Below the pieces are notes generated by a model that was not told where the DNA came from, made no database searches, and saw nothing but the letters and a program-made list of their open reading frames with translations. Below are positions 1-64,000 of a DNA stretch of 64,000 nucleotides, piece after piece; the stretch's first letter is position 1, and every line of letters begins with the position of its first letter. Source of the DNA: Microcoleus sp. (GTDB taxonomy: Bacteria > Cyanobacteriota > Cyanobacteriia > Cyanobacteriales > Microcoleaceae). The position numbers were made by a program, and so were the translations under genes. Where the stretch lies: positions 96,001-160,000 of the forward strand of contig JAYFMW010000006.1 in NCBI GenBank assembly GCA_042408215.1. Reading direction: 5' to 3'.

Positions 1-189
1 GTAGATGGAAATCAAGTAGCTTCTCAGGTGGGGAAGCCTGGGAGAATCAATACAATGTTTGCAGATATTAGTAATGGTAAAAGTTTAGCTCTTGAGATTT
101 CTTGTTCCACAGCAAAAAATTGTGGAAGACCTTATCACTTCTTCAAATTTCAAATTGAGCCGGGGGCAAGCTCTCCTGGGAGTAGATAA
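1..189 (+). CDS. 3' end of a hypothetical protein that starts outside the window
   Basis: Frame 1 is open from base 1 (VDGNQVASQVGKPG...GASSPGSR) to TAA at 187-189, just before the next ATG at 193. Confidence 0.6.
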   Translation, partial: VDGNQVASQVGKPGRINTMFADISNGKSLALEISCSTAKNCGRPYHFFKFQIEPGASSPGSR

Positions 190-192
190 ATT

Positions 193-978
193 ATGAGTAT
201 CAGCCGCCGTCAATTTAATCGGATCGTCATCTGGGGTGGCGCTTCTTTTGCTGCTTCCGCCACATCCGGCATCTTTTTCCCCAAACCCGCCGAGGCTTAT
301 TCCCTAGAATTTCCGATTAGTGCTTTATCAGCCGATCGCGTTTTCAACGGCATTCAAAAATATTGTGGAGCACAAGCCCATCCCCGGCGTTCTATCACCC
401 ATATTGCAAGGAAATACTAATGTTAGCTCTGACATAAACCCAAATGCCGTTAACAGAATTCGCACCGCTGACCAAGAATTTATCAACCGCAATTTTACCA
501 GCAAATAGAACCGAATTAGCCAAACTGGCAGAGAGTTCGAGGATGTTATGCTATCAGTACCAGTCGGCTGTGGGGGCGGCAAAGACAGGATAAAGTCGGC
601 CCGAATGTTGGTTTTGGCTTCGTACAAAAGTGGGAAGATCAATATAGCGATGCCAAAATTTCTGGCCCGACAATGTGCGCTATTCATAACGCTCAAAAAG
701 TCTTAGCCGATCAAAGATTAACACCTCCAGAAATCGCGGCTTCTGTCTTACCAAGTCGATCGACATTAGATGATACGAGTTCTTGGGGAGGGGATGCGGA
801 TGCGTCTGCTGGGAGGAATCCCGGTGCTGTTTTTGCTCAATACACTACAGCCGCAGGTACGGTGACATCTCGCTATGATTTAGTAGAACCGGGGCCGAAA
901 GGTTTTGGGCGGGTTGAGTATATTATTGAAGCGGAAAATCAGCCTCGGCGGGTGATTTTGGTGACGGTGAGGTTTTAG
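193..978 (+). CDS. Tat-exported hypothetical protein, split by about three +1 frameshifts (likely sequencing errors)
   Basis: N-terminus has SRRQF, a hydrophobic stretch and an AEA cleavage motif; coding continues through frames 1, 2, 3 and back to 1 (ORFs 193-420, 320-508, 673-978). Confidence 0.6.
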
Positions 979-995
979 GGGAATTATCTGATATC

Positions 996-1790
996 GAATC
1001 AAATTCGGCGGTTTAAACCGCTACTACACACACGAAGTCCGCCTTCGCGGACTGAAGAATTAAAGAGATTTTCAGAATCAAATTCGGCGGTTTAAACCGC
1101 TACTACACACACGAAGTCCGCCTTCGCGGACTGAAGAATTAAAGAGATTTTCAGAATCAAATTCGGCGGTTTAAACCGCTACTACACACACGAAGTCCGC
1201 CTTCGCGGACTGAAGAATTAAAGAGATTTTCAGTCCGCGTAGGCGGACTTTGTTTGTGTAGCCCCGAATTCCATTCGGTGGGGCTTTATTAAAGAATTAA
1301 AGAGATTTTCAGTCCGCGTAGGCGGACTTTGTTTGTGTAGCCCCGAATTCCATTCGGTGGGGCTTTATTAAAGAATTAAAGAGATTTTCAGTCCGCGTAG
1401 GCGGACTTTGTTTGTGTAGCCCCGAATTCCATTCGGTGGGGCTTTATTAAAGAATTAAAGAGATTTTCAGTCCGCGTAGGCGGACTTTGTTTGTGTAGCC
1501 CCGAATTCCATTCGGTGGGGCTTTATTAAAGAATTAAAGAGATTTTCAGTCCGCGTAGGCGGACTTTGTTTGTGTAGCCCCGAATTCCATTCGGTGGGGC
1601 TTTATTAAAGAATTAAAGAGATTTTCAGTCCGCGTAGGCGGACTTTGTTTGTGTAGCCCCGAATTCCATTCGGCGGGGCTATTTTTGCTTTGTTTGTGTA
1701 GCCCCGAATTCCATTCGGTGGGGCTATTTTTGCTTTGTTTGTGTAGCCCCGAATTCCATTCGGCGGGGCTATTTTTGCTATTTTTGCAAT
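996..1790. repeat. REP/BIME-like tandem array: 3 x 79-bp unit A, about 6 x 79-bp unit B (inverted core), then 45-bp units
   Basis: Unit A starts at 996/1075/1154; unit B at 1233/1312/1391/1470/1549/1628; the A core ctacacacacgaagtccgccttcgcggactgaa is the near reverse complement of the B core. Confidence 0.95.
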
Positions 1791-1793
1791 TGG

Positions 1794-3272
1794 CTATTTT
1801 TGCAATTGACCAATCATATCTAATGCTTTTTGAGCATCTGCGGCCATTCCTTGATCCCTAAATAAACGAGCCGCTTGCTGCAAATCTGCGATCGCCCCTT
1901 GTCTATCTCCCATTCTCACCAAGGTAATTCCTCGGTTAGCAAAAGCCTTTGCATAATTGGGATTGAGTTGAATTGCTTGGGTGTAATCAGCTAAGGCTGA
2001 GCGATCGTTCTTGATGCGAAATAGCGCCAATCCTCTGTTAAAATAAGTATTAGCTCCACCGGGATTAATTTGCAGCGCTTGATTGAAATCGTCGATCGCC
2101 CCTTTTTGATCGCCTAATTCTGAAAGCGCCAATCCTCGGTTGTTGTAAGCCCGCGCAAAGGTTCTATCCTGACGGATGACTTGAGTATAATCGGCGATCG
2201 CCCCTGGTTTATCTCCCATCGCCGACAAAACCAGCCCCCGATTGTAGTAAGCGTCAACATAACTGGCATTTAGGGCGATCGCTTTGCTATAATCAGCGAT
2301 ACTTTTTGGCATTTGTCTCAGATCAAAATAAGCCAGTCCCCGATAGAAATAAGCTTCCGCATAATCCGATTGAGTTTGAATCGCTTGGGTAAAATCCGCC
2401 ACAGCACCTGACAAATCTCCCTTGTCAAACCGACTTAAACCCCGAACGTAATAAGTTTTAGCATCTTGCGGATTGTTCAGTTTCAGAGGTGCATTAGTGG
2501 CGGTGGAAGTATTCACCAAAAGAGCAGAACGATTTAACCCAGCTTCCGACAGTTTAGCGAGAAAAGTGTTAATAGGAATTGCAGAATTAAATCCTGTTTT
2601 AGTGATTGACTCTACAGATGCTCCTGTATCATTTGTCGAAAAATCTAGTTCGCCTTCTCCATGAATCCCCACTACGCGCCCTTCCCCATCAAATACAGGC
2701 CCTCCACTCATTCCTTTTTGAGTGACAGCACTATAACGCAATGTATAACCGCGCTTGTGATTCGGAGAACGACTGGTAACAAAACCCTGTGTAAACTCAG
2801 GATTCTGCTGATTTCTAGATCTATTATTTGGATAGCCAAGCACAAAAATTTGTGTGCCGCTCTCGGCTTGTACAGAATCGCCTAAAGTGACAACTCGATA
2901 AGTTTCTGTGCTGTTAAATGTTACGACTGCTAAATCCAGTTCCCGATCGGTTTTTTGTAATGGCATCACACGAGTTACTTGATGTTCTTTTCCCGTATAA
3001 GTGCGAATTTTATAGGTAACTTGACTATTTGGAACAACGTGTTTAGCTGTCAAAACCGTGTAAGTCGTGCCTTGTTTGGCAATAATAAATCCAGTCCCGC
3101 TACGACTATCTGTTCCATTAATCTGAACGGTGACAGATTCAGCTAATTTGGCAATTTCTTGGGGAGTTTTTGCGAAAACGGGTGCTGCTGCAAAGATGAC
3201 TATTCCTGCTACCGTTACTGTTCCTGCTAGGATGCTGGTGAGGGAATCAAACCGCGAATAACTCCTATTCAT
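1794..3272 (-). CDS. Trypsin-like serine protease with C-terminal TPR repeats
   Basis: Signal-like N-terminus; LTAKHV, DLAVV and GMSGGP triad motifs; repeated AYxNRG TPR units. Confidence 0.92.
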   Translation of the reverse strand: MNRSYSRFDSLTSILAGTVTVAGIVIFAAAPVFAKTPQEIAKLAESVTVQINGTDSRSGTGFIIAKQGTTYTVLTAKHVVPNSQVTYKIRTYTGKEHQVTRVMPLQKTDRELDLAVVTFNSTETYRVVTLGDSVQAESGTQIFVLGYPNNRSRNQQNPEFTQGFVTSRSPNHKRGYTLRYSAVTQKGMSGGPVFDGEGRVVGIHGEGELDFSTNDTGASVESITKTGFNSAIPINTFLAKLSEAGLNRSALLVNTSTATNAPLKLNNPQDAKTYYVRGLSRFDKGDLSGAVADFTQAIQTQSDYAEAYFYRGLAYFDLRQMPKSIADYSKAIALNASYVDAYYNRGLVLSAMGDKPGAIADYTQVIRQDRTFARAYNNRGLALSELGDQKGAIDDFNQALQINPGGANTYFNRGLALFRIKNDRSALADYTQAIQLNPNYAKAFANRGITLVRMGDRQGAIADLQQAARLFRDQGMAADAQKALDMIGQLQK

Positions 3273-3584
3273 AGTTGATTGCTGAAGACTAAGATTTTTT
3301 ATACTCCGAATATTATAGATGAAAATGAAATGTCCGAAAACCAGAAATGCTGGAGGTTTTCAGACGATCGCGATTTTTCTGACATTTCGTACATTTCGTA
3401 TATTTCCGCTACCCGACTTCTTTAAGAAGTCGGGGCTCTGGGTATTCTGTTTTTTATTGCATCTTCCTTCTTTCTTCTTCCAACTTCGGTCTTCCTTCCC
3501 GGCGTTACATCCGTTACATCCGTGGAGCGAATCCGTTGCCGAACTTCTGGCTTCTGCTATACAATTGTTGATTTTTCAATCGGT

Positions 3585-3956
3585 TCAGTAGACCATCTGT
3601 TTTGACTCTATTTCTAGCAAGCGCAGCAGTCTTTCATCGCCTCTGGCTTTGGCGGCTTGCAGTCGGCGATCGAGAATATTGCAGATATTGGCCCGGTGGA
3701 CTTTCACTATATCCTCAACTGTTAGAGCTGATCTCACCGCTGCTACATTCTCATCGGCTTTTGGAGTTCGGTTGGTGCAATCGGGCCGATCGCGATCGCG
3801 TTGCTGCCAATCTTGGGCTTGTTCAGGGCCCCGAAGGTGTCTGGGATAACGATAGTTCCAGTTGTGACCCCGATATTTGCCCGCGACTTCACCTTCGATC
3901 AGATCGACTGTGGGAATGTCGTAGTCGTAGTTAGAACCGCGATAAGAGAGTTTCAT
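3585..3956 (-). CDS. DUF4278 family protein
   Basis: MKLSYRG..Y and GKYRG motifs; C-terminal LDRRLQAAKARGDERLLRLLE. Confidence 0.8.
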   Translation of the reverse strand: MKLSYRGSNYDYDIPTVDLIEGEVAGKYRGHNWNYRYPRHLRGPEQAQDWQQRDRDRPDCTNRTPKADENVAAVRSALTVEDIVKVHRANICNILDRRLQAAKARGDERLLRLLEIESKQMVY

Positions 3957-4105
3957 ATTTTTTGCTCCTGATATTTATCTAAAAATGGTAGTCTGGTCAG
4001 GCCAGATTTTGCCTGGTAAAAACGTTTTAGTTTCTGTATTATATTTTACCATTTGTTTAAATAACCAGGCCAGTTAAAAAAATTAATATTTAGAGGGAGA
4101 CGGCA

Positions 4106-4131
4106 GGAAAAAACCCGCCAGAGCGGGTTTA
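4106..4131 (-). terminator. Intrinsic terminator downstream of the BON gene
   Basis: Minus strand aaacccgc-tctg-gcgggttt hairpin followed by a T run. Confidence 0.65.
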
Positions 4132-4222
4132 GAGGGTGAAGCTGAGGGTAGAAGTCGCACAAGCACCGATGAGAGTTGCACTCCAAACGAGTTGGGTGAG
4201 GGACTCCCACGCTCCCCAGCAA

Positions 4223-4567
4223 CTAGCCGACTGTCACCTGATCGGTTTCCACGCCAGTTGCGCCCTCTTCAGCAGAGGCGATCGCCACCAACTTGTCGAG
4301 AATTTCCTGGCTGGGAACCTGGCCCTTGAGAACCACAGTACCGCTGAGTTGAGCCACCCATACAGTTTCAATATCAGCAACTTCTGAATCGCCGTCAAAA
4401 GCCAAAGCAACGCGCTTCGCCAGGCCGCTTTGATCAAAATTACCGTCAGGGCCCACTTTCGCAGGAGCAATTGATTGCGACTCCGCCGCCTGTTGCACTA
4501 CTTGTGCCATCGCTTGTGCCTGGGGTTCAGGCTTTTCGAGTCCGAATAGTCTTTGAAACCAACCCAT
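4223..4567 (-). CDS. BON-domain (phospholipid-binding) protein
   Basis: DQSGLAKRVALAFD...VVLKGQVPS...GATGVETDQV; likely start MGWFQRLFG. Confidence 0.85.
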   Translation of the reverse strand: MGWFQRLFGLEKPEPQAQAMAQVVQQAAESQSIAPAKVGPDGNFDQSGLAKRVALAFDGDSEVADIETVWVAQLSGTVVLKGQVPSQEILDKLVAIASAEEGATGVETDQVTVG

Positions 4568-4740
4568 CGTAGTAGATTCTCCTGACAATACACTTTTTAC
4601 AAGATAGCTCTAGAATTCCCAAAGACTGGTAATTGTTGCAAAACTCAGTGAAATTTCTGAAAATGTTTGGCCGTCAGGCTTTGATAATTCTTGAATCTCG
4701 AATCTTAAATCTCCTATGGTATTGTAAAACTTCATTAAGA

Positions 4741-4769
4741 TTGTAAGCATCAATAGACAATGGTAGTAT
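4741..4769 (+). promoter_or_regulatory. Sigma70-type promoter
   Basis: TTGTAA-N17-TAGTAT with an extended TG motif. Confidence 0.6.
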
Positions 4770-4774
4770 CATAT

Positions 4775-4985
4775 AGTCAGAAGGGTCGATTGATTAACGC
4801 CGATGTTAACGGGTCTTACAATATTATGCGAAAAGCAATCCCAAATGCCTTGTGCAATGGGATAGAGAGCTGCGTAGTTCAGCCTTAGAAGGGTCAATCC
4901 GCTCGAAGTGAAAGCGAAAGGGGAGGGACTTCATGCCTCCCACGGCACTGTAATAAATGACTATACTTTTACCAGCTATGTTGAT
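4775..4985 (+). ncRNA. Orphan tnpB 3'-end remnant, putative omegaRNA scaffold plus guide
   Basis: 4775-4888 translates as SQKGRLINADVNGSYNIMRKAIPNALCNGIESCVVQP* (TnpB RuvC-III C-terminus) with no upstream tnpB body; several hairpins follow; 3' boundary approximate. Confidence 0.55.
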
Positions 4986-5130
4986 GTGGCTATTTTATGT
5001 AGGGGACACCTAGTACCAGTCATCGACCTGTGCCAAATGATACAGGGGAGGCGGGCCAGCGCTTATATCAATTCCGGTTGCACCGGAATGATATACTGAA
5101 AGAGCATCAAGAATGCAATGAGGACAATTT

Positions 5131-6209
5131 ATGCCTAAACGCCTAAAGTTGGAACCCCATCAAACCCCGTCGGAGTTGTCTAAACTTGATCGTCAAGCAT
5201 CGGACCCAATTGAACGGACACGCTACCAAATAATTTGGCTCTTAGCAACTGGACGAGTTACTGAAGATGTCGCTTCGGTCACAGGTTACTGCCGTAACTC
5301 GATATACCGCTTAGTCCGTCGTTACAATCAATTAGGTGCTAATGGTTTGAAAGACAAACGTCATCAACATCCGGGTACTCAACCTTTACTCTCTGTTGTA
5401 GAACAAGCACAACTTTTGCAAACTTTACAAGCTCCTCCCGCTGATGGAGGATTATGGAACAGTCGTAAAGTTGCTGAGTGGATGAGTAATTTACTTGACC
5501 GTCGAGTTAGCGTACAAAGGGGTTGGGACTATCTACGCTCCTTGGAGTTTCGGTTACGGATACCCAGACCGGAACATGACCTCGCTGACCTTGAGGTCCA
5601 AGAAGCTTGGAAAAAAAACTACGAGCGCAAGCTAAACGAATTCAAAATCAGCATCCATTAGTAGCAGTAGAAGTATGGGGAATGGATGAGCATCGTCTGG
5701 GATTAAAGCCCATAATTCGGCGAGTCTGGGTAGGGTATGGGGAGCAGCCCATAGCCAACGTAAATTGGCGCTATCAATGGCTATGGTTATATGGTTTTGT
5801 ACACCCGTCAACGGGAGAAACATACTTTTGGATTCTCCCAAAAGTTAACATTGAGCTTTTTAACTTAGTTTTAGAAGACTTTGCCAGAGAATTTGGAGTA
5901 GGTAAAGATCAACACATCATCTTAGCTATTGACCAAGCTGGATGGCATACCAGTCCACAAGTTAGAGTCCCAGAAGGTCTACACTTGGAATTTCTGCCCT
6001 CCCATTCTCCCGAATTACAACCAGCAGAGCGTCTATGGCCGTTGGTAAATGAACCAATTGCCAATCGCTCATTTCAAAATCTTGATGAACTAGAGGAAGT
6101 GCTATTTCAGCGCTGTCAAGCTCTTCTCAAGCAACCTTCTTTGATTAAAGGGATTGCTTGTTTCCATTGGTGGCCAAAAACCAAAGCCATATCATTCCGG
6201 TGCAGTTAG
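5131..6209 (+). CDS. IS630 transposase, two ORFs joined by a -1 programmed frameshift
   Basis: HTH ORF 5131-5661 and DDE ORF 5607-6209 (MDEHR, DQAGWH, PAERLW); A8 slippery run at WKK, 5611-5618. Confidence 0.92.
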
Positions 6210-6982
6210 AGAGTCGATGGCAGAGTGTCCCCCACCATCTCTCCTACAAAACCGTGCTTGCGACTTTCACCGCACACGGCTCCTGAGTGATGTAATCCTG
6301 GTTATGGATACAGTACGATCGCATCACGAGATGATTTATACCGCTTGATAGTTTTCCTTTTACCCCTACATCCCACCATCAGATTTTTCTGTGGCATTAG
6401 GCTTTTAAAGGGTTACTCAGTCTCAATCTTTTACACCACCAGGCGCTGTCAGCAGATCTCTGCTATTACAGCAGAGCTTTAGCTTCTGCAACCATCCCTC
6501 ACACTCACAGCTTACGGCTAGCAACCTACTTATTTTTAAGGGCTGTGAGAGCTTTACTTCGTTCCGATTACACATTGGTTGAACATGACAGCGTAATGCT
6601 TTCCACCGGGTTTTTTGGGCAGTGCTGATAAGTCAATCCGATAATTGCTTATGCCCTATCCTTGCCTTTTGGCTTGGTCTATCAGCCATTTGACCATCTA
6701 TCATAACGGTGGTTCAGACACATTTTTGCTTTCGCTACGCATATGTTCTGGCTCGACAGCTACTCCATTTGGCTAAGAGTCTTTCTGCCTTTTATCCCCG
6801 CTTTATCCTGTTAGTTGCTACCTAACAAAATAGGGGATATGCTTTTACCGCTGCACCTGCGGACTGGGACTTGACTTAACGTCTCACCCAGAAGTGTAAT
6901 CAGTTATCACTAACTCGCAGCGGAGTCAGGCTAACCGTCCCTGGATAGGAGAACCTATCCATTTAGGCTAAACGAATCGCAC
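6205..6982 (-). ncRNA. ORF-less group II intron (778 nt, probably IIB)
   Basis: Minus strand starts GTGCG at 6982 and ends AAC at 6205; domain V gagccgtgtgcggtgaaagtcgcaagcacggttt (AGC triad, GAAA loop) at 6249-6282, then domain VI; removal restores the IS TIR exactly. Confidence 0.93.
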
Positions 6983-7145
6983 ACCGGAATTGATATTAGA
7001 TGCTCTATATGTAGCAGGACTTTAAGAAATTGGTATTACTCCGAGGGGGGTTCAGCCCCTGTAGGGGCTAGAAAATGTCTAATGCCCGTTAAGATGCCTT
7101 TATCTAAAAGGGTGGTTAGTCTAATACGGGCAGAGAGGTCAAAAT

Positions 7146-7357
7146 GTAAGGATTCAGGTCACTGAACTCCTTGCTGGGCAAAGACTTTAGATATGGAGCT
7201 TGATACTAAATCAATCTCTATTCTCAATAAACCACGAAAAACTGTCACTTCTCCTCGTTTATTGACAATAAACACGAAAGACAAAAACCCTTATTTTGCC
7301 CTAAAACCCTTGCCAGACAAGCGTTGGAGCCGCAAGTTTTTAGACCTGAATCCTTAC
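7146..7357. mobile_element. MITE with 15-bp terminal inverted repeats
   Basis: gtaaggattcaggtc ... gacctgaatccttac, with no ORF inside. Confidence 0.7.
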
Positions 7358-7698
7358 GCGCTAAGTTAAGCGCGATACGGCTGATGCCACGCTTAATCAC
7401 AACTATCTACAGCATAATTGTGTAGTAACTGATACTGAAAAGCATAATTCTGCCAAATTGGCAACATGGTCTAGTTAAAAAGGCTTTTAATGATTTTAGA
7501 TAGCCAGACTTATATGTCTAAGTATGTAGGCGGGATTAAACCGAACTACACTACGTAATAGTATATAAACATGGCTAAATCACCTACGTTGTAGAAATTG
7601 AATACTTTAGGCGATCAAAATCCCCTCCAATTTATTCTTAGATGGATGAATTTAAGTTCATAAATCAAGTATTGTTAGTTTTCTAAAAGGAGAGATGA

Positions 7699-8772
7699 AT
7701 GACTGCTCAGATTTTAGATCTTGATTCTCAGTATGTGTTGAATTATTGCACTAAATACCTTGCCAGAGAAAACATAGATTTCAGACATAATTTTGGACAG
7801 TTTGGGAGTGAAGATCCTAGAAGCCATATCGCTGAATCCTGGCGATTTCCCATTATTGATGCCTACAGTGACGGTATAAATTTTACTGCCAATTATGAGT
7901 TCAACCGAGTTACTTTTGTTTATCAAAAACGAAGTGACACATCACCTAAAAGTATTGGGTTGATTGGCACATTTACTACGCTTTATGAACCTATCCCCCT
8001 CAAGTCCGTACAGTTTTTTGGAGAAGATACCGGATACTATGCATTAACGGTTGTTGTGCCCAAAGCCGAAGTTCATCTTTACCAATACCTTATCGATAAT
8101 CAACCAACCCTAGACCCAATTAATCCTCAACAAGTGAGCCTCGATAACGGAAAACCTTGGTCGCGATTTTTTACCCAACTTTGTACCCAGCCCCTCAGCT
8201 TTGAAGATTGGGAATTTGAGATTTTAGAACGACTTATCGATCACATCTTACCGTTTCGGACAGAGGAAGGTGAGAATTTTCTCAGTCGCTACTATCAGTC
8301 TCTAGATCGACAAGCTAAAGAATTACAGTATGCCTATGCCTATCGGTTAGACCAATCAGTAGGTGCAGTTAACTTTATCGACAATATTCTTGCCAGAGAA
8401 GAAAATCATCATTTACTGGATTACAAGCTTTGTTTAATGCAAATTGATCGTATTCTGCGGCAACGTAACCCCTATATCGATCCTGCAAAAATGTCAAAAG
8501 AGCTATACATCGATCTGTATAACGAAATGGCTACCGATAGAGTAAATGGATGGAAGTATGACCAGTACGGCAGTCCACTTTACTTTTTGCAACTACTACG
8601 TCGTCACACTTATACGGGCGCATTCTCTCATCCCAAGTATGGAGGGAATGTAGGTGGATCTGGCTGGGCTTATCTATCCGAACGCTATCGAGATGCTCAA
8701 GGGCAAACCCTGTTTGATTGGCGCAAAGCGATCGAGCAACCTTTGGGAATCAATGCTGACTATCACGGTTGA
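7699..8772 (+). CDS. Fusion of a CBM48/AMPK-beta-like glycogen-binding domain and a gluconate 2-dehydrogenase subunit 3-like domain
   Basis: GLIGTF...YYALTVVVP...YQYLIDNQPTLDPINP (E-set/CBM48 pattern); C-terminal GAFSHPKYGGNVGGSGW; AAAGGAGAG RBS. Confidence 0.7.
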   Translation: MTAQILDLDSQYVLNYCTKYLARENIDFRHNFGQFGSEDPRSHIAESWRFPIIDAYSDGINFTANYEFNRVTFVYQKRSDTSPKSIGLIGTFTTLYEPIPLKSVQFFGEDTGYYALTVVVPKAEVHLYQYLIDNQPTLDPINPQQVSLDNGKPWSRFFTQLCTQPLSFEDWEFEILERLIDHILPFRTEEGENFLSRYYQSLDRQAKELQYAYAYRLDQSVGAVNFIDNILAREENHHLLDYKLCLMQIDRILRQRNPYIDPAKMSKELYIDLYNEMATDRVNGWKYDQYGSPLYFLQLLRRHTYTGAFSHPKYGGNVGGSGWAYLSERYRDAQGQTLFDWRKAIEQPLGINADYHG

Positions 8773-8795
8773 TTGACGATTTTTAGGAGTCTTGT

Positions 8796-10640
8796 ATGCA
8801 AATTCAGTTTGATGTAGTGATTATTGGTAGTGGGGCAGGCGGTTCACCCATTGCTCATACGTTGGTGAAAGCGGGCAAATCAGTTCTTATTTTGGAAAAG
8901 GGGCCGTTGTTTAAACCGCAATATCAAACAGCAGATGGCTTGAGTGACTTTAAGCGAGATGAATTATTTGCCGATGGACCAGAAAAGCGAATTCAGTTTA
9001 AAAGCGTCGCCAACTACAACGAATCGTTTTACTCTAGTCATGTCGAGCCGGATATTAATGACGAGCCTCATATTTATCGTGGAGCTGATGGGCGAGATCG
9101 CGCCACGATTGAGGGTTATACCGCTCAAGTTGTTGGCGGTGGGACTCAGCTGTATGGAGGGGTATCGCTGCGATTTACGCCAACCGATCTGCGGCTGCAA
9201 AGTTTTAACGCAGGACGTACAGATTTGAAAGAAGATCCTAATGGAGATGTGCAGAGAGAGGCACGGGATTGGCCTGTGAGTTATGACGAGCTAGAACCCT
9301 ACTATGTAAAAGCAGAAGCCTTAGTAGGGCTAAATGGCACTGTTGAAAATCAGCTCAAGCCCTTTAGTCAAGACAGTTATCAGCCACCTCTGACTCCTAA
9401 CCCGATTAGCAGCTATGCCAAAACGGGGATGGAACAACTCGGTGCAGACCTAGGGAAGGGCAAGCCGATTAAGCCTTATCGGACACCACTAGCCGTGATT
9501 ACTCGCGATCATCCTCCCAGTGGACGCAAGGTGCCCGAGGATTTTGAGACACTCAAAACCAGTTATGTGAATCGATTTGGTTGTCCTTTAGGAGTCAAGT
9601 CGAACACCTGGGTATCCTTACTCAGTCCGATCGCCAATCAACCAAATTTTGAAATCCGCGCCAACTGCGTGGTGACCCATCTAAGTTGTCAGGGATCTCA
9701 GGTAAATCGAGTGTTCTACCGCGATCCTAGTGGTAAGGAGCGATTTGTTGAGGGCAAGGTGGTGGTGGTGGCCTGCTCGGCGATCGAATCAATCCGCTTG
9801 CTCAAGCTATCAGCACAGCTTAGTCCAGATTTTGATCGGCGCATCAATCAAAACGACTTGTTAGGAAAGCATTTTCTCACCCACTGTTTTGGCGGTGCTA
9901 GTGCGCTGATGCCTACCCGTAGCGATAAATCTCAGGCACTAGATGCAGACTGGGCGATCGATTGTTGTGCCACAGAAGGTTTTCTCAAAGATATGGGGCT
10001 GTGGGCTGGGGGGGCAATCTACAACAACACCTCCGACCAAGCTCTACCCATTTCGCTCGCACGAACCCAAGGTGCTCAAGATTTAGACACACTCTGGAAA
10101 GGCTTTATTGGTAACACAAGCTTAACTGGTCAAGCATTAGTAGACTTTTTGGATAAGCAAATCGGCAGGGGTTTATCCGTGAGTTTTATGGCTAATCAGG
10201 TGCCTCTTAAAACGAATCGGATCGAATTACATCCTTCCATTCAGGATAAATGGGGTCGTCCGGTAGCTTACATCATCAAGGAGTGGCACAGTCACGATCG
10301 CTACTTGATGGACACATTAGCCAAACAGTGCGGTCAAGTCCTGAAACTGGGTGGCGAAGGTATCGCGGGTGAGTTTCCGTTTGAGTTTTTAGGCGGAGGT
10401 GGGGTGTACCAAGCCGAGAATGCCCTAGCTCGAATTGCTAACCATATTTTAGGTGGAGCAAGGTTTGGGATTGATCGCAATGACTCGGTGCTCGATCGCA
10501 ACTGTCGAGCTTGGGATTTTGATAATCTCTACGTCACTGATGGATCGTTTATGCCCACATCTGGGGGCGCGAACCCCACTCTGACTATTCAGGCTAATGC
10601 TTTTCGCGTTGCAGACCAGATATTAACTGCCTTACCCTAA
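8796..10640 (+). CDS. GMC family FAD oxidoreductase
   Basis: IIGSGAGG FAD motif; VGGGTQLYGG; catalytic NHILGGAR and GANPTLT. Confidence 0.93.
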   Translation: MQIQFDVVIIGSGAGGSPIAHTLVKAGKSVLILEKGPLFKPQYQTADGLSDFKRDELFADGPEKRIQFKSVANYNESFYSSHVEPDINDEPHIYRGADGRDRATIEGYTAQVVGGGTQLYGGVSLRFTPTDLRLQSFNAGRTDLKEDPNGDVQREARDWPVSYDELEPYYVKAEALVGLNGTVENQLKPFSQDSYQPPLTPNPISSYAKTGMEQLGADLGKGKPIKPYRTPLAVITRDHPPSGRKVPEDFETLKTSYVNRFGCPLGVKSNTWVSLLSPIANQPNFEIRANCVVTHLSCQGSQVNRVFYRDPSGKERFVEGKVVVVACSAIESIRLLKLSAQLSPDFDRRINQNDLLGKHFLTHCFGGASALMPTRSDKSQALDADWAIDCCATEGFLKDMGLWAGGAIYNNTSDQALPISLARTQGAQDLDTLWKGFIGNTSLTGQALVDFLDKQIGRGLSVSFMANQVPLKTNRIELHPSIQDKWGRPVAYIIKEWHSHDRYLMDTLAKQCGQVLKLGGEGIAGEFPFEFLGGGGVYQAENALARIANHILGGARFGIDRNDSVLDRNCRAWDFDNLYVTDGSFMPTSGGANPTLTIQANAFRVADQILTALP

Positions 10641-10658
10641 ACCAAAGGAGATAAACTC

Positions 10659-11825
10659 ATGGATATAGCTAATCAGAAGATTGCCGATGGTAAGTTTAAT
10701 GATCGATTCACCGCGCCTTGGAATGAAATTTTTAAGGTCGTTTTTTTCCCAGACCGAATTTATCATGCGGAATATCTGAATGCAACCCGAAGTGCTCGCT
10801 ATCGTTATAACGTGCAGGAAGTTAGAAACTACCTAGATATTAATGTTATTAAGGGAGAAGTTTACCTAGACGGGCAATTTCTCACTAACTTTCTGCGATT
10901 GGAATATACATCGAAACGTCTTGTCGAGCAGGCTCGTGGAAAAAATCGGTTTATCAAGAACAGTGTAATTGCCTGGGTTAAATTGCTACCCATCAACTCT
11001 CAGAATATCGCTGAAGCTAGGGTAAAACTTAACTATTGCCCTTGGATTGATGCCTACCAAGTTGAAATTTGGGAGACTTTAGAGCCTCCAGGGACTACCC
11101 ACCACGATTTCCAAATTTTGGATCAAATGGGACGCGAAGGGTCAATTACGCGAGTAGGGGCATTTAATCCTGCACTGCGTGCAGTTAAGGCGATCAAGCA
11201 GGTAGAACTAGCGTTTAGAGAAAATGATCGGAATTTGCCCACTGGGTATCCAGTTAGCGATGACCAAGCTTGCTGGGACAATGCCTACTTGCGATCGCAC
11301 CAGGAGCCACGCACCCAAGACCCTAGCTCTTCCCAAAATACCATCTTGGATCAAAACTACCTGATCGATTTCCAGCGAGGTTGGTTTTTACAGGCATCAG
11401 ATATTTTACCCGTACGTTACCGCAATGCGATGATGGACGACACTAACCCTGACATCAAGGATGACAACATCATTGAAATGCGATGGATTATACAGCGAGA
11501 ATTGGGTGGTTCAAATATCTTTTTCCATGAGGTCACTATTCCACCAGGCACAGTAGAAGGAACTCATCAGCATATCGGTACCGAAGAACTCTACTACATC
11601 ACTCAAGGCGAGGGGATTGCATACATGCGTGTTGGTGACGATCCTGCTACAGATTCTTTCCCAACCGTCACTCGGAATGTTATGGGACTGGGCGAACGCG
11701 ACTTTAAAAAGCTTCCGGTCAAGGCAGGGAGTGTCATTTTCACTAAAAGCGGCGGAATGCATGGTATCAGCAATCCTGGTACCGAACCACTGAAATTTGT
11801 AGCGTTTTTGTATCACACTTCTTGA
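10659..11825 (+). CDS. Protein with C-terminal cupin and uncharacterised N-terminal domain
   Basis: GTHQHIGTEELYYITQGEG ... GMHGISN metal-binding cupin motifs. Confidence 0.8.
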   Translation: MDIANQKIADGKFNDRFTAPWNEIFKVVFFPDRIYHAEYLNATRSARYRYNVQEVRNYLDINVIKGEVYLDGQFLTNFLRLEYTSKRLVEQARGKNRFIKNSVIAWVKLLPINSQNIAEARVKLNYCPWIDAYQVEIWETLEPPGTTHHDFQILDQMGREGSITRVGAFNPALRAVKAIKQVELAFRENDRNLPTGYPVSDDQACWDNAYLRSHQEPRTQDPSSSQNTILDQNYLIDFQRGWFLQASDILPVRYRNAMMDDTNPDIKDDNIIEMRWIIQRELGGSNIFFHEVTIPPGTVEGTHQHIGTEELYYITQGEGIAYMRVGDDPATDSFPTVTRNVMGLGERDFKKLPVKAGSVIFTKSGGMHGISNPGTEPLKFVAFLYHTS

Positions 11826-11855
11826 CCTTATTTTCCCTTTTTACCAAGAATTACC

Positions 11856-13106
11856 ATGTTTATAGTTCACTCTGATAATGTCTTTAAAGTTGAACCAAAT
11901 ACTTCCCCAGACTACAACCGAAGTAATCCATTAATGAAACTTCTGGGACTGCTCGAAAAAGCACAACTTGCTGCCCAACGAGACTTTTACCTTGCCGATC
12001 AACTTCAGTATCTCTTTCCTTTTAAATCCCTGATTTCGTGGGGACCTCAGGGATTAGACGCTGATAATCTAACTCCTGAAAAGCAGGATAACAAAAACGA
12101 TTTTCAAAAGCAAAACGTCAAGGATTTTGAGACCACCGATACTGTGTTAATTCGGGGATTGGTCAACGTTGGTGGCTGGACGGGACCTTTTTTGCGCGTC
12201 TCCTATCGAGGCGGTCCCGATTCTAAACTTTCGGTGGCAGCTAACCACCAGCTTGGGGAAAGTATCAAACTCTTCATTAAGATTGCTGGAGTACCATCAA
12301 CCACCCTGATTACGGTGCCCTACAATCCACTTAGCGCTCGCTATGAAGTTGAATTCTGGGGCTACCCTGGTAACGACCTTAGAAGTCAGCTTGATGGGAA
12401 AAGCCTAATAGCCTTTGATCGAGGTGAACTCCAAGTACGAACAGATTTAGTCCATGGAAGCATTTCAGACTTTAGTCGAGAAAAACTTGATGGGCGTACA
12501 ATGGTCGAAGTTTCCCCTACTAATACCATGCATCCGGTTCTCCCTCTGCATATTGAGCTTGCTTGGACTACCACAGATACAAAAGTATGGGACTCGCAAG
12601 ACAGTGCTAATTACCACTATGAATTTAATATGATTTTAAGGGGGTGGGAACACTTTTTAGGAACAGGCATTAGTCCTAATCCTCATGGTGGCATTGGTTT
12701 TCTAGAATATCGTAACCTAATGTCTAACTACTTTCAGCATGCCAAAAATAATGAACTGGGACGACCACTTAACCCTTGGAGCTTCAATGCTTTTGGCTCA
12801 AAGAACCATGGTAATGGCTTCGAGCCATTTTTTGCAGTGGATTATATGGATATCCATCTACTAAAGGGTAACTGTGGAATTGGATTACACCGCCACCGCG
12901 ATAACCAAGAAGTATTTTTGATGATGGAAGGGAAGGGATTTATGGTGATCGGAGATTGGTGCAAGATGCCCGAACGCGAGCGTTGTTTTGAAATCAGAAC
13001 CCTTCGGTCTGGACATTTTGCCATGTTGAAGGGTGGCAATCTCCATGCCCTCATGAATGCAACGGATGAAGATATTTCTCTGTTCATGTTTGGAGGGTAT
13101 GACTAA
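11856..13106 (+). CDS. Second protein with C-terminal cupin and uncharacterised N-terminal domain
   Basis: IGLHRHRDNQEVFLMMEGKG ... GNLHALMN. Confidence 0.8.
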   Translation: MFIVHSDNVFKVEPNTSPDYNRSNPLMKLLGLLEKAQLAAQRDFYLADQLQYLFPFKSLISWGPQGLDADNLTPEKQDNKNDFQKQNVKDFETTDTVLIRGLVNVGGWTGPFLRVSYRGGPDSKLSVAANHQLGESIKLFIKIAGVPSTTLITVPYNPLSARYEVEFWGYPGNDLRSQLDGKSLIAFDRGELQVRTDLVHGSISDFSREKLDGRTMVEVSPTNTMHPVLPLHIELAWTTTDTKVWDSQDSANYHYEFNMILRGWEHFLGTGISPNPHGGIGFLEYRNLMSNYFQHAKNNELGRPLNPWSFNAFGSKNHGNGFEPFFAVDYMDIHLLKGNCGIGLHRHRDNQEVFLMMEGKGFMVIGDWCKMPERERCFEIRTLRSGHFAMLKGGNLHALMNATDEDISLFMFGGYD

Positions 13107-13185
13107 GCGAATTCATGTACAAATTGGACTCAGACTTTGAAACAGTGAGAGTCATTTACTAATTGCAAATAGAGAGGTATTTATT

Positions 13186-15006
13186 GTGGCTTCTTCTCAG
13201 TCCGGTATGGGAGCAATCCCTTTTTCAGGTGGTGTGGCATTTCGTGTCTGGGCACCTAACGTCGATGGTGTTAGTGTTGCAGGTGACTTTAACGGTTGGT
13301 CTTCTTCAGCTCACTCGTTAGACTCGGAAGGTAATGGATTCTGGTCTGCTGATGTACCTGTGGCAAAAATAGACCAGCAGTATAAGTTTGTTATTCATGA
13401 GGGAACTAACCCACCGATCTTTAAAAATGATCCCTATGCTAGAGATGTTGTCAGTTCAGTCGGCAACTCGATTATTGTTGATTTGAACTTTAACTGGTTA
13501 CCCACCAGTTTTTCGATGCCAACATGGAATGAATTGATTATCTATGAAATGCATGTGGGTACTTTTAATGATGATATTGACCCTGGGTTAGGAACTTTTC
13601 GGAGTATTAAGGCTAAGCTGCCTGATTTGCAGGCACTTGGAATCAATGCCATTCATGTGATGCCAGCAGCGGAGTTCCCTGGCGATTTGTCTTGGGGATA
13701 TAATCCATCCCATCCCTTTGCGATCGAGAGCGTGTTTGGTCCACCTAAAGACCTTAAGGAATTTGTCCAAACTGCTCATGATTTTGGAATTGCCATAATT
13801 ATGGATGTGGTTTTTAACCACTTCGGTGGTAATGATCTTGATTTGTGGCGATTTACAAGTTGGAACCAGAATGATAAAGGAGGCATTTACTTCTACAACG
13901 ATCGTCGAGATTTTACGCCTTGGGGACCTCGCCCCGATTACGGACGTGGAGAAGTACGCCAATACATCCGGGATAATGTTTGGATGTGGCTAGAAGAATA
14001 TCGTTGTGATGGACTGCGTTTTGATGCGACTGCCTTTATCCGCAATATTTTTGGCAACAATAATGATCCTGCCAATGATATCCCTGAAGGCTGGAACTTG
14101 ATGCAATGGCTTAACGATGAGATTAATTCTCGGCAATCTTGGAAAATTACAATTGCAGAAGACATAAGAAATAATGATTGGATCACTAAGGATGTAGGAG
14201 CAGGGGGAGCCGGCTTTGATGCCCAATGGGCAACAGAATTTGTCCGACCAATTAGAGATACACTTACCACCCCCAACGATCAAGATCGAAATATGTTTGC
14301 TGTTCGAGATGCCATTTATCATCGCTATGGCACGGATGCTTTTGAGCGAATCATTTATACTGAATCTCATGATGAAGTCGCTCGTTCGCTGAATCTACAA
14401 GAAAGACCCGACCATTATCGACTTCCAGAAGCAATCTGGCGAGGTCATGCAGATAGTTGGTTTGCTAGAAAGCGTTCAACTCTTGGGACTGCATTACTTT
14501 TTACAACTCCAGGAATCCCCATGATTTTTCAAGGGCAGGAGCTTTTAGAATGGGGAAGCTGGGATGATAAAACCCCCTTAGATTGGAGCAAAAAAAACCG
14601 ATTTAGTGGAATTTGGGATCTCTATCAGGCACTAATTCGCTTACGGCGTAACTGGTTTAACAATACTCGTGGACTTCGTGGCCAACATGTAAACGTATAC
14701 CATGTCAACAATAACGATAAAGTTATTGCTTTCCATCGTTGGGAAAATGGTGGACCGGGCGATGATGTAATTGTGGTGCTGAATTTTAGCGATCGCAATT
14801 ATAGCAGCTATACGATTGGATTCCCTCGGGGTGGAACTTGGTATATTCGTTTTAATAGCGATTGGCAAGGTTTTAGCTCAGACTTCGGAAACTTCCCAGG
14901 CTATAACACTACAGCCGATAGAGCAATATGGGGAGACACTGATGGATTAACTTTTGCAGGTAATGTAGGAATTGGTGCTTATAGTGCTCTTATACTTTCC
15001 CAGTAA
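13186..15006 (+). CDS. GH13 alpha-amylase-family enzyme with N-terminal CBM48 (branching enzyme/TreZ-like)
   Basis: FRVWAP..VSVAGDFNGW; catalytic DGLRFDA, IAED and SHDE intact; GTG start after an AGAGGT RBS. Confidence 0.9.
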   Translation: MASSQSGMGAIPFSGGVAFRVWAPNVDGVSVAGDFNGWSSSAHSLDSEGNGFWSADVPVAKIDQQYKFVIHEGTNPPIFKNDPYARDVVSSVGNSIIVDLNFNWLPTSFSMPTWNELIIYEMHVGTFNDDIDPGLGTFRSIKAKLPDLQALGINAIHVMPAAEFPGDLSWGYNPSHPFAIESVFGPPKDLKEFVQTAHDFGIAIIMDVVFNHFGGNDLDLWRFTSWNQNDKGGIYFYNDRRDFTPWGPRPDYGRGEVRQYIRDNVWMWLEEYRCDGLRFDATAFIRNIFGNNNDPANDIPEGWNLMQWLNDEINSRQSWKITIAEDIRNNDWITKDVGAGGAGFDAQWATEFVRPIRDTLTTPNDQDRNMFAVRDAIYHRYGTDAFERIIYTESHDEVARSLNLQERPDHYRLPEAIWRGHADSWFARKRSTLGTALLFTTPGIPMIFQGQELLEWGSWDDKTPLDWSKKNRFSGIWDLYQALIRLRRNWFNNTRGLRGQHVNVYHVNNNDKVIAFHRWENGGPGDDVIVVLNFSDRNYSSYTIGFPRGGTWYIRFNSDWQGFSSDFGNFPGYNTTADRAIWGDTDGLTFAGNVGIGAYSALILSQ

Positions 15007-15078
15007 TCCAATGAAACGGATAATCAAACAAATTCGGGAAATTGCCGCAAGCTAACCAGGCGTTGGAGCCGACCGATG

Positions 15079-15213
15079 ATATCAAATCCGGTAGCATCGG
15101 AATTAATATTACCCACAGCCAGGGACAAGACAGTCGTGTCCCTACAATTAATCGCGGTAGGGACACGACTGCCTTGTCACTCTATATTATTCCGGTGCAA
15201 CCGGAATTGATAT
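15079..15213. mobile_element. MITE with IS630-like TIRs
   Basis: atatcaaatccggtagcatcggaattaatat ... atattattccggtgcaaccggaattgatat match the TIR at 5065. Confidence 0.85.
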
Positions 15214-15291
15214 TACTCGATCGCGCGAATTGTTCTAGTCAAAAAATGATTGTCCGATCGCGCCGATCATTCCCCGGACTTGAGATCAACC

Positions 15292-16581
15292 CTACAAAAC
15301 CTTTGTCAAGTCTTGATAATATCGATCGGCTTCCGACCAATTCATTTTAAGTAACAATTCATCTCCCCATTGCAGTTTGAGACTAGGCTTGATTGCTTCC
15401 ACACCCAAAGCACGAATAATCTCGCTACCCACAGCTTTCGCCAATAGCGGCGGCACAGAATTTCCAACTTGTCGAAATCCATGCCATTTTGTGCGGTGAA
15501 ATCTGAACCAATCAGGGTAAGAATGCAGCCGCGCGGCTTCCCTGACAGTGATGCAGCGAGGTGTTTGCGGGTGAATTGGTCTGGGAGAAGTAAAAGCGCC
15601 TCTACCCCTGTCAGTTCCGGCTCTGAGAGTGTTGCAAACTCCTTCAGGATGCAGCTTGTAAAAACGACTGATCGGCTCCTTTTCGCCCTGTGGAGTAGCA
15701 GCAAACCTTGCCATACATTCGGGGGAGTGTTGGGTTCGCCAACTTGAGGTGAGGATGCGTCGATCGAATTCTCGATCGTAAGAATAATCATCATCCAAGT
15801 AGTCAATTTGGCGCAGGATACTGGCGTAACTGCTGGACTTTCCGTACTCGGCAATTATCGAATCCCCGTACAATAACTCGCTATAGTTGTCCACTTCTGG
15901 CAAATCTCCAATGGCATCCCAAACTGTCGGGACCGCAGGTAAATTAGGAGCTTTTTTAGGGCGTTTTAAAATTTTAGTTTTTGCCTTCGCTCTGGGTAAG
16001 AAAGTAATGGGCTGAGGGTATTTTGGCAACTCATATTTTTTCTTGCATCCTATGAGAAATAATCTTTTGCGAGCTTGGGGTACTCCGTAGTGAGCGGCGT
16101 TGAGAACCTGATATTTTTCTTCTACTTGATAGCCGGATTCTAGAAAAGAGCTAATTAAAATATTGAGTAGTTGTTTATGTTCTCCTGCTGTGATTCCCGG
16201 CACATTTTCCATTACAAAAAACTTGGGTTTTAGTTCCAAAACCAAGCGGTGAAAGTGAAAAATCAGAGAATTTCGCGGGTCATCCACATCGCGCTTGCCC
16301 ATCAGTGAAAATCCTTGACAGGGCGAACCGCTGATTACTACGTCTATTTCGCGCCTGCCGATCGCCGAATTTTTCCGAATTTCCGAGCCGGTAAGCAGTG
16401 CCACATCTTTACACAAAATAGAACACATCGGGAAATTAAACTCGTGGGTAGCACAGTGAATTGGGTCAATTTCAACAGAAGCAAGTACATCAAAACCTGC
16501 TTGTTCAAAGCCCAGAGTCATGCCGCCGGCACCAGCAAATAAATCAACAGCGATCGGTCGCTTTTTCCGATTGCTTGACAT
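15292..16581 (-). CDS. DNA (cytosine-5) methyltransferase, orphan
   Basis: DLFAGAGG, SPCQGFS, ENVPG, QARKR and QVGNSVPP motifs. Confidence 0.93.
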   Translation of the reverse strand: MSSNRKKRPIAVDLFAGAGGMTLGFEQAGFDVLASVEIDPIHCATHEFNFPMCSILCKDVALLTGSEIRKNSAIGRREIDVVISGSPCQGFSLMGKRDVDDPRNSLIFHFHRLVLELKPKFFVMENVPGITAGEHKQLLNILISSFLESGYQVEEKYQVLNAAHYGVPQARKRLFLIGCKKKYELPKYPQPITFLPRAKAKTKILKRPKKAPNLPAVPTVWDAIGDLPEVDNYSELLYGDSIIAEYGKSSSYASILRQIDYLDDDYSYDREFDRRILTSSWRTQHSPECMARFAATPQGEKEPISRFYKLHPEGVCNTLRAGTDRGRGAFTSPRPIHPQTPRCITVREAARLHSYPDWFRFHRTKWHGFRQVGNSVPPLLAKAVGSEIIRALGVEAIKPSLKLQWGDELLLKMNWSEADRYYQDLTKVL

Positions 16582-16604
16582 AACCTTTTATCACTAAATA
16601 TATT

Positions 16605-17777
16605 TTAATTTGCTCTGTTTAATTTGAGATATTTCATGATTTCTGAAGCCGCGCGATCGCAGACGCCCACTTCTCCCAAATGTTCCCGCATTTCCCGATA
16701 ACCAGCTAAAGTTTGCTGCCGTCGATCGGCATTTAACAGCAATTCTACGGCGTGGGAAACTAGATTTTCCGCAGTCGCCTCATCTTGCAGTAATTCCGGT
16801 ACGATCGACTTCATTTGCACCAAATTGGGCGGGGACATAAAAGGAATCGAAAATTTGAGGATATGGCGGGCAATCCAAGCTGTAAGTGGACTGACACGGT
16901 AGGCGACAACTTGCGGAACGTCCAGCAAAGCTATCTCCAAATTAACAGTACCAGATTTAGTAATAGCGAGATCGGCAGCAGCTAAGATTTCCAGCGTTTG
17001 ATTGTCTAAAAGGGTAGCCCGCAAGCCATAATGCTCGATCGCCCGTTCGATCGCGCCGCGGTATACTTCCAGAGCCAGCGGAATCCAGAAATGAACTTGA
17101 GGCAATTTAGCTTGAATAATTTGAGCAGCCTCAAATATGACAGGCATCAGGTAGGACAGTTCTTGGCGTCTAGAGGCGGGAATTAGGGCGATAGACACCT
17201 GTTCCGGCGTAATTCCCAAAGTTTTGCGGGCAACTTCGCGGCTGGGCGCAGACTGCATTCTATCCACCAATGGATGACCAACCCAACTGACTTGAGCGCC
17301 TTTTTTTTCAAAATAACGAGCTTCTTCGGGAAAAATTGCTAATATGCGATCGCAAATATTGACAATCAAAGAAGTATTGCGAGGAGAAAGCGACCAAACC
17401 CACTCTTGAGGAGCAATGAACCAAAGCACAGGTAGCGAAGGCAAACAGCGGCGGATGTAGCTACCAATACCAAGATTTGGAGTTAAATAATCAATCAATA
17501 CAACCGCATCGGGAGGGAATTGTTTCAAGTATTCTTTAGCTTTTTGCTGAACTTTTATAGTTGGCCAAATATACGGCAGTGATTCTATAATTCCCATCGA
17601 ACCAATGCCCACAGTATCGGCTAAAATAGTAGCGCCAGCTTCCGCCATCCGCAGGCCGCCCAATCCGACAATTTCTAACTCTAAACCAGCGGCCACAGCT
17701 TGACGTTTTAGGGCATCAACTAACAAAGCCCCTTGCAAATCGCCAGAAACCTCACCAGTGCTAATAAAAATTTTCAT
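16605..17777 (-). CDS. lpxB: Lipid-A-disaccharide synthase
   Basis: MKIFISTGEVSGD, APQEWVW, VGHPL, KSGTVNLE; lpx gene order. Confidence 0.95.
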   Translation of the reverse strand: MKIFISTGEVSGDLQGALLVDALKRQAVAAGLELEIVGLGGLRMAEAGATILADTVGIGSMGIIESLPYIWPTIKVQQKAKEYLKQFPPDAVVLIDYLTPNLGIGSYIRRCLPSLPVLWFIAPQEWVWSLSPRNTSLIVNICDRILAIFPEEARYFEKKGAQVSWVGHPLVDRMQSAPSREVARKTLGITPEQVSIALIPASRRQELSYLMPVIFEAAQIIQAKLPQVHFWIPLALEVYRGAIERAIEHYGLRATLLDNQTLEILAAADLAITKSGTVNLEIALLDVPQVVAYRVSPLTAWIARHILKFSIPFMSPPNLVQMKSIVPELLQDEATAENLVSHAVELLLNADRRQQTLAGYREMREHLGEVGVCDRAASEIMKYLKLNRAN

Positions 17778-17969
17778 AAAATCCTCAATATCCTCGGTAA
17801 GGTGCGTCATAAAAAAACTGTTTGAGCTGAGTCAAGGCTTAAAACTGACGCACCCTACAGCTTCCTTCTTTTTCTTTTTCTTCTTCTACCTCTTCCTTCG
17901 TGTCATAAGCGTCTTCGCGGTTCAATAATCCTAATTCTTCAGACCCGAAAGAAGTAATATAAGCCTCAT

Positions 17970-18764
17970 TCACTTTTTCCCAGGAATCAAGCCGCGTCGA
18001 GGTTTAGTGACAGACTCTTGTACAAATGTCCGCAGGTGCTGCAAGTGGGGGTTTTCCGGCAATAAATCCAACTGTTCCAAAGCTTGATTTAGGGTATAGC
18101 CCGATCGATATAGAATCCGAAAAGTCTTCTTCAACAGTTCTAAATCTTCTGCTGTCAAACCAGCGCGTTGCAGACCAATTTTGTTAAGCGATCGCACTCT
18201 GGAAGGATTGCCCTCGACTAACATATAAGGAGGGACATCTCGATCGATTCTGCTCAAGCCGCCCACCATAGACAAGCGGCCGATATGCACAAACTGGTGA
18301 ACCCCCAAAACACCGCTCAATCGAGCCTGAGACTCGATCTTAACGTGTCCGGCCAAAGCCACAGCATTAGCAATAATTACTTGATCGGCGATCGAACAAT
18401 TGTGACCCACATGAACATAAGCCATCAATAAATTATGATTGCCGATCGTCGTGCTTTCCCCAGGTTGAGTAGCCCGATTAATTGTCACATATTCCCGAAT
18501 CAAATTATCATCGCCAATATTCACCCTAGTTAGAGAACCCTGATACTTTAAATCTTGAGGTTCCAAACCAATAGCCGCACCGGGAAAAATTTGATTGCGA
18601 GCGCCTATTTCTGTTAGCCCATCAATAATTGCATGAGCACCAATCTTAGTTTGTGGCCCGATTTTAACTCTTTCCCCAATTACAGCATAAGCTCCCACTT
18701 CTACAGTCGAGTGAAGTTCAGCGCGGGGATGAATCACAGCAGTTGGGTGAATCAAAGTAAGCAT
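17970..18764 (-). CDS. lpxA: UDP-N-acetylglucosamine O-acyltransferase
   Basis: Hexapeptide repeats, PQDLKY, HVGHNC, VHQF. Confidence 0.96.
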   Translation of the reverse strand: MLTLIHPTAVIHPRAELHSTVEVGAYAVIGERVKIGPQTKIGAHAIIDGLTEIGARNQIFPGAAIGLEPQDLKYQGSLTRVNIGDDNLIREYVTINRATQPGESTTIGNHNLLMAYVHVGHNCSIADQVIIANAVALAGHVKIESQARLSGVLGVHQFVHIGRLSMVGGLSRIDRDVPPYMLVEGNPSRVRSLNKIGLQRAGLTAEDLELLKKTFRILYRSGYTLNQALEQLDLLPENPHLQHLRTFVQESVTKPRRGLIPGKK

Positions 18765-18769
18765 TTGTT

Positions 18770-18912
18770 ATTAGTCAGTAGTCAGTAGTCAGTAGTCATT
18801 AGTCAGTAGTCATTAGTCATTAGTCAGTAGTCAGTAGTCAGTAGTCATTAGTCAGTAGTCAGTAGTCAGTAGTCATTAGTCAGTAGTCATTAGTCAGTAG
18901 TCATTAGTCAGT
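18770..18912. repeat. STRR heptamer array (TAGTCAG/TAGTCAT)
   Basis: About 20 tandem 7-mers; a CCCAATT array follows at about 18955-19011. Confidence 0.9.
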
Positions 18913-19010
18913 TGGCTGTTATTAGCTGCTAATTAGTCATTACGAATTAGCCATGCCCAATTCCCAATTCCCACTTCCCAATTCCCAATTCCCAATTCCC
19001 AATTCCCAAT

Positions 19011-19532
19011 TTAATCTACCATCGAAAACATCAATTCCCCTTCACAAGCTTTTTGGCCGTTAACTTCAGCGCGAGCCTGCATTTTTCCGAAGCGGCGGCG
19101 TTTTACCCACAGCAATTCTACAGTCATCAGCAACTGATCTCCTGGTACAACCGGACGGCGGAACTTAACTTGATCGATCCCAGCAAACATCCACAATCCT
19201 TTGTCTATATCCGGCAATTGACTGAGAACAATACCACCAACTTGAGCCATCGCTTCTACAATCAATACTCCAGGCATAATTGGCCTTCCTGGAAAATGCC
19301 CTTGAAAATGTGGTTCGTTGAAAGTCACATTTTTAATTCCTACCGCCCGCACTCCAGGCACATAATCAATAATTTTGTCTACCAGTGCAAAAGGATAGCG
19401 GTGAGGCAATAATTTCTGAATTTCTTCCACAGTAAAAGTGGATTTAACTATTGCAGAATCCCGCTCGTTCTCGGTTTTAACGGATTCAGAATCAGCAGTA
19501 TTGATGGTGTTAACTTCAGTCAGCGTGGACAT
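19011..19532 (-). CDS. fabZ: 3-hydroxyacyl-ACP dehydratase
   Basis: [31 protein letters not shown]. Confidence 0.96.
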
Positions 19533-19688
19533 TTCTTGAATATTTTTGAGTGTGGTAAAAACGCGAGGAATCGCGTGTTGGATTGTGAATCTGGTGAACC
19601 CTACAGCCCGCCTGGGGTTGAAACCCCTTGCTAATAGCTAAAGTCCACTGAAAGTGGACTGCAATCTTAACGGATCACCTGTTTTTTT

Positions 19689-20553
19689 CTAACTTGTCTC
19701 TAGCGTTGCTAGAGCTTGCGAGTTCAGGGCTAAGCCCAGTTGGACATGGAGGTTGTGACTGGCTTTGTAAGCCACGTAGTGAGCTGTTGGCCAAGTTCCC
19801 AGCAGACTGAGATCGCCTACTAAGTCTAGGATTTTATGGCGCACTGGTTCATTGGCAAATCTCAAGGGCGGGTTGAGCCAGCCGGAGCGATCGCAAACTA
19901 AGGCGTTATCTAGGCTACCACCTTTGATCAAACCTGCTTGTCGCAATTGGTCAACTTGGCGGGCCAGTCCAAAAGTCCGAGCCGGGGCGATCGCACTTAC
20001 AAAACTTTCTACCTCTGGCGACCAACTGTACCACTGATTGCCGATCGCGGGTTCATCAAAATCAATTCCGTAGCTAAACCGAGTTTCCGCAGCAGGTAAA
20101 GCGGCCACAAAAGCATCACCATGACGCACCCAAACGGGATTGAGAACCGGGGAATTTAGCCCGTTTTCTGCTGGGTGTACCAATTCTTGGGCGACTAATC
20201 CCACACGGGCGATCGCCTCCACCCAAACCAGGGCAGAACCGTCCATTAGAGGCACTTCCGGGCCATCAACCTCAATTCGAGCATTATCCGCCCCCATGCC
20301 CGCCAAAGCCGCTAATAGATGCTCTACAGTGCGGATTTGAGCATCAGCCGCACCCAGCCAGTTCCGTCGAAAGAGCAGTCTGACAAACCGCCTCAATTTT
20401 TGCAGGAATGATCGGAGCACCGGGCAAGTCAATTCTGACAAAATAGCGACCTTCCCCAACTGCCGCGGGCAACACTCGGACGCGAGTCTGTTCGCCGCTG
20501 TGCAAACCGATTCCCGACAGTTCAAATTCAGATGCTAGAGTACGTTGAATCAT
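19689..20553 (-). CDS. lpxC: UDP-3-O-acyl-GlcNAc deacetylase, with a +1 frameshift near 20355
   Basis: MIQRTL..GIGLHSG in ORF 20344-20553; TVEHLLAAL and HKILD in ORF 19689-20525. Confidence 0.92.
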
Positions 20554-20554
20554 G

Positions 20555-21178
20555 AGTCAGTAGTCAGTAGTCAGTAGTCAGTAGTCATTAGTCATTAGTC
20601 AGTAGTCAGTAGTCATGAGTCAGTGGTCAGTGGTCAGTGGTTAGTGGTCATTAGTCAGTAGTCAGTGGTTAGTGGTCATTAGTCAGTGGTCAGTGGTCAG
20701 TGGTCAGTGGTTAATGGTCAGTGGTTAGTGGTCAGTAGTCAGTAGCCAGTGGTTAGTGGTTAGTGGTTAGTGGTCATTGGTCAGTAGTCAGTAGCCAGTA
20801 GTCATATCGTTGACCGTTGCATCGGAATTATTTAACCGCAGAGAACACAGAGGACACAGAGGGAGAGAATAGAGATCTGAATACAGGAGGATGCTACCGG
20901 ATTTGATATCGGTGGTTAGTGGTCAGTGGTCAGTGGTTAGTGGTTAGTGGTTAGTGACTAATAACTAATGACTAATAACTACTGACTAATGACTACTGAC
21001 TAATGACTACTGACTACTGACTAATAACTACTGACTACTGACTAATGACTAATGACTAATGACTAATGACTACTGACTACTGACTAATGACTAATGACTA
21101 ATGACTAATGACTAATGACTACTGACTACTGACTAATGACTAATGACTACTGACTACTGACTAATGACTAATGACTAA
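20555..21178. repeat. STRR heptamer arrays in opposite orientations
   Basis: TAGTCAG/TGGTCAG/TGGTTAG units up to about 20955, then ACTAATG/ACTACTG units (reverse complements). Confidence 0.9.
20804..20909. mobile_element. IS630-TIR-type MITE inside the STRR array
   Basis: atatcgttgaccgttgcatcggaat ... ggatgctaccggatttgatat. Confidence 0.7.
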
Positions 21179-23609
21179 TTAGAATCTTTCCCCAATCCCA
21201 AAGTGAATTTGATTGTCGCCGCTGTCGTTGATACCGTAATCGATCCGGATCGGCCCTAACGGAGATTGAATCCGCACGCCGAGGCCGTAGCCATAACCGC
21301 TACCGGGTTTTCTCCTGATACCGGCTGGATCGCCGGGGACATCTTTCCCCGTGCCTAAGTCAGTACCGGCGTCCACAAATAGCGCTCCGCCGATAAATGA
21401 AATAATCGGGAAACGGTACTCAACGCTGGCTTCTAGGAAGCTGCGGCCTGCTCCCATGTCGCCTTCGTTGTATCCCCGGACGGAGTTAGCGCCGCCCAAG
21501 GCAAAAGCTTCGTAGGGAGGCAAATCTCCGAAGATGGTGCCGCCTTTAAAACTAAATGCCAAGGTTTGAGGGCCGGGGCTAAAGTTGGTGTACTTGACTG
21601 GGAGGTAAAAGCTGTAGCTGGCCCGCAGGCGGTTGAGCAGGATGCTGCCGGAACCTACAGGAATCGACTGTTCGACGCCAAACCTGAGCAGGGAACCGCT
21701 GGTGGGCCGCAGGGGGTCGTTGCGTCGATCGCGCACAGCACCTGCTTGGAAGGTTGTCAAGTCGTCGGAACCGGAATTGCTAAAACTCAACAGGTTGCCG
21801 AGTTCGTCTTTGGATTCGCGTCGGATTTTGCGATCGGTAATTGAAATCCGCTGGTACTGCAAGCCGACAGAAGCCGTCCACTCTGAATCGGCAAAAGGAT
21901 TGCGTGACAGGGGACGAGTAAAATTGATGCCGCCACCGGTGCGGATGATGCGGGGTCGATCGCCATTGGGTAGGAAGACTTCGCGATCGCCACCGTCAAA
22001 AATCACACTGATCGATTGTCTTCTAAACGCATTAACCGTATAAGAAGTCCGGTAAGGATCGCCCGCAATCCAAGGATCTGTAAAACTCAAGTCAAACAGA
22101 TTTTGGCGTTCCCCGATTTGCACCTCAGCGCCCAACTTCTGGTTCCTACCCCCCAAGTTTTGCTGCTGGTAACTCACCGTACCGAACAAACCCGTAGCGG
22201 AACTCAAACCCGCACCCGCCGCCAGAGAACCGGTATTTTTCTCAATCACATTGACAATTACCCTTGCCTTACGGGGGTCAGTCGTTCCCGGTTCCAAAGC
22301 AAGCCGCACGTCTTCAAAAATCCCCAAACCAAAAACCCGCCTCAAATCCCTTTCCGCTTTCGTGCGGTTGAATATGTCTCCGGGCTTGAGTTCTACTTCG
22401 CGGGTGATGACAAAGCGGCGAGTATTGCCGCCAATGGGCTGACCGGTGGCATCCGTTGCTTCTCCCTCCTTGTTCAGGAAGCGGATATCGACCGATTCGA
22501 TTTGGCCTTCTGCCACTAGGAGCGTTACTTTCCCGTCGTCGGCTACTTGTGGGGGCATCAGTGATTTGGCCTAACACAAAGCCGTTATCTTGATACCACT
22601 TATTAATTTTTTGTACACCCTCCTCAAAGCGGCGGAGGTTGAGAATTTTGCCGTACTGTTCGCGGAAGCTGTCGTCAATGACGCTTTGGGGGAGCACTTG
22701 CTGGCCGGTGATTTGGACTCCCCGCAGCACTGGATTTGCCTGCACGATAAAAGTCACCCGCACGCCCAAAGGGGTGTCTTCCGGTACGGCCCGCACATTT
22801 CTGAAAAAGCCCGTAGCAAAAATAGCATTAATGTCTTGTTGCAGTTGGGTGCGGTTAGTCGTGCGTCCCGGTTGGGTGCTGATGACTCGGTAAATCTCAC
22901 TTTCCAGGTCTCCCGTCACCCCGCTGACTTTAACTTCTGCCACTAGCACCTGCGGCCCAGCCGCAGGCGTGGGTGCGGGGCTTTGTCTGGGCTGCGGTGT
23001 CGGGGCAGAGGGCAATGAGGGCAGAGTGTTAGCGGGAGGTGTTGCAGGGGCCGGTCTAGTTGGGGCCGGTCTAGTTGGAGCCGGTCTAGTTGGAGCCGGT
23101 CTAGTTGGAATTTGGGCGTTTTGAGTCGCCCCCGATTCGTCCTGTTTCCCCTGGTCTACTGCGACTGAGGCTGGCGAAACAACGGCTGACGAGGGGGGGA
23201 CTTGGCTGTCATCCTGTTTCGCGTCTGCCCCTTGATTTGGGCTGCTAGACGCGAGTCCGCGATCGGATTCTACATCGGCTTTGGGTTCAAAGCTGGGAGT
23301 CGTAACGGGGGACGATGGTTCTGTGAGTCGGTTTGGGCGATCGCGATCGTCCTCTCTTCTGGCCGGGGCCGCAGCAACTATTTTGAGGGCTTCTATTTTA
23401 CTGGCTTTAACCACAACCTGTTTTTGAGGAGGATTTTCAGTTAATTCTCCAAGGTTGAGTTCTGGCGATGCGATCGACTGGGCGGGAGGAACGGCGGCCG
23501 ACACTTTCTCTGCTGATTCAGAGTAGGATGTTTGGCCGCTTGCAGAATTTGATAACCCGAATGTTGCTGAGACAGTAAGAACTGCCACCAATACAGCAGA
23601 TAAGCGCAT
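21179..23609 (-). CDS. bamA: Omp85/BamA outer membrane protein, with a +1 frameshift near 22555
   Basis: Signal peptide, Pro-rich linker with PTRPA repeats, POTRA domains, VRGY and C-terminal FGIGERF; split over ORFs 22314-23609 and 21179-22558. Confidence 0.9.
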
Positions 23610-23795
23610 TTTTGTTCACTTTTTTGGAATCCACACACCACATTAATCATCAGTCATCAGTCATCAGTCATTAGTCATTAGTCATTAGTCATTAGTTATT
23701 GAGTCGCTTGAATTTGCCACTGACTGCTAACTGTTGACTGCTGAGTGCTGAATGTCCGTGACAAACTGTGCAATTGTAGCGCATTGCTAATGCCT

Positions 23796-24524
23796 CTAGA
23801 GTTTCTGAGCCAGAACCCGCTTCAGAACTTGCTGGTAAGCGGTTTCCACTGAACCCAAGTCGCGGCGGAATCGGTCTTTGTCCATCACACGGGCGTCGGG
23901 ATCGGTTTCTGCGTTGTCCCAAAGCCGGCAAGTGTCGGGACTGATTTCGTCGGCGAGGATCAGGTTTTGATGTTGGTCTATACCGAATTCCAGTTTGAAG
24001 TCTACCAGGGTGATGCCACACTGACTGAAAAATTCTTTGAGAATTTCGTTAATTTCTCTGGCGGCGCGATCGAGTTGGTCTACTTGTTCCGGGCTGGCTA
24101 GCTGCATTAGCAGCAGCCTGTCGCGAGTCAGCAGCGGGTCTCCCAAATCGTCGTTTTTGTAATAAAACTCTACCAGCGGGGGATTGACAATTGTGCCGAG
24201 GGCGAGTCCGGTTTGTTTGCAAAGGCTACCGGCGGCTATGTTTCTGACGACGACTTCCAATGGCAAGATTTGGACGCGGCAGACTCGCATCTGGTTGGGC
24301 GCTGGTGTGTCGATGAAGTGGGTGGGAATGCCTTTGGCTTCTAGCATCCGAAATAGGTGGGCAGACATGGTGCAATTGATTTCGCCTTTGCCGAGGATGC
24401 TACCGCGTTTCTGGGCGTTAAAAGCCGTGGCGTCGTCCTTGAAGTGGGTCAGCAAAATTTCGCTGTCTTCGGTGGAGTAGAGGATTTTGGCTTTGCCTTC
24501 GTAGAGTTGACGATCGACTGACAT
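23796..24524 (-). CDS. purC: SAICAR synthase
   Basis: LYEGKAK, DFKLEFG, LADEISPDTCRLWD, DKDRFR. Confidence 0.97.
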   Translation of the reverse strand: MSVDRQLYEGKAKILYSTEDSEILLTHFKDDATAFNAQKRGSILGKGEINCTMSAHLFRMLEAKGIPTHFIDTPAPNQMRVCRVQILPLEVVVRNIAAGSLCKQTGLALGTIVNPPLVEFYYKNDDLGDPLLTRDRLLLMQLASPEQVDQLDRAAREINEILKEFFSQCGITLVDFKLEFGIDQHQNLILADEISPDTCRLWDNAETDPDARVMDKDRFRRDLGSVETAYQQVLKRVLAQKL

Positions 24525-24736
24525 AGGGATGTAATCAGGTAAGTAAGTTTGAGTTTTTAGATTAGCTCGATCGGGCGTTATTGGCGAGTTTTTTGCCTCG
24601 GCGGTGGATGAATAACCCGCGCTGGCCTATGGCACCCGCCGATAGATGGGACTGGCGCATGAGGCATAGTTTGATCTAGAGCGCGCGATCGACACAATGT
24701 AGAAAGCAGAAGGTACAATCGAAATCATACCTTTAC

Positions 24737-26239
24737 CATGATTTTTGGGTCTAAAGCCCCGTCCTTCTAGGACGGCTTTTTCTCTCGAATCAACCTCTTG
24801 ATGGCAGCAGATAAGCTACACCCCCATTCAGAAGCTATTTCCGTCAGAATCTTAAACTCTTTCTCGTCCAAATAGGCGGGAACAGGATGCTTTTTAGTTG
24901 TCATAAGACCGCTCAAAGTAATAACATTGTGTTCTTATAGTGAAGAGGAGGTAATAATACAATGTTTGGATGTCAGCAGATATTAATCAGCCCAGACAAA
25001 AATCTAAAAGCGATCTTAGAGTTTTTGTGTGGTGAAGCTACCAAGCTTGCCAACTGTGGAACCTACTATACTCGTCAGTTGTATTTCAAGAATGGTAAAA
25101 TCCCCAGCAAATACGACTTGCATCGGGAGTTAACCAATAATCCTCATTTTGGAGCAATATATTCGCAAGTGGCTCAACAATGCCTAAGGACAGTGGCAGA
25201 GTCCTTTAAGTCATTTATTGGACTGCTCAAAGCTGTCAAGTCTGGCAAGACAGACCAGAAGCCTAAGCTTCCTGGCTATCGAGATGGAGGGTTAACTTTG
25301 GTCACATTTCCAAAGCAAGCGGTCAAGCTTAAACCTAAAGGATTGCGATTCCCTTTGGGCAATAAAGTTAAAGTCTGGTTTGGTCTGGCTGAGTTCTACT
25401 TGCCCATGCCGTCAAACCTTGAATACAAATCCATCAGAGAGTATCGGATTCTGCCCAGAAATGGAGAGTTCTATCTAGAGCTTGTCTATCAGATTCCATC
25501 CATTCAGGCTGATGTAGATTTTGCCACAGCCCTAGGGATTGACCCCGGATTGAACAACTGGCTGACCTGTGTGAGCAATGTAGGCACATCTCTAATCGTG
25601 GACGGCTTGCACTTAAAGTCTTTGAATCAGTGGTACAACAAGCGAGTATCAGTCCTGAAAGAAAACCAGCTACAAGGGTTTTGGTCTAAACATCTAGCCG
25701 GAATCACCCAGAAGCGCAACCGTCAAGTTAGAGATGCGGTCAACAAAGCGACTCGACTGGTAATCAATCACTGCTTAGAAAACCGCATTGGTACAGTGGT
25801 TTTTGGCTGGAATAAAGGACAACGGCAAGAGATTAACTTGCTCGCCAAAACAAATCAGAAGTTTGTTCAAATCCCGACCGCCAGACTGAAAAATCGGATT
25901 GCTCAATTGTGTGAGCGGTATGGCTTGAAGTTTGTTGAGACCGAAGAATCGTATACATCCAAGGCGTCATTCCTGGACTCTGACCTGCTACCTACATTCG
26001 GCGAAAAACCTGAAGGGTGGCAAGGGTCTGGTAAGCGAGTAAAGCGTGGTCTGTATTGTTCGGCTAATGGCACAAAAATAAATGCTGACTGCAATGGCGC
26101 AGCCAACATTTTAAGAAAAGTAGCGGTGAAGTTGGGATTAAATCTCAGCGGAATCAGTAGGGGTGCTTTGACTGCGCCTTTTAGAATTCAGTTATGGATT
26201 GCTAAAGAATCCCCGTCTCTTTGGAGCGGGGAGTGTCAA
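24737..26239 (+). mobile_element. tnpA-less IS200/IS605 element (IS1341-like)
   Basis: Left-end hairpin aaagccccgtccttctaggacggcttt; right-end hairpin tccccgtctctttggagcgggga followed by gtgtcaa; left boundary approximate. Confidence 0.8.
24767..24904 (-). CDS. 45-aa ribbon-helix-helix (CopG-like) protein, not in the ORF track
   Basis: MTTKKHPVPAYLDEKEFKILTEIASEWGCSLSAAIKRLIREKKPS*, divergent from tnpB. Confidence 0.65.
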   Translation of the reverse strand: MTTKKHPVPAYLDEKEFKILTEIASEWGCSLSAAIKRLIREKKPS

Positions 26240-26278
26240 CATTCTCCCTTAACAGACCCGATGCCTGTTCCACAATAG
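24962..26278 (+). CDS. tnpB: TnpB RNA-guided nuclease, rearranged RuvC-II type
   Basis: GIDPG; VFGWN at the canonical Glu position; TEESYTSK; NADCNGAANI. Confidence 0.9.
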   Translation: MFGCQQILISPDKNLKAILEFLCGEATKLANCGTYYTRQLYFKNGKIPSKYDLHRELTNNPHFGAIYSQVAQQCLRTVAESFKSFIGLLKAVKSGKTDQKPKLPGYRDGGLTLVTFPKQAVKLKPKGLRFPLGNKVKVWFGLAEFYLPMPSNLEYKSIREYRILPRNGEFYLELVYQIPSIQADVDFATALGIDPGLNNWLTCVSNVGTSLIVDGLHLKSLNQWYNKRVSVLKENQLQGFWSKHLAGITQKRNRQVRDAVNKATRLVINHCLENRIGTVVFGWNKGQRQEINLLAKTNQKFVQIPTARLKNRIAQLCERYGLKFVETEESYTSKASFLDSDLLPTFGEKPEGWQGSGKRVKRGLYCSANGTKINADCNGAANILRKVAVKLGLNLSGISRGALTAPFRIQLWIAKESPSLWSGECQHSPLTDPMPVPQ

Positions 26279-26413
26279 TTATAGCAACCTGATCTGTGCA
26301 GCCGGACCGGCTCAATTGCTGAAACTATTGATTTGATTGATTTTATGGCATTTTCACATCTAATTCTTCCTTCTGCTATACTACACACAAAAGACCTATA
26401 GAAAGGCTGATTT

Positions 26414-26845
26414 ATGGAAGAAAAAAAAATTCATATCCTCTTAGTAGAAGATGATGAGGTCGATGTGATGAACCTTCGGCGTGCCTTCAAAAAAAATAAC
26501 ATCGTCAACCCTATTTACTTAGCGGGAAATGGATTAGAGGCTCTTGCTATCTTGCGCGGAGAAGCTAAGATAGAGCCTGCCATGCCTCAAGCGCGCAGGT
26601 TGGTTTTGCTGGACTTGAATATGCCGAAAATGAACGGGATTGAGTTTTTGCGAAAATTGCGGATGGATGAAAAATTGAGGTCGCTTCCGGTGATAGTCCT
26701 CACAACTTCCAATGAAGATAGAGATAAGGTAGAAGCTTATAATTTGAATGTGGCTGGCTATATTCTTAAACCTGTCACTTTTTCTAATTTTGTTGAAGTT
26801 ATGTCTACGCTCAACAAATACTGGATGTTGAACGAAATACCATAA
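26414..26845 (+). CDS. Single-domain response regulator (Rcp-like)
   Basis: LLVEDD, LLDLNMP, LTTS, YILKP. Confidence 0.92.
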   Translation: MEEKKIHILLVEDDEVDVMNLRRAFKKNNIVNPIYLAGNGLEALAILRGEAKIEPAMPQARRLVLLDLNMPKMNGIEFLRKLRMDEKLRSLPVIVLTTSNEDRDKVEAYNLNVAGYILKPVTFSNFVEVMSTLNKYWMLNEIP

Positions 26846-26954
26846 AAAAATCCAAATTTAAAAAACAGCTGCTAAATTTATAGGGCGCTTTGGCCTGGTT
26901 AATTATTATTTACCCGCTCGCAGTTAGTTCAGAGTAATCCAAGATTTGGTTGTT

Positions 26955-29900
26955 ATGAAAAAAGGGATCAAAATTCTGATAGTTGATGACGATGAAGTCG
27001 ATCGGATGGCGGTGAGGCGATCGCTCAAGTCGGCGGGAATTTTGGTGGAAGTTTCTGAAGCAGAAAACTGCGCCGCAGCCCTAGAAAAATTATCCATCAG
27101 CCAAGATGATATCGCGGCAGCAAAACTCTCGAAACAGGAGCAATCTCACAAGTCGATGGAGGCTGAGAATACAGAAAACCAGCTCTTATCCAATCAGATA
27201 TTTGACTGTAAATTTGACTGCGTATTCCTAGACTACCGATTGCCAGATGGGGACGGACTGACTTTGGTAAAATCTCTTCGAGAAGTGGGTTTAAAAGTTC
27301 CCTTAATTGTGCTCACAGGTCAAGGTGACGAACAAATTGCTGTGGAATTGATGAAGGCAGGAGCTTCTGATTATATCGTTAAAGGCAAGCTGTCTTCAGA
27401 TACTTTGTCCCGCAGCTTGCACAATGCCATTCGGGTTTACCGCGCCGAATCTCAGGCGTTTCATACCAGTCAAAAACTTAAGGAAAGTGAAGAACGCTAC
27501 AGGTTAGTTTTAGAGGGAGTTAACGACGGAATTTGGGATTGGGATTTAACTAAAAATCAAGTGTATTGGAACGATCGCCTTTTGGAGATGCTCGGTTTGG
27601 GGCGATCGCAATTTGGCCGCACTATGGAAGCTCTCTACACACGCCTCCACCCCGAAGACAAAGACGGGATTATCCAGGCGATCGAGGCTCACTTGGAGGC
27701 AGAAATAGACTATAATGTAGAATTCCGCCTGCTGCACTCGAACGGTGCTTACCGCTACTGCACTTCTCAGGGAAAAGCTCAGCGGAATTCCCAAGGGAAA
27801 GCGCTGCGGATGGCAGGCATGATTAGCGACATTACCGATCGCAAACAAGCCGAAGATGCTCTAGAAAGAGAACGGCAGCAACTGAGGCAAATTATTACTT
27901 GCGTGCCTGTAGCAATGGCGATGTTCGATACAGAAATGCGCTATTTGGCTAACTCTGACAGATGGCTGACTCAATTCAATTTAAACTTACCATCCCTGAC
28001 TAATTTAAGCCATTACAATTTGTTTCCAGATACCCCAGAGCGGTGGAAAGTGTTGTATCAAGAAGTGCTAAAAGGCGAGGTAATTGCTCGTAGCGAAGAT
28101 GCTTGGGAACGAGCAGACGGCTCTATTTTAGTTTTGCGTTGGGCCGCTCACCCTTGGTACAATTACGATGGCAAAGTAGGGGGAATTGTGATGGTTGCCG
28201 ACAAGATTAATGAGTTGGTGGAAGCGCGGGAAACTGCTCTGAAAGCGAGCTTGATTAAGTCGCAATTCTTGGCGAATATGAGTCACGAAATTCGCACTCC
28301 GATGAATGGGGTTTTGGGCATGGCTCAATTGCTGGTGCAGGCTCCCCTAGAACCGAAACAGCGGGAGTACGCTCAAACTATTTACCGCAGTGCGGAACAT
28401 TTGCTGGGCGTTATTAATGATCTCCTCGATTTCTCTAAAATTGAAGCTGGAGAAATGCGGCTGGAAAAGACGGATTTTGATTTGGATAGCTGCCTTGAGT
28501 CGGTGGTGGAAATGGTGGCGGCTATGGCCGAGGAAAAAGGTATTGAATTAAGTATTGTAGTTGATAGTTCGGTGCCGAGAAAATTGGTGGGCGACTCGGG
28601 CAGGTTAAAGCAAATTTTGCTAAATTTGACTGGTAATGCGATGAAATTTACCGATGGAGGTCAAGTTTTAGTTCACGTAACTGTTAAACTTGGCAACCGA
28701 GTGGCAGATGACAAGCAAGGCACTAAATTGCTATTTTCGGTGCGCGATACTGGGATAGGAATTTCGCCGTCAGGGCAGAAAAAGTTGTTTCAATCTTTCT
28801 CTCAGGTAGATAGTTCTCCTACTAGGGAACACGGCGGCACTGGTTTGGGTTTGGCTATTTGTAAGCAGTTAGTGGAGATGATGGGAGGGGAAATTGGGGT
28901 GCGCAGTTCTCTTGGGGTTGGTTCGACTTTTTGGTTCGCTGTGCCTTTGGAAAAACAGTTGCAAGTCGAGTCTCTGACACCTGAATTTGCGGGTGCGAAG
29001 CTGTTAGTAGTGTCTGGGAGTTCTTTGACGAGGGCGACGGTACGATCGCTCGCTCAAACTTGGGGCGCGCGCTGCGAAGAGGCAGAGACTGCCGATGGAG
29101 CTTTGAGTTGGTTGGAGCAGAATGCAAATAGGGAGATTTATCGGCATTCTGACCATCAAGAAAAGTGCTGCGATGCGGTGCTTATAGACTTGCAAATGCC
29201 ACAGTTTGATGCGGAGGAATTTGAAGAGAAAGTGCGATCGATCTCGGCAATTGGGCCGTTATTGGCAATGACTTCTTTGCGGGAACAGCATCAAGCTGAA
29301 GCGTTTTGCAGTCAAGGTTTTAGCGGCTATTTGGTCAAGCCTGTGAGGGCTTCGAGGCTGAGAGAGGCGCTGAATAAGGCTGTGAAGGGGCAAGGAGAGT
29401 TTAGGAGGACTCAGGGCGATCGTACTTCTGGATTACCCAGTGGTCATTCTCAATCTTTGAATCCGACGAATTCCCAGTCATCGCTGAAAATTTTGCTTGC
29501 GGAAGATAACCCGATTAATCAACAAGTTATTGTCGAACAGTTGGCAGTTTTAGGCTATCATGCTGACTGCGCTGCTAACGGTCAAGAAGCGCTGGATTTG
29601 CTGGGCGCTCGGAGCTACGATCTGGTGCTGATGGACTGTCAAATGCCGGTACTTGACGGTTACGAAACAACGCAAAAATTGCGAGAAATTGAAAAGGGCG
29701 ATCGGCATACTTTTGTGATTGCTTTAACTGCTCACGCCATGCCGGGGGAACGAGAAAAGTGTCTGACTGCGGGCATGGATGATTACCTCAGCAAACCTGT
29801 AGATTTAGAGGCTTTATCAGCGGCAGTGAAAAAGTATGAAAGGGAAAATATGCAGTCTGAAAATAAGTATGAAGTTAAAACTATTAATTTAGCAGAAAAT

Positions 29901-30374
29901 TCTAAATTAGCAACAAATGATACAGAAGTTTTGGAAAAAGCGGGTAATTCGACAGTGCCAGTCCAACGGAAGATCGAACTTCAAACTTGGGTACATGGGG
30001 ATTTTGGCGGGCTATTAGACAAGAACAGATTAGAGCAACTCGGACGGGTTAATATTAACTTGCCACAGCGACTTTTGCAAGCTTTTGTGGGAAACGCCCA
30101 AGCTGATTTGGCAACAGCTAAAATTGCTTTAGAAGCTAAAGATTGGCAAACAGTCGAATATCAAGCTCACCGTCTCAAGGGAACTTGTGCTAATGTGGGA
30201 GTTCCCATCATGGCGGATTTGGCGGCAGAATTGGAGTTTCAGGCGATCGGCTTTCAATCTGAACCGCCAGCCACCCAATTATTAACTATTGAGGGGATTG
30301 AGAATATATTAGTGAATTTGTCAAGTCATTTAACACGGGTGCGGGAATTTGTGGAAACTAGACTGTTTGGTTAA
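26955..30374 (+). CDS. Hybrid histidine kinase REC-PAS-PAS-HisKA-HATPase-REC-REC-Hpt
   Basis: [34 protein letters not shown]. Confidence 0.93.
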
Positions 30375-30427
30375 TACAGCACTTTTCAGGTAAGCAAAGG
30401 TAGGGACACTCAAGGGTGCCCTTCTTA

Positions 30428-30640
30428 GTGTCAACTTAAGCCTGAAAGCCTTGGTATCTCTCGTTCATAGCCAAGTCTAGATCCCCCTAAATCCCCCTTC
30501 TTAAGGGGGACGAAAGATCGAACTCTTATCCCCCCCGACTATCAGGGGAGTAGGGGTTGAGTAGGGGGCAAGAATGCGGGGGGATCTAGGCTTAATGGTC
30601 AAACAGCAGTCTCTGACTGGGTTTAACGTTAAGTTGACAC
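30428..30640. mobile_element. MITE with gtgtcaacttaa...ttaagttgacac TIRs, nested in a REP-like palindrome
   Basis: TIRs visible; flanked by gtagggacactc / gagtgtccctac. Confidence 0.75.
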
Positions 30641-30764
30641 TCCTTGGGCTCTTGGAGTGTCCCTACTCAGAAATAAATTCGATTAGCTCTCTTTTTTGCT
30701 CTCTTTCTTCACTCTGTGTCCTCTGCGTTCTCTGCGGTAAAAAAAAATAATAATTAATTTAGCT

Positions 30765-33098
30765 ATGACCTACAATATCAGTACAAACACTATTTTAGAT
30801 AGCAAGCCATTAGAAAATGATGGAGAACTGCTCACGCCTCTAATGGTTTTTAGTCAAGAAGTGTTATTGCATGAAAAAGAGGCAGAGCATAAGAATCTGC
30901 GTGACCAGGCTGAGCATGGTCACGAGGTAGACGAGGGATTTGGGGTCGATGATATGGTTAAAAAAGTGGCTGAATGCTGTCAGAAAAGCCCTGTTGGAAA
31001 AAAATTACCGAGGGCTTTTTATGTTCACGTTTCGGCTTTAGCAGCACTCAATCCTGTACTCGGAATTTATGAAAAATGTGCCAGACAAAATATCGAAAAT
31101 ATTGAGGAAGCAACCCTAGTTAAGTTTCAGCTTCATCAACCGAAAATATCTTATCTTTTTTATCCCGATTTCGATACAGATGCTCACCCAGCTTTGCAAA
31201 GGAGCATCCAAATTAATCTGGAAACAGGGGAAATTAAATGTTTCGATTACAGCGAAAGCGAAAATCCGCCAGTTTTGCACCGCAAAGAAACTTTTGTGAA
31301 TGCAGATTATCCTCACTACCAGAAGTTTTCTAAACTGACTCGCTCCGAAGAAAAATGGGGACTACTTGACAATACTAGCGTTATTGGCACTCGTGAAGGT
31401 TGGCTCAAATACTTGAGATATTGCGGTGTAGAAATTCAAGATCATACTGTTGTTGAAATTTGCCAACAGGGAAATAGCGAGCTATCAATTCCCAAGATCG
31501 ATCGACACAAGGCTGCAATGCTGCGAAACTCTCTTTCTAAACCTTTGCGTTTGGTTTTAGAAGCTGATTTATTTGTTGACGGGGAGACTTTTTTTGATTA
31601 TGGTTGTGGCTACGGTGGGGATATTCAACATATTGCTGAAGAAGGTTATGCGGCTTCTGGATGGGACCCTTATTATCAACGAGATAGTCCGCAAATTCAG
31701 GCAGATATTGTGAATATTGGTTATGTGATTAATGTGATTGAATCTTTGGGGGAAAGGCGAGAAGCTTTGCTGAATGCTTGGGGATTGACTAAAAAATTAT
31801 TGGTGGTGGCGGCTCAGGTATTGATTGATGATACTGATCGAGGTCAAATTGCTTACGGGGATGGGGTGATTACTTCTCGCAATACTTTTCAGAAGTATTA
31901 CGAACAGGAAGAGTTGAAAATTTATATCGATCAAGTTTTGGATGTTGATGCAATTCCTGTGGCTTTGGGGATTTATTTTGTGTTTCGGGATGCAGCGGAG
32001 GGTGAAGGTTTTCGAGCTTCTCGGTTACGATCGCACTTATTGACGCCCACAGTGCGATCGCAAGTTAAGCGTTTTGAAGATTACGAGGAAATGCTGACTC
32101 CTCTGATGGCCTTTGTGAGCGATCGCGGCCGCCTTCCCGTCAAAGGCGAATTAGCCGAAGAATCGGCGATTAAGGGGGAATTTCACAGTTTTAATCGCGC
32201 TTGGAGGGTGATTTTGCAAGCTACCGATGCGGATGATTGGGAGACGATCGCCGATAAACGCCGCCAGGATTTGCTGGTATATCTCGCTCTCAACGGTTTG
32301 GAGGACGATTCCCTACGGGATAGCTACGCTTCACGACCTTCGATGCGCCGACTCCCAGCTCAAATCCGCAACGACATTAAAGGTTTATTTGATAATTATC
32401 AAAAAGCTTGCACTTTGGCGGATTTAATGCTATATAGTTTGGGCAAAACTCATATTGTGGCTGACTGTTGCGAAGATAGTGCGATCGGCTACAAACAGCA
32501 CGGTTCTCTTTCAGTTCACGTCTCTGCGTTAGAAGAACTAGACCCTTTGCTGCGACTCTATGAAGGCTGTGCAAACCGCACAATTGGTAGACTTGACGGC
32601 GCTACAATTATCAAATTTCACGCTCACAAACCTCAGATTTCCTATTTATTTTATCCTGATTTTGATCCTAATCCCCATCCAGTATTGCACACTTCCATGC
32701 ACATAGATTTGCGCGACCTTTCGGTAAAATATCAGAAATTTTATAATTTATCTAACCCGCCTATTTTAGTGAGAAAAGAAGCTTTTGTCACCCCTAACTA
32801 TCCCCATTACGAAAAGTTCGCTAAACTCACTCGCCAAGAAAACAAATTGGGAATTCTTGATAGTTGCGTAGTTAAGAAGCATCAGGAATGGGTGAAGTGC
32901 TTGGAGGAAAATTGTGTCAGAATTAAGGGTCATCGCTTGTTTTGGCGATCGGATGCTGACCCGGAAAAATTGAAAATACTGCAAAAAGCTGCGTCGGAAC
33001 GTCACTCGCCAAAAATTGAGGTTAATGGGGGAAAGATTGAAGGAACCGCAGAGGCCGCAGAGGGCACAGAGGATGGAAAAGAAGAGGGAGGGGAATAG
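30765..33098 (+). CDS. DNA phosphorothioation-associated putative methyltransferase
   Basis: FDYGCGYGGD SAM motif, GWDPYY, NIGYVINVIE, TFQKYY; duplicated YPDFD..HP..L/RKE domains. Confidence 0.8.
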   Translation: MTYNISTNTILDSKPLENDGELLTPLMVFSQEVLLHEKEAEHKNLRDQAEHGHEVDEGFGVDDMVKKVAECCQKSPVGKKLPRAFYVHVSALAALNPVLGIYEKCARQNIENIEEATLVKFQLHQPKISYLFYPDFDTDAHPALQRSIQINLETGEIKCFDYSESENPPVLHRKETFVNADYPHYQKFSKLTRSEEKWGLLDNTSVIGTREGWLKYLRYCGVEIQDHTVVEICQQGNSELSIPKIDRHKAAMLRNSLSKPLRLVLEADLFVDGETFFDYGCGYGGDIQHIAEEGYAASGWDPYYQRDSPQIQADIVNIGYVINVIESLGERREALLNAWGLTKKLLVVAAQVLIDDTDRGQIAYGDGVITSRNTFQKYYEQEELKIYIDQVLDVDAIPVALGIYFVFRDAAEGEGFRASRLRSHLLTPTVRSQVKRFEDYEEMLTPLMAFVSDRGRLPVKGELAEESAIKGEFHSFNRAWRVILQATDADDWETIADKRRQDLLVYLALNGLEDDSLRDSYASRPSMRRLPAQIRNDIKGLFDNYQKACTLADLMLYSLGKTHIVADCCEDSAIGYKQHGSLSVHVSALEELDPLLRLYEGCANRTIGRLDGATIIKFHAHKPQISYLFYPDFDPNPHPVLHTSMHIDLRDLSVKYQKFYNLSNPPILVRKEAFVTPNYPHYEKFAKLTRQENKLGILDSCVVKKHQEWVKCLEENCVRIKGHRLFWRSDADPEKLKILQKAASERHSPKIEVNGGKIEGTAEAAEGTEDGKEEGGE

Positions 33099-33100
33099 TC

Positions 33101-33190
33101 ATGGAAACGGAGTATGATTTGAGTCAGGGTAAGCGAGGGGCGATCGATCCGACATTACCTGGGAAAACTCGTATTACAATAGAAGCAGTT
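33101..33190 (+). pseudogene. Truncated BrnA/CopG-type antitoxin start
   Basis: METEYDLSQGKRGAIDPTLPGKTRITI; a degenerate second copy lies at about 33762-33808. Confidence 0.55.
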
Positions 33191-33209
33191 AGTGGAAAGA
33201 GTGTCTTGA

Positions 33210-33485
33210 ATGGAATTTGAGTGGAATCCCGAAAAAGCAGCACTTAACCTTCAGAAACATGGTGTTTTGTTTACAGAGGCTGCAACGGTGTTTAATGATC
33301 CATTGTCTACAACCTTTCCCGATCCCGATCATTCTCTCGGCGAGAGCCGCTACGTTATCATAGGTCTATCTCGATTTGGACAATTGTTGGTGGTTTCACA
33401 CACAGATCGAGGAGAAAAGATCCGGATTATCAGTGTTCGGAAAGCCACTCGCCAGGAACAGAGGTTTTATGAAGAGGGAATTTGA
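33210..33485 (+). CDS. BrnT family toxin
   Basis: MEFEWNPEKAALNLQKHGV.F..A ... IRIISVRKA. Confidence 0.9.
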   Translation: MEFEWNPEKAALNLQKHGVLFTEAATVFNDPLSTTFPDPDHSLGESRYVIIGLSRFGQLLVVSHTDRGEKIRIISVRKATRQEQRFYEEGI

Positions 33486-33759
33486 GAACGAAATGGAAGA
33501 TGAGCTACGTTCAGAGTATGACTTCTCCAAGCTACAGGGAGGAGTGCGGGGGAAATATATTGAGCGATACCGTTCTGGTACAAACCTCGTACTTTTAGAT
33601 CCTGATGTTGCTCAGGCTTTTCCAAATGATGAAGCCGTCAATGAAGCATTAAGGTTATTGCTTAAAATTGCTCAGCGACAGCAGCCTAACAACCCTCCGG
33701 CGGGTGAGCTTGGTCGTTACGCCGTCTACGTTACAGGTGATAGCGAGGGAGAGGAATAG
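33469..33759 (+). CDS. Cognate BrnA-like antitoxin; C-terminus reads through an attC remnant
   Basis: EDELRSEYDFSKLQGGVRGKY ... VNEALRLL; overlaps the toxin gene. Confidence 0.8.
   Translation: MKREFENEMEDELRSEYDFSKLQGGVRGKYIERYRSGTNLVLLDPDVAQAFPNDEAVNEALRLLLKIAQRQQPNNPPAGELGRYAVYVTGDSEGEE
33684..33722 (+). other. Internally deleted attC-like site
   Basis: GCCTAACAA ... GCGGGTGAGCTTGGTC-GTTACGC. Confidence 0.55.
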
Positions 33760-33881
33760 TCATGGAAATAGACTAGGATTTTAGTCAAGGTAAGCGAAGG
33801 GCGATCGAATTTTAATTCTGCTTGGTGGTCAAATCTTGGTACTTTTGCTCTAAACTTGGCTCATGTGCTAGATTTAAGTTC

Positions 33882-34169
33882 ATGAAGTTTGAGTGGGACG
33901 AGCGTAAAAACCAAAGCAACCTTGCAAAGCATGGGTTTGACTTCGCTGATGCTTTTCGTATCTTCAACCTACCGATGGTTGTCGAATTAGATGAGCGGGA
34001 TGATTATGGTGAAGATCGATGTATCGCTATTGGTTTACTTGATGGACGAGTTGTAGTTGTTGTCTACACGGAGCCTGATGAGGAAACAGTTCGCATTATC
34101 TCATTACGAAAGTCACTGTCTTATGAACGCAAACGCTATGAACAATACCTCAAAAACCGACTGGGCTAG
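33882..34169 (+). CDS. BrnT family toxin
   Basis: MKFEWDERKNQSNLAKHGFDF ... DYGEDR ... VRIISLRK. Confidence 0.9.
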   Translation: MKFEWDERKNQSNLAKHGFDFADAFRIFNLPMVVELDERDDYGEDRCIAIGLLDGRVVVVVYTEPDEETVRIISLRKSLSYERKRYEQYLKNRLG

Positions 34170-34416
34170 AATCGACGCAATGAGCGATGAAGATATCGAT
34201 ACTTCCGATATTCCACCACTATCGGAGGAGTTCTTTACTAGAGCGCAATTACGAATGCCTCAGTCAGCTATTACTATGCCAGTTCAAGTCGATCCTGAAA
34301 CATTTGCTTGGTTTCAGGCACAAGGAGAAAGTGCCCAACAGCAAATGTCTGTAGCACTTAGAATTTATGCAGATGCACACAAAACCTATCCTGCATTCGT
34401 AGCAAAGCCAGCATAA
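34123..34416 (+). CDS. BrnA family antitoxin
   Basis: SKTDWARIDAMSDEDIDTSDIP ... VDPETFAWF. Confidence 0.85.
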   Translation: MNANAMNNTSKTDWARIDAMSDEDIDTSDIPPLSEEFFTRAQLRMPQSAITMPVQVDPETFAWFQAQGESAQQQMSVALRIYADAHKTYPAFVAKPA

Positions 34417-34501
34417 CGCTCGGCAGGCTAACATTAAAGCCCCAACAAGCAGAACAGGCTGTGGCAGTAGTTTGAAAACGATCGTTTTTTGTCATAACGT
34501 A

Positions 34502-34531
34502 TTGACATTGTAAATACATTTTACCTATACT
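34502..34531 (+). promoter_or_regulatory. Promoter of the third TA pair with a palindromic operator-like spacer
   Basis: TTGACA-N18-TATACT; spacer contains GTAAA-tacat-TTTAC; ATG 7 nt after the -10 box, so probably near-leaderless. Confidence 0.65.
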
Positions 34532-34538
34532 AGGGAGT

Positions 34539-34835
34539 ATGAATGTATACTTCGTGCTCAATGGCATTACCTTTGTCTGGGACGAGGGAAAAGCGCGGAT
34601 TAATCCCACAAATCATGACGGGGTTACTTTTCAACAAGCTGCTGAATCCTTCTTTGACCCATTTCTAGTAGTCGTTGATGCCAGCCGGAATCAGGAAGCG
34701 CGTGATGCTGTGATTGGGCTAGATAGTCGGTGGAATCTACTGTATGTGGTTCATATTGAGCGTGAAGAGAATGTCATTCGGATTATTTCAGCACGTAAAG
34801 CAACTCGTCAGGAGAGGGCAGAGTATGAAAATTGA
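34539..34835 (+). CDS. BrnT family toxin
   Basis: FVWDEGKARIN..HDGVTFQQA ... IRIISARKAT. Confidence 0.9.
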   Translation: MNVYFVLNGITFVWDEGKARINPTNHDGVTFQQAAESFFDPFLVVVDASRNQEARDAVIGLDSRWNLLYVVHIEREENVIRIISARKATRQERAEYEN

Positions 34836-35118
34836 AGCATTAAAGCAGCGATTAGACCGAAACCGTCCAATGACTAGCGTAACGATCCGTATGCCCGAAG
34901 ATGTTGTGGAAGACCTAAAAAAAGTTGCACCATTGTTGGGTTTTTCGGGTTATCAGCCATTAATTCGTGCTTATATCGGTCAAGGTTTGCGGGTTGATTT
35001 AGAACGATTTGAGAGCGATACAGTGACAGCCTTAGTAGCAAGTTTGAAGCGTCGAGGTATCAGCGATGCAGTGATTAATGAGGCATTAAACGAAGTCGTT
35101 CATGCTAAATCCTGTTAA
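34825..35118 (+). CDS. CopG/RHH-type antitoxin
   Basis: MTSVTIRMPEDVVEDLKKVA..GYQPLIRAYI. Confidence 0.8.
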   Translation: MKIEALKQRLDRNRPMTSVTIRMPEDVVEDLKKVAPLLGFSGYQPLIRAYIGQGLRVDLERFESDTVTALVASLKRRGISDAVINEALNEVVHAKSC

Positions 35119-35134
35119 TTGTGTCTAGCCAGCA

Positions 35135-35219
35135 GTACAACACCGATGCACCCGACCGCCGAGAGTTGATCGGTTATGATGCAAAGGCTATCTGTGGCCG
35201 GTGATGGGCAACGTTATAC
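35135..35219 (+). other. attC-like recombination site
   Basis: GTACAAC..CGATGCACCCGACC ... GGCCGGTGATGGGCAAC-GTTATAC (85 bp). Confidence 0.7.
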
Positions 35220-35235
35220 CGAAGGAGGTACGATC

Positions 35236-36354
35236 ATTAACCGAAGATCGTTTATTCAATTTACTGCTACTTGTGCAGGTTCTATTTTAATGAGCAACCT
35301 TGTTGGGAGTTGTAGCACCTCTAAAAGTATGGAGGCAACTATAGCCAATCCGATTTGGCTAATGCCTGATGAATCCGATCCCCATAAACGCACCTGGATG
35401 TCATTTGGCGCTAGCCGTAAAATTTGGGGGCAAAAGTTACTTCCAGGAGTGCAAGATAATTTAGCGACAATTGCTAAAGCGATCGCGAAATTTGAACCTG
35501 TTTATATGCTGGTTCGCCAAGCAGACTATGATATCGCTGCGCGTAAATGTGGCTCATCTGTAAACTTGGTAGTCTCCCCTTTAGACGATCTGTGGATGCG
35601 CGATATTGGCCCTGTTTTCATCAAAGATGATCGCGGAAATCTTGGGGGCATCGATTTTAATTTCAATGGCTGGGGTGAGAAGCAAGATTATAACGACGAT
35701 GCCCAAGTAGCCAATTTTGTCATTCAGCAGTCCAAGGTGCAGGCAATCCAAACCAAACTTGTACTAGAAGGTGGTGGGATTGAAGTAGATGGACATGGAA
35801 CAGCAATCATTACTGAAAGCTGTGTTCTGAATCAGAATCGCAATCCAGGCATGAGTAAGTCTGAGTGTGAAGCTCTGCTCAAGCCACTCCTGGGCTTACG
35901 CAAGATCATTTGGCTCCCCGGCATTCGTGGAAAAGATATTACGGATGGTCATACTGACTTCTATGCACGGTTCGCCAGCTCGGGCTTCGTGGTTGCCGGA
36001 TCTGATCCTGATCCAGCATCATTTGATCATCTAGTTACTCAAAACCATTTGGAAATCCTGCGCTCTGCCACTGATGCTGACGGGCGTAAACTAGAGGTAA
36101 TTGTGCTTGAAGGACCCAAAACCATTCGGCCCCAATTTGAGACTCAGGAATTTGCCGCAGGCTATATCAACTTTTACATTGTCAATGGAGCTGTGATGGT
36201 GCCAGAGTTTGGCGATGCGATGGCAGATAGCAAAGCAAAATCTACATTGCAAGAACTATTTCCCGATCGCGACATCGTGCAACTTAACATTGATGCGATC
36301 GCCGCTGGGGGTGGTGGCATACACTGCACTACACAACAGGAACCTCTTGCCTAA
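35236..36354 (+). CDS. Agmatine deiminase/PPAD family enzyme with a Tat-lipoprotein signal (start uncertain: ATT 35236 or ATG 35176)
   Basis: DLWMRD, LEGGG, DGHTD, GGGIHCTTQQ; NRRSFI twin-arginine motif and VGSC lipobox. Confidence 0.9.
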   Translation: MNRRSFIQFTATCAGSILMSNLVGSCSTSKSMEATIANPIWLMPDESDPHKRTWMSFGASRKIWGQKLLPGVQDNLATIAKAIAKFEPVYMLVRQADYDIAARKCGSSVNLVVSPLDDLWMRDIGPVFIKDDRGNLGGIDFNFNGWGEKQDYNDDAQVANFVIQQSKVQAIQTKLVLEGGGIEVDGHGTAIITESCVLNQNRNPGMSKSECEALLKPLLGLRKIIWLPGIRGKDITDGHTDFYARFASSGFVVAGSDPDPASFDHLVTQNHLEILRSATDADGRKLEVIVLEGPKTIRPQFETQEFAAGYINFYIVNGAVMVPEFGDAMADSKAKSTLQELFPDRDIVQLNIDAIAAGGGGIHCTTQQEPLA

Positions 36355-36437
36355 CAACGCCCATGCACACCGACCGACAAAAAACGATCGGTTATGATGC
36401 AGGAGTGACTCCCGGCGGGTGATGGGCAACGTTGGCT
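36349..36437 (+). other. attC-like recombination site
   Basis: GCCTAACAACGCCCATGCACACCGACC ... GCGGGTGATGGGCAAC-GTTGGCT (89 bp); the deiminase stop codon lies inside the R'' box. Confidence 0.75.
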
Positions 36438-36672
36438 TGGTCTTTAGAAGACAGAACGTTGATGCGATCGCAGGGTAAGAGCGCGAGGTTTGCCGCTGGT
36501 GACACTGGAGCCGATCGATCGTAGTTTCCTGGGGCGCTATGGTGGGCGATCGCATCATTGGTTGTTAGGGGGCAGGGGCGATCGCCTTTCTCCGAATGGC
36601 TCGGTCTGGGGCGATCGCACTGACATCATCTAAATTATTATTCTGATGCAACCGGAAACGATATAAGTCCTG

Positions 36673-37846
36673 TTAAGCAAACTTAATCTTCAAATAATCA
36701 TCCTCCATCTTCGCACCCGGAAGGTTGTAGCGCCGCTAAAGCTTGCGGCAAAACCATATTGCGGCGGTGATTCCCAATCCGAACATTCAACTCATCTCCT
36801 GTTTTGCTCAACTGAATCTGATCCTTAGCAATTCCCGGCAAGTACAGTTCTAGAACATATTGATTATTGTCCTGAACAATCCTAATCGTATTTTCTTTGT
36901 AATATATTTGACTAGGATCTTCGTCTTTGTAAAGCGTTTCTTTCAAGCGCTCCAAAGCTGGCAAACCGCACATTTCTTCGGAATAAAGCGGCACTTCTTT
37001 CACGGGCAATGGTCGGAAATTCTCGTGAATTTCCTGACGATACTGCTCCTGGCTTTCTTTCCACCGTTTGAAAAATGGGTCAGTTACTTCTTCGGGAATA
37101 ATGCGATTTGCTACTATTAAATCTGTGGCTACATTGTACAAACTCAAATAGGCATGAGCGCGCAGAGACTCTTTAATTACCATTTTTTCAGGATTAGTAA
37201 CTAACCTTACCGAAGTGACAGTATTGTCAGTTAAAATCTTTTCCAAAGCCTCAATTTGTTCGTAAAATTCATAAGGTGCATCCATCACCTCTTTGTCTGG
37301 CAAAGAAAAACCCGCAATTGGTCTAAAAATAGGTTCCACTAAAGGTCTCAGGGCGGCGGATATGCCTTGCAGCGGCTTGTAAAATTTTCTCATGTACCAG
37401 CCGCCAACTTCCGGCAAACTTAGCAGTCTCAATGCTGTTCCAGTGGGAGCTGAATCGATAATTAAAACATCAAATTCGCCTTCGTCGTAATGCCGCTTCA
37501 TTCGCACTAAACCGAAGATTTCATCCATTCCTGGAAGTATGGCCAATTCTTCAGCTTGAACGCCTTCGAGTCCCTGGGCGCGCAAGACTTGAGTAATGTA
37601 GCGCTTAACTGCTCCCCAATTGCCTTCTAATTCCCTGAGAGCGTCTAATTCTGCTCCCCACAAATTCGGTTTCACCAGTCGGGAATCGTGTCCGAGTTCC
37701 ATGTCGAAGCTGTCGGCTAGGGAGTGGGCGGGATCGGTGCTTAGCACTAGGGTTTTGTATCCCAATTCGGCACATCGCAGCCCTGTGGCGGCGGCTACGG
37801 ATGTTTTACCGACGCCGCCTTTTCCGGTCATTAATATTAAGCGCAT
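36673..37846 (-). CDS. ArsA/GET3-family ATPase with HSP20-like C-terminus; +1 frameshift near 36717
   Basis: [22 protein letters not shown]; removing one base restores the ending [16 protein letters not shown]. Confidence 0.9.
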
Positions 37847-38250
37847 TGATTGTTTAGCTCGCCTGAAAGTTCTTTACTTATATATTGTAACGTTATGTAA
37901 CAGAGATTAATTTAGTGGCGGATTTAATTTGGGCGACAACTAGCCGCACAGAGGCAGAAACCGGGTTTTTTACCAAAATACTGCATCGCAGCCTTTAAAT
38001 AAAATGAAAAACCCGGTTTCTTTGGTATCTATGCGTCCAGGGCTAATACAGGACATTTCCACTGATGCACTAAATCTGTGCGATGTCAATAGAGAGTTGA
38101 GTTTAAAGGGCGATCGCACTTAATTTGTAGGTGTTCAAAAAGGGCGATCGCACTTAATGCTTGTTCAATAAAAGGCGAACCAGACAGACACCGGGTTTTT
38201 CAGAAATATCTGGTTTGGAGCTAAAGCAGCGATCGCAACGCATTTAGTCC

Positions 38251-38279
38251 TTGACAAAAATATCCTTTTCAGTTACGAT
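38251..38279 (+). promoter_or_regulatory. Sigma70 promoter
   Basis: TTGACA-N17-TACGAT. Confidence 0.6.
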
Positions 38280-38313
38280 AAAACTTAATACTAAATATTT
38301 TAATTTATGCCTG

Positions 38314-38736
38314 ATGAAACAAACAAATTTGCATGAATTAAATGAGCAAGTTTTGTTAGAGGAAACTCAGCCTCTAGCAATAGAGTATAATGGGCGATTA
38401 GTTGGCTATTTTTATCCAGTGAGTGCAATGCCAAGTGCGATGGAGGAAATCGATCGCACTTTTACAAATTTAGTACAACAATGGCGCAATGAAACAATAG
38501 GTATTTCCTCTACTACGGATTTAGTGATGCACCCTGCTTACCAACAAATTATTAGGATGGGTTCAGTAGTAATTCCTCTGTTATTAAGGGAAGTGGAAAG
38601 AAAGTCGGGGCGTTGGTTTCATGCTCTGTGTGAAATTACTGGAGAAGATCCAGTACCTTTAGAAAAACGGGGTAAAACTAAAGAGATGACTCAGTTATGG
38701 TTAGAGTGGGGGAAAGCCAAAGGTTACAAATGGTAG
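38314..38736 (+). CDS. Hypothetical protein with Phd-like N-terminus and helical C-terminal domain
   Basis: PLAIEYNGRLVGYFYPV; HPAYQQIIRMG...LCEITGEDPV. Confidence 0.65.
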   Translation: MKQTNLHELNEQVLLEETQPLAIEYNGRLVGYFYPVSAMPSAMEEIDRTFTNLVQQWRNETIGISSTTDLVMHPAYQQIIRMGSVVIPLLLREVERKSGRWFHALCEITGEDPVPLEKRGKTKEMTQLWLEWGKAKGYKW

Positions 38737-39203
38737 AAAATAATGCTTGGATGCAAAATATTAAAGAATGGATTGAACAAAATCATCCTAATTTAGTGAC
38801 AACGGGATATAAAATTACCAGTTCAGACACAACTGATTATAATTGTATTGCTTGGGCTGCTGGAAATACAGAAGAATGGTGGTGGCCAGATGCCAAAGGT
38901 GGAGACTATTGGCCGCCTAATATACCGCGAGAGGAATCTCTGACTGCTTTTATGATGGCTTATCAAACTTTAGGGTATGAAGTCTGTGAAAATGCTTTGC
39001 TGGAAGCTGGTTTTGAAAAGATAGCGATTTATGTTTTAGATGGAAAACCTCAACACGCCTCCCGACAACTTCCTAATGGGAAGTGGACTAGCAAATTAGG
39101 TCAGTATGAGGATATAGAACATAATTATTTAGAGGGTTTAGAAGGTAGTATATATGGTGAAGTTGCTTGTGTGATGAAAAGGCGTTTGATTGAGGGGGAG
39201 TAA
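38730..39203 (+). CDS. Hypothetical protein with Cys/His motifs (DUF7689-like)
   Basis: YNCIAWA, HASRQ, WTSKLG; start overlaps the upstream stop. Confidence 0.7.
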   Translation: MVENNAWMQNIKEWIEQNHPNLVTTGYKITSSDTTDYNCIAWAAGNTEEWWWPDAKGGDYWPPNIPREESLTAFMMAYQTLGYEVCENALLEAGFEKIAIYVLDGKPQHASRQLPNGKWTSKLGQYEDIEHNYLEGLEGSIYGEVACVMKRRLIEGE

Positions 39204-39245
39204 TAAACTCATCAAAAGCGCGATCGCATCTCAGCCTGAGACTTG

Positions 39246-39580
39246 AGAAACCGGGTTTCTGTGATATCTCTGATTTTCACCAAGAATCTCTCATCAGAAA
39301 CCCGGTTTCTTTGGCCCTGCGTAAGTCCTAATTTATTTAGACTTGGGATGATCTTGACACACTTTTAACTTTTGTTTTTCCTCTGGACGAGTAACGAAAT
39401 AATCTTCGCCCCAACAGTCAGAAACCGGGTTTCTCATAGATATCTAGTTTTAGCCAACAATCTCTAAGCAGAAACCCGGTTTCTTTCGTCCTGCGTAAGT
39501 CCTAATTTATTTAGACTTGGAATGATCTTGACACACTTTTAACTTTTGTTTTTCCTCTGGACGAGTAACGAAATAATCTT
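39246..39580. repeat. Tandem duplication of about 175 bp containing a palindromic element and the 3' end of the CHAT gene
   Basis: gaaaccgggtttc...gaaacccggtttc...ctgcgtaagtcctaatttatttagacttgg...aaataatctt occurs twice. Confidence 0.85.
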
Positions 39581-42500
39581 TTAACCAGTCGCACCCTGTC
39601 GCTAATAGTTCATCTAAGTTCTGATTGCGCCAAATCATCACTTTTATACCGCCAGTGGCTATATATTTCCCATCTGGGCTAAATTGGATTAACCCTTGAC
39701 CTTGTTCGGGAACAGTATATTTAGCAATTAGTTTCCCGGCTATACTCCAGATGCTTAATTCATTGGGATAACCTAAAAAAGCAATTTGCTGACTATCAGG
39801 GCTAAAAGTCAAGGCATTTGGAGATTGTTGTAATTTAATTTGATTAATCAATTTGCCAGAAAAGTCCCATATCTTGATTGAATAATCTGTACCAGTTGTT
39901 GCTATTAATTTGCTGTCTGGACTAAAATAGACATCCATAATACCTGCTTTATTATCTAAGTCAATAAGTTTGTGGCTCTTTATATTCCTTAAGTGTAATT
40001 CTTTTCCGGGCAGATACCAGGTTGCTAAATATTTACTATCAGGACTAAATTTTGCAGTGTTTCCTAGCATGAGATCGGTTATATCAACAAATATAAATTT
40101 TTCACGAACAATATTTTTTTCTTCTATCTTATCATTGCGGGATTTTACTTTTATTTTAACAGAAGTACCTGCTTCCCCCTTGAGAAAATCATAAGCTTTC
40201 CATGCCTTACCTTTGAAATCAGACACTTGATGACCATTTATTTCTAAAATTATATCACCAGTCCTTAAGCCAGCTTTCATGGCTGTGGAATTTTGCCAAA
40301 CATCAAGTATTTTTACTCCGTAACCACGTTTAAAACCTTCAGTAAATGTTTCTTCTACAGAATGACCTAAATAAATTGCTATCATTGAATGTTCTTTGCC
40401 ATTTGCTGATGATTTATTATTAACATCTAACGGATTAATTAAATTTCCCGAAGCATCCCAAAGTTTAGCCATACCTGATGTGATAGTAAGAATATATTCA
40501 CCATTTGGACTAACTACAACTCGATGAATTATTTCAGGAAGAGAATCATGTTTTAATTGCTTGACTTGCTGAGTTGATAAATCCCAGAGACGGAGAGGAT
40601 TAGACGACTCTCTACCCAATTTGCCAAAGTTGTCAAAATTAAATCCCTTTGTGGCTATCTTGCTGCCATCAAAACTAGAACTATAAGTTTTATCGCCTAA
40701 ATAATTTCCAAAAGACAACGCCTGTAAGACTCTTTCTCCATTGCTTACAGTAGTTTTAACTTCTGAAATCAAGTTTCCTGTTAAATCATATTTTTTCACA
40801 GCTTCTTTAGTGACAAAGATGATAAATTTACCGTCAGGAGATACATTTGCAAAACTAAAATCGTCCACCATATTAATACTTTTAACTTTTGTTTCTTGCC
40901 AGTCCCAAACATCTAATACTCCATTATAAACATCTTGAATCAAAAGCTTTTCACCATCTGCACTATACTGTAAGTTTATCATTGTTGGATATTTTACACC
41001 ATTTACTCCTTCTTTTTCATAATTCTTAGGTAATTCTGTAACATTCTTAGGTAATTCTGTAACATAAGGTTGGGCTATACTCAATAATTTGAGTCCGTCA
41101 GTCCCTGAGATAAAAATTGTTTGACCATCAAGACTATAGCTTAAGCCAGAACCAAAAAGCGAACTTATTGTCAGTTGGTCAACCAGTTTTCCTGATCTAG
41201 CATCATATAATTTGACGGCTCCTTCACCTGGCATGACTGTAGCAATTTTTTGACCATCAGGACTAAAACTAACATCACCATTAGAAAAAAGTAATCCTGA
41301 AAAATTGAAATCTGCAATTTTTGGGCCTGATAAATCCCAAAGTCTAGCTATGAGGACAGTTGTTTGAGATGAATCAACATCTACCCCTAAAGTCAAAACT
41401 CGCTGTCCATCTTGACTCATCACTATTTTGGTAACTTGATTAGTATTAGCTTTAAATTCTCGGATTTTTTGCATGGTTTTTAAGTTCCAAAATTGCACCA
41501 TCCCAACAGCATCTCCTATCACAACTTCTTCACCATTAGCAGTAAATCCTAAACTTTGTATAGTCCCACCTCCGTTGGGTTTTAATTCCCTAAGTTTCCG
41601 ACCAGCCAAGTCAAAAAATATTATTTGAGTAGCAAATGCTGATACAGCAATATATTTACTATCTGGACTAAACTTAACAATATTAGCCCCTATTAAAGAT
41701 TGTATTTTAGCTATTTGTTTGCCAGTAAAATCCCAAATATATAAATTTCCTTCGTCATTAATAGTAACAATATATTTACCATTAGGACTCATCGCTAAAT
41801 CCTGAATACCTTGATTCTCTGGTTCATCCCATTCAGTAACTTTCTGACCTGATAAATTCCAAATTATCACTTTACCCCTCTTGGCGCTCAAGGAAACAAT
41901 TTGCTGACCGTCTGGAGTAATAATCACTTTGCCAATGACATTATCACTTTTAAACTCATTTTTTTCTCGAATATTGCTCGTAATAGTCTGTAAAGCCAAA
42001 AAAGGGCTATTAGTAGGATAATCTGCTAATGATTCACCATCTTTTACTAATTGTTTCAGCTTATATCCGGCTTCCAGTGCAATCTTTAAAGCATTGATTC
42101 CACCTTCTCCCGACTGAAATTGACTCAAAGCTAAATTGCCTAAACTATCAGTTTCACTAATTAGGCTTTGTCGTTCAGCCCGTTGCCATTGCCACACCGC
42201 CCCCACAGCAAAAATTGAAACAGCTAATAAACCACTCGTTAGACCTAAAATAGTACGGCGACGATTGCGATCGCGCAACCCCAACCCCAACTGAATAAAC
42301 TCCCCTTCCGCCTTACTTACATCCTCCAACCGTTGCAATAAATACCCCTCCGCCTCTCCCAAAGGTGCCCCTTGCAACAAATAACCCTCCTTATTCTCAT
42401 TCCTTTCCCACTCCTGAAACGCCACCTTTAACCGCTTTTTCCATCTCAAAAAAGTATCATTTTCCTCAATCCATTTCCTCAAATCAGGCCATGCTTTAAT

Positions 42501-44735
42501 CAAAGCCTCATGCACAATTTCCACCGTTTCTATCTCAGTCGTTTCATTTCGATTACTCACCACCAAACGTGCCGTCGCCAAATGCGTTACCAAATCCCAA
42601 TTTTCTTCCCCCACCTCAGCGCGAGTCGCCAGTTGGCGCGTGTATTCCGTCCCTTCTCCCGGCGACACCAACTTCATAAAAATCTGCTTTGTCCGTTCCT
42701 TATCCCCCTCTTTCAGCGCATCATATACCCCTTCCGCGTGTCGGCAAAGAGCCTTTTCTACCCCACCAATTTCATCATATTTCAGACGATTCAGCAAACC
42801 ATTTTCCTGCTGTTTCCAAAGTTCCGTAAGCGCAAATTCCAACAATGGCAAATTACCCTGTTCCTCACCAACTTCATTGAGAATATGTTCTGTCAATCCC
42901 GCTTCCAGATAGACATTTCTTTTCTTAGCAGGTTCCTCAATTGCCGCTTGCAATTCGGTTCTCGTCATCCCGCCGATAAATTCCGGTTTCCATCTGTCTA
43001 ACTGTTCCCTAAAAGGATTATATTCTATTGCCTGCCCCAAAAAATCAGCCCGCAGAGTAATCACCAATCTGAAGGATGAAAAATTTTGTACTGCATCCAA
43101 TAAACAATCTAAAAATTGCCGACTTTTCTGATTATGGTAAGTGTAAATTTCCTCAAATTGGTCAATTACTAACAGAAAACGCCGACTGCTACCGATGCTT
43201 CTTACCACATCGGACAAAGTGCGATTCCCTTCTTGCAAATCTATCGCCAGTTGGTTAATTTCATCCCCATTAACCTCAGCCACTCCCTCACTTTTACCCG
43301 TTTCTAATTGCGCCACAGGTGACAGCAGCGCTTTCGCCAAATTATCAAAAGGAGTAGATTCCGGGCGCAAATTAGCAATTAACCAGTTTTCTTGCTGACG
43401 CAAACTAGGAATCAAACCTGCCAATACTACCGAAGATTTCCCACTTCCAGAAGCACCAATTACAGCTACCAGTTTTTTAGTTTCTACAGCTTTTACAAGC
43501 TGATTAGTAAAAGTTTCTCGCCCAAAAAATAAGGCTGCATCTTTCTCCTGAAAAGCCGATAAACCCTGATAAGGATTAGGGGGAATTACTAAATCGTGCC
43601 AACGTAGCGGAATTTCCGCCGGATTTTGGCATAAAACAGGCAACCAACTGACACAGGGAACATCACTTTCTAAGATTTGTAACCGTTTTCGACTGTCACG
43701 GATAGCGGTAGATAAGGATAAACCGTGAGTATAAGCTTCTAGGAAATATTGGAGAAATTTAGGAGCAATTGCTATCGGTAAAATCTCCCGCATCACAATA
43801 ATTTGCGGCAAATATAAATCTTCGCCTTCTGCTAATTGATAGGCAATTCCTAACCCATCACAAGCATTAAAAATTGCTAATTTTAAACCATTATTTATAG
43901 CTCTTTTGAGATGATTCTTAATTTCATCAATTGTCAACCAGTCTTGAGAATTAATTTTAATCTTGCCGATACTTCCATCACTCTCTGTTTTTCCATGACC
44001 CGCAAAAAATAAAATATCCCATCTTTGCTCCCATAAAGGCGCATCTAAATCACTCCGTTGAGTTTCTCGTTGAGTTTCTTTTTTTAACCAACAAAATTCA
44101 GCATCAGGAATTAATTTCTGAATGACTGCTTCATCCGCATCAGTTCCCGCATTATCTCCCAAAATGACTAAAATTTTAACTTTCTCTTTTTTCCCTGAAT
44201 TTCCTGAAGTTTTAACCTGTTTAAACTTAGGAGAAGCTAAAACAATTTCCGCGTTAGGAATATGCTCTAATAAATTCCATGCACACCAAGGTAAACGCCG
44301 CAACCAATGATTTTCTGTAGCTAATAAAATTCTGGTGCTGGTTGAGTCTTGTAAATGATTAAGGAGTAAATTGACTATTGGTTGAAAATCGGGCGATTGT
44401 AACCAATCATTCAGATTTTTTGCTAATAACTTAGCCGCCTTTCTACAAGCTTCAAAAGCTTTATTTTTTACTTCTTCTAGATCGTCAGGACTTTTTACAG
44501 GATCTTTTTTGGCTGTTAAACGGCTCGGCCAAAATTCTTCTGTCTTGTTATATAAACGTCGCCAATGACGATACTGTTCCAATAGTTCAGGATGTGGGGG
44601 TAACTTTCCTGATGCACCCGCGATCGCTAAAATGACTTGATTTTTTGTTATTCCTCCATCTTGCCGCACTTCTGCCTGTACGACAAAACCCTTGTCAAAT
44701 TCCCCACTAATATTGAGAGTCACTAACTTTTCCAT
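39507..44735 (-). CDS. CHAT (caspase-like) protease - STAND NTPase - TM - WD40 protein with inserted PDZ domain
   Basis: FFAGHG and FNACDG dyad; PYQGLSAF, GASGSGKS, VIDQFEE; TM helix ILGLTSGLLAVSIFAVGAVW; FSPD repeats; AMKAGLRTGDIILEING PDZ. Confidence 0.9.
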   Translation of the reverse strand: MEKLVTLNISGEFDKGFVVQAEVRQDGGITKNQVILAIAGASGKLPPHPELLEQYRHWRRLYNKTEEFWPSRLTAKKDPVKSPDDLEEVKNKAFEACRKAAKLLAKNLNDWLQSPDFQPIVNLLLNHLQDSTSTRILLATENHWLRRLPWCAWNLLEHIPNAEIVLASPKFKQVKTSGNSGKKEKVKILVILGDNAGTDADEAVIQKLIPDAEFCWLKKETQRETQRSDLDAPLWEQRWDILFFAGHGKTESDGSIGKIKINSQDWLTIDEIKNHLKRAINNGLKLAIFNACDGLGIAYQLAEGEDLYLPQIIVMREILPIAIAPKFLQYFLEAYTHGLSLSTAIRDSRKRLQILESDVPCVSWLPVLCQNPAEIPLRWHDLVIPPNPYQGLSAFQEKDAALFFGRETFTNQLVKAVETKKLVAVIGASGSGKSSVVLAGLIPSLRQQENWLIANLRPESTPFDNLAKALLSPVAQLETGKSEGVAEVNGDEINQLAIDLQEGNRTLSDVVRSIGSSRRFLLVIDQFEEIYTYHNQKSRQFLDCLLDAVQNFSSFRLVITLRADFLGQAIEYNPFREQLDRWKPEFIGGMTRTELQAAIEEPAKKRNVYLEAGLTEHILNEVGEEQGNLPLLEFALTELWKQQENGLLNRLKYDEIGGVEKALCRHAEGVYDALKEGDKERTKQIFMKLVSPGEGTEYTRQLATRAEVGEENWDLVTHLATARLVVSNRNETTEIETVEIVHEALIKAWPDLRKWIEENDTFLRWKKRLKVAFQEWERNENKEGYLLQGAPLGEAEGYLLQRLEDVSKAEGEFIQLGLGLRDRNRRRTILGLTSGLLAVSIFAVGAVWQWQRAERQSLISETDSLGNLALSQFQSGEGGINALKIALEAGYKLKQLVKDGESLADYPTNSPFLALQTITSNIREKNEFKSDNVIGKVIITPDGQQIVSLSAKRGKVIIWNLSGQKVTEWDEPENQGIQDLAMSPNGKYIVTINDEGNLYIWDFTGKQIAKIQSLIGANIVKFSPDSKYIAVSAFATQIIFFDLAGRKLRELKPNGGGTIQSLGFTANGEEVVIGDAVGMVQFWNLKTMQKIREFKANTNQVTKIVMSQDGQRVLTLGVDVDSSQTTVLIARLWDLSGPKIADFNFSGLLFSNGDVSFSPDGQKIATVMPGEGAVKLYDARSGKLVDQLTISSLFGSGLSYSLDGQTIFISGTDGLKLLSIAQPYVTELPKNVTELPKNYEKEGVNGVKYPTMINLQYSADGEKLLIQDVYNGVLDVWDWQETKVKSINMVDDFSFANVSPDGKFIIFVTKEAVKKYDLTGNLISEVKTTVSNGERVLQALSFGNYLGDKTYSSSFDGSKIATKGFNFDNFGKLGRESSNPLRLWDLSTQQVKQLKHDSLPEIIHRVVVSPNGEYILTITSGMAKLWDASGNLINPLDVNNKSSANGKEHSMIAIYLGHSVEETFTEGFKRGYGVKILDVWQNSTAMKAGLRTGDIILEINGHQVSDFKGKAWKAYDFLKGEAGTSVKIKVKSRNDKIEEKNIVREKFIFVDITDLMLGNTAKFSPDSKYLATWYLPGKELHLRNIKSHKLIDLDNKAGIMDVYFSPDSKLIATTGTDYSIKIWDFSGKLINQIKLQQSPNALTFSPDSQQIAFLGYPNELSIWSIAGKLIAKYTVPEQGQGLIQFSPDGKYIATGGIKVMIWRNQNLDELLATGCDWLKDYFVTRPEEKQKLKVCQDHSKSK

Positions 44736-44799
44736 AAAAATCCCCGATTTTATGAATTGCCAACTGGATCAATATTGAACTTGTTTGAAATTTATCATT

Positions 44800-44900
44800 A
44801 GGACTTATGCAAAGAAACCGGGTTTCTATGAAAATCGTTCGTTTCCCAACTAGATATCTACAAAGAAACCCGGTTTCTGCCCTCAGCGTGCGTAAGTCCT
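44800..44900. mobile_element. MITE-like element AGGACTTA(T/C)GC...GCGTAAGTCCT
   Basis: Inverted ends with an internal gaaaccgggtttc/gaaacccggtttc palindrome; relatives at about 37956, 39246, 39421 and 48488. Confidence 0.7.
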
Positions 44901-44996
44901 GTATCATATTTCTCAATGGGGCAACTATACCACATTCATTACCCAAGTTGCCTCTCGGTTTACAAATCGTCACAAATGCCCCAAAAGCCATCGGGA

Positions 44997-46022
44997 TTAA
45001 ATTACAAAATCTTCTGTTACTACCACATCGCCCAAAACTAATTGTACTGAAAATTCTTCTCCTACTTCCCCTTCAAATTGACATCGCATGAAAACATCAG
45101 CACTTCTAGCTATCACCTCTTGAAACACTTCATTTTCACTTAAAACAAGCAGTTTCAAACTGGGAGGTAGATAGATATCATTGCCAGTTGGATAAACTCG
45201 CAAAGTTATTTCTACACTAGAGGAATCATCATTTTCACGGCTTAAATTAATCAGTAAGACTACAGAATGACTTAACAAATCTGCTCGCAAATCAATTAAT
45301 TTTCCCCGTTCAAGTTTTTGAGTCCTTGCAGTAGCTTGTAACTGTTGGGGATTTAATAATTCTGTTACGGCTTGCCATCCTGTGGTAAAAGTATTGTCAA
45401 ACCATTGACTAAAATTCACTCGTTCTTTGTTTGGAACAACCTGCACGTCCAAAACAGGGACTCCCAACCTTTTAGAAAGTACCCCTTCTCTAAACAAAAC
45501 TTCAATTTGTTCGCATGATGACCGAGAACCTTGCCAATGTATAATTAGACTCCCTCTCTCAATTTTTTGTATTTTCATCTGATTAGCTCCTAAAATTTGC
45601 TTCATTTTTTCTTCCAAGGTTCTTAAGATTTCTTCTGAAACCTCAACATCGCAAGTCATAACTAGAAGGGTTTCTTCCTTCTCTTTTACATCTTCGCTTT
45701 TGCGATAGCCTTTATTGACAAAAAGAATGATCGGATCTCTCCAATTTTTAATTTGACCGCCAGTTAATCTTTCGATAGTCTTATATAAACCGCTTTGTGT
45801 GATTTTAACTCTTGTAGTTTCTACGGCATCATAAAGCTGATCAGACATTTGTATTGGCTCAATACCAGAGAGCAATAAACATAAATATTGTTTTTCATAG
45901 TCTCCGATACCTTTACCATTATTTAACCTCCTGTGTCTCTCTTCCAAATCATTAAACAACTGCTTAATTTTCCATGTCCGAGCAGCCTCTTGACAACAGT
46001 CTGGTAATTCTTGGGATAACAT
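44997..46022 (-). CDS. DUF1822 family protein with N-terminal HTH-like domain
   Basis: EKQYLCLLLSG.EP.QMSDQL HTH-like segment; KIERGS middle domain; VNFSQWF..GWQ, RVYP..YLPPSLKL, GEEFSVQLVLGD..VTEDFVI. Confidence 0.8.
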   Translation of the reverse strand: MLSQELPDCCQEAARTWKIKQLFNDLEERHRRLNNGKGIGDYEKQYLCLLLSGIEPIQMSDQLYDAVETTRVKITQSGLYKTIERLTGGQIKNWRDPIILFVNKGYRKSEDVKEKEETLLVMTCDVEVSEEILRTLEEKMKQILGANQMKIQKIERGSLIIHWQGSRSSCEQIEVLFREGVLSKRLGVPVLDVQVVPNKERVNFSQWFDNTFTTGWQAVTELLNPQQLQATARTQKLERGKLIDLRADLLSHSVVLLINLSRENDDSSSVEITLRVYPTGNDIYLPPSLKLLVLSENEVFQEVIARSADVFMRCQFEGEVGEEFSVQLVLGDVVVTEDFVI

Positions 46023-46073
46023 AATTTTTTGTTCCTCATATTTATGTATCCGTTAATCATAGCATACCGATCG

Positions 46074-46207
46074 TTAACGGGCATTAAAATTTTATTAACA
46101 GTCATATTAATTGCTTCATGTTCTAATCAGGTCAGTGAAGCAAAGCAAGAAGCTATTCTTTAACGAGCGTTAAGGATTTTATTAATGCTCATATTAATTG
46201 CTTCATG
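46074..46207. promoter_or_regulatory. Two direct repeats of 47-48 bp in the divergent intergenic region (candidate operators/promoters)
   Basis: 46074-46120 and 46160-46207 share ttaacg.gc.ttaa..ttttattaa and an identical tcatattaattgcttcatg. Confidence 0.65.
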
Positions 46208-46280
46208 GCATAACCATGTTAGTCGTGACGATCCCTGATTTTCACAAAACTTATGAAACCAACAAAAGGAGACATTTTCT

Positions 46281-46598
46281 ATGTGGAACTGGATTAAAAA
46301 TTTATGGACCAGTGCAAAGAACTTAGTAGCCGCAATTTTTTGGGCTTTTATGGAATGGATTCTCTTCTTAATTGAAGTAGTTTATATCGCTTTCATAACG
46401 TCTGTGATATTGACTTACTTTCCATACGCTTACCTGCTTTACTTCATGTTCTATGTGCTTGATGGTGTGGCAGTTGTCGAAAGCTGGAACCCTCGTGAAT
46501 CACAAGGACGCTCGATAATTAGCAAGCTTGAACCAGTAACTTCTGGAGTTACTCAACCAAGCCGAGAGAAGGCTACTGTGTTACAAGCAACTAGATAA
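46281..46598 (+). CDS. Small membrane protein
   Basis: AAGGAG RBS; amphipathic N-terminus and hydrophobic helices. Confidence 0.7.
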   Translation: MWNWIKNLWTSAKNLVAAIFWAFMEWILFLIEVVYIAFITSVILTYFPYAYLLYFMFYVLDGVAVVESWNPRESQGRSIISKLEPVTSGVTQPSREKATVLQATR

Positions 46599-46652
46599 AT
46601 GACAGTCTTCTTAAACGATCAATATCTACTTGTAAAAAAGGAGTAAAGAATC

Positions 46653-47222
46653 ATGCCACGCACGAGTAAAAGTCAGAAGATTGTTCTGAACCTCACCTTA
46701 GAATCAGACCACCCAGATAGCAAGTTAAAGCAAATGGACATCATCGGTGTCCCCGGTCAAAATCAAAATGGTAAGAACATTCTCAGTGACACGGTATTTT
46801 GCTTTTTGGATGATACGATAGGCCGTCCGATCTTTGCTGCTAGTCGGCAGATTCCTAAGCTGGATTGGCAAAAACTTACAGTCTGGCTATGTGCAAAAGA
46901 TGAAGATTCTCTAGGATATCAAGTTCCAACAATCGATGACCGAGACTTAGAGATGAAATCAAACATTCCTGAATCCAACCTGAAATTAATCTATGTCTTA
47001 GACAATGATTTGAAGGGGAATGAATATCGACGGTGGAAGAAAACATCTGAGGATATTTTTACACCGCTATTCAGGAAGTTTGTTCCGCCCCCTCAGTTAC
47101 CCAGTTCTTTTTCGTTTAACCCCTTTGGTTCCTTCATAGAATCTTTGGATTCTCGGATAGATCCTTACGCCAAGATGAAGCGAGAGCTATTTTTCGATGC
47201 CTTAGTCATTCAAATTGATTAA
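46653..47222 (+). CDS. Hypothetical protein
   Basis: AAGGAG RBS; 189-aa ORF in operon context. Confidence 0.7.
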   Translation: MPRTSKSQKIVLNLTLESDHPDSKLKQMDIIGVPGQNQNGKNILSDTVFCFLDDTIGRPIFAASRQIPKLDWQKLTVWLCAKDEDSLGYQVPTIDDRDLEMKSNIPESNLKLIYVLDNDLKGNEYRRWKKTSEDIFTPLFRKFVPPPQLPSSFSFNPFGSFIESLDSRIDPYAKMKRELFFDALVIQID

Positions 47223-47299
47223 TGCAAAAATTTGTCCAAAAAGTAGGGACATAGCAGTGCTGTGTTCCTACTATCCAAACTACCTAAAAACAAAAAACT

Positions 47300-48331
47300 A
47301 TGCCAAGACCTGACAAGCTCAACGGATTTTTGAAGGCTACTGCTGAACTTCATTCTCTTAATGGGAAAAGCCATTTTAGCCCAGCCGACGAGGAAAAAGA
47401 GCCTGAAACTCTGAATAAATCTTCAGAGCCACCTATCGATCTAACAGCTTACTTGAGAAAGCCAAAATATTCTCTGGAGAGTTTTATCTTTCCTACAGAA
47501 AAAGCTCAACTTCAAGTTAAGAGAGTTTTGGCTGAGATTACATATCATGACCTGATTTACACAACTTGGGGGATGGGTGAAAAACATCCAACAGATGTTG
47601 GACTGTCAATCAATTGCTATGGACCTTCTGGCACGGGAAAAAGTATGCTGCTTGAAGTGATCGCCCACAGCTTAGGATTACAGGTTTTGGAAGTTCCCTC
47701 AACCGCATCTAAATTTGTAGGTGTCACTGAGCAGATCACTCAGGAAATTTTTGCCTTTGCGACAATCCATAACGCATTTATAGTTTGGAATGAAGCGGAC
47801 AGGGATTTTGGTAAACGGCTGGAGCAAGTGAGTCAATCAGCCGATGCAGGAGTTAATTCTGCTCGCAGTATTTTGCTTGATCAACTCTCTTCTTATAAGG
47901 GTGTTATTGGCTTAACTACCAATTTAGTGCATAACTATGATTCAGCTTTTGTTAGTCGGATTCGTTTTGAGATTCAACTTGATTTACCAGATGCAGAAGC
48001 ACGGGCTAAAATTTGGCAAGCTCAGATTCCGAATCAGTTGCCTCTTGATGAATCAGTAAACTTTACGCAACTAGCTGCACAGTTTGATGAGATTTCAGGA
48101 CGGGATATTAAGAAAGCTGTTTTGAATGCTGTAGCAAGTGCCGCAAGTGAAGACAAGCTAGACATTGAGAAGCGCGTTACCCAGTCTCACTTTATAGAGG
48201 CTATGGAGGAAGTAATTGCAGGCAAAAAAGCTGCTGAAAAGGGGGAACTGAAATTAACACCTGTCACGGAGAAGGTTGAGCTACCACCTCAACCATCCAT
48301 TGAATCTAAACCGCCAGCCGAAGCTGTTTAG
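47300..48331 (+). CDS. AAA+ ATPase with atypical Walker B
   Basis: GPSGTGKS; SKFVG.TEQ; IVWNEAD; LTTN..DSAFVSRI; SGRDIK. Confidence 0.88.
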   Translation: MPRPDKLNGFLKATAELHSLNGKSHFSPADEEKEPETLNKSSEPPIDLTAYLRKPKYSLESFIFPTEKAQLQVKRVLAEITYHDLIYTTWGMGEKHPTDVGLSINCYGPSGTGKSMLLEVIAHSLGLQVLEVPSTASKFVGVTEQITQEIFAFATIHNAFIVWNEADRDFGKRLEQVSQSADAGVNSARSILLDQLSSYKGVIGLTTNLVHNYDSAFVSRIRFEIQLDLPDAEARAKIWQAQIPNQLPLDESVNFTQLAAQFDEISGRDIKKAVLNAVASAASEDKLDIEKRVTQSHFIEAMEEVIAGKKAAEKGELKLTPVTEKVELPPQPSIESKPPAEAV

Positions 48332-48645
48332 GAGCAGTCTCAACCTCCAGAATTTACAACATAAACGTTGTTGCAGTAGCTGCACAAGTAAGTGGTTGCT
48401 GTCGGGGCCTTGATTTGTTTGCTGTACTTTAAATTTTAGTAGCAAGCATATTTTCAATTCTGTTGTCTTCTCCCATTTCTAAGAATCAGGACTTACGTTT
48501 ATGGGGCTAGAAACCGGGTTTCTTTCTTCTCCTAGAAACCGGGTTTTTTGCGTAAGTCCTGAGAGTTGAAAAAGCTCTGCTCAATACCACTGTTGATATC
48601 GACCTGTTACGGGTCGATTTTTTATTTCTAAAAAACGCATAATTT

Positions 48646-49038
48646 TCAGACACCAGGCCTCACAGGAAATACCAATTGTTTGAGCACATCCAATCGGGAA
48701 CAGTCCCAGTAATCAATGTGAGAAACAATTAAACCATCGGGACTAACTTTAAGTTCGCTCCTACCGGCGATCGCCATTTTCGGTTTCCAAGGTAGCGGTG
48801 CAAGCCAGCTCAGCGTCCAGCGAGTTTCTATCGTATCTCCAGACTGCGAAATATCGTGCAAATCTAGATTTATATCCTGAAAAAAAGTCCCCATAAACCC
48901 GATCATCTTGCGGTAGCGATCGACTCCTGTAAATCGATTCACCGGGTCTTCAAAATAGACATCCTTTGCATAAATGCTGTAGGTCTGATTTTTGGGAAAT
49001 CTTTGATAATCGTCTTTGAGAATTTCAATAATATCCAT
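48646..49038 (-). CDS. DUF2358 (NTF2-like) protein
   Basis: YSIYAKDVYFEDP..F.G..RY; SHIDYWD. Confidence 0.85.
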   Translation of the reverse strand: MDIIEILKDDYQRFPKNQTYSIYAKDVYFEDPVNRFTGVDRYRKMIGFMGTFFQDINLDLHDISQSGDTIETRWTLSWLAPLPWKPKMAIAGRSELKVSPDGLIVSHIDYWDCSRLDVLKQLVFPVRPGV

Positions 49039-49107
49039 TTTGATTAATCATCATTCCTCTGTTATTATAATATAATTTTGATATTCTTGAGAAAAAACCA
49101 ATAATTT

Positions 49108-49723
49108 ATGATAGACCTCTACACTTTTACCACACCCAATGGTCGCAAAGTCTCCATCATGCTCGAAGAAATAGGCTTACCCTACAACGTGCACGTCATA
49201 GACATTAGAAAAAACGACCAATTTAGCCCAGAATTCATCGCCATCAACCCGAATAGCAAAATTCCCGCCATAGTCGATCGCGATAATGGCATTACCGTCT
49301 TCGAGTCTGGCGCAATCCTGATCTATCTTGCCGAAAAAATAGGCAGATTTCTACCCACCGACAAACAAAAATACTTTCAAGTCTATCGAATGGCTGATGT
49401 TTCAAATGGCCAGCGTCGGGCCAATGTTCGGTCAACTCAACCACTTCAAACGCTTTGCACCAGAACCAATTCCCTATGCAATTCAACGCTACGAAAAAGA
49501 AACCCTGCGACTGTACGGAGTATTAGACAATCAACTAGCAAAATACGAATACATCTGCGGCGACTATTCAATTGCCGATATTGCTACCTATCCCTGGGTT
49601 GCCATTTATGAATTTCAAGGATTAACCCTCGACAACCATCCCCACCTCAAACGCTGGGTAGAAACCTTGCAAAAGCGTCCAGCAGTACAGCGCGGCATGG
49701 CAATTCCGGCTGCACAAAAATAA
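49108..49723 (+). CDS. Glutathione S-transferase (YfcG/Nu-like), with a +1 frameshift near 49384
   Basis: [23 protein letters not shown], then [22 protein letters not shown]. Confidence 0.9.
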
Positions 49724-49754
49724 ATAGATATCATCGGTAGGGACAGAACACTAC

Positions 49755-50310
49755 TGAAGCCTGAAACCTCTGATATATGTCGCTTGTACCCGAATCTCGA
49801 TCCCCCTAAATCCCCCTTGTAGGGGCGGTGCCCCCGTGCCCGCCCTCTTTAGGACTTTGAGAAGATTCCTGTCCCCCCCTTGTAGGCAGGGCTGTTTCAT
49901 TCTCTTGTAGGGGCAATCCCCCCGTGGTTGCCCTGATGCCTGAAACACCTACAAAATCGTGGATGAGGAGGGTAGGCACGGGGAGTAGGGGTCGCACTAC
50001 CCCTACAAAACGATGATTTGTTTGAGAATGAAACAGCCCTGCCCTTGTAGGGGCGGTGCCCCCGTGCCCGCCCTCTTTAGGACTTTGAGAAGATTCCTGT
50101 CCCCCCCTTGTAGGGGCGGTGCCCCCGTGCCCGCCCTCTTTAGGACTTGGAGAAGATTCCTGTCCCCCCCTTGTAGGGGCGGTGCCCCCGTGCCCGCCCT
50201 CTTTAGGACTTTGAGAAGATTCCTGTCCCCCCCTTCTTAAGGGGGGCTAGGGGGGATCTGGACTCGAACAAAAGCGATATTCCTCATGGGTTTCAGGCTT
50301 AAGTTGACAC
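49755..50310. repeat. MITE/REP composite with 63-bp tandem units
   Basis: ttgtaggggcggtgcccccgtgcccgccc... at 50045, 50108 and 50171, plus a copy near 49817; ends in aagttgacac like the MITE at 30428. Confidence 0.85.
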
Positions 50311-50348
50311 CAATGAACACTGTTGTGTCCTTTTCCTCTGTTGCCAGC

Positions 50349-51773
50349 TCAATCCGCGAAATGCTTAATAATCGCCTCCGCAAACTCCGAACACTTCAAC
50401 TCCGGCACCGGCGGCTCCATCAACCGGGCTAAATCATAGGTAACTTCACCATTAGAAATAGCCGCAGCCAAACCCTTCTTAATCAAGTCTGCCGCTTCCT
50501 GCCAGCCCATATATTCCAACATCATCACCCCGGACAAAATCAGCGAACCGGGATTAACTTTATCCAAACCAGCGTGTTTCGGTGCAGTACCGTGAGTGGC
50601 CTCAAAAACTGCACATTCATCACCAATATTAGCACCAGGGCCCATGCCCAATCCGCCGACAATGGCGGCGGCCGCATCCGACAAATAATCGCCGTTTAAA
50701 TTCATCGTCGCCAAAATCGAATACTCGGCCGGTCGGGTTTGAATTTGTTGGAAAATGCTGTCAGCAATTCTGTCATTGACCATGATTTTCTCTTTCCATT
50801 TGCCGTCGCCATGACTATCCCAAATTGCAGTTAGGACATCGGTGACTTCCTGAGTTATTTTGGCTTGTTTCTCAGGAGTCAAAGCATCGTATCCCGGATC
50901 TATTTGGCGGGCATTATCTTCTAAGCTAATGTCAGGATTTTTTTCTTTGTTCCCCAGAATCCAAGACTCTCTTTCTGTCACACACTCAGCACGATATTCG
51001 GTGGTTGCTAATTCGTAACCCCAGTCTCGGAAAGCTCCTTCGGTGTATTTCATGATGTTGCCTTTGTGCACCAAAGTCACTTGCTGCTTTTCTTTCGGCA
51101 ACCGCAGGGCGTGGGTAATGGCGCGCCGTACTAAGCGCTGAGAACCTGTTTTGCTAATGGGTTTAATGCCAATTCCAGAATCGAGGCGAATTTGTTTTTT
51201 GCCGTGTTCTGGTGTTGCTGGAATTAACTCATTATTGAGGAATTCAATCAATTTGTTGCCGATTTCGCTGCCTTCTGGCCATTCAATTCCCAGGTAAATA
51301 TCCTCTGTATTTTCCCGGTAAATAATTATGTCTAGCAGTTCGGGAGTTTTGTGCAATGATGGGGTTCCATCATAATATTTGCAGGGGCGGACGCAGGCGT
51401 AAAGGTCAAAGATTTGTCGCAAAGCTACGTTTAGCGATCGAATTCCGCCACCTATGGGCGTTGTCAGCGGGCCTTTGATGGCGACGCCGTATTCTTTGAT
51501 GGCGTCTAAGGAATCTTGGGGCAGATATTGGTATGTACCGTAGACATCGCAGGCTTCGTCGCCTACATAGATTTTAAACCAGTTGATTTTGCGATCGCCG
51601 CCGTAAGCCTGTTCTACCGCAGCATCCATGACTTTCTGGGATGCTGGCCACAAGTCAACACCCGTACCGTCGCCGCGAATGAAGGGAATGATCGGGTCAT
51701 TGGGGACGATCGGCAAACCGTCTTTGAAAGTAATCTTAGAACCAGTTGTCGGGGCTACAATCTTTTCGTACAT
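50349..51773 (-). CDS. icd: NADP-dependent isocitrate dehydrogenase
   Basis: [39 protein letters not shown]. Confidence 0.97.
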
Positions 51774-52121
51774 ATCTTAACAGTGCGGATAGCAATTCTC
51801 CCTATTTTGCCACGATTGTCTGTCTAAACTTCAACAAATTCTCAAGAATTGCCTAAATTTTGCTCTTTTCTCGGCTGCTGTATCTATCGCGACAAAATTG
51901 GGATTATATTAATTAATTTTTATAGCAACCTTCTCGGTGCAGCCGGAGCTTTTAAAGTGCTGAAACCATTGATTTTATTACATCTTCCTTCTTCCTTCTT
52001 TTTACCCTGAGCCCTTCGATTACGCGATCGGGTAAACTGCGTCGAAGGGCCTTCTTCCTTCTTCAGATGGAGGCCGATCGACGCAGATTTTTTTTGATGA
52101 TGTCTACATTGATCTGCGTTT

Positions 52122-52730
52122 TTATTCTTTTTGCATATTCTTCTTGACAATCCACAAAATACACCAGATGACAATAATTACTACAACTATTTTGGAAACA
52201 GGAGCAAGATAATCCTCGACAAGTTTATAATTTTCACCGAGTTTATATCCGGCAAAAGTGAGGAAGCTCACCCATAAAACAGTGCCGCCTGTTGAGTAGA
52301 GTAAAAACGGAATTAAAGGCATATTATTGATGCCAGCGGGCAGGGAAATTAGGGTACGAACTCCGGGCACGAGGCGACACAAAAATACGGCTTTGTTGCC
52401 GTGTCTGTTAAACCATCTATTTGCCTTATCAATATCGGCGCCTGATACAGTAATCCACTTGCCGTATTTGTCGGCCAAGTTCCTCAAGCGTTCTTCGCTC
52501 AATAACTTACCGGCATAGTACCACGGAAGCGCCCCTAAAACTGTACCGATGACTCCTGCTGCGATCGCCGGTGCCATCTGCATACCCTGGTCGCCCTTGG
52601 ATACCGTGAATCCTGCCAGCGGCATAATCAATTCTGAGGGTATGGGCGGGAAAAGATTTTCTAAGAACATCAATAATGCAATGCCCAGATAACTCATGGA
52701 CTGCATTGTGTTAGTTATCCATTCAACCAT
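52122..52730 (-). CDS. DedA family membrane protein
   Basis: LENLFPPIPSE, RLVPGVRTLISLPAG. Confidence 0.93.
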   Translation of the reverse strand: MVEWITNTMQSMSYLGIALLMFLENLFPPIPSELIMPLAGFTVSKGDQGMQMAPAIAAGVIGTVLGALPWYYAGKLLSEERLRNLADKYGKWITVSGADIDKANRWFNRHGNKAVFLCRLVPGVRTLISLPAGINNMPLIPFLLYSTGGTVLWVSFLTFAGYKLGENYKLVEDYLAPVSKIVVVIIVIWCILWIVKKNMQKE

Positions 52731-52756
52731 TTTGATTTAATAATGTGGTAAGAAGA

Positions 52757-52906
52757 AGTCAGTAGTCAGTAGTCATTAGTCAGTAGTCAGTAGTCATTAG
52801 TCATTAGTCAGTAGTCATTAGTCAGTAGTCAGTAGTCAGTAGTCATTAGTCAGTAGTCAGTAGTCATTAGTCAGTAGTCATTAGTCATTAGTCATTAGTC
52901 ATTAGT
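52757..52906. repeat. STRR heptamer array
   Basis: Tandem TAGTCAG/TAGTCAT. Confidence 0.9.
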
Positions 52907-53160
52907 TCGCTCGTTCCTATGCTCTGCCCATTGGTGAAAATTTAAGACTTAAAGCCCTGAGAAATCTTGTTTTTACCTGAGTATAGATACCCCTAAATCC
53001 CCCTTGAAAAGGGGAGTAGGGGTTGACTTTGAGAAGATTCCGGTTCCCCCCTTATTAAGGGGGGTTAGGGGGGATCTAGGCTTCGACACCAACAAGAAAG
53101 ATTATCGGTTTAATCTTAAGTTGTCAGCAACGGGATTGCCCCTACAAGTAAAAACTAAGA

Positions 53161-54444
<1,284 letters not shown>

Positions 54445-54641
54445 TTATTTCTCAGAAATCATTCAACTTCATTAGTTGTACCAGATTAACCTAGGTCGCC
54501 GCAAGTGCTGCGATTTGACTCGATCGGGACTGGCTTGGGTGAGCTGAATTTTTGATGGCCTTCGATCGACTAATTTGCGCTCTACACTTTCGAGTCATGA
54601 CTCACCATGCCTTGAATTTTCCACATCGCACTCAGGAGCGC

Positions 54642-55243
54642 TCAATCTTTTTCTTGAGACTTATTTTCTTGAATTATATGAATAATAGAAGGCACAAAAG
54701 AAGTTACAATTATACCCAAAACGATCGGCAATAAATACTTGTCAACATCAGGAATTACCCGTCCCAAATAATAACCCATCAGGGTGATGCCAAACACAAA
54801 AACCCGCCAATTAGGTTGTCAGACATAAAACTTTTGTATTTCATTGCCGCCACCCCGGCAACTATCGGAGCAAAAGTGCGGACAATTGGCATAAATCACG
54901 CCATGACAACTGCTTTTTGACCGTGTTTTTCGTAGAAGTTTTCGGTTTTTTCTAAATATTCTTTTTTAAACAGCCACGAATCTTCCTTTTGAAATAAGCG
55001 GCGGCCCCAATGGTGTCCGCTTGCATAGCCAACATTGTCGCCCGCTACTGCACATACAAACGCCCCAAATATCAGAGTCCAAATATTCATAGTATTAGGT
55101 TGAGATGCAACAAATCCAGCCGTAAATAGCAATCTGTCTCCCGGCAATAAAAACCCAATCAGCAATCCTGATTCAGCGAACACAATGGCCCAAACTCCTA
55201 AATAGCTAAAGGTTTTAATCCGTTGTGGCAAATCAAAATTCAT
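54642..55243 (-). pseudogene. DedA/VTT family pseudogene
   Basis: AESGLLIGFLLPGD; in-frame TGA replaces Arg in A[R]FMPIVRTF at 54896-54898; a second lesion (frameshift) near 54797 precedes FGITLMGYYLG. Confidence 0.85.
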
Positions 55244-55447
55244 TTTTCTGTTTTTTCCTAGGACTTAACTGAGCCTTACAAAAATGATGGTATCATGGAC
55301 GGGATTCTTGGTTAAATGTAACATAAAATGGAAATAGGGCGGGGAGTTAGTCATTGTTTATTGCTTTGTGCACTCTTTTCGCCAGCACAAGGTAGAATTA
55401 ATTTCATGGTTGACATCCACCCCGCCGTGAACGGACGGGGATTCCAT

Positions 55448-56674
55448 CTATTTCAACAGATCAAAAATTGACAACTGCTGAAATTCTGGTTGGGTTGACG
55501 CTTCATTGGCTACAGCTACCTTGGCGGTAGTCTTACGTCTGCCTCCACGTCCGTTTAAAGTCTCCGAAAGCCCTCCGGCGACTAAAATATTAATTGCGGC
55601 ATTTACGTCTCTATCGTGATGAATCCCACAATTTAAACAAGTCCACTCTCTAACATTTAACTCTTTTTTTCCACCATGAAAACCACAGTGATAGCAGGTT
55701 TTAGAAGTGGGATTCCATCTATCAATTACTCGAAAATCACGCCCGTACATGACCGACTTAGCCTCTAACATAGTTCTAAAACTACGCCAGCCTAAGTCAC
55801 TAATAGCACGGGACAACCTGCGATTTTTCATCAGACCTGAAACCTTCAAATCTTCCAAGACTATTGTTTGATTCTCACGAATCATCTGAGTTGAAAGTTT
55901 CTGTAAAAAATCGTTTCTGGCATCAGAAATCTTAGCGTGAAGTTGAGCTAGTTTCTTTCTGGCAACTTCCCTTCTTTTGCTACCTTTCTGTTTTCTTGAC
56001 AAATTGCGCTGTAATTTCCTTAAACGCTTTAACTGTTTCTTTAAAGGTTTAGGTGATTTAACTTTTTCACCGTTACTTAATGTAGCAAAATCAGTGATTC
56101 CTAAATCAATTCCTACACTTGGTCCGTTCTTAGGTAATTGTTGAGGATTAAACTCAACTACAAAGCTAACAAAGTATCTATCAGCACTATCTTTGAGCGT
56201 GGTAACACTGGAAGGAATAGCTGGTAACTCTCTACTCCAGACTACTTTAATATCACCTATTTTAGCAAGGTAAATGTAATCAGAATCAGGAGAGAGTTTA
56301 AAACCATTATCAGTGAACTTAGCAGACTGTTTAGACTTACGTTTCTTAAATCTAGGCGGTTTAACTTTCTGACCTTTTCTTTGTCCTTTACAAGATTTGA
56401 AAAAGTTAGAATAAGCCTGTTCTAAATCCCTTAAAGATTGCTGTAAGGGAATAGAGGAAACCTCTCCCAACCAGATTTTTTCCTCTGTTTTCTTGAGTTC
56501 TGTAAGTCTTTTAGAAAGTTCATTACTAGAAGGTTTTTTATGACCTTTTAAGTATGCTTCTTGACAAGGAGCTAAAGCATCGTTAAAAACCACACGACAA
56601 CAACCAAACAATTGAGATATTAGCCTTTTTTGTTGGGTAGTTGGGTAGATTCGATAGCGATATCTTAACTTCAT
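55448..56674 (-). CDS. tnpB: TnpB RNA-guided nuclease, canonical DED with zinc finger
   Basis: YRYRIYPT, GIDLG, VLEDL, CYHC/CLNC, HDRDVNAA. Confidence 0.95.
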   Translation of the reverse strand: MKLRYRYRIYPTTQQKRLISQLFGCCRVVFNDALAPCQEAYLKGHKKPSSNELSKRLTELKKTEEKIWLGEVSSIPLQQSLRDLEQAYSNFFKSCKGQRKGQKVKPPRFKKRKSKQSAKFTDNGFKLSPDSDYIYLAKIGDIKVVWSRELPAIPSSVTTLKDSADRYFVSFVVEFNPQQLPKNGPSVGIDLGITDFATLSNGEKVKSPKPLKKQLKRLRKLQRNLSRKQKGSKRREVARKKLAQLHAKISDARNDFLQKLSTQMIRENQTIVLEDLKVSGLMKNRRLSRAISDLGWRSFRTMLEAKSVMYGRDFRVIDRWNPTSKTCYHCGFHGGKKELNVREWTCLNCGIHHDRDVNAAINILVAGGLSETLNGRGGRRKTTAKVAVANEASTQPEFQQLSIFDLLK

Positions 56675-56734
56675 TGACTTAATTTGCCATTGAAAATATA
56701 CTCTAATTATAGAGCTACTTTTAGAGTAGGTCAA

Positions 56735-56880
56735 GAACAAAAAAAAATCAATTCAATGTCAATGAACGCGAATACCAAAAACTTAAATAATATGCAGAAT
56801 TTCTTAATATTTTAATGGCTGAAGTCTTGAGGGATTATATTAAGTCTTTGGAAAGCCGTCCTAGAAGGACGGGGTTTTAA
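56735..56880 (+). pseudogene. Degenerate RHH mini-gene divergent from tnpB
   Basis: NVNEREYQKLK*YAEFLNILMAEVLRDYIKSL, with an in-frame stop. Confidence 0.55.
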
Positions 56881-57467
56881 ACCCAAATCTTCGATAAATC
56901 ACGATCGCTTTTGGCCTGGGTGCGGTCAACGATCGAGGATAGCGATCGATTATTCGCAACAAATTTTTTCAGTCTGATTTAACAATGGGTGCTGTAATTC
57001 AACAAATCCCAAACTAGCTTGTTAAACCTGCTAGGTCAAGCGATCGAGGCGCCATCAATAGTAGTTGCAGTGGTAGTTCTTTTCCTGAGCCGGACTTGGG
57101 CTAGGTTTGTCCGGCAATAGTCTCGGTAGCTACCGAAGGTATGATTAAAAGTTGATCTTTGCGATCGCTGTTCATGCAAACTAGCTATGCCATGACGTGG
57201 GTCATCGGCAGTTCGTGAGCCTGTGTAATTGCTTTCCCAGCCGATCGCAAATCGGCTGGGAGTTAATCGGATGGGTCATCGGTAATTGGTAATTGGGAAT
57301 CAGTACCTACCGTTAAAATTGGCTGTCAAGGTGCTTGTGGGGTGGAGAAAGTGTCCTTTTTTTGTTAATCAAGAAAAGCAAAAGGCTCGCCAATCTCCCA
57401 TCGGCGCGCCTGCAAATCTTATTAATTTTTTCACAATTAATTTATCAGCTCGCTCAGGTGCAAAAAG

Positions 57468-58172
57468 TCAGGAAGCCGTATTGCTAGCGCGGCGGCGGCG
57501 TGCTGCAATCAAGCCACCCAAACCAAGAGCCAAACCAGTCATTGTCATGGGTTCGGGAACTGCTTGGGCGCTGACGGTGAAGTCTTGGAAGTCTGTGTCG
57601 TTAGTGTTCCCGCGATCGTCGAAGCCAATTAGCGTGGTGCCGTTAAACAGGGAAGCCATTCCGTCTGTGAACGATCCGGCTGCTTGGAATGTGGCAGTTG
57701 TTTCTTTGTCGAGGGCGTTCCACAGCAAGGATGACTGGCCAAACACTACTTGCTGGCTGCCACTAGAGGCGACGTTCAGGTTCAGCCCCGATGTCGAGTA
57801 GACCATGCCGTTATCGCTTGAGAGTCCCAAAGTGTAAACTCTACCGGCCAGGAACTCGAAGACTGCGGGGCCTGAATCCACAACTGTGTTGCCGAGTGTT
57901 CCTTTCCAGTCGTGCTCGTCACCGTTGTCTGAGGATTTAGTTTCCGAAAACAGGTTCGCAACGTTAGTGAGTGAGAAGCCGTTCACTTCGTAAATTCCCA
58001 AAGAGGAAGTGAAGGCCCCGTGAGATTCCTTGAAATTAAATTCGACTTTTTGATTTTGTCCGAATGTGATACCGTTGGTGCCAAAGGAGAAGGCTTGGGC
58101 TGGAGCGGATGCGCCGAATAAAGCTGTTGCGGCTGCTGTGGCTGTTAGGGCGGATAAGAGTTTGGTGTTCAT
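57468..58172 (-). CDS. PEP-CTERM sorting domain protein (DUF4114-like)
   Basis: Signal peptide ending AQA; GFDDRGNTNDTDFQDF; VPEP-TM-RRRR tail. Confidence 0.92.
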   Translation of the reverse strand: MNTKLLSALTATAAATALFGASAPAQAFSFGTNGITFGQNQKVEFNFKESHGAFTSSLGIYEVNGFSLTNVANLFSETKSSDNGDEHDWKGTLGNTVVDSGPAVFEFLAGRVYTLGLSSDNGMVYSTSGLNLNVASSGSQQVVFGQSSLLWNALDKETTATFQAAGSFTDGMASLFNGTTLIGFDDRGNTNDTDFQDFTVSAQAVPEPMTMTGLALGLGGLIAARRRRASNTAS

Positions 58173-58749
58173 ACAATTTTCCTCTTTCGTGACTATCTTT
58201 CTTAGTGATCTGATTATCTAATACTTTTTGACTCTTTTGGCACTTGAGGTGAGTTGGGAGCAATTCTTCATCAAGTCTTTACATAGCCTTCACAAATGCT
58301 CTAGATTTTCTGGGCGATCGCTATCTAAAAATTCACAGGCCAAAATATAGGAATAGTGCCTTGAAGTCTTGGAATCACAGGCATCTGAGGAGTTATTACA
58401 AAAACTGATTGCTGCCCGGTTTTCTGCTATTCGTGTCTGCGATCGATCGTCTATGTCTCCAAACAGCTAACACTTACGCGGAAATACGGTGGCTCTCACG
58501 CAATTTGATTTTTCGAGGAGTCTGCTATTAACGATAAACCGGGAATATTTGTTTTTTTGGACTTGCGTATAGGAGTTAAATTAGTCTAATTATTAGATTA
58601 AGTAAGTAATTTTACGGATTCACGAAAAATTCGATCGAGACTGGAATTCAGCAGACTGGTGTGCTTTCTGGGGGGATTCCCCCGACCAAATATCATAATA
58701 TACAGATCATATACAGGAGCTGCGTCAGTCTCGATCGACCGCAGGAACA

Positions 58750-58960
58750 TTAGAACAAGCCGCCTCCGGGTTCAAAAGCCCAAGGTTCCCCGCGTTCGTG
58801 GTAGCCGTTGCGTTCCCAAAAGCCCAACTCTTGAGATTCTGTAAACTCCAGGCCGTTAATCCATTTGGCGCTTGGACAAGCATAGAGGTGCGGGACTAGC
58901 AGCCGCAGTGCTGCCGCCGTGGTTGGGGATAGGGGTTCCCCGAAGAGTAGCAAAGAAGCG
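58750..58960 (-). pseudogene. C-terminal fragment of a sulfite oxidase-like molybdopterin oxidoreductase
   Basis: LRLLVPHLYA..SAKWINGLEF...GFWERNGYHERGEPW; no intact N-terminus. Confidence 0.7.
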
Positions 58961-59553
58961 GAGTAATCCGAGAGAAACGGAGTAATTCGGAGTCCACTGC
59001 TACACCAGATTTCACACACGCATTGTGCGATCGCCGCTTACAGGTCATGACTCAATGAATTCGGGAAAGATTCAAGCGTCGGGGGAGGAACACCGCACCC
59101 TACTAACAAGCCTGTAAGCCAATCGCTGCAAACATTACCAATTCTGAGATGCAGAAATGCAAATTCAAGCTAATTACGTTTTTCTTGTGAATCACGACAG
59201 GACGCTCCTGAATATGGTGCATCCAGCCCGTGCTAGAGAGCTGTATCGCCGTCAGTGAGGACGGGGAAGCCGTTGGCCTGGTATTGACCGGGGGGGAGGC
59301 GATCGCTGTTGTCTGATTCTGGGTAGCGAAAAAATTTGCCCAGCATTGATTGACGCTCTACAGCAATTGACTGCAATGCCCAGTATAACTTGCAGGGGGG
59401 GACGCCATTAAAAATTCAAAAAAGTTGGTGCCAGAATATTTATGACTTAACCTTAAATAAGATCGCATTTGATCTTGCTTTTTTGAATTTTTCATGTATT
59501 GTCAAAATATACTAATCTGCCATACATCCAATTTTTCTGATGGAGTAAAAACC

Positions 59554-59790
59554 ATGATCGCAAGTTGCTTGATTCCGTTGACTGTCTGCTTGATTGCTGG
59601 GTTGGTGACGACAGGGACTGACAGAAGAACGTTTGACGGGATTCCGGCTCCCATAGCTGCAATTATCGGAGTGTTTTCGTTAATTTGGTTTGTGGCGGCC
59701 TGTGCTTGGCCGATCAAACTCGGTCTGGTGCTAGTCGTCCTAATTTGGGGCAAAGCTTACGTGCAGAATATTATGTTGAGATTGGGATGA
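59554..59790 (+). CDS. Small hydrophobic membrane protein
   Basis: GGAG RBS before MIASCLIP; hydrophobic helices. Confidence 0.55.
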   Translation: MIASCLIPLTVCLIAGLVTTGTDRRTFDGIPAPIAAIIGVFSLIWFVAACAWPIKLGLVLVVLIWGKAYVQNIMLRLG

Positions 59791-60022
59791 ATTTTCTGTC
59801 TCTAGCGCTGAAGAAGAGTTGCAGGAGTGCGATCGTCCGGTGCTGGTACTATTTTTAATCTCATAAATTTTCCAATTTGGCAGGGTGCGCGGGCGCACCT
59901 TGCTGCTACAACCCTGTGCAATCTCGTTCTTTGGTAAATTGGCAAATTGGTCGGGTGCGCCCAATAGCACCTCAATCAGATCTAGGTAAAATGGCGAGTG
60001 ATCTAGGTAAAATGGCGAGTTT

Positions 60023-60718
60023 TTAAATTGGTAAGCGATTGATATCTTTATTAGAACCAATGACCACCATCGCCGTACCCTTGGTTAAACGCTCATTTGG
60101 CTGCGGATTAATTTCAAATTTGTCATCGCGACCGACTGCTAGCAAATTTAAGCCATATCTGCGACGGAGTTCCAAATCAGCGATGGTTTTGCCATCAAAC
60201 TTTTCAGGAACGAGCAACTCAACTATACTGTGATCGGGATCGAGGTCAAAGCGTTCTAATATGCTGGGTTTTGTAAGAGTGCGGGCCAAAGAGCAGCCCA
60301 TCTCTCGTTCGGGAAAAACTACATGATCGGCGCCAACTTTTTTCAGAATTTTTAAGTGAGTTTCGGAAGAAGCTTTAGCGATGACGTGAGTTACTCCGCC
60401 TTCCTTTAGATTTAGGGTTGTGGTAATACTTTGGGCTAAGTAATTGCCGATCGCCACAATCACTGTATCAAATTCAAAGATACCGGCGGCCTTGAGGGCT
60501 GTAGGATCAGTAGAGTCTAACTGCAAAACGTGAGCTGCAATTCGATCGCTCAAAGCTTGAGTGACTTTTTTTTCGTCGGTATCAACTCCCAAGACTTCGT
60601 AGCCTAAACTGTGGAGAGTCGAACACACAGCGGTGCCGAAGCGCCCCAAACCAATAACTGCAAACTGCTTGTTTTCTGCGCGCAAACTGCGAAAAAAGTT
60701 TAAAGATGACAGGTTCAT
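60023..60718 (-). CDS. ktrA: KtrA/TrkA potassium uptake regulatory subunit
   Basis: FAVIGLGRFG, GADHVVFPE, RCK_C domain. Confidence 0.9.
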   Translation of the reverse strand: MNLSSLNFFRSLRAENKQFAVIGLGRFGTAVCSTLHSLGYEVLGVDTDEKKVTQALSDRIAAHVLQLDSTDPTALKAAGIFEFDTVIVAIGNYLAQSITTTLNLKEGGVTHVIAKASSETHLKILKKVGADHVVFPEREMGCSLARTLTKPSILERFDLDPDHSIVELLVPEKFDGKTIADLELRRRYGLNLLAVGRDDKFEINPQPNERLTKGTAMVVIGSNKDINRLPI

Positions 60719-60950
60719 GTTCATATTCAGTGCTAAGTCTCCTACTTTTAAAAAGTTAAGATATACAGCGCCGCCCGGTAAGAGAGCGAAGCCGAAGTGT
60801 TGATTTTTTGGTATGTAATGAAAGTTGATTTGGGTGGTCGCCCATGAGACTTCTCCAAAAAAGCAAGTCTTGAACAGGCAGGATGCCTGTTCCACAATAA
60901 TTATTGGAGATGTCTATTGTTTAGATTATCAGCAAGTAGGCCAGATTTTA

Positions 60951-62285
60951 CTATCCGACTAACAAACTTTCTTCGGGATATTTAAAAGTGGTGGGTTTAG
61001 GATCGCCGACGGCGACACTCATCAGCAGCAGCACGCCAACCCGACCTATGTACATTGTCGCAATCAGAACCAACTTGCCGATCGCCGAAATCTTGGCTGT
61101 AATCCCCGTAGAAAGTCCCACGGTGCCAAAAGCTGACACTACCTCAAATAGCACCTGCATAAATTCTAGTTCGGGATTGGCCAGCTCAACTAAAGTTGCA
61201 GATACTATCACTACCATGAGGGAGCCAAACACCACGCTAATAGTCTTCAGAATCAGTGCTATGGGGATTTGGCGCTGATAACACTGCACCTGATCCTTCC
61301 CTTCGAGAACTGCTGCGGTACAGCTAAACAAGATCCTAAAAGTCGTGGTTTTGATACCGCCGCCGGTGCTACCGGGACTAGCGCCAACAAACATCAGGGC
61401 GATCGTCAAAAATAGTGCCGTTTCGCTCATTTTGCCAATGTCAATGGTATTAAATCCGGCCGTGCGAGGAGTAACAGATTGAAACCAAGCGGCCATCACT
61501 TTTTGAGGAAAATTTAGGGGGCCGAAAGTTTCTGGATTGTTGTATTCCATTAGCAAAAATGCGATCGTTCCTAAAATTACAAGTACAGCAGTTGTGCTGG
61601 TAACGACTTTAAAATTTAGGGAAAACACTGTGCAGATCGGACTCTTGTAAAAACGATCGCGCAGCCACAGGTACATTTCCATAATTACCTGATAGCCGAT
61701 GCCTCCAAAGATAATCAACCCGCCGATAGTGAAGTTGATTAAAGGCGAACCGATATAGCCGATTAAATTGTCTGAGTAGAGGCTAAAGCCGGCATTATTA
61801 AAGGCATTAACGCTGTGAAACACAGAAGACCAAAGACCATCCTTAAATCCATCTTGGGGGACAAAAACTGGCATCAGCAAAAACACGCCTGTTAGTTCAA
61901 ACAAAATGGTTGTGGCTAAAATTGACTGCACGAGTTGCACTACACCATCCAGACCAGATTTGTCAAGAGATTGTTGGATGGCAATTTTGTCTTTCAAGCC
62001 AAATCGGCGGCCCAGTAACAGTAGTAAGAAAGTAGTGGCTGTCATGTAGCCTAAGCCTCCTACTTGCACTAATAAAACTAGGAAAAATTGCCCCAAAAAA
62101 GAGTAATATTTTCCGACATCTACAACTGATAAGCCGGTGACGCAGACAGCAGAAGTAGAGGTAAAGAGTGCTGTGATTGGATCGCTCCAAGTTCCGTCAC
62201 TTGTGGAGAAAGGCATCAATAACAATAGAGCACCTACGGCAATGACGGCTATAAAGCCCAAGCAAATAGTTCGCGAGACGGTCAT
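60951..62285 (-). CDS. ktrB: KtrB/TrkH potassium uptake membrane subunit
   Basis: SAVCVTGL, FNNAGF, RTAGF, SAFGTVGLS. Confidence 0.92.
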   Translation of the reverse strand: MTVSRTICLGFIAVIAVGALLLLMPFSTSDGTWSDPITALFTSTSAVCVTGLSVVDVGKYYSFLGQFFLVLLVQVGGLGYMTATTFLLLLLGRRFGLKDKIAIQQSLDKSGLDGVVQLVQSILATTILFELTGVFLLMPVFVPQDGFKDGLWSSVFHSVNAFNNAGFSLYSDNLIGYIGSPLINFTIGGLIIFGGIGYQVIMEMYLWLRDRFYKSPICTVFSLNFKVVTSTTAVLVILGTIAFLLMEYNNPETFGPLNFPQKVMAAWFQSVTPRTAGFNTIDIGKMSETALFLTIALMFVGASPGSTGGGIKTTTFRILFSCTAAVLEGKDQVQCYQRQIPIALILKTISVVFGSLMVVIVSATLVELANPELEFMQVLFEVVSAFGTVGLSTGITAKISAIGKLVLIATMYIGRVGVLLLMSVAVGDPKPTTFKYPEESLLVG

Positions 62286-62304
62286 CGGATTTTAGATTTT
62301 AGAT

Positions 62305-62579
62305 TTGGGATTTGGGATTGAAGAGTGGTCGAAAGTTAAAACATTCTGCCTTGAGTTCCGGCTCCTCGTTTGCGATGGAGCGATCGAACTTAAATCGCAA
62401 AAGATGACAACTGTGGGAAAAAAACGGTAGAATTTATTTCATTCGATTTTAGATTTGGGATTGAAGAGTGGTCGAAAGTTAAAACATTCTGCCTTGAGTT
62501 CCGGCCCTCGTTTGCGCTCGACCGATGCTCGAACTCAAATCGCAAAAGATGACAACTGTGGGAGAAGAAGGGTAGAATT
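62305..62579. repeat. Direct duplication of about 135 bp in the ktrB/methyltransferase divergent region
   Basis: gatttgggattgaagagtggtcgaaagttaaaacattctgccttgagttccggc...gacaactgtggga...ggtagaatt occurs twice. Confidence 0.85.
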
Positions 62580-62603
62580 CCTTTAATAACTTGCGATCGT
62601 GCG

Positions 62604-63557
62604 ATGACATCAACACTTTACCAGCAAATTCAGCAATTTTACGACGCTTCTAGCGGTCTGTGGGAACAGGTGTGGGGCGAACATATGCACCACGGTTACT
62701 ACGGCCCGGATGGAAACTTAAAGAAAGAACGGCGACAAGCTCAGATAGATTTGATCGAAGAACTGCTGGACTGGGCTGGAGTACCTGACGGGAAAGAACT
62801 CCCAGAATCTTACCGCATTCTGGATGTAGGTTGCGGGATCGGTGGCAGTACGTTATATTTGACCGAAAAGTTGAGTTCTGCTCCTGAAAATAATTTAAGG
62901 TTAGATGGCGGGGCCGATCGCAATTTTAGTCGATCGCCTGGACAAGATCAAACGGACACTAGGGTTACAGCTACCGGCATTACTCTGAGTCCGGTACAGG
63001 CGAACAGAGCAACGGAACGCGCTAAAATTGCTGGGCTGGAAAGCAATGTTAACTTTTTGGTAGCAGATGCTTTGAATATGCCGTTTCCTGACGAGTCCTT
63101 CGACTTGGTTTGGTCGCTGGAGAGCGGCGAACATATGCCTGATAAAATTAAGTTTTTGCAGGAATGTTACCGCGTGCTCAAGCCGGGGGGAACTTTGATT
63201 TTGGCGACTTGGTGTCACCGCCCGGTGGGAGAAACGGCGGGAGAATTGACAGATGCAGAGAGAAAGGAGTTGGCAGAAATTTACCGGGTTTATGCTTTAC
63301 CTTACGTGATTTCTTTGCCGGAATACGAGGAAATTACTCGCAGTTTGCCTTTTGCAAGTATTCGCACTGCTGACTGGTCAAAAGCTGTGGCTCCTTTTTG
63401 GGATATTGTGATCGATTCGGCTTTTACTCCGAGCGCGATTTGGGGTTTGCTGACTAGCGGTTGGACGACGATTCAAGCTGCACTTTCCCTCGGCTTGATG
63501 AGTCGGGGATATCAGAGCGGATTGATTCGTTTCGGGTTGATTTGTGCTGTAAAGTAA
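62604..63557 (+). CDS. SAM-dependent methyltransferase, gamma-tocopherol methyltransferase-like
   Basis: WEQVWGEHMHHGYY, LDVGCGIGGS, SLESGEHMPDK, ATWCHR. Confidence 0.85.
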   Translation: MTSTLYQQIQQFYDASSGLWEQVWGEHMHHGYYGPDGNLKKERRQAQIDLIEELLDWAGVPDGKELPESYRILDVGCGIGGSTLYLTEKLSSAPENNLRLDGGADRNFSRSPGQDQTDTRVTATGITLSPVQANRATERAKIAGLESNVNFLVADALNMPFPDESFDLVWSLESGEHMPDKIKFLQECYRVLKPGGTLILATWCHRPVGETAGELTDAERKELAEIYRVYALPYVISLPEYEEITRSLPFASIRTADWSKAVAPFWDIVIDSAFTPSAIWGLLTSGWTTIQAALSLGLMSRGYQSGLIRFGLICAVK

Positions 63558-63635
63558 ATCAGATGTTGAAGGAAGAAGGATGAGGGATGAGGCTGGTCAT
63601 TGGTGTACAATTAGCGTCAAAAGTAGTATCAGTAT

Positions 63636-63945
63636 AACGTCTGACGATTAGCCTCTCGATCCCCCCTAACCCCCCTTAAAAAGGGGGGGAACCGGAGCAT
63701 TCAGAGTCAACCCCTACTCACACCCTACTCTCTTATTAAGGGGGATGCGAGGGGGATCGAGATTCGACTAAAAACGTCTGACGATTAGCCTCTCGATCCC
63801 CCCTAACCCCCCTTAAAAAGGGGGGAACCGGAGCATTCAGAGTCAACCCCTACTCACACCCTACTCTCTTATTAAGGGGGATGCGAGGGGGATCGAGATT
63901 CGACTACAAGCGACATCGATCGTGGGTTTAAGTCTTAAGTTGACA
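63636..63945. repeat. MITE-like element with internal 137-bp tandem duplication
   Basis: aacgtctgacgattagcctctcgatcccccc... at 63636 and 63773; ends in cttaagttgaca. Confidence 0.8.
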
Positions 63946-64000
63946 GCAATGGTGCGTACTGTACACCCTACTTTTGGAAAAAAATATTTTGGGGGCATTT

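Follow-up and report, generated by a model that had tools for sequence, protein, structure and literature searches.

Protein-less mobile elements that retain an omegaRNA have been described among IS200/IS605 elements, as in the PATE-like elements of Geobacillus ISGst (PMC10055086), and standalone omegaRNAs of OMEGA loci have been shown to work in trans, with a role stated there to be unknown (PMC10691335). The locus described here resembles both in keeping two transposon ends and a predicted omegaRNA, in lacking a protein gene, and in needing a transposase and a nuclease in trans. It differs from PATE-like elements in that its parent encodes a serine recombinase rather than a Y1 transposase, its predicted promoter runs almost straight into the scaffold, and nine separate deletion lineages could be mapped. 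It would work like a PATE, while its ends are those of a serine-recombinase element.

The locus also shares features with the IS607 elements CboIStron, ISXfa1 and ISFba1: a serine-recombinase tnpA before tnpB (in the parent), absence of target duplication, a 4-letter target that has its last letters in common with the right end, and a ~150-nt scaffold whose final letters pair with a loop in a pseudoknot. A pseudoknot of this kind is required in ISXfa1 (bioRxiv 2023.08.09.552727) and in CboIStron (PMC13521648). IS607 integration is reviewed as taking place at GG and G-rich sites (PMC13565253), and the measured IS607 TAMs are TGGG, GGG, AGGAG and GAGGG. In contrast to the GG core and these G-rich TAMs, the family described here has GTAT, with AT or TAT as crossover core; it carries no intron, and its minis are natural, whereas the IS607 mini that has been tested with TnpB in trans was engineered. 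Neither natural IS607 minis nor a GTAT target was found in the literature searched, which included parts of PMC3542288 and PMC9956272 and in which the Greek-letter spelling of omegaRNA may be missed.

An internally deleted IS607-type element in many copies

The window is a 64,000-nucleotide stretch of a Microcoleus sp. contig (JAYFMW010000006.1, positions 96,001 to 160,000). In a BLAST search of window positions 4600-5130 against the organism's own genome, the segment 4719-4979 is matched many times in one piece and at other places in two pieces ~1.2 kb apart. Pairing 44 left-end with 39 right-end matches yielded 38 elements. Nineteen of these are short (minis): 17 measure 260-262 bp and the other two 272 and 283 bp. 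The longer ones comprise 18 of ~1.4 kb and a single one of 1.95 kb. The 19 minis occupy 17 sites, because two mini pairs have the same flanks; the 260-262-bp group, 91-100% alike, accounts for 15 of these sites. In the ~1.4-kb copies tnpB is the only gene, and its frame is open in 12 of the 18; the 1.95-kb copy, with the same ends, carries a Resolvase-domain tnpA (PF00239) followed by an open tnpB (PF01385/PF07282), for 13 open tnpB genes among the 19 longer copies. The copies start with GTAT and finish with CTAT, and their flanks are unrelated except for a purine bias at -1.

The window feature (Table 1) is an internally deleted copy of an IS607-type element at a GTAT site, and is almost certainly a 261-bp protein-less, non-autonomous derivative of such an element (serine recombinase plus TnpB), on the forward strand. 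Its closest long copy is 95% identical in DNA over 196 nt, and the window copy has one private change, at 4884. Rfam reported no family over the feature in a search of positions 3000-7000. The original prediction of a fixed, stand-alone RNA gene gives way to a multi-copy mobile element, of which the window copy is one ordinary insertion among many.

A second subfamily, with a TnpB about 52% identical and the same left-end start and CTAT end, is present in the genome as five long copies (G000:C12:30769, C16:16486, C28:303277, C5:404476 and C1:61968) and no minis.

Table 1. Features of the mini element in the window.
Feature	Position	Strand	Basis and remarks
Mini element	4719..4979	+	counted from target GTAT to right-end TAT; 38 paired genome copies
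Target site and predicted TAM, GTAT	4719..4722	+	last letters common with right end (crossover core AT or TAT)
Left end: transposase-binding region and predicted own promoter	4723..4787	+	matches left ends of full-length copies
Conserved -10 box TATCAT (family TAT(C/T)AT)	4767..4772	+	column counts, 73 left ends; predicted start near 4779
Deletion junction in 6-nt microhomology AGGGTC	4782..4787	+	left- and right-end alignments; AGGGTC common to left ends and tnpB 3' region
tnpB 3' remnant (RuvC-III region), without own start codon	4784..4888	+	translation; GRLINADVNGSYNIMRKAIPN...
Predicted omegaRNA scaffold, about 150 nt	4830..4979	+	covariation; 5' limit inferred from conservation
Helix 1	4838-4843/4858-4863	+	covaries across 22 sequences
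Helix 2	4869-4872/4880-4883	+	covaries across 22 sequences
Helix 3	4888-4904	+	covaries across 22 sequences; weakened haplotype in window copy
Helix 4	4921-4926/4936-4941	+	only in window copy's subfamily
Pseudoknot	4874-4878 with 4975-4979	+	covaries across 22 sequences
Predicted guide: flanking host DNA, start of decayed cheW-like gene	4980..4999	+	differs between copies

Target site and empty alleles

The letters of GTAT are kept in 73, 73, 72 and 73 of the 73 full-length left ends of the family. Clean empty sites for two other minis were found in relatives, where a single GTAT is followed directly by the downstream flank; the target is therefore GTAT, with a shared core of AT or TAT and no duplication beyond that core (L042, L044, L341). 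Empty-site searches for six other minis were clean for these two, gave a 3-letter difference for one and were uninformative for three, and the organism's own genome holds an empty site for one of the 38 elements. GTAT is atypical among the reviewed IS607 targets, and the absence of a GG crossover core leads us to file the family as an IS607-type variant, not a canonical member. By analogy with the IS607 papers, GTAT would also act as the TAM. An independent insertion of the same family (L043, G012:C564) again lies at GTAT, 11 bp from the site of a mini in the window's genome.

At the window site itself, the mini is absent from the orthologous position in the two closest relatives (G005 and G008), whose empty alleles carry 2 and 6 extra letters and are not clean pre-insertion states, and the insertion is found in none of the 12 loci that could be anchored among 14 other orthologous ones. 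The insertion lies in the start codon of a cheW-like gene that had already decayed and that is intact in a relative (L017, PF01584). The decayed gene spans 4978-5064, with the AT of its start codon supplied by the right end of the mini; after it, at 5065-6290, an IS630-like transposase is split over two frames, HTH and DDE_3, and a group II intron on the minus strand has its 3' end at 6208-6284, downstream of that transposase.

A predicted transposase promoter next to the tnpB remnant

A promoter of the form TTGTAA-N17-TAGTAT with an extended TG had been proposed for this locus. Its letters are present (TTGTAA at 4741-4746, a 17-nt spacer, TAGTAT at 4764-4769, TG before it), but the register is poorly conserved: the critical A of TAGTAT is kept in 39 and lost in 34 of the 73 left ends, and the whole has 8 of 12 consensus matches by hand count, below the scan threshold of 9, and is absent from the promoter-scan list. 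The conserved -10 box is instead TAT(C/T)AT at 4767-4772 (T in 73 of 73, A in 73 of 73, last T in 72 of 73), with a TG upstream in 34 of 73, and this register makes a start near 4779 more likely than the one near 4775 proposed before. Judged from these letters, the left end is a predicted promoter. It had been taken to be newly given to the RNA; the same sequence is the left end of full-length copies, and leads in autonomous copies into AGGAGG and the start of tnpA. The deletion puts the predicted start ~5 nt before the tnpB 3' remnant, which, as first described, has nothing of the gene upstream (4784-4888).

A predicted omegaRNA scaffold with a covarying fold

Like known omegaRNAs, the predicted RNA overlaps the 3' end of tnpB, finishes at the right end of the element, and adjoins a variable flank as guide. 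The hairpins originally noted are present at 4838-4863, 4869-4883 and 4921-4941, although the 210-nt strand as a whole folds no better than shuffled sequences (z = 0.66). The fold emerges at the level of the family. From 32 distant loci, six without the anchor motif, one that was cut and four others (two near-duplicates and two with insertions) were left out, giving 21 loci. Together with the window copy, these show 78.5% of cells paired in a structure of three helices and a pseudoknot, versus 64.4% in shuffled and 40-50% in slid alignments, with covariation counts inflated by kinship among the sequences and by motif-based end calls. The pseudoknot is 90% paired across the 22 sequences, one pair having 10 double changes and none broken, in counts that lean towards the model, since the right-end motif was picked after viewing the data and was reset by hand in 3 of the 21 loci; the right ends of several groups are supported by flank divergence between copies. 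Loop and end change together, as GTAGT-CTAT, GCCGT-CGGT, GCAGT-CTGT and GGAGT-CTCT. RNAalifold recovered helix 1 only from the alignment. Covarying stems with a loop-to-3'-end pseudoknot are therefore a property seen at family level; the window copy itself keeps helix 1 and the pseudoknot and has a weakened helix 3. The central idea of the original prediction, a TnpB omegaRNA scaffold placed behind a predicted promoter, without a protein and usable only in trans, is supported.

Across the order, the last letters of related elements are CTAT, CGGT, CTGT or CTCT, and the loop changes to match (L309-L337, L219-L222); this variety predicts several different targets and TAMs inside one TnpB clade. 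Within the scaffold, at 4848-4895, recurrent multi-letter variants common to minis and long copies create or extend short palindromes, a pattern as might be expected from template switching followed by gene conversion.

The guide and its predicted target

The 38 paired copies fix the right end at 4979, and the guide would run from 4980 onward. The stretch once read as the guide, 4961-4980, is up to 4979 the right end common to all copies, and its resemblance to sequence near the neighbouring genes (scores of 20 in 4030-4060 and 18 in 4580-4615) is reached by 15% and 44%, respectively, of 3000 random 1-kb genomic windows; the 4589-4607 stretch also occurs in relatives without the insertion. For the predicted guide starting at 4980, a search of the genome that allowed up to 3 mismatches over 16 nt found no GTAT-adjacent site, as was also the case for 33 of 40 random controls. 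The sole predicted target of this guide is the empty allele.

TldRs are guide-RNA repressors with a nuclease-dead TnpB. The order of promoter, scaffold and flank is that of an RNA gene, and here, as in TldR systems, the guide RNA could conceivably be encoded separately from an active nuclease; the locus was first read as a domesticated, trans-acting guide RNA that steers TnpB or a dead TldR to neighbouring promoters. We regard that reading as very improbable. Unlike a fixed locus whose guide matches a host promoter, this is a polymorphic insertion, empty at its site in the two closest relatives and found in none of the 12 anchored loci; both mobile ends are intact; the true guide has no target in the genome and the claimed matches are those of chance; and no catalytically stripped TnpB, as a TldR partner would be, occurs among the 13 open copies of this TnpB family.

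A sister mini (L025, G000:C6:340638-340897) sits in a multi-copy repeat, and the guide in its flank has 33 GTAT-adjacent genome matches with 1-3 mismatches, all of them mismatched at guide position 2, possibly through escape from self-cutting or as plain repeat variation.

TnpB and TnpA partners

All 13 open copies of TnpB have the D, a glycine at RuvC-II (LVIGKN), a shifted E and the final D, and none has a CxxC motif, so that the protein lacks a zinc finger. With its LVIGKN, later conserved E and both aspartates, it resembles in motifs the RIIr-5-type TnpB (glutamate-to-glycine in RuvC-II; PMC10691335) and TvTnpB, and the missing zinc finger sets it apart from them. It would fit the rearranged RuvC-II type of PMC10691335, and by analogy its clade may be active, a TnpB with such a rearranged site having been shown to cut DNA (PMC10530073). 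The shifted glutamate is accompanied by DLG at RuvC-I, not by the DPG of pro-Fanzor IS607 TnpB. The best relatives of the TnpB in the family described here are titled Microcoleus or Tychonema; structure searches found no solved structure for the single sequence, and only distant Cas12f/TnpB for the profile.

An intact TnpA of 199 aa is encoded in three relatives, whereas the only cognate tnpA found in the genome stops after residue 158, before the last helix, so excision may now be rare; in IS1535, the last-helix region of TnpA is needed for end pairing (PMC6188088). Copy number and empty sites suggest that minis were moved by the cognate TnpA, presumably excised and inserted by way of a double-stranded circle.

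Deletion lineages and retention of the scaffold

By pattern search, minis are present in 12 of 79 genomes of the genus and at 13 of 119 metagenome loci; across the order, 10 of 401 genomes gave pattern hits, four of which, from four other genera (L198, L205-L207), were discarded as chance. The minis fall into nine junction types, or deletion lineages, all of which keep 172-279 nt of the right end and hence the whole ~150-nt scaffold (N-gapped copies L050, L051 and L061 were excluded; L051, whose scaffold contains an N gap, appears to be 187 bp long and may truly have lost scaffold sequence). Under a rough null in which the length is held constant and the junction falls uniformly between minimal ends, with end lengths borrowed from another IS607, retention in nine of nine has P = 0.0007 (0.0001-0.009 over five settings), or about 0.006 by hand calculation if two lineages descend from the 260-bp one. 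In a clostridial IS607 the minimal ends for excision are 40 and 60 bp (bioRxiv 2023.11.20.567912), and 39 nt of the right end have been found to be enough, with the loop half of the pseudoknot dispensable (PMC13521648). Scaffold retention suggests that TnpB uses mini RNAs in trans to hold the minis in place, and we lean, with some reserve, towards the mini persisting as a selfish element through TnpB used in this way.

It is quite possible, though we would not call it probable, that the omegaRNA is a passenger in a mobile mini, its RNA unused and the right-hand 170-280 bp kept for other reasons, such as a need of the transposase, a hairpin bias on deletion ends, or a circle requirement of ~250 bp. 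The main junction is explained by microhomology, no mini without an assembly gap was found under 249 bp, and the promoter lies inside a left-end region likely needed by TnpA, which would keep it without selection on the RNA. The state of the scaffolds points the same way: of 17 distinct minis, 9 have a broken helix 1 and 9 a weakened helix 3, and only 5 have canonical helices throughout, a state found in 8 of 13 long copies with open tnpB and in 46 of 70 copies from relatives. These structure-breaking haplotypes are also exchanged at one and the same site from strain to strain. The broken helices would also fit a relaxation of selection once the transposase was lost. On the side of TnpB-aided persistence, the pseudoknot motifs are intact in 16 of 17 distinct minis in the genome and 27 of 29 elsewhere. 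A length rule alone, however, leaves unexplained why the extra DNA comes from the RNA side in nine of nine lineages, and a second deletion in the 272-bp lineage again stops before the scaffold.

A 378-383-bp lineage differs from a long relative by 11-14% in the scaffold and 20-27% upstream; we set this contrast aside as evidence of selection, since long copies are constrained in the scaffold too.

Minis might also spread partly in place, through recombination between copies that replaces long elements or swaps scaffold blocks without new transposition; this reading is compatible with either TnpB-aided persistence or an unused RNA, and we consider it improbable. Helix 1 and helix 3 haplotypes are found in every one of their four combinations, the haplotype differs between orthologous copies at 2 of the 3 sites compared, and one site is occupied in this genome by a 1411-bp frameshifted copy (L224, G000:C3:437038-438448) and in a metagenome contig by a 260-bp mini (L141), the two matching over 38 letters downstream and about 16 upstream. 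This is a single swap with a short upstream match, however, which independent insertion at a hot spot fits too, and an original insertion is still needed at each site.

RNA libraries

In contigs from 4 of 20 listed RNA runs, the mini junction is spanned in all four (from four studies), by contigs that run past both ends and in which RNA, DNA and read-through are not separable. Element contigs continue into the flanks of other copies; the window copy's own flanks are uncovered at 4618-4691 and almost so at 4988-5024, and the higher depth over the element fits its copy number.

Discussion

TnpB-aided persistence would operate as follows. Deletion between short homologies would have joined the left end, with the tnpA promoter, to the last 196 bp of the element, comprising omegaRNA and right end, and the serine-recombinase TnpA of an autonomous copy would have moved the resulting minis in trans. 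From the left-end promoter, an RNA of about 200 nt plus flank may be made, which TnpB from the 1.4-kb copies would trim and load; the complex would cut GTAT plus flank, a sequence that exists only once the mini has excised, and sister-chromosome recombination would then restore the mini. The RNA would thus serve the persistence of the element, not regulation in the host.

A broader proposal is speculative, and we offer it as doubtful in its entirety: cyanobacterial GTAT IS607-type elements may repeatedly shrink to RNA-only parasites, in which the deletion puts the transposase promoter on the scaffold, TnpA and the rearranged-site TnpB are borrowed from longer copies, and the whole scaffold is selected. 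Such minis would compete with long copies for TnpB and could replace them in place, and some of their guides would aim at other multi-copy repeats.

The family predicts an AT-rich GTAT TAM and a mapped scaffold of ~150 nt for a zinc-finger-less TnpB clade, against the G-rich IS607 rule. Since the minis form nine deletion lineages, have scaffolds that are intact or broken at orthologous sites and can be compared with empty alleles, they constitute a natural test of the role of standalone omegaRNAs.

What the first reader, a model, noticed from the sequence alone, without database searches (positions are those of the whole stretch)
7699..15006. Five-gene operon suggesting an undescribed cytoplasmic glycogen/alpha-glucan oxidation pathway
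Seen: co-oriented genes with 18-79 bp gaps encode a CBM48-like/Gad3-like fusion, a GMC oxidoreductase (His/Asn pair), two large cupins with intact metal motifs and a CBM48-GH13 with intact catalytic triad; none has an obvious signal peptide. Known: GMC plus gluconate-2-dehydrogenase subunit 3 pairs form sugar/glycoside dehydrogenases that make keto-sugars; in fungi, pyranose oxidase plus the cupin-containing aldos-2-ulose dehydratase yields pyranone metabolites. Inference: glucan-derived sugars are released or remodelled, oxidised at the granule and converted by the cupins, for redox-based glycogen turnover or a sugar-derived metabolite. I do not recognise this as a characterised pathway.
Basis: partly seen in the sequence, partly recalled or inferred. 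Interest (0 to 1): 0.82.

Follow-up and report, generated by a model that had tools for sequence, protein, structure and literature searches.

The report
Mobile glycogen-linked flavoenzyme and cupin cassette
A horizontally acquired five-gene operon in this cyanobacterium pairs a sugar-oxidising flavoenzyme and two unusual metal-binding cupin proteins with a glycogen-type glucanase; the first four genes recur in the same order in at least ten bacterial phyla, and together they likely encode an undescribed, untested oxidative way of processing storage glucan.

Summary
Five co-oriented ORFs (7699-15006, gaps 23/18/30/79 nt) encode a PF13618 small subunit with an AMPK-beta/CBM48-like N-domain, a GMC flavoprotein, two paralogous cupins and a CBM48-GH13.

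New here:
- The conserved unit is the first four genes. They lie in the same order and strand in 68 of 69 sufficiently long loci from 10 phyla.
- The GH13 partner is swapped among at least six GH13 lineages, including true GlgX (45 of 62 intact loci).
- A PIG3/quinone-oxidoreductase-class reductase is a second recurrent accessory.
- The GMC keeps FAD and His/Asn motifs but lacks the 3Fe-4S cysteines, covalent-FAD histidine, Tat signal and cytochrome partner of its closest solved relatives.
- Both cupins keep 3His-1Glu sites, and a complex model supports a heterodimer (0.86 vs 0.00).
- In this genome the cassette sits in a ~10.6 kb insertion with IS630 and a group II intron remnant. It was not found in the same-genus genomes searched.

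Best reading: a cytoplasmic glucan oxidation step followed by cupin-catalysed enolisation or elimination. The chemistry is untested.

Seven full-text searches found no description. The scan noted the same cassette earlier on another genome (e1-7089457).

The parts
7699..8772 (+). g1: small subunit (357 aa). It has a conserved N-terminal region with an AMPK-beta/CBM48-like beta-sandwich (about residues 70-160) and a Gluconate_2-dh3 (PF13618) domain at residues 174-324. There is no Tat signal.
8796..10640 (+). g2: GMC-family FAD flavoprotein (614 aa). The GxGxxG motif sits at residues 11-16 and the catalytic pair is His550/Asn593. It lacks the 3Fe-4S cysteine cluster and the covalent-FAD histidine of BcGDH.
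10659..11825 (+). g3 (cupin A, 388 aa): an N-terminal beta-rich domain plus a C-terminal cupin (about residues 241-388). Metal ligands are H303, H305, E309 and H368.
11856..13106 (+). g4 (cupin B, 416 aa), a paralogue of g3: an N-terminal CBM-like beta-sandwich (about residues 50-257) plus a C-terminal cupin. Metal ligands are H345, H347, E352 and H397.
13186..15006 (+). g5: CBM48-GH13 enzyme (606 aa, GTG start) that sits between the GlgB and TreZ models. Catalytic residues are D280, E325 and D396. It is specific to the cassette in this genus.
4700..15315 (.). Inserted island of about 10.6 kb relative to a same-genus genome. It carries IS630, a group II intron remnant, a non-coding leader and the five-gene cassette.
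   Evidence: In G418 the homologues of window 15315-16588 and of window 3592-4699 lie about 430 bp apart.
5131..6209 (+). IS630-family transposase in two overlapping ORFs (5131-5661 and 5607-6209).
6208..6284 (-). 3' end of a group II intron (domains 5/6).
   Evidence: RF00029, 59.4 bits (gathering score 40), E 5.5e-10

Best explanation
The cassette likely encodes a cytoplasmic enzyme set that oxidises glucosyl residues of storage alpha-glucan and then converts the keto-sugar with a metal-cupin heterodimer. This would be an oxidative-eliminative route beside hydrolysis and phosphorolysis.

Shown by the calls or the sequence:
- g1 to g4 form a fixed four-gene unit across 10 phyla.
- g2 is a GMC flavoprotein with intact FAD and His/Asn motifs, next to a PF13618 small subunit.
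- None of the five proteins has an export signal.
- g3 and g4 are paralogues with complete 3His-1Glu sites.
- A CBM48-GH13 enzyme of varying lineage is the usual neighbour.
- In this genome the cassette is an inserted island.

Inferred:
(1) g1 and g2 would form a heterodimer like the gamma-alpha pair of FAD-glucose dehydrogenase. The Tat leader would be replaced by a glucan-targeting module.
(2) The GH13 partner would debranch or trim glycogen to expose chain ends or release maltooligosaccharides.
(3) g2 would oxidise a sugar hydroxyl, most likely C3 or C2. It would pass electrons to O2 or a soluble acceptor, or return them later, because it has no Fe-S or cytochrome route.
(4) The g3-g4 heterodimer would enolise the keto-sugar at its metal site and isomerise it or beta-eliminate the glycosidic bond, giving an enone-type product.
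(5) In lineages that carry a PIG3/quinone-oxidoreductase-class reductase, that enzyme would reduce the product.
For: Fixed four-gene core:
- 68 of 69 loci with at least 5.7 kb of room keep g1-g2-g3-g4 in order on one strand. The loci come from 151 relatives found in 185,579 species genomes, of which 80 were kept.
- Median identity to the window proteins is 57-68%.

Glucan link:
- 45 of 62 intact-core loci have a CBM48-GH13 neighbour, 44 of them on the same strand.
- The neighbours belong to at least six lineages that are 24-31% identical to g5. They include a true GlgX (722 bits against a cut-off of 640.9).
- Other glucan genes nearby: a GT4 glgA_Coryne-like gene in Nostoc, GlgC near Methylomonas lenta, and GH57 in a planctomycete.

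g2 and its partner:
- The closest solved relatives of g2 are the BcGDH alpha subunit (E 7.5e-35) and the fructose dehydrogenase large subunit. Both work with a PF13618-type subunit (PMC6719666, passages read).
- H550 and N593 are kept in 75 of 75 family members.

Cupins:
- The 3His-1Glu sites are invariant.
- g3 and g4 are paralogues.
- The complex model supports binding: score 0.86, best of 3 controls 0.00. That mark was reached by 116 of 157 solved complexes and 2 of 215 mismatched pairs. The runs share at least 97% of contacts and the partner pLDDT is at least 86. My own alignments were used, so the counts hold only roughly.
- Structural neighbours of the cupin domains include enzymes that act next to a sugar carbonyl: KdgF (Z 13.0, rmsd 1.9, 103 aligned), cupin PMI and PGI, and RmlC-like 3-epimerases and 3,4-ketoisomerases (Z about 7-8).
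- The g4 N-domain resembles CBM-type sandwiches: rice isoamylase N-domain Z 7.5, CBM56 Z 7.4, CBM25 Z 6.3. These Z values are middling.

Independent GMC-cupin coupling: a distant single-copy relative of the cupins lies head to head with a GMC gene in 2 of 2 metagenome loci.

Reductase accessory: PIG3-class MDR reductases flank the core in Nostocales, several actinobacterial lineages, L044 and L075. They are only 26-29% identical between lineages.

Chemical precedent: C3 oxidation of a glycoside by an FAD GMC enzyme leads to elimination of the aglycone (PMC4650693, abstract and introduction read).

Expression: contigs from RNA libraries of 3 studies cover the operon and bridge all four gene junctions.
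Against: - No enzyme of the cassette has been assayed. Substrate, oxidised position, electron acceptor and product are all inferred.
- The g1 N-domain matches AMPK-beta CBMs only at E 0.03, and the two Trp of that domain are not conserved in the alignment. Glucan binding is therefore unproven.
- 17 of 62 intact-core loci show no GH13 in the flanks held. Several of these have long flanks: L004, L033, L038 and L039.
- The closest solved relative of g2 oxidises C1 of glucose, not a ring hydroxyl.
- Known 3-keto-glycoside lyases are TIM-barrel proteins, not cupins (recalled, not tested here).
- The fold matches of the cupin domains are generic to the superfamily. The best match, TM1287 (Z 16.2), has no known function.
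- The outgroup GMC-cupin pair has no glucan gene in the flanks held.
- The window's own island carries no reductase gene.
Confidence: 0.45

Rival explanations
1. Reducing-end oxidation. The GH13 partner would release linear maltooligosaccharides. g1-g2 would oxidise their reducing-end C1 to aldonolactones or aldonic acids, as FAD-glucose dehydrogenase does. The cupins would then process the aldonate end.
For: - The closest solved relative of g2 is the BcGDH alpha subunit (E 7.5e-35). That it oxidises C1 is recalled, not tested here.
- The partners are debranching or TreZ/GlgB-like enzymes that create or handle free chains.
Against: - Relatives in this clade oxidise many different positions: fructose C5, gluconate C2, glycoside C3 (recalled).
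- There is no obvious role for two metal cupins with CBM-like domains on an aldonate.
- No lactonase or gluconate kinase recurs in the flanks.
Confidence: 0.15
2. Biosynthesis rather than catabolism. The cassette would turn glucan-derived sugar into a small pyranone or enone metabolite (an antioxidant, signal or antibiotic), or would install keto groups on a specialised glucan.
For: - The distribution is patchy and mobile, like accessory metabolism: 5 of 401 cyanobacterial genomes, and an island with IS630.
- Nostoc loci add a GT4 glucan-synthase-like gene and a branching-enzyme-like g5 upstream.
- Reductases of the enone/quinone class are frequent neighbours.
Against: - No exporter, regulator or tailoring enzymes recur with the core.
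- The partner in most non-cyanobacterial loci is a catabolic GlgX-type debranching enzyme.
Confidence: 0.2
3. Oxidase plus oxidative-cleavage cupin. g1-g2 would act as an oxidase that supplies H2O2 or electrons. The cupin metal centres would then cleave alpha-glucan oxidatively, as GMC enzymes assist LPMOs and as the cupin cellulose oxidative enzyme works.
For: - g2 has lost the Fe-S route to a cytochrome, which is compatible with an oxidase.
- All named carriers belong to aerobic lineages.
- A cupin 'cellulose oxidative enzyme' (9bwf) is among the structural neighbours of g3 (Z 11.1, rmsd 2.0, 103 aligned).
Against: - The 9bwf match does not stand above dozens of unrelated cupins.
- Making H2O2 in the cytoplasm and using copper there would be unusual.
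- A 3His-1Glu site fits Mn, Fe, Ni or Zn isomerases and lyases equally well.
Confidence: 0.1
4. The link to glucan is incidental. The four-gene core would act on another sugar or polyol, and the GH13 genes would be neighbours for unrelated reasons.
For: - 17 of 62 intact loci have no GH13 in the flanks held.
- The outgroup GMC-cupin pair has no glucan gene nearby.
- The CBM-like assignments are weak.
Against: - Six different CBM48-GH13 lineages were recruited to the same position on the same strand in several phyla. Chance does not explain this well.
- g5 arrived with the cassette and has no orthologue in 40 same-genus genomes.
Confidence: 0.1

Closest known systems
Membrane-associated FAD-dependent sugar dehydrogenase complexes (B. 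cepacia FAD-glucose dehydrogenase gamma-alpha-beta; Gluconobacter fructose dehydrogenase)
   Same: - GMC-type catalytic subunit with a His/Asn pair.
- Encoded next to a PF13618 small subunit.
- Best solved matches to g2 (E 7.5e-35 and 9.2e-28).
   Different: - No Tat signal (0 of 79 g1 orthologues).
- The small subunit carries a large extra N-terminal region.
- The 3Fe-4S cysteines are absent: one position is Cys in only 26 of 75 members.
- The covalent-FAD His is replaced by Leu (against PMC6719666).
- No cytochrome c gene was seen in the window's flanks or in the 72 neighbour ORFs of 14 loci that were scanned.
FAD glycoside oxidoreductase / glycoside 3-dehydrogenase with oxidation-elimination deglycosylation (Rhizobium sp. 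GIN611 FAD-GO; 3-keto-glycoside pathways)
   Same: A GMC flavoenzyme oxidises a ring hydroxyl of a glycoside. The keto group then permits beta-elimination of the glycosidic bond (PMC4650693). This is the chemistry proposed here.
   Different: - Those enzymes are periplasmic and act on small glycosides.
- The follow-up enzymes, where known, are TIM-barrel lyases and hydratases (recalled), not cupins.
- No sequence comparison with a characterised G3DH could be made here.
Fungal pyranose 2-oxidase with aldos-2-ulose dehydratase, and the anhydrofructose pathway of glycogen/starch breakdown
   Same: The concept is the same: a glucan-derived sugar is taken through a keto-sugar to enone or pyranone products with the help of metal cupin domains (recalled).
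   Different: - g2 is not a pyranose oxidase (54 bits against a cut-off of 545).
- The cupin N-domains model as beta-sandwiches.
- No GH31 glucan lyase is present in the cassette.
KdgF and cupin-type sugar isomerases/epimerases (PMI, PGI, RmlC-like 3-epimerases, 3,4-ketoisomerases)
   Same: The fold and metal-site type of the C-terminal domains match (KdgF Z 13.0 to g3; WbcA Z 8.0 to g4). These enzymes work by enolisation next to a sugar carbonyl (recalled).
   Different: - g3 and g4 carry 240-320-residue N-terminal domains that were not found in any other context. The g4 profile finds only 234 representatives at E <= 0.001 among 1.84 billion proteins, mostly fragments.
- They are predicted to act as a heterodimer.

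Membership tests
FAD-dependent dehydrogenase complex (BcGDH / FDH type) | [quoted passage not shown] | tested here: met
   GxGxxG, H550 and N593 are kept in 75 of 75 members.
FAD-dependent dehydrogenase complex (BcGDH / FDH type) | Adjacent small subunit of the Gluconate_2-dh3 family (PF13618) | tested here: met
   32.6 bits against a cut-off of 23.4, residues 174-324 of g1.
FAD-dependent dehydrogenase complex (BcGDH / FDH type) | Tat signal on the small 'hitchhiker' subunit (periplasmic export) | tested here: not met
   0 of 79 g1 orthologues have an RRx-hydrophobic motif in the first 60 residues, and there is no hydrophobic N-terminus.
FAD-dependent dehydrogenase complex (BcGDH / FDH type) | Cysteine cluster that binds a 3Fe-4S centre (Cys212/218/222 of BcGDH) | tested here: not met
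   only the Cys222-equivalent position aligns, and it is Cys in 26 of 75 members and Asp in 48 of 75.
FAD-dependent dehydrogenase complex (BcGDH / FDH type) | Multihaem cytochrome c subunit gene in the operon | tested here: not met
   no cytochrome c domain was found in the window's flanking ORFs or in 72 neighbour ORFs from 14 diverse loci. No such family recurs.
Glycoside 3-dehydrogenase / FAD glycoside oxidoreductase | Oxidation of C3-OH of a glycoside | not testable with these tools
   This needs an enzyme assay and product NMR or MS.
Pyranose 2-oxidase | Match to the curated equivalog model TIGR02462 above its cut-off | tested here: not met
   54.3 bits against a cut-off of 544.9, and only the C-terminal 66 residues match.
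Cupin superfamily, metal-dependent | Double-stranded beta-helix fold with the two-motif 3His-1Glu site | tested here: met
Aldos-2-ulose dehydratase (fungal AUDH) | Beta-propeller dehydratase domain joined to cupin domains (architecture recalled) | tested here: inconclusive
   the N-domains model as beta-sandwiches and no AUDH chain appears in the lists. The lists are dominated by the cupin domain, and the N-domains were not folded alone.
GH13 1,4-alpha-glucan branching enzyme (GlgB) | Score above the curated GlgB equivalog cut-offs | tested here: not met
   248.9 bits against a cut-off of 577 (PRK12313).
GH13 malto-oligosyltrehalose trehalohydrolase (TreZ) | Score above the curated TreZ cut-off | tested here: not met
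   242.3 bits against a cut-off of 538.8.
GH13 (alpha-amylase family) in general | Catalytic Asp/Glu/Asp in the conserved regions, with a CBM48 N-domain | tested here: met
   D280, E325 and D396 are kept in 16 of 16. The motif definitions are recalled.
CBM48 / AMPK-beta glycogen-binding module (g1 N-domain) | Significant profile match and conserved sugar-stacking aromatic residues | tested here: inconclusive
   - In the window protein PF16561 and CBM_48 are below E 0.01.
- PF16561 is precomputed on many relatives.
- The profile search hits AMPK-beta CBMs at E 0.03, and the two Trp are not conserved.
- Binding itself is not testable here.

The most novel reading that the evidence does not exclude
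Bacteria from at least ten phyla share a mobile cassette for a third way of breaking storage glucan, beside hydrolysis and phosphorolysis. A glycogen-tethered cytoplasmic flavoenzyme oxidises glucosyl residues. A dedicated hetero-dimeric metal cupin, a protein family found only in this context, then cleaves the chain by elimination and releases an enone sugar.
Probability: 0.3. Interest if true: 0.9.

Novelty: new variant of a known kind. Interest (0 to 1): 0.78.

Why it matters
Glycogen turnover in bacteria is textbook chemistry: phosphorylase, debranching enzyme and amylomaltase. This cassette is tightly conserved, horizontally mobile, and appears in RNA libraries from natural communities. 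It joins a sugar-oxidising flavoenzyme to glucan enzymes, which points to an undescribed branch of storage-carbon metabolism. The carriers include ecologically important aerobes: Nostoc and other cyanobacteria, nitrifiers, methanotrophs, soil Acidobacteriota, Chloroflexota and Streptomyces.

It also offers:
- a soluble, cytochrome-free and Fe-S-free relative of the biosensor enzyme FAD-glucose dehydrogenase;
- a new two-domain cupin family with a predicted composite heterodimer;
- possibly a route to keto- or enone-sugars from starch-like polymers.

The hypothesis can be tested directly with four or five recombinant proteins.

Tried and rejected
- Literature. Seven full-text searches found no paper on this gene set. 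PMC13118837 looked promising, but the passages read concern other cupins. Subscription journals are not in the library.
- Foldseek against the PDB matched only the C-terminal cupin domains.
- VIA-align wide for g3 was filled by cupin matches, so its N-domain remains unsearched.
- The ESM Atlas search with g3 gave only generic small cupins at scores of 0.85 or less.
- A search for fused forms of g3 found one 794-aa protein, P0121. It reads as a frameshift-ridden merge, not a real fusion.
- hhalign of the g1 family against the g4 family showed no relation (2.6%).
- PADLOC gave no defence-system match for g1 to g4.
- Rfam found no riboswitch or leader RNA upstream of g1. The promoter and terminator scans were at chance level.
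Transcription is therefore only suggested.
- A search for the distant cupin P0170 in 401 Actinomycetota genomes found only the g4 of the centre genome.


Full report
WHAT IS THERE

The window holds five co-oriented ORFs at 7699-8772 (g1, 357 aa), 8796-10640 (g2, 614 aa), 10659-11825 (g3, 388 aa), 11856-13106 (g4, 416 aa) and 13186-15006 (g5, 606 aa, GTG start). The gaps are 23, 18, 30 and 79 nt.

Pfam results:
- g1: Gluconate_2-dh3 at residues 174-324 (32.6 bits, cut-off 23.4).
- g2: GMC_oxred_N and GMC_oxred_C plus an N-terminal FAD Rossmann motif.
- g3: Cupin_2 (40.7 bits).
- g4: a sub-threshold Cupin_2 (18.6 bits).
- g5: CBM_48 + Alpha-amylase + Alpha-amylase_C.

NCBIfam names none of g1, g3 or g4. 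It places g2 far below every curated GMC equivalog (best is pyranose oxidase, 54 bits against 545). It places g5 midway between GlgB (249 against 577) and TreZ (242 against 539).

None of the five proteins has a hydrophobic N-terminus or a transmembrane segment. None of 79 g1 orthologues has a Tat-like motif.

THE CONSERVED UNIT IS FOUR GENES

A search with g1 found 838 relatives at E <= 0.001. The best 120 are 56-92% identical. Source names include Scytonema, Aphanothece, Limnoraphis, Nitrosomonas communis, Nitrospira, Blastocatellia, Rhodospirillales and Methylomonas.

A scan of one genome per species found 151 loci, of which 80 were kept. By record title they come from Cyanobacteriota (22), Actinomycetota (24), Acidobacteriota (12), Pseudomonadota (9), Chloroflexota (4), Bacillota (2), Planctomycetota (2), Nitrospirota, Verrucomicrobiota and Myxococcota (1 each), and 2 are unclassified.

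In 68 of the 69 loci with at least 5.7 kb after the g1 start, g1-g2-g3-g4 follow each other on one strand. Median apparent gaps are 15-28 nt. The exception, L017, has lost g2 and half of g3. The other 11 loci are cut by contig ends. Median identities to the window proteins are 57% (g1), 68% (g2), 64% (g3) and 62% (g4).

THE FIFTH GENE IS SWAPPABLE BUT IS NEARLY ALWAYS A CBM48-GH13

Of 62 loci with four intact core ORFs, 45 have a GH13 gene in the flanks held, and 44 of these are on the core's strand. The types are:
- a g5-type enzyme, downstream in 6 loci and upstream in 9 Nostocales loci;
- an actinobacterial type that passes the curated GlgX model (722 bits against 640.9; 18 loci);
- a second GlgX-like type (622 bits; 8 loci);
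- three further types, represented by L041, L049 and L080.

These types are only 24-31% identical to g5.

Seventeen loci show no GH13. Some of them have short flanks and two keep g5 fragments. L004, L033, L038 and L039 have long flanks and still show none.

Other glucan genes nearby are a GT4 glgA_Coryne-like transferase (13 loci, mostly Nostoc), GlgC (Methylomonas lenta) and GH57 (a planctomycete).

A second recurrent accessory is an MDR reductase whose best model is the PIG3/quinone-oxidoreductase subfamily. It lies:
- upstream on the same strand in Nostocales and L044;
- after GlgX in five uncultured actinomycete loci;
- divergent in Streptomyces;
- downstream in L075.

These reductases share only 26-29% identity between lineages. 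The window's own island has none.

THE FLAVOENZYME

The closest solved relatives of g2 are the catalytic subunits of B. cepacia FAD-glucose dehydrogenase (E 7.5e-35) and Gluconobacter fructose dehydrogenase (E 9e-28). In those enzymes a PF13618-type 'hitchhiker' subunit with a Tat signal carries the flavoprotein to the periplasm. A 3Fe-4S cluster on Cys212/218/222 passes electrons to a multihaem cytochrome, and FAD is bound covalently to His105 (PMC6719666, passages read).

In the g2 family:
- The FAD motif, His550 and Asn593 are invariant (75 of 75).
- The only aligned cluster position is Cys in 26 and Asp in 48 of 75.
- The His105 position is Leu or Ile.

No cytochrome c gene was seen beside the core.

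g1 has a strongly conserved 170-residue N-terminal region in place of a Tat leader. Part of it (about residues 83-144) aligns weakly with the AMPK-beta glycogen-binding module (E 0.03; 9 of 13 hits), but the two Trp of that module are not kept. Many relatives carry a precomputed PF16561 hit.

The g1-g2 pair therefore looks like a soluble, cytoplasmic offshoot of the dehydrogenase complexes with a different electron outlet. The heterodimer itself is inferred by homology and was not modelled.

THE CUPINS

g3 and g4 are paralogues over about 283 columns, covering both the N-domain and the cupin (hhalign 96.6%, E 5e-10). Both keep a full 3His-1Glu site: g3 H303/H305/E309/H368 in 69 of 69; g4 H345/H347/E352 in 67 of 67 and H397 in 66 of 67.

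The AlphaFold models are confident (pLDDT 86.7 and 87.3).

Fold comparisons of the g3 cupin:
- TM1287: Z 16.2, rmsd 1.5, 113 aligned, 35% identity, function unknown.
- KdgF: Z 13.0, rmsd 1.9, 103 aligned.
- Then TM1459, cupin sugar-phosphate isomerases and PMI.

Fold comparisons of g4:
- The cupin gives middling matches (Z 7-8) to RmlC-like epimerases, 3,4-ketoisomerases, KdgF, PGI and PMI.
- The N-domain (about residues 50-257) resembles CBM-type sandwiches: rice isoamylase N-domain Z 7.5, rmsd 3.2, 98 aligned; CBM56 Z 7.4; CBM25 Z 6.3. These values are in the range that can reflect only a common arrangement.

A complex prediction supports a g3-g4 heterodimer:
- Score 0.86, best of 3 controls 0.00.
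- The mark was reached by 116 of 157 solved complexes and 2 of 215 mismatched pairs.
- The runs share at least 97% of contacts and the partner pLDDT is at least 86.
- My own alignments were used, so the counts hold only roughly.

The modelled interface places the g3 loop at residues 148-152, which includes the invariant His149-Asp150, against g4 residues 360-362 and 400-405 beside the g4 metal ligands. This hints at a composite site.

The family is small and self-contained. The g4 profile finds 234 representatives at E <= 0.001 (67 at <= 1e-30) among 1.84 billion, and most are fragments.

One distant full-length relative (P0170) has about 28% identity to g4. It lies head to head with a GMC gene in both metagenome loci found (L090 and L091). 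That GMC is 25% identical to g2 over its whole length and still has a Cys-rich cluster and the His-Trp at the covalent-FAD position. The coupling of a GMC enzyme with this cupin type is therefore older than the glucan-linked cassette.

THE CASSETTE IS AN ISLAND HERE, AND MOBILE IN GENERAL

- g3 was found in 5 of 401 cyanobacterial genomes sampled, the window's own included. It was found in none of 19 other genomes of the same genus.
- None of 40 same-genus genomes has a g5 orthologue; the best hits are 31-40% identical housekeeping GH13s. The own genome has only paralogues of at most 37% identity.
- In a complete same-genus genome the homologues of window 15315-16588 (dcm) and window 3592-4699 lie about 430 bp apart. 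Window ~4700-15315 is therefore an insertion.
- The insertion also carries an IS630 transposase in two ORFs and the 3' end of a group II intron (RF00029, 59.4 bits).
- In a FastTree of g2 the window groups inside a clade of 17 Nostocales sequences (support 99). Acidobacteriota and Pseudomonadota each need 5-6 changes. A Rhodospirillales MAG sits next to an acidobacterial MAG; this is either transfer or a binning error.
- With the distant query P0170, which detects g4 at about 1e-26, no other of 400 Actinomycetota genomes gave a match.

EXPRESSION

Six RNA-library runs from four studies hold 20-49% of the operon's sampled words. Four runs from three studies were laid. Their contigs (95-100% identical) cover 27, 24, 12 and 17 of 30 bins.

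Contigs bridge each gene junction:
- g1/g2: X14 record 3, X15 record 10.
- g2/g3: X15 record 12.
- g3/g4: X15 record 13.
- g4/g5: X14 record 5, X16 record 18.

This is suggestive only.

HOW IT MOST LIKELY WORKS

Shown:
- the gene order and its conservation;
- the intact catalytic motifs;
- the loss of the export and Fe-S features;
- the paralogy of the cupins;
- the recurrent GH13 and reductase partners;
- the insertion.

Inferred:
- g1-g2 would sit on glycogen or its debranched chains, and the GH13 partner would expose the substrate.
- g2 would oxidise a ring hydroxyl.
- The g3-g4 metal site would enolise the keto-sugar and isomerise it or eliminate the glycosidic bond.
- A PIG3-class reductase, where present, would reduce an enone product.

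The precedent for the chemistry is the FAD glycoside oxidoreductase of Rhizobium sp. GIN611, where C3 oxidation leads to elimination of the aglycone (PMC4650693, abstract and introduction).

I put this at about 0.45. The rivals are:
- reducing-end C1 oxidation (0.15);
- a biosynthetic role (0.2);
- an oxidase-plus-oxidative-cupin mechanism (0.1);
- an incidental glucan link (0.1).

COMPARISON AND NOVELTY

The parts belong to known superfamilies. The assembly was not found in seven full-text searches. It consists of:
- a cytoplasmic GMC enzyme free of Fe-S and cytochrome;
- a CBM-like 'hitchhiker' subunit;
- a dedicated heterodimeric two-domain cupin;
- a swappable CBM48-GH13.

The scan had already noted the same cassette, with GlgX, on another genome (e1-7089457). 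My results agree with that note and add:
- the loss of the Fe-S and covalent-FAD features;
- the heterodimer model;
- the outgroup GMC-cupin pair;
- the reductase accessory;
- the island boundaries;
- the RNA-library cover.

I rate it a new variant of a known kind, namely keto-sugar oxidation-elimination chemistry and FAD sugar dehydrogenases. Interest is high because it is widespread, testable and touches central storage metabolism.

Noticed in passing
window 6208-6284 (- strand), probably extending to about 6980: The 3' end (domains 5/6) of a group II intron (RF00029, 59.4 bits) directly abuts the end of the IS630 transposase ORF. No intron ORF of 80 aa or more lies in 6210-7698, so it may be an ORF-less or decayed intron.
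   Followed up: partly
window 5131-6209: The IS630-family transposase is split into two overlapping ORFs (5131-5661 and 5607-6209). This is either a frameshifted copy or a case of programmed frameshifting.
   Followed up: no
window 15076-15217 (g5-dcm intergenic): Many RNA-library contigs break here with loose ends on both sides. Summed contig depth jumps to 140 in X14 and 419 in X17. This suggests a dispersed repeat or an abundant small RNA shared with other places or organisms (tables 2 and 7).
   Followed up: no
L090 5791-9134 and L091 3-2358 (metagenome loci): A distant single-copy relative of the g3/g4 cupins lies head to head with a GMC oxidoreductase. That GMC still has the Cys-rich Fe-S-type motif and the His at the covalent-FAD position. 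In L090 a 1062-aa CARDB-domain protein follows. This may be an ancestral or parallel GMC-cupin pair without glucan genes.
   Followed up: partly
L017, L007, L008 (Nostoc loci): There are signs of decay. L017 has lost g2 and half of g3. L007 and L008 keep only about 15% of the g5-type gene and truncated reductase genes.
   Followed up: no
L031 (Rhodospirillales MAG) and L035 (Acidobacteriota MAG): Their GMC genes are almost identical (branch lengths 0.013 and 0.029) although the MAGs are assigned to different phyla. This is either very recent transfer or a binning error.
   Followed up: no
Nostoc loci L005-L017, about 350-1100 nt downstream of g4: A cyanophycinase-like S51 peptidase gene (104 bits, cut-off 126.6) follows the core on the same strand in 12 Nostoc loci. 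It is absent from the window.
   Followed up: no
window 15292-16581 (- strand): A type II C5-cytosine DNA methyltransferase lies next to the island. No restriction enzyme gene was seen beside it. It is conserved at the same place in a same-genus genome, so it is not part of the insertion.
   Followed up: partly

Follow-up and report, generated by a model that had tools for sequence, protein, structure and literature searches.

Does a membrane receptor of the caspase-like type control the small operon that lies divergently beside it, and does it do so by cutting a DNA-binding partner? This question is raised by a locus of Microcoleus sp. within the 64,000-nucleotide stretch of contig JAYFMW010000006.1 that was analysed (the window). 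An earlier note, made from the sequence alone, had proposed that an extracytoplasmic signal activates a CHAT protease, which cleaves an adjacent HTH-DUF1822 protein and thereby changes control of a divergent AAA+ operon. The five genes and the duplicated motif on which the proposal was built are real, and open reading frames, gap length and domains were all confirmed in the sequence (Table 1). The genes form two divergent groups on either side of a 258-bp gap (46023-46280). The locus lies in an accessory island of low GC (0.34-0.42 versus about 0.45). One RNA run contained 5% of words and nothing beyond short pieces of 90-99%, and gave no sign of expression.

Table 1. Features of the locus, numbered from the first letter of the window
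Feature	Position	Strand	Basis or remark
Receptor protease, EACC2-CHAT(caspase-fold)-nSTAND1-TM-WD40/PDZ/WD40	39507..44735	-	1742 aa
WD40 propellers with inserted PDZ, variable sensor part	39606..41960	-	PDZ 40143-40298
Single predicted TM helix	42195..42251	-	residues 829-847; absent in L001
nSTAND1 NTPase	42387..43574	-	Walker A GASGSGKSS, Walker B LLVIDQFEE
CHAT protease domain	43581..44225	-	His247/Cys292 intact
N-terminal alpha+beta region, putative EACC2	44226..44735	-	position and context before CHAT
HTH + TRADD-N + DUF1822 protein	44997..46022	-	341 aa
LuxR/GerE-like HTH	residues 1-110 of the 341-aa protein		family-level matches
Candidate cut site after Arg233	45324-45326	-	conserved loop Arg in DUF1822
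Palindromic candidate operator copy 1, TAACGGGCATTA	46075..46086	.	53 nt upstream of HTH start
Candidate operator copy 2, TAACGAGCGTTA	46161..46172	.	palindrome within 86-87 nt period duplication
SMALL	46281..46598	+	105 aa
UNK	46653..47222	+	189 aa
AAA ATPase	47300..48331	+	343 aa

Candidate operator and exchange of the divergent cassette

The duplicated motif of the gap (46089-46136 and 46176-46223) is 81% identical over 48 nt with a spacing of 87, and two exact palindromes start at 46075 and 46161, compared with 0.000 expected from 200 shuffles. Since the 48-nt pattern was confined to the window and L027/L028 among 80 loci, the duplication is not a conserved feature, and the idea that it is needed was not borne out, as the related locus L001 has one copy. 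With at most one mismatch and at most 300 nt upstream, TAAYG-NN-CRTTA was found at 10/11 DUF1822 genes having the window's HTH class versus 0/74 others (a DUF1822 gene was present in 85/86 loci); note that 54 of these 74 have no TRADD-N and mostly coding DNA upstream, so that the better matched control is 0/20 TRADD-N loci and 0/8 other promoters. On this distribution the palindrome TAAY-N4-RTTA in the repeat is a likely operator. When the loci used to derive the motif and their near copies were removed, it was still present in 7/8 (4/5 lineages), and its distance to the start codon was mostly 49-62 nt. The loose form TAAY-N4-RTTA was detected at 5/9 stand-alone HTHs of the window's class at UNK operons, and at 0/8 of another class. 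In addition, locus L063 has an HTH 53-55% identical to that of the window and three exact palindromes but a different cassette, and the motif thus follows the HTH, not the cassette. Across the 7.36-Mb genome, 13 strict and 77 broad matches were counted without enrichment, and therefore no wider regulon was seen. No sigma-70 promoter above chance was found in the gap (1 site versus 1.7 expected). A terminator-like hairpin (46165-46190; 0.2 expected) overlaps candidate operator copy 2.

A divergent cassette of small genes is present at 13/14 of the closest loci. The congener locus L058 occupies the same chromosomal site and is 91-94% identical to the window in the C-terminal part of DUF1822 (DUF1822-C), CHAT and nSTAND, and it carries a Cro/XRE HTH together with a different cassette. 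L001, at another site, keeps the five-gene order with operon proteins 70-90% identical, and it mixes both cassette kinds, a His-rich peptide (81% identical to that of the C30 paralogue) being followed by SMALL-UNK-AAA. Among the recurrent HTH-TRADD-N-DUF1822 fusions beside divergent cassettes, at least three HTH classes are represented. Judged from the sequences compared, a change of cassette goes with a change of HTH, including at the window's chromosomal site, which suggests that sensors of this type turn on sets of small membrane proteins that can replace one another. The earlier interpretation is thus supported here in part, by the palindrome in the gap that accompanies this HTH class and by the divergent small-gene cassette that close relatives of the pair nearly always carry.

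The protease head and its partner

The partner protein carries DUF1822 (PF08852, residues 200-340/341, E 4.8e-21) preceded by TRADD-like_N (PF20694, residues 133-194, E 5.5e-8), a domain that the earlier note had overlooked; a TRADD-N/DUF1822 profile matched 118/401 genomes of the order. The N-terminal 110 aa of the window's protein alone matched no Pfam family. At the family level, GerE and Sigma70_r4_2 each matched 5/17 members and the family profile gave weak LuxR/NarL-type HTH matches to structures (best E 7e-4), so that the description "HTH-like" holds. The receptor unites in one protein the intact CHAT dyad, STAND NTPase, single TM helix and WD40/PDZ part previously ascribed to it. Its CHAT domain was matched in Pfam (PF12770, residues 161-357, E 1e-10), and the dyad, His247 in FAGHG and Cys292 in NACDG, is conserved in 59/59 and 57/59 aligned relatives, respectively; the CHAT profile matched no solved structure. 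nSTAND1 (PF20703, residues 388-783, E 2e-116) has its Walker A at 427. The ~170-aa region N-terminal to CHAT is conserved across 59 aligned relatives and fits the published description of EACC2; no Pfam profile for it matched the receptor, and it was assigned by context.

We compared how the parts of the two proteins vary together over 12 loci (L070 left out). Identity in DUF1822-C correlated with that in EACC2 (0.88), CHAT (0.88) and nSTAND (0.48), and less with the other parts of its own protein, TRADD-N (0.30) and HTH (0.29). DUF1822-C and EACC2 are adjacent on the DNA, so that co-transfer alone could give part of their correlation. That DUF1822-C and EACC2/CHAT move as a single block, and that DUF1822 has a conserved Arg loop, supports part of the earlier interpretation. 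The column of Arg233 is Arg in 47/59 DUF1822 proteins, mostly as aromatic-R-small within a variable loop, and we regard this residue as a candidate cut site. CHAT position 321, which we take to be the counterpart of the Arg-binding Asp of separase, is Asp in 45/59 relatives and Ile in the window. In the Asp-less clade of a CHAT tree made by a quick method, 8/12 members have Trp/Phe for Arg, and the window retains Arg. This Asp/Arg covariation is confined to one clade and therefore counts as one event. Because of Ile321 and the Trp/Phe of this clade, the cut site in the window's own protein is uncertain.

These observations also bear on a reading in which the HTH controls the operon without partner proteolysis, either by allosteric hold and release or with CHAT cutting only itself. 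The operator and cassette evidence fits such a reading equally, the window's CHAT has no conserved Asp at 321, and autopeptidase activation has been proposed (PMC8195603). However, a loop Arg kept amid variable sequence, and replaced by Trp/Phe only in the clade with the Asp-less CHAT, resembles a substrate site, and HetF offers a precedent for partner cleavage (PMC9457339). We consider control without partner cleavage unlikely, and retain cleavage by CHAT as the preferred reading.

The variable sensor and the SMALL-UNK-AAA operon

The WD40/PDZ part (PDZ at residues 1480-1531) exchanges fast, with 18-41% identity between receptors otherwise 90% identical. The TM helix has five Lys/Arg residues before it and two after it, and a basic cluster on the N-terminal side of the helix occurs in 10/12 receptors. 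In L001, the one distant locus with all five genes, the receptor has no TM helix although its WD40/PDZ sensor is the same (70-87% identical), and the extracytoplasmic signal of the earlier note is therefore doubtful. If the WD40 part is cytoplasmic, it might sense a phage protein, and the cassette might kill the infected cell in the manner of an anti-phage, NLR-like abortive system. The STAND-caspase architecture, the rapid exchange of the sensor, the patchy presence, the TM-less variant and weak matches of the AAA to IetA and TRIP13 are consistent with this. On the other hand, the basic cluster beside the TM helix would place the sensor outside, PADLOC matches reflected generic ATPase similarity (SMALL, UNK and the HTH protein matched no model), and the NCBIfam IteA match reached 53 bits against a cut-off of 510. 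In PADLOC and NCBIfam, IetAS, CBASS TRIP13 and Avs gave no family-level match and no cognate partner genes, and the flanks read contain housekeeping and toxin-antitoxin-type genes and no known defence system. An anti-phage role thus appears quite unlikely; it concerns the trigger only and is compatible with the wiring of a protease-gated switch.

The divergent genes encode a small membrane protein, a protein without known family and an AAA ATPase, as had been described. SMALL consists of an amphipathic and then a hydrophobic helix (residues 2-50) and a small beta sheet, has no Pfam name and occurs as 1-4 paralogues per operon; in fold searches its matches were those of an ordinary long helix (Z about 6), with the beta part barely covered. 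PHROGs gave no match for UNK or for the window's SMALL or HTH. A weak PHROGs match of a SMALL paralogue to tape-measure families (E 7e-4) was rejected as helix composition. UNK is a soluble alpha/beta protein with a confident structure model that had no structural match (best VIA Z 2.8, Foldseek E 0.52), and the ESM Atlas returned only sub-threshold or unnamed clusters. For UNK as for SMALL, the outcome of the fold searches is evidence neither of a new fold nor of a function. The AAA protein belongs to the single-ring classical clade (Walker A 108, pore loop KFVG, SRH), and its Walker B is WNEAD, with Asn for the usual Asp, which corrects the earlier note. Its best longer relatives are WHD-AAA proteins of about 700 aa (PF22977 + AAA; 32-38% identity), presumably linked to the Pvc15/Afp15 payload-loading ATPases. 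Unlike these WHD-AAA and eCIS ATPases with their N-terminal WHD, the window's AAA has no WHD, has constant SMALL and UNK neighbours with no tail genes in the operon, and lies in a subclade with Asn in Walker B. Purifying selection acts on all three genes (dN/dS 0.13-0.6; four relatives per gene, one comparison saturated).

SMALL-UNK-AAA is a conserved cyanobacterial module, usually with its own HTH. A divergent HTH with no CHAT partner was found at 17/27 informative loci, and the operon therefore does not need the protease. All five genes occur together at 3/27 informative loci, L027 among them being a close relative that occupies the same site; they are not a fixed unit. UNK is moreover fused to CHAT in P0247, and at L020 and L030 it lies downstream of clusters with DUF1822/CHAT. 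That the operon's own HTH merely recombined in frame onto the DUF1822 gene and hitch-hikes beside a functionally uncoupled receptor would suit the many free HTHs, the free shuffling of modules, the low-GC island and the presence of UNK in only 5/79 genus genomes, but it is improbable given the recurrent fusions in at least three HTH classes, the five-gene order retained in L001 and palindromes beside fused HTHs at loci without the UNK operon.

Relation to described systems and proposed mechanism

Two-gene EACC2-caspase systems with a TRADD-N/DUF1822 partner were predicted by Kaur, Iyer, Burroughs and Aravind in 2021 (PMC8195603). The pair is consequently not undescribed: section 9 names its architecture and row 560 of supplement file 3 lists it, although without the TM helix that the window's receptor has. 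In the window, the upstream gene combines a variable N-terminal HTH with TRADD-N and DUF1822, and the intact CHAT is followed by a variable C-terminus (STAND, PDZ, repeats, TM). That work, in the parts consulted, is prediction only and proposes self-cleavage of the receptor, not partner cleavage. In its section 9 and supplement file 3 there is no mention of a divergent cassette, of an operator or a cut site, or of the SMALL-UNK-AAA operon, and none of the nine "AAA" rows of file 3 is of the SMALL-UNK-AAA kind. In Anabaena PCC 7120, HetF cuts PatU3 after Arg117 in TNYR/S (PMC9457339). HetF resembles the window's receptor as a membrane-anchored CHAT protein, with its catalytic domain cytoplasmic and its repeats periplasmic. 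The HetF-PatU3-HetZ system differs in that its cut after Arg is on record whereas the window has the candidate Arg233 alone, that no STAND domain is described in the sections of PMC9457339 consulted, and that the substrate is a different protein from the transcription factor. DdvA-DdvS of Myxococcus xanthus is alike in that a membrane regulator with a CHAT domain governs the transcription of a defence island, but this CHAT lies in the periplasm and its site is incomplete, the output runs through an ECF sigma factor, and no STAND appears in the consulted part of PMC11506125. No literature on these divergent cassettes was found in a search that covered a minority of subscription papers; within it, the operator palindrome, the cassette/HTH exchange, the SMALL-UNK-AAA module and the tracking of DUF1822-C with CHAT are not found in print.

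We propose the following mechanism. The DUF1822 C-terminal domain would dock the HTH protein on the EACC2/CHAT head and keep the HTH off DNA, a step that is probable. A ligand on the WD40/PDZ part would cause nSTAND1 to oligomerise and activate CHAT, which may then cut the exposed loop near Arg233 and free HTH-TRADD-N; for this cut we see slightly less than an even chance. An HTH dimer would bind TAAY-N4-RTTA between the divergent genes, regulate itself and turn on the cassette; binding of the HTH to the palindrome, with control of the operon, is probable. The cassette would yield small proteins active on membranes, SMALL in this case, which UNK would partner while the AAA ring would be the motor for their assembly or removal. 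Their target would be the envelope of the cell itself, for damage containment or for sacrifice of one cell in the filament; these roles are nearly as likely as they are not. The full one-locus, protease-gated transcription switch with replaceable output is possible, at appreciably less than an even chance.

More broadly, and rather doubtfully as a whole, filamentous cyanobacteria may harbour caspase-gated, NLR-like circuits that lead from receptor to gene and form one family, composed of four modules that are exchanged independently: the sensor; the STAND; the protease with its cognate substrate domain; and the HTH with its operator and divergent output cassette. One cut would free a tethered transcription factor, protease pocket and cut site would co-change and so insulate paralogues, and the outputs would be either peptides that act on membranes or an undescribed machine that remodels membranes, driven by the AAA and including a protein whose fold has no match; by these outputs, cells of the filament would be sacrificed or sealed.

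EACC2-caspase systems occur widely among multicellular cyanobacteria and are treated, in the literature searched, in one computational paper only. For testing them, the present locus offers candidates for an operator, a cut site and an adjacent regulon, and it exposes an unnamed conserved SMALL-UNK-AAA module. If true, the mechanism would represent release of a transcription factor triggered by a bacterial caspase downstream of a STAND receptor, and would give a handle on the roles of cyanobacterial caspase-like proteins besides HetF.

Genomic setting of the locus and its receptor pair

The window belongs to a 7.36-Mb genome (G000:C6); among named relatives, the one closest to the locus comes from Microcoleus sp. 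K1-B1 (L001). The five genes form a low-GC stretch (0.34-0.42 vs about 0.45) among cyanobacterial genes, bordered on one side by a DUF7689 pair and an arsA-like gene and on the other by a DUF2358 gene. The ORFs of an earlier note, the catalytic dyad, nSTAND1, single TM helix, WD40 and PDZ of the receptor, and the 258-bp gap with its duplicated motif were each found in the window sequence. The HTH-DUF1822 and AAA+ ATPase genes were also found, with two additions: a TRADD-N domain sits between HTH and DUF1822 in the 341-aa protein, and the Walker B of the ATPase reads WNEAD.

Features of the window in and around the five-gene locus
Feature	Position	Strand	Remark
Row of several small toxin-antitoxin-like gene pairs	33210-35118		BrnT/BrnA-like by appearance
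arsA-like ATPase	36698-37846		Atypical tail; possible frameshift or sequence error
174-nt tandem duplication	39246-39580		Overlaps last codons of receptor
AGAAACC(G/C)GGTTTCT palindromic repeats	39246-39580, 44813-44901, 48509-48561		Dispersed; on both sides of the island and between the two pair genes
CHAT-STAND receptor	39507-44735	-	EACC2 assigned by position and context
HTH-TRADD-N-DUF1822	44997-46022	-	341 aa
Gap with duplicated motif	46023-46280		Palindromes at 46075 and 46161
SMALL	46281-46598	+
UNK	46653-47222	+
AAA	47300-48331	+
Glutathione S-transferase	49108-49723		Split across two frames, whereas L058 has an intact 201-aa form; possible frameshift or sequence error

Section 9 of PMC8195603 describes neighbourhoods of two genes, one for a TRADD-N protein and one for an EACC2-caspase protein whose C-terminus is variable, and further versions with ECF sigma and DUF1822; the window's pair therefore adds a new member to a family so far predicted computationally. 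The window's genome holds six DUF1822/CHAT loci. At one compared locus, L070, the CHAT-STAND gene does not follow the HTH-TRADD-N-DUF1822 gene but meets it tail to tail.

A clear TM follows a basic cluster in 10 of 12 receptors and is weak in L070. The signal may be extracytoplasmic, as proposed; the five-gene form does not require this, because the L001 receptor has lost the TM and keeps the sensor (70-87% identical to the window's).

Candidate operator and divergent cassettes

The motif TAAYG-NN-CRTTA was derived from the window and from L063, a locus with an HTH 53-55% identical to the window's, a different cassette and its own 71-nt duplication. The HTH class was set by an N-terminal HMM built with the motif disregarded. 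With at most one mismatch and within 300 nt upstream, the motif was present at 10 of 11 DUF1822 genes of the window's HTH class and at 0 of 74 others, and shuffled controls gave 0.01-0.1 matches per region. After removal of the window, L027 (the same chromosomal site), L001 and L063, it was found in 7/8 loci and 4/5 lineages, L068 being the miss. Better matched controls gave 0/20 for TRADD-N loci with another or no HTH, and 0/8 for second-class HTH promoters. A looser form, TAAY-N4-RTTA, defined afterwards, occurred in 5/9 stand-alone HTH loci of the window's class. The window's HTH family is LuxR/GerE-like, and such HTHs bind palindromes as dimers. The gap repeat likely contains an operator for this class. 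Since L001 has a single copy, the window's duplication is recent and dispensable.

Small divergent ORFs were present in 13 of the 14 closest loci (the exception, L065, has no CHAT behind), so that divergent cassettes are the rule in the clade of the window's pair. These comprise glycine-rich hydrophobic peptides, His-rich peptides, DUF697-like or DUF4189 proteins, SMALL-UNK-AAA, and a small beta protein whose N-terminus is signal-like in some. Membrane activity is common among hydrophobic glycine-rich peptides. At the window's own site, the congener L058 carries a Cro/XRE HTH and a cassette of a His-rich hydrophobic peptide and the beta protein. In L001, the first cassette gene encodes a His-rich peptide that shares 81% identity with its counterpart at the window genome's C30 paralogue, and the last encodes a distant beta protein (E 3e-6); two CHAT-free UNK operons (L019, L024) end in the beta protein as well. 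Therefore, both cassette kinds share one gene pool.

That close paralogue of the pair (L057, G000:C30 92560-102135) has an XRE-type HTH and five small divergent genes, which encode a 77-aa beta protein and peptides rich in His or glycine; AT-rich TTGAATTCAA-type repeats in its promoter region may be sites of this HTH. More distant EACC2 loci (L068, L071, L072, L074, L075, L077, L079, L134) have one short divergent ORF of 60-105 aa upstream of DUF1822, with a hydrophobic signal-like N-terminus, possibly a secreted ligand or receptor output.

The SMALL-UNK-AAA operon

SMALL-UNK-AAA is a module in its own right. Each gene has one copy in the window's genome, and all three are under purifying selection. 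A word-based search gave 134 UNK relatives, which reduce to 41 when clustered at 50%; every relative whose source is named is cyanobacterial, and UNK is present in 8/401 genomes of the phylum and 5/79 of the genus. We tabulated 42 UNK loci, or 37 without five duplicates (L028, L032, L044, L049, L050), counted by hand. AAA is next after UNK in 32 of the 37; of the other five, four are cut off by the end of the contig, and the fifth, L026, is a broken remnant. One to four SMALL copies surround UNK.

A divergent HTH gene was found in 20 of the 27 UNK loci with enough upstream DNA: nine stand-alone HTHs of the window's class, eight of a second class (stand-alone or NB-ARC-fused) and three fused to TRADD-N-DUF1822 with CHAT-STAND behind. 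All five genes occur together in the window, L027 and L001, only 3 of the 27 informative loci. At two further loci, L020 and L030, the UNK operon follows a DUF1822/CHAT cluster and is transcribed in its direction, and a single protein, P0247 (MEM9271408.1), fuses CHAT directly to UNK. The divergent regulator at L023, L031, L033, L053 and L056 is an HTH-NB-ARC NTPase of about 450 aa without sensor repeats. L025 (G106:C3) holds a SMALL-SMALL-UNK-AAA operon on a 22.8-kb contig; the same UNK protein is listed on a plasmid of Synechococcus elongatus PCC 11801, a tractable host.

AAA belongs to the classical p97/VAT-like clade, its closest long relatives being WHD-AAA proteins. Its Walker B is WNEAD in one subclade (7 loci, duplicates included), FDEAD in 27 and WDEAD in 1, and Asn at this site should lower hydrolysis. 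SMALL is a 49-residue helix, amphipathic to hydrophobic, plus a small sheet. The predicted UNK model (pLDDT 86) had no match in fold searches.

Mosaic inheritance and a candidate cut site

Judged by domain identities, the locus is a mosaic. Window vs L027, identity is high in HTH (98%), TRADD-N (95%) and nSTAND (90-98%), and low in DUF1822-C (51%), EACC2 (31%) and CHAT (48%). The pattern is reversed against the C30 paralogue (HTH 18%, TRADD-N 25%; DUF1822-C 88%, EACC2 76%, CHAT 90%). Across 12 nSTAND1 loci, DUF1822-C identity correlated with EACC2 and CHAT (Pearson 0.88 each), vs 0.48 with nSTAND, 0.30 with its own TRADD-N and 0.29 with its own HTH, in pairs that are non-independent and with gene adjacency favouring co-transfer. 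Over 59 loci, again with interdependent pairs, the values were 0.71 for EACC2 and 0.68 for CHAT. The DUF1822-C/EACC2/CHAT block spans the gene boundary yet breaks within a gene, as expected of binding partners, and DUF1822-C likely docks on EACC2/CHAT.

One mat metagenome (run X7), aligned to window 42000-48400, showed about tenfold higher contig depth over the DUF1822-C/CHAT/nSTAND part than over HTH and operon, depth being no measure of copy number, and a 1662-nt contig matching the window only at 45034-45410; both fit variants carrying other N-termini.

In 47 of 59 proteins, a variable-length loop before the last DUF1822 domain carries an Arg, usually within FR(S/N/T/K); the window's is Arg233. 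CHAT position 321, which we take to be the equivalent of separase's P1-Arg-binding Asp, is Asp in 45/59 and Ile in the window. Among the 59, both residues occur in 41, neither in 8, Arg only in 6 and Asp only in 4; all eight proteins with Trp/Phe in place of the Arg fall within one Asp-less CHAT clade of 12 that includes the window. HetF cleaves PatU3 after Arg117, with Tyr preceding and Ser following (PMC9457339), and in separase a conserved Asp binds the P1 Arg (PMC10317155). Arg233 is a candidate cut site, and the Arg/Asp pairing is a lead that points both ways for the window, where Arg233 is combined with Ile321.

Overall, the predicted HTH-operator-cassette wiring is well supported by comparative evidence, and we infer the cutting, trigger and effector action. 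The full circuit of the earlier note is a tentative hypothesis, somewhat more likely wrong than right, and is corrected in three respects: the pair is a described family, the operon is a replaceable plug-in, and defence would be one option among several.
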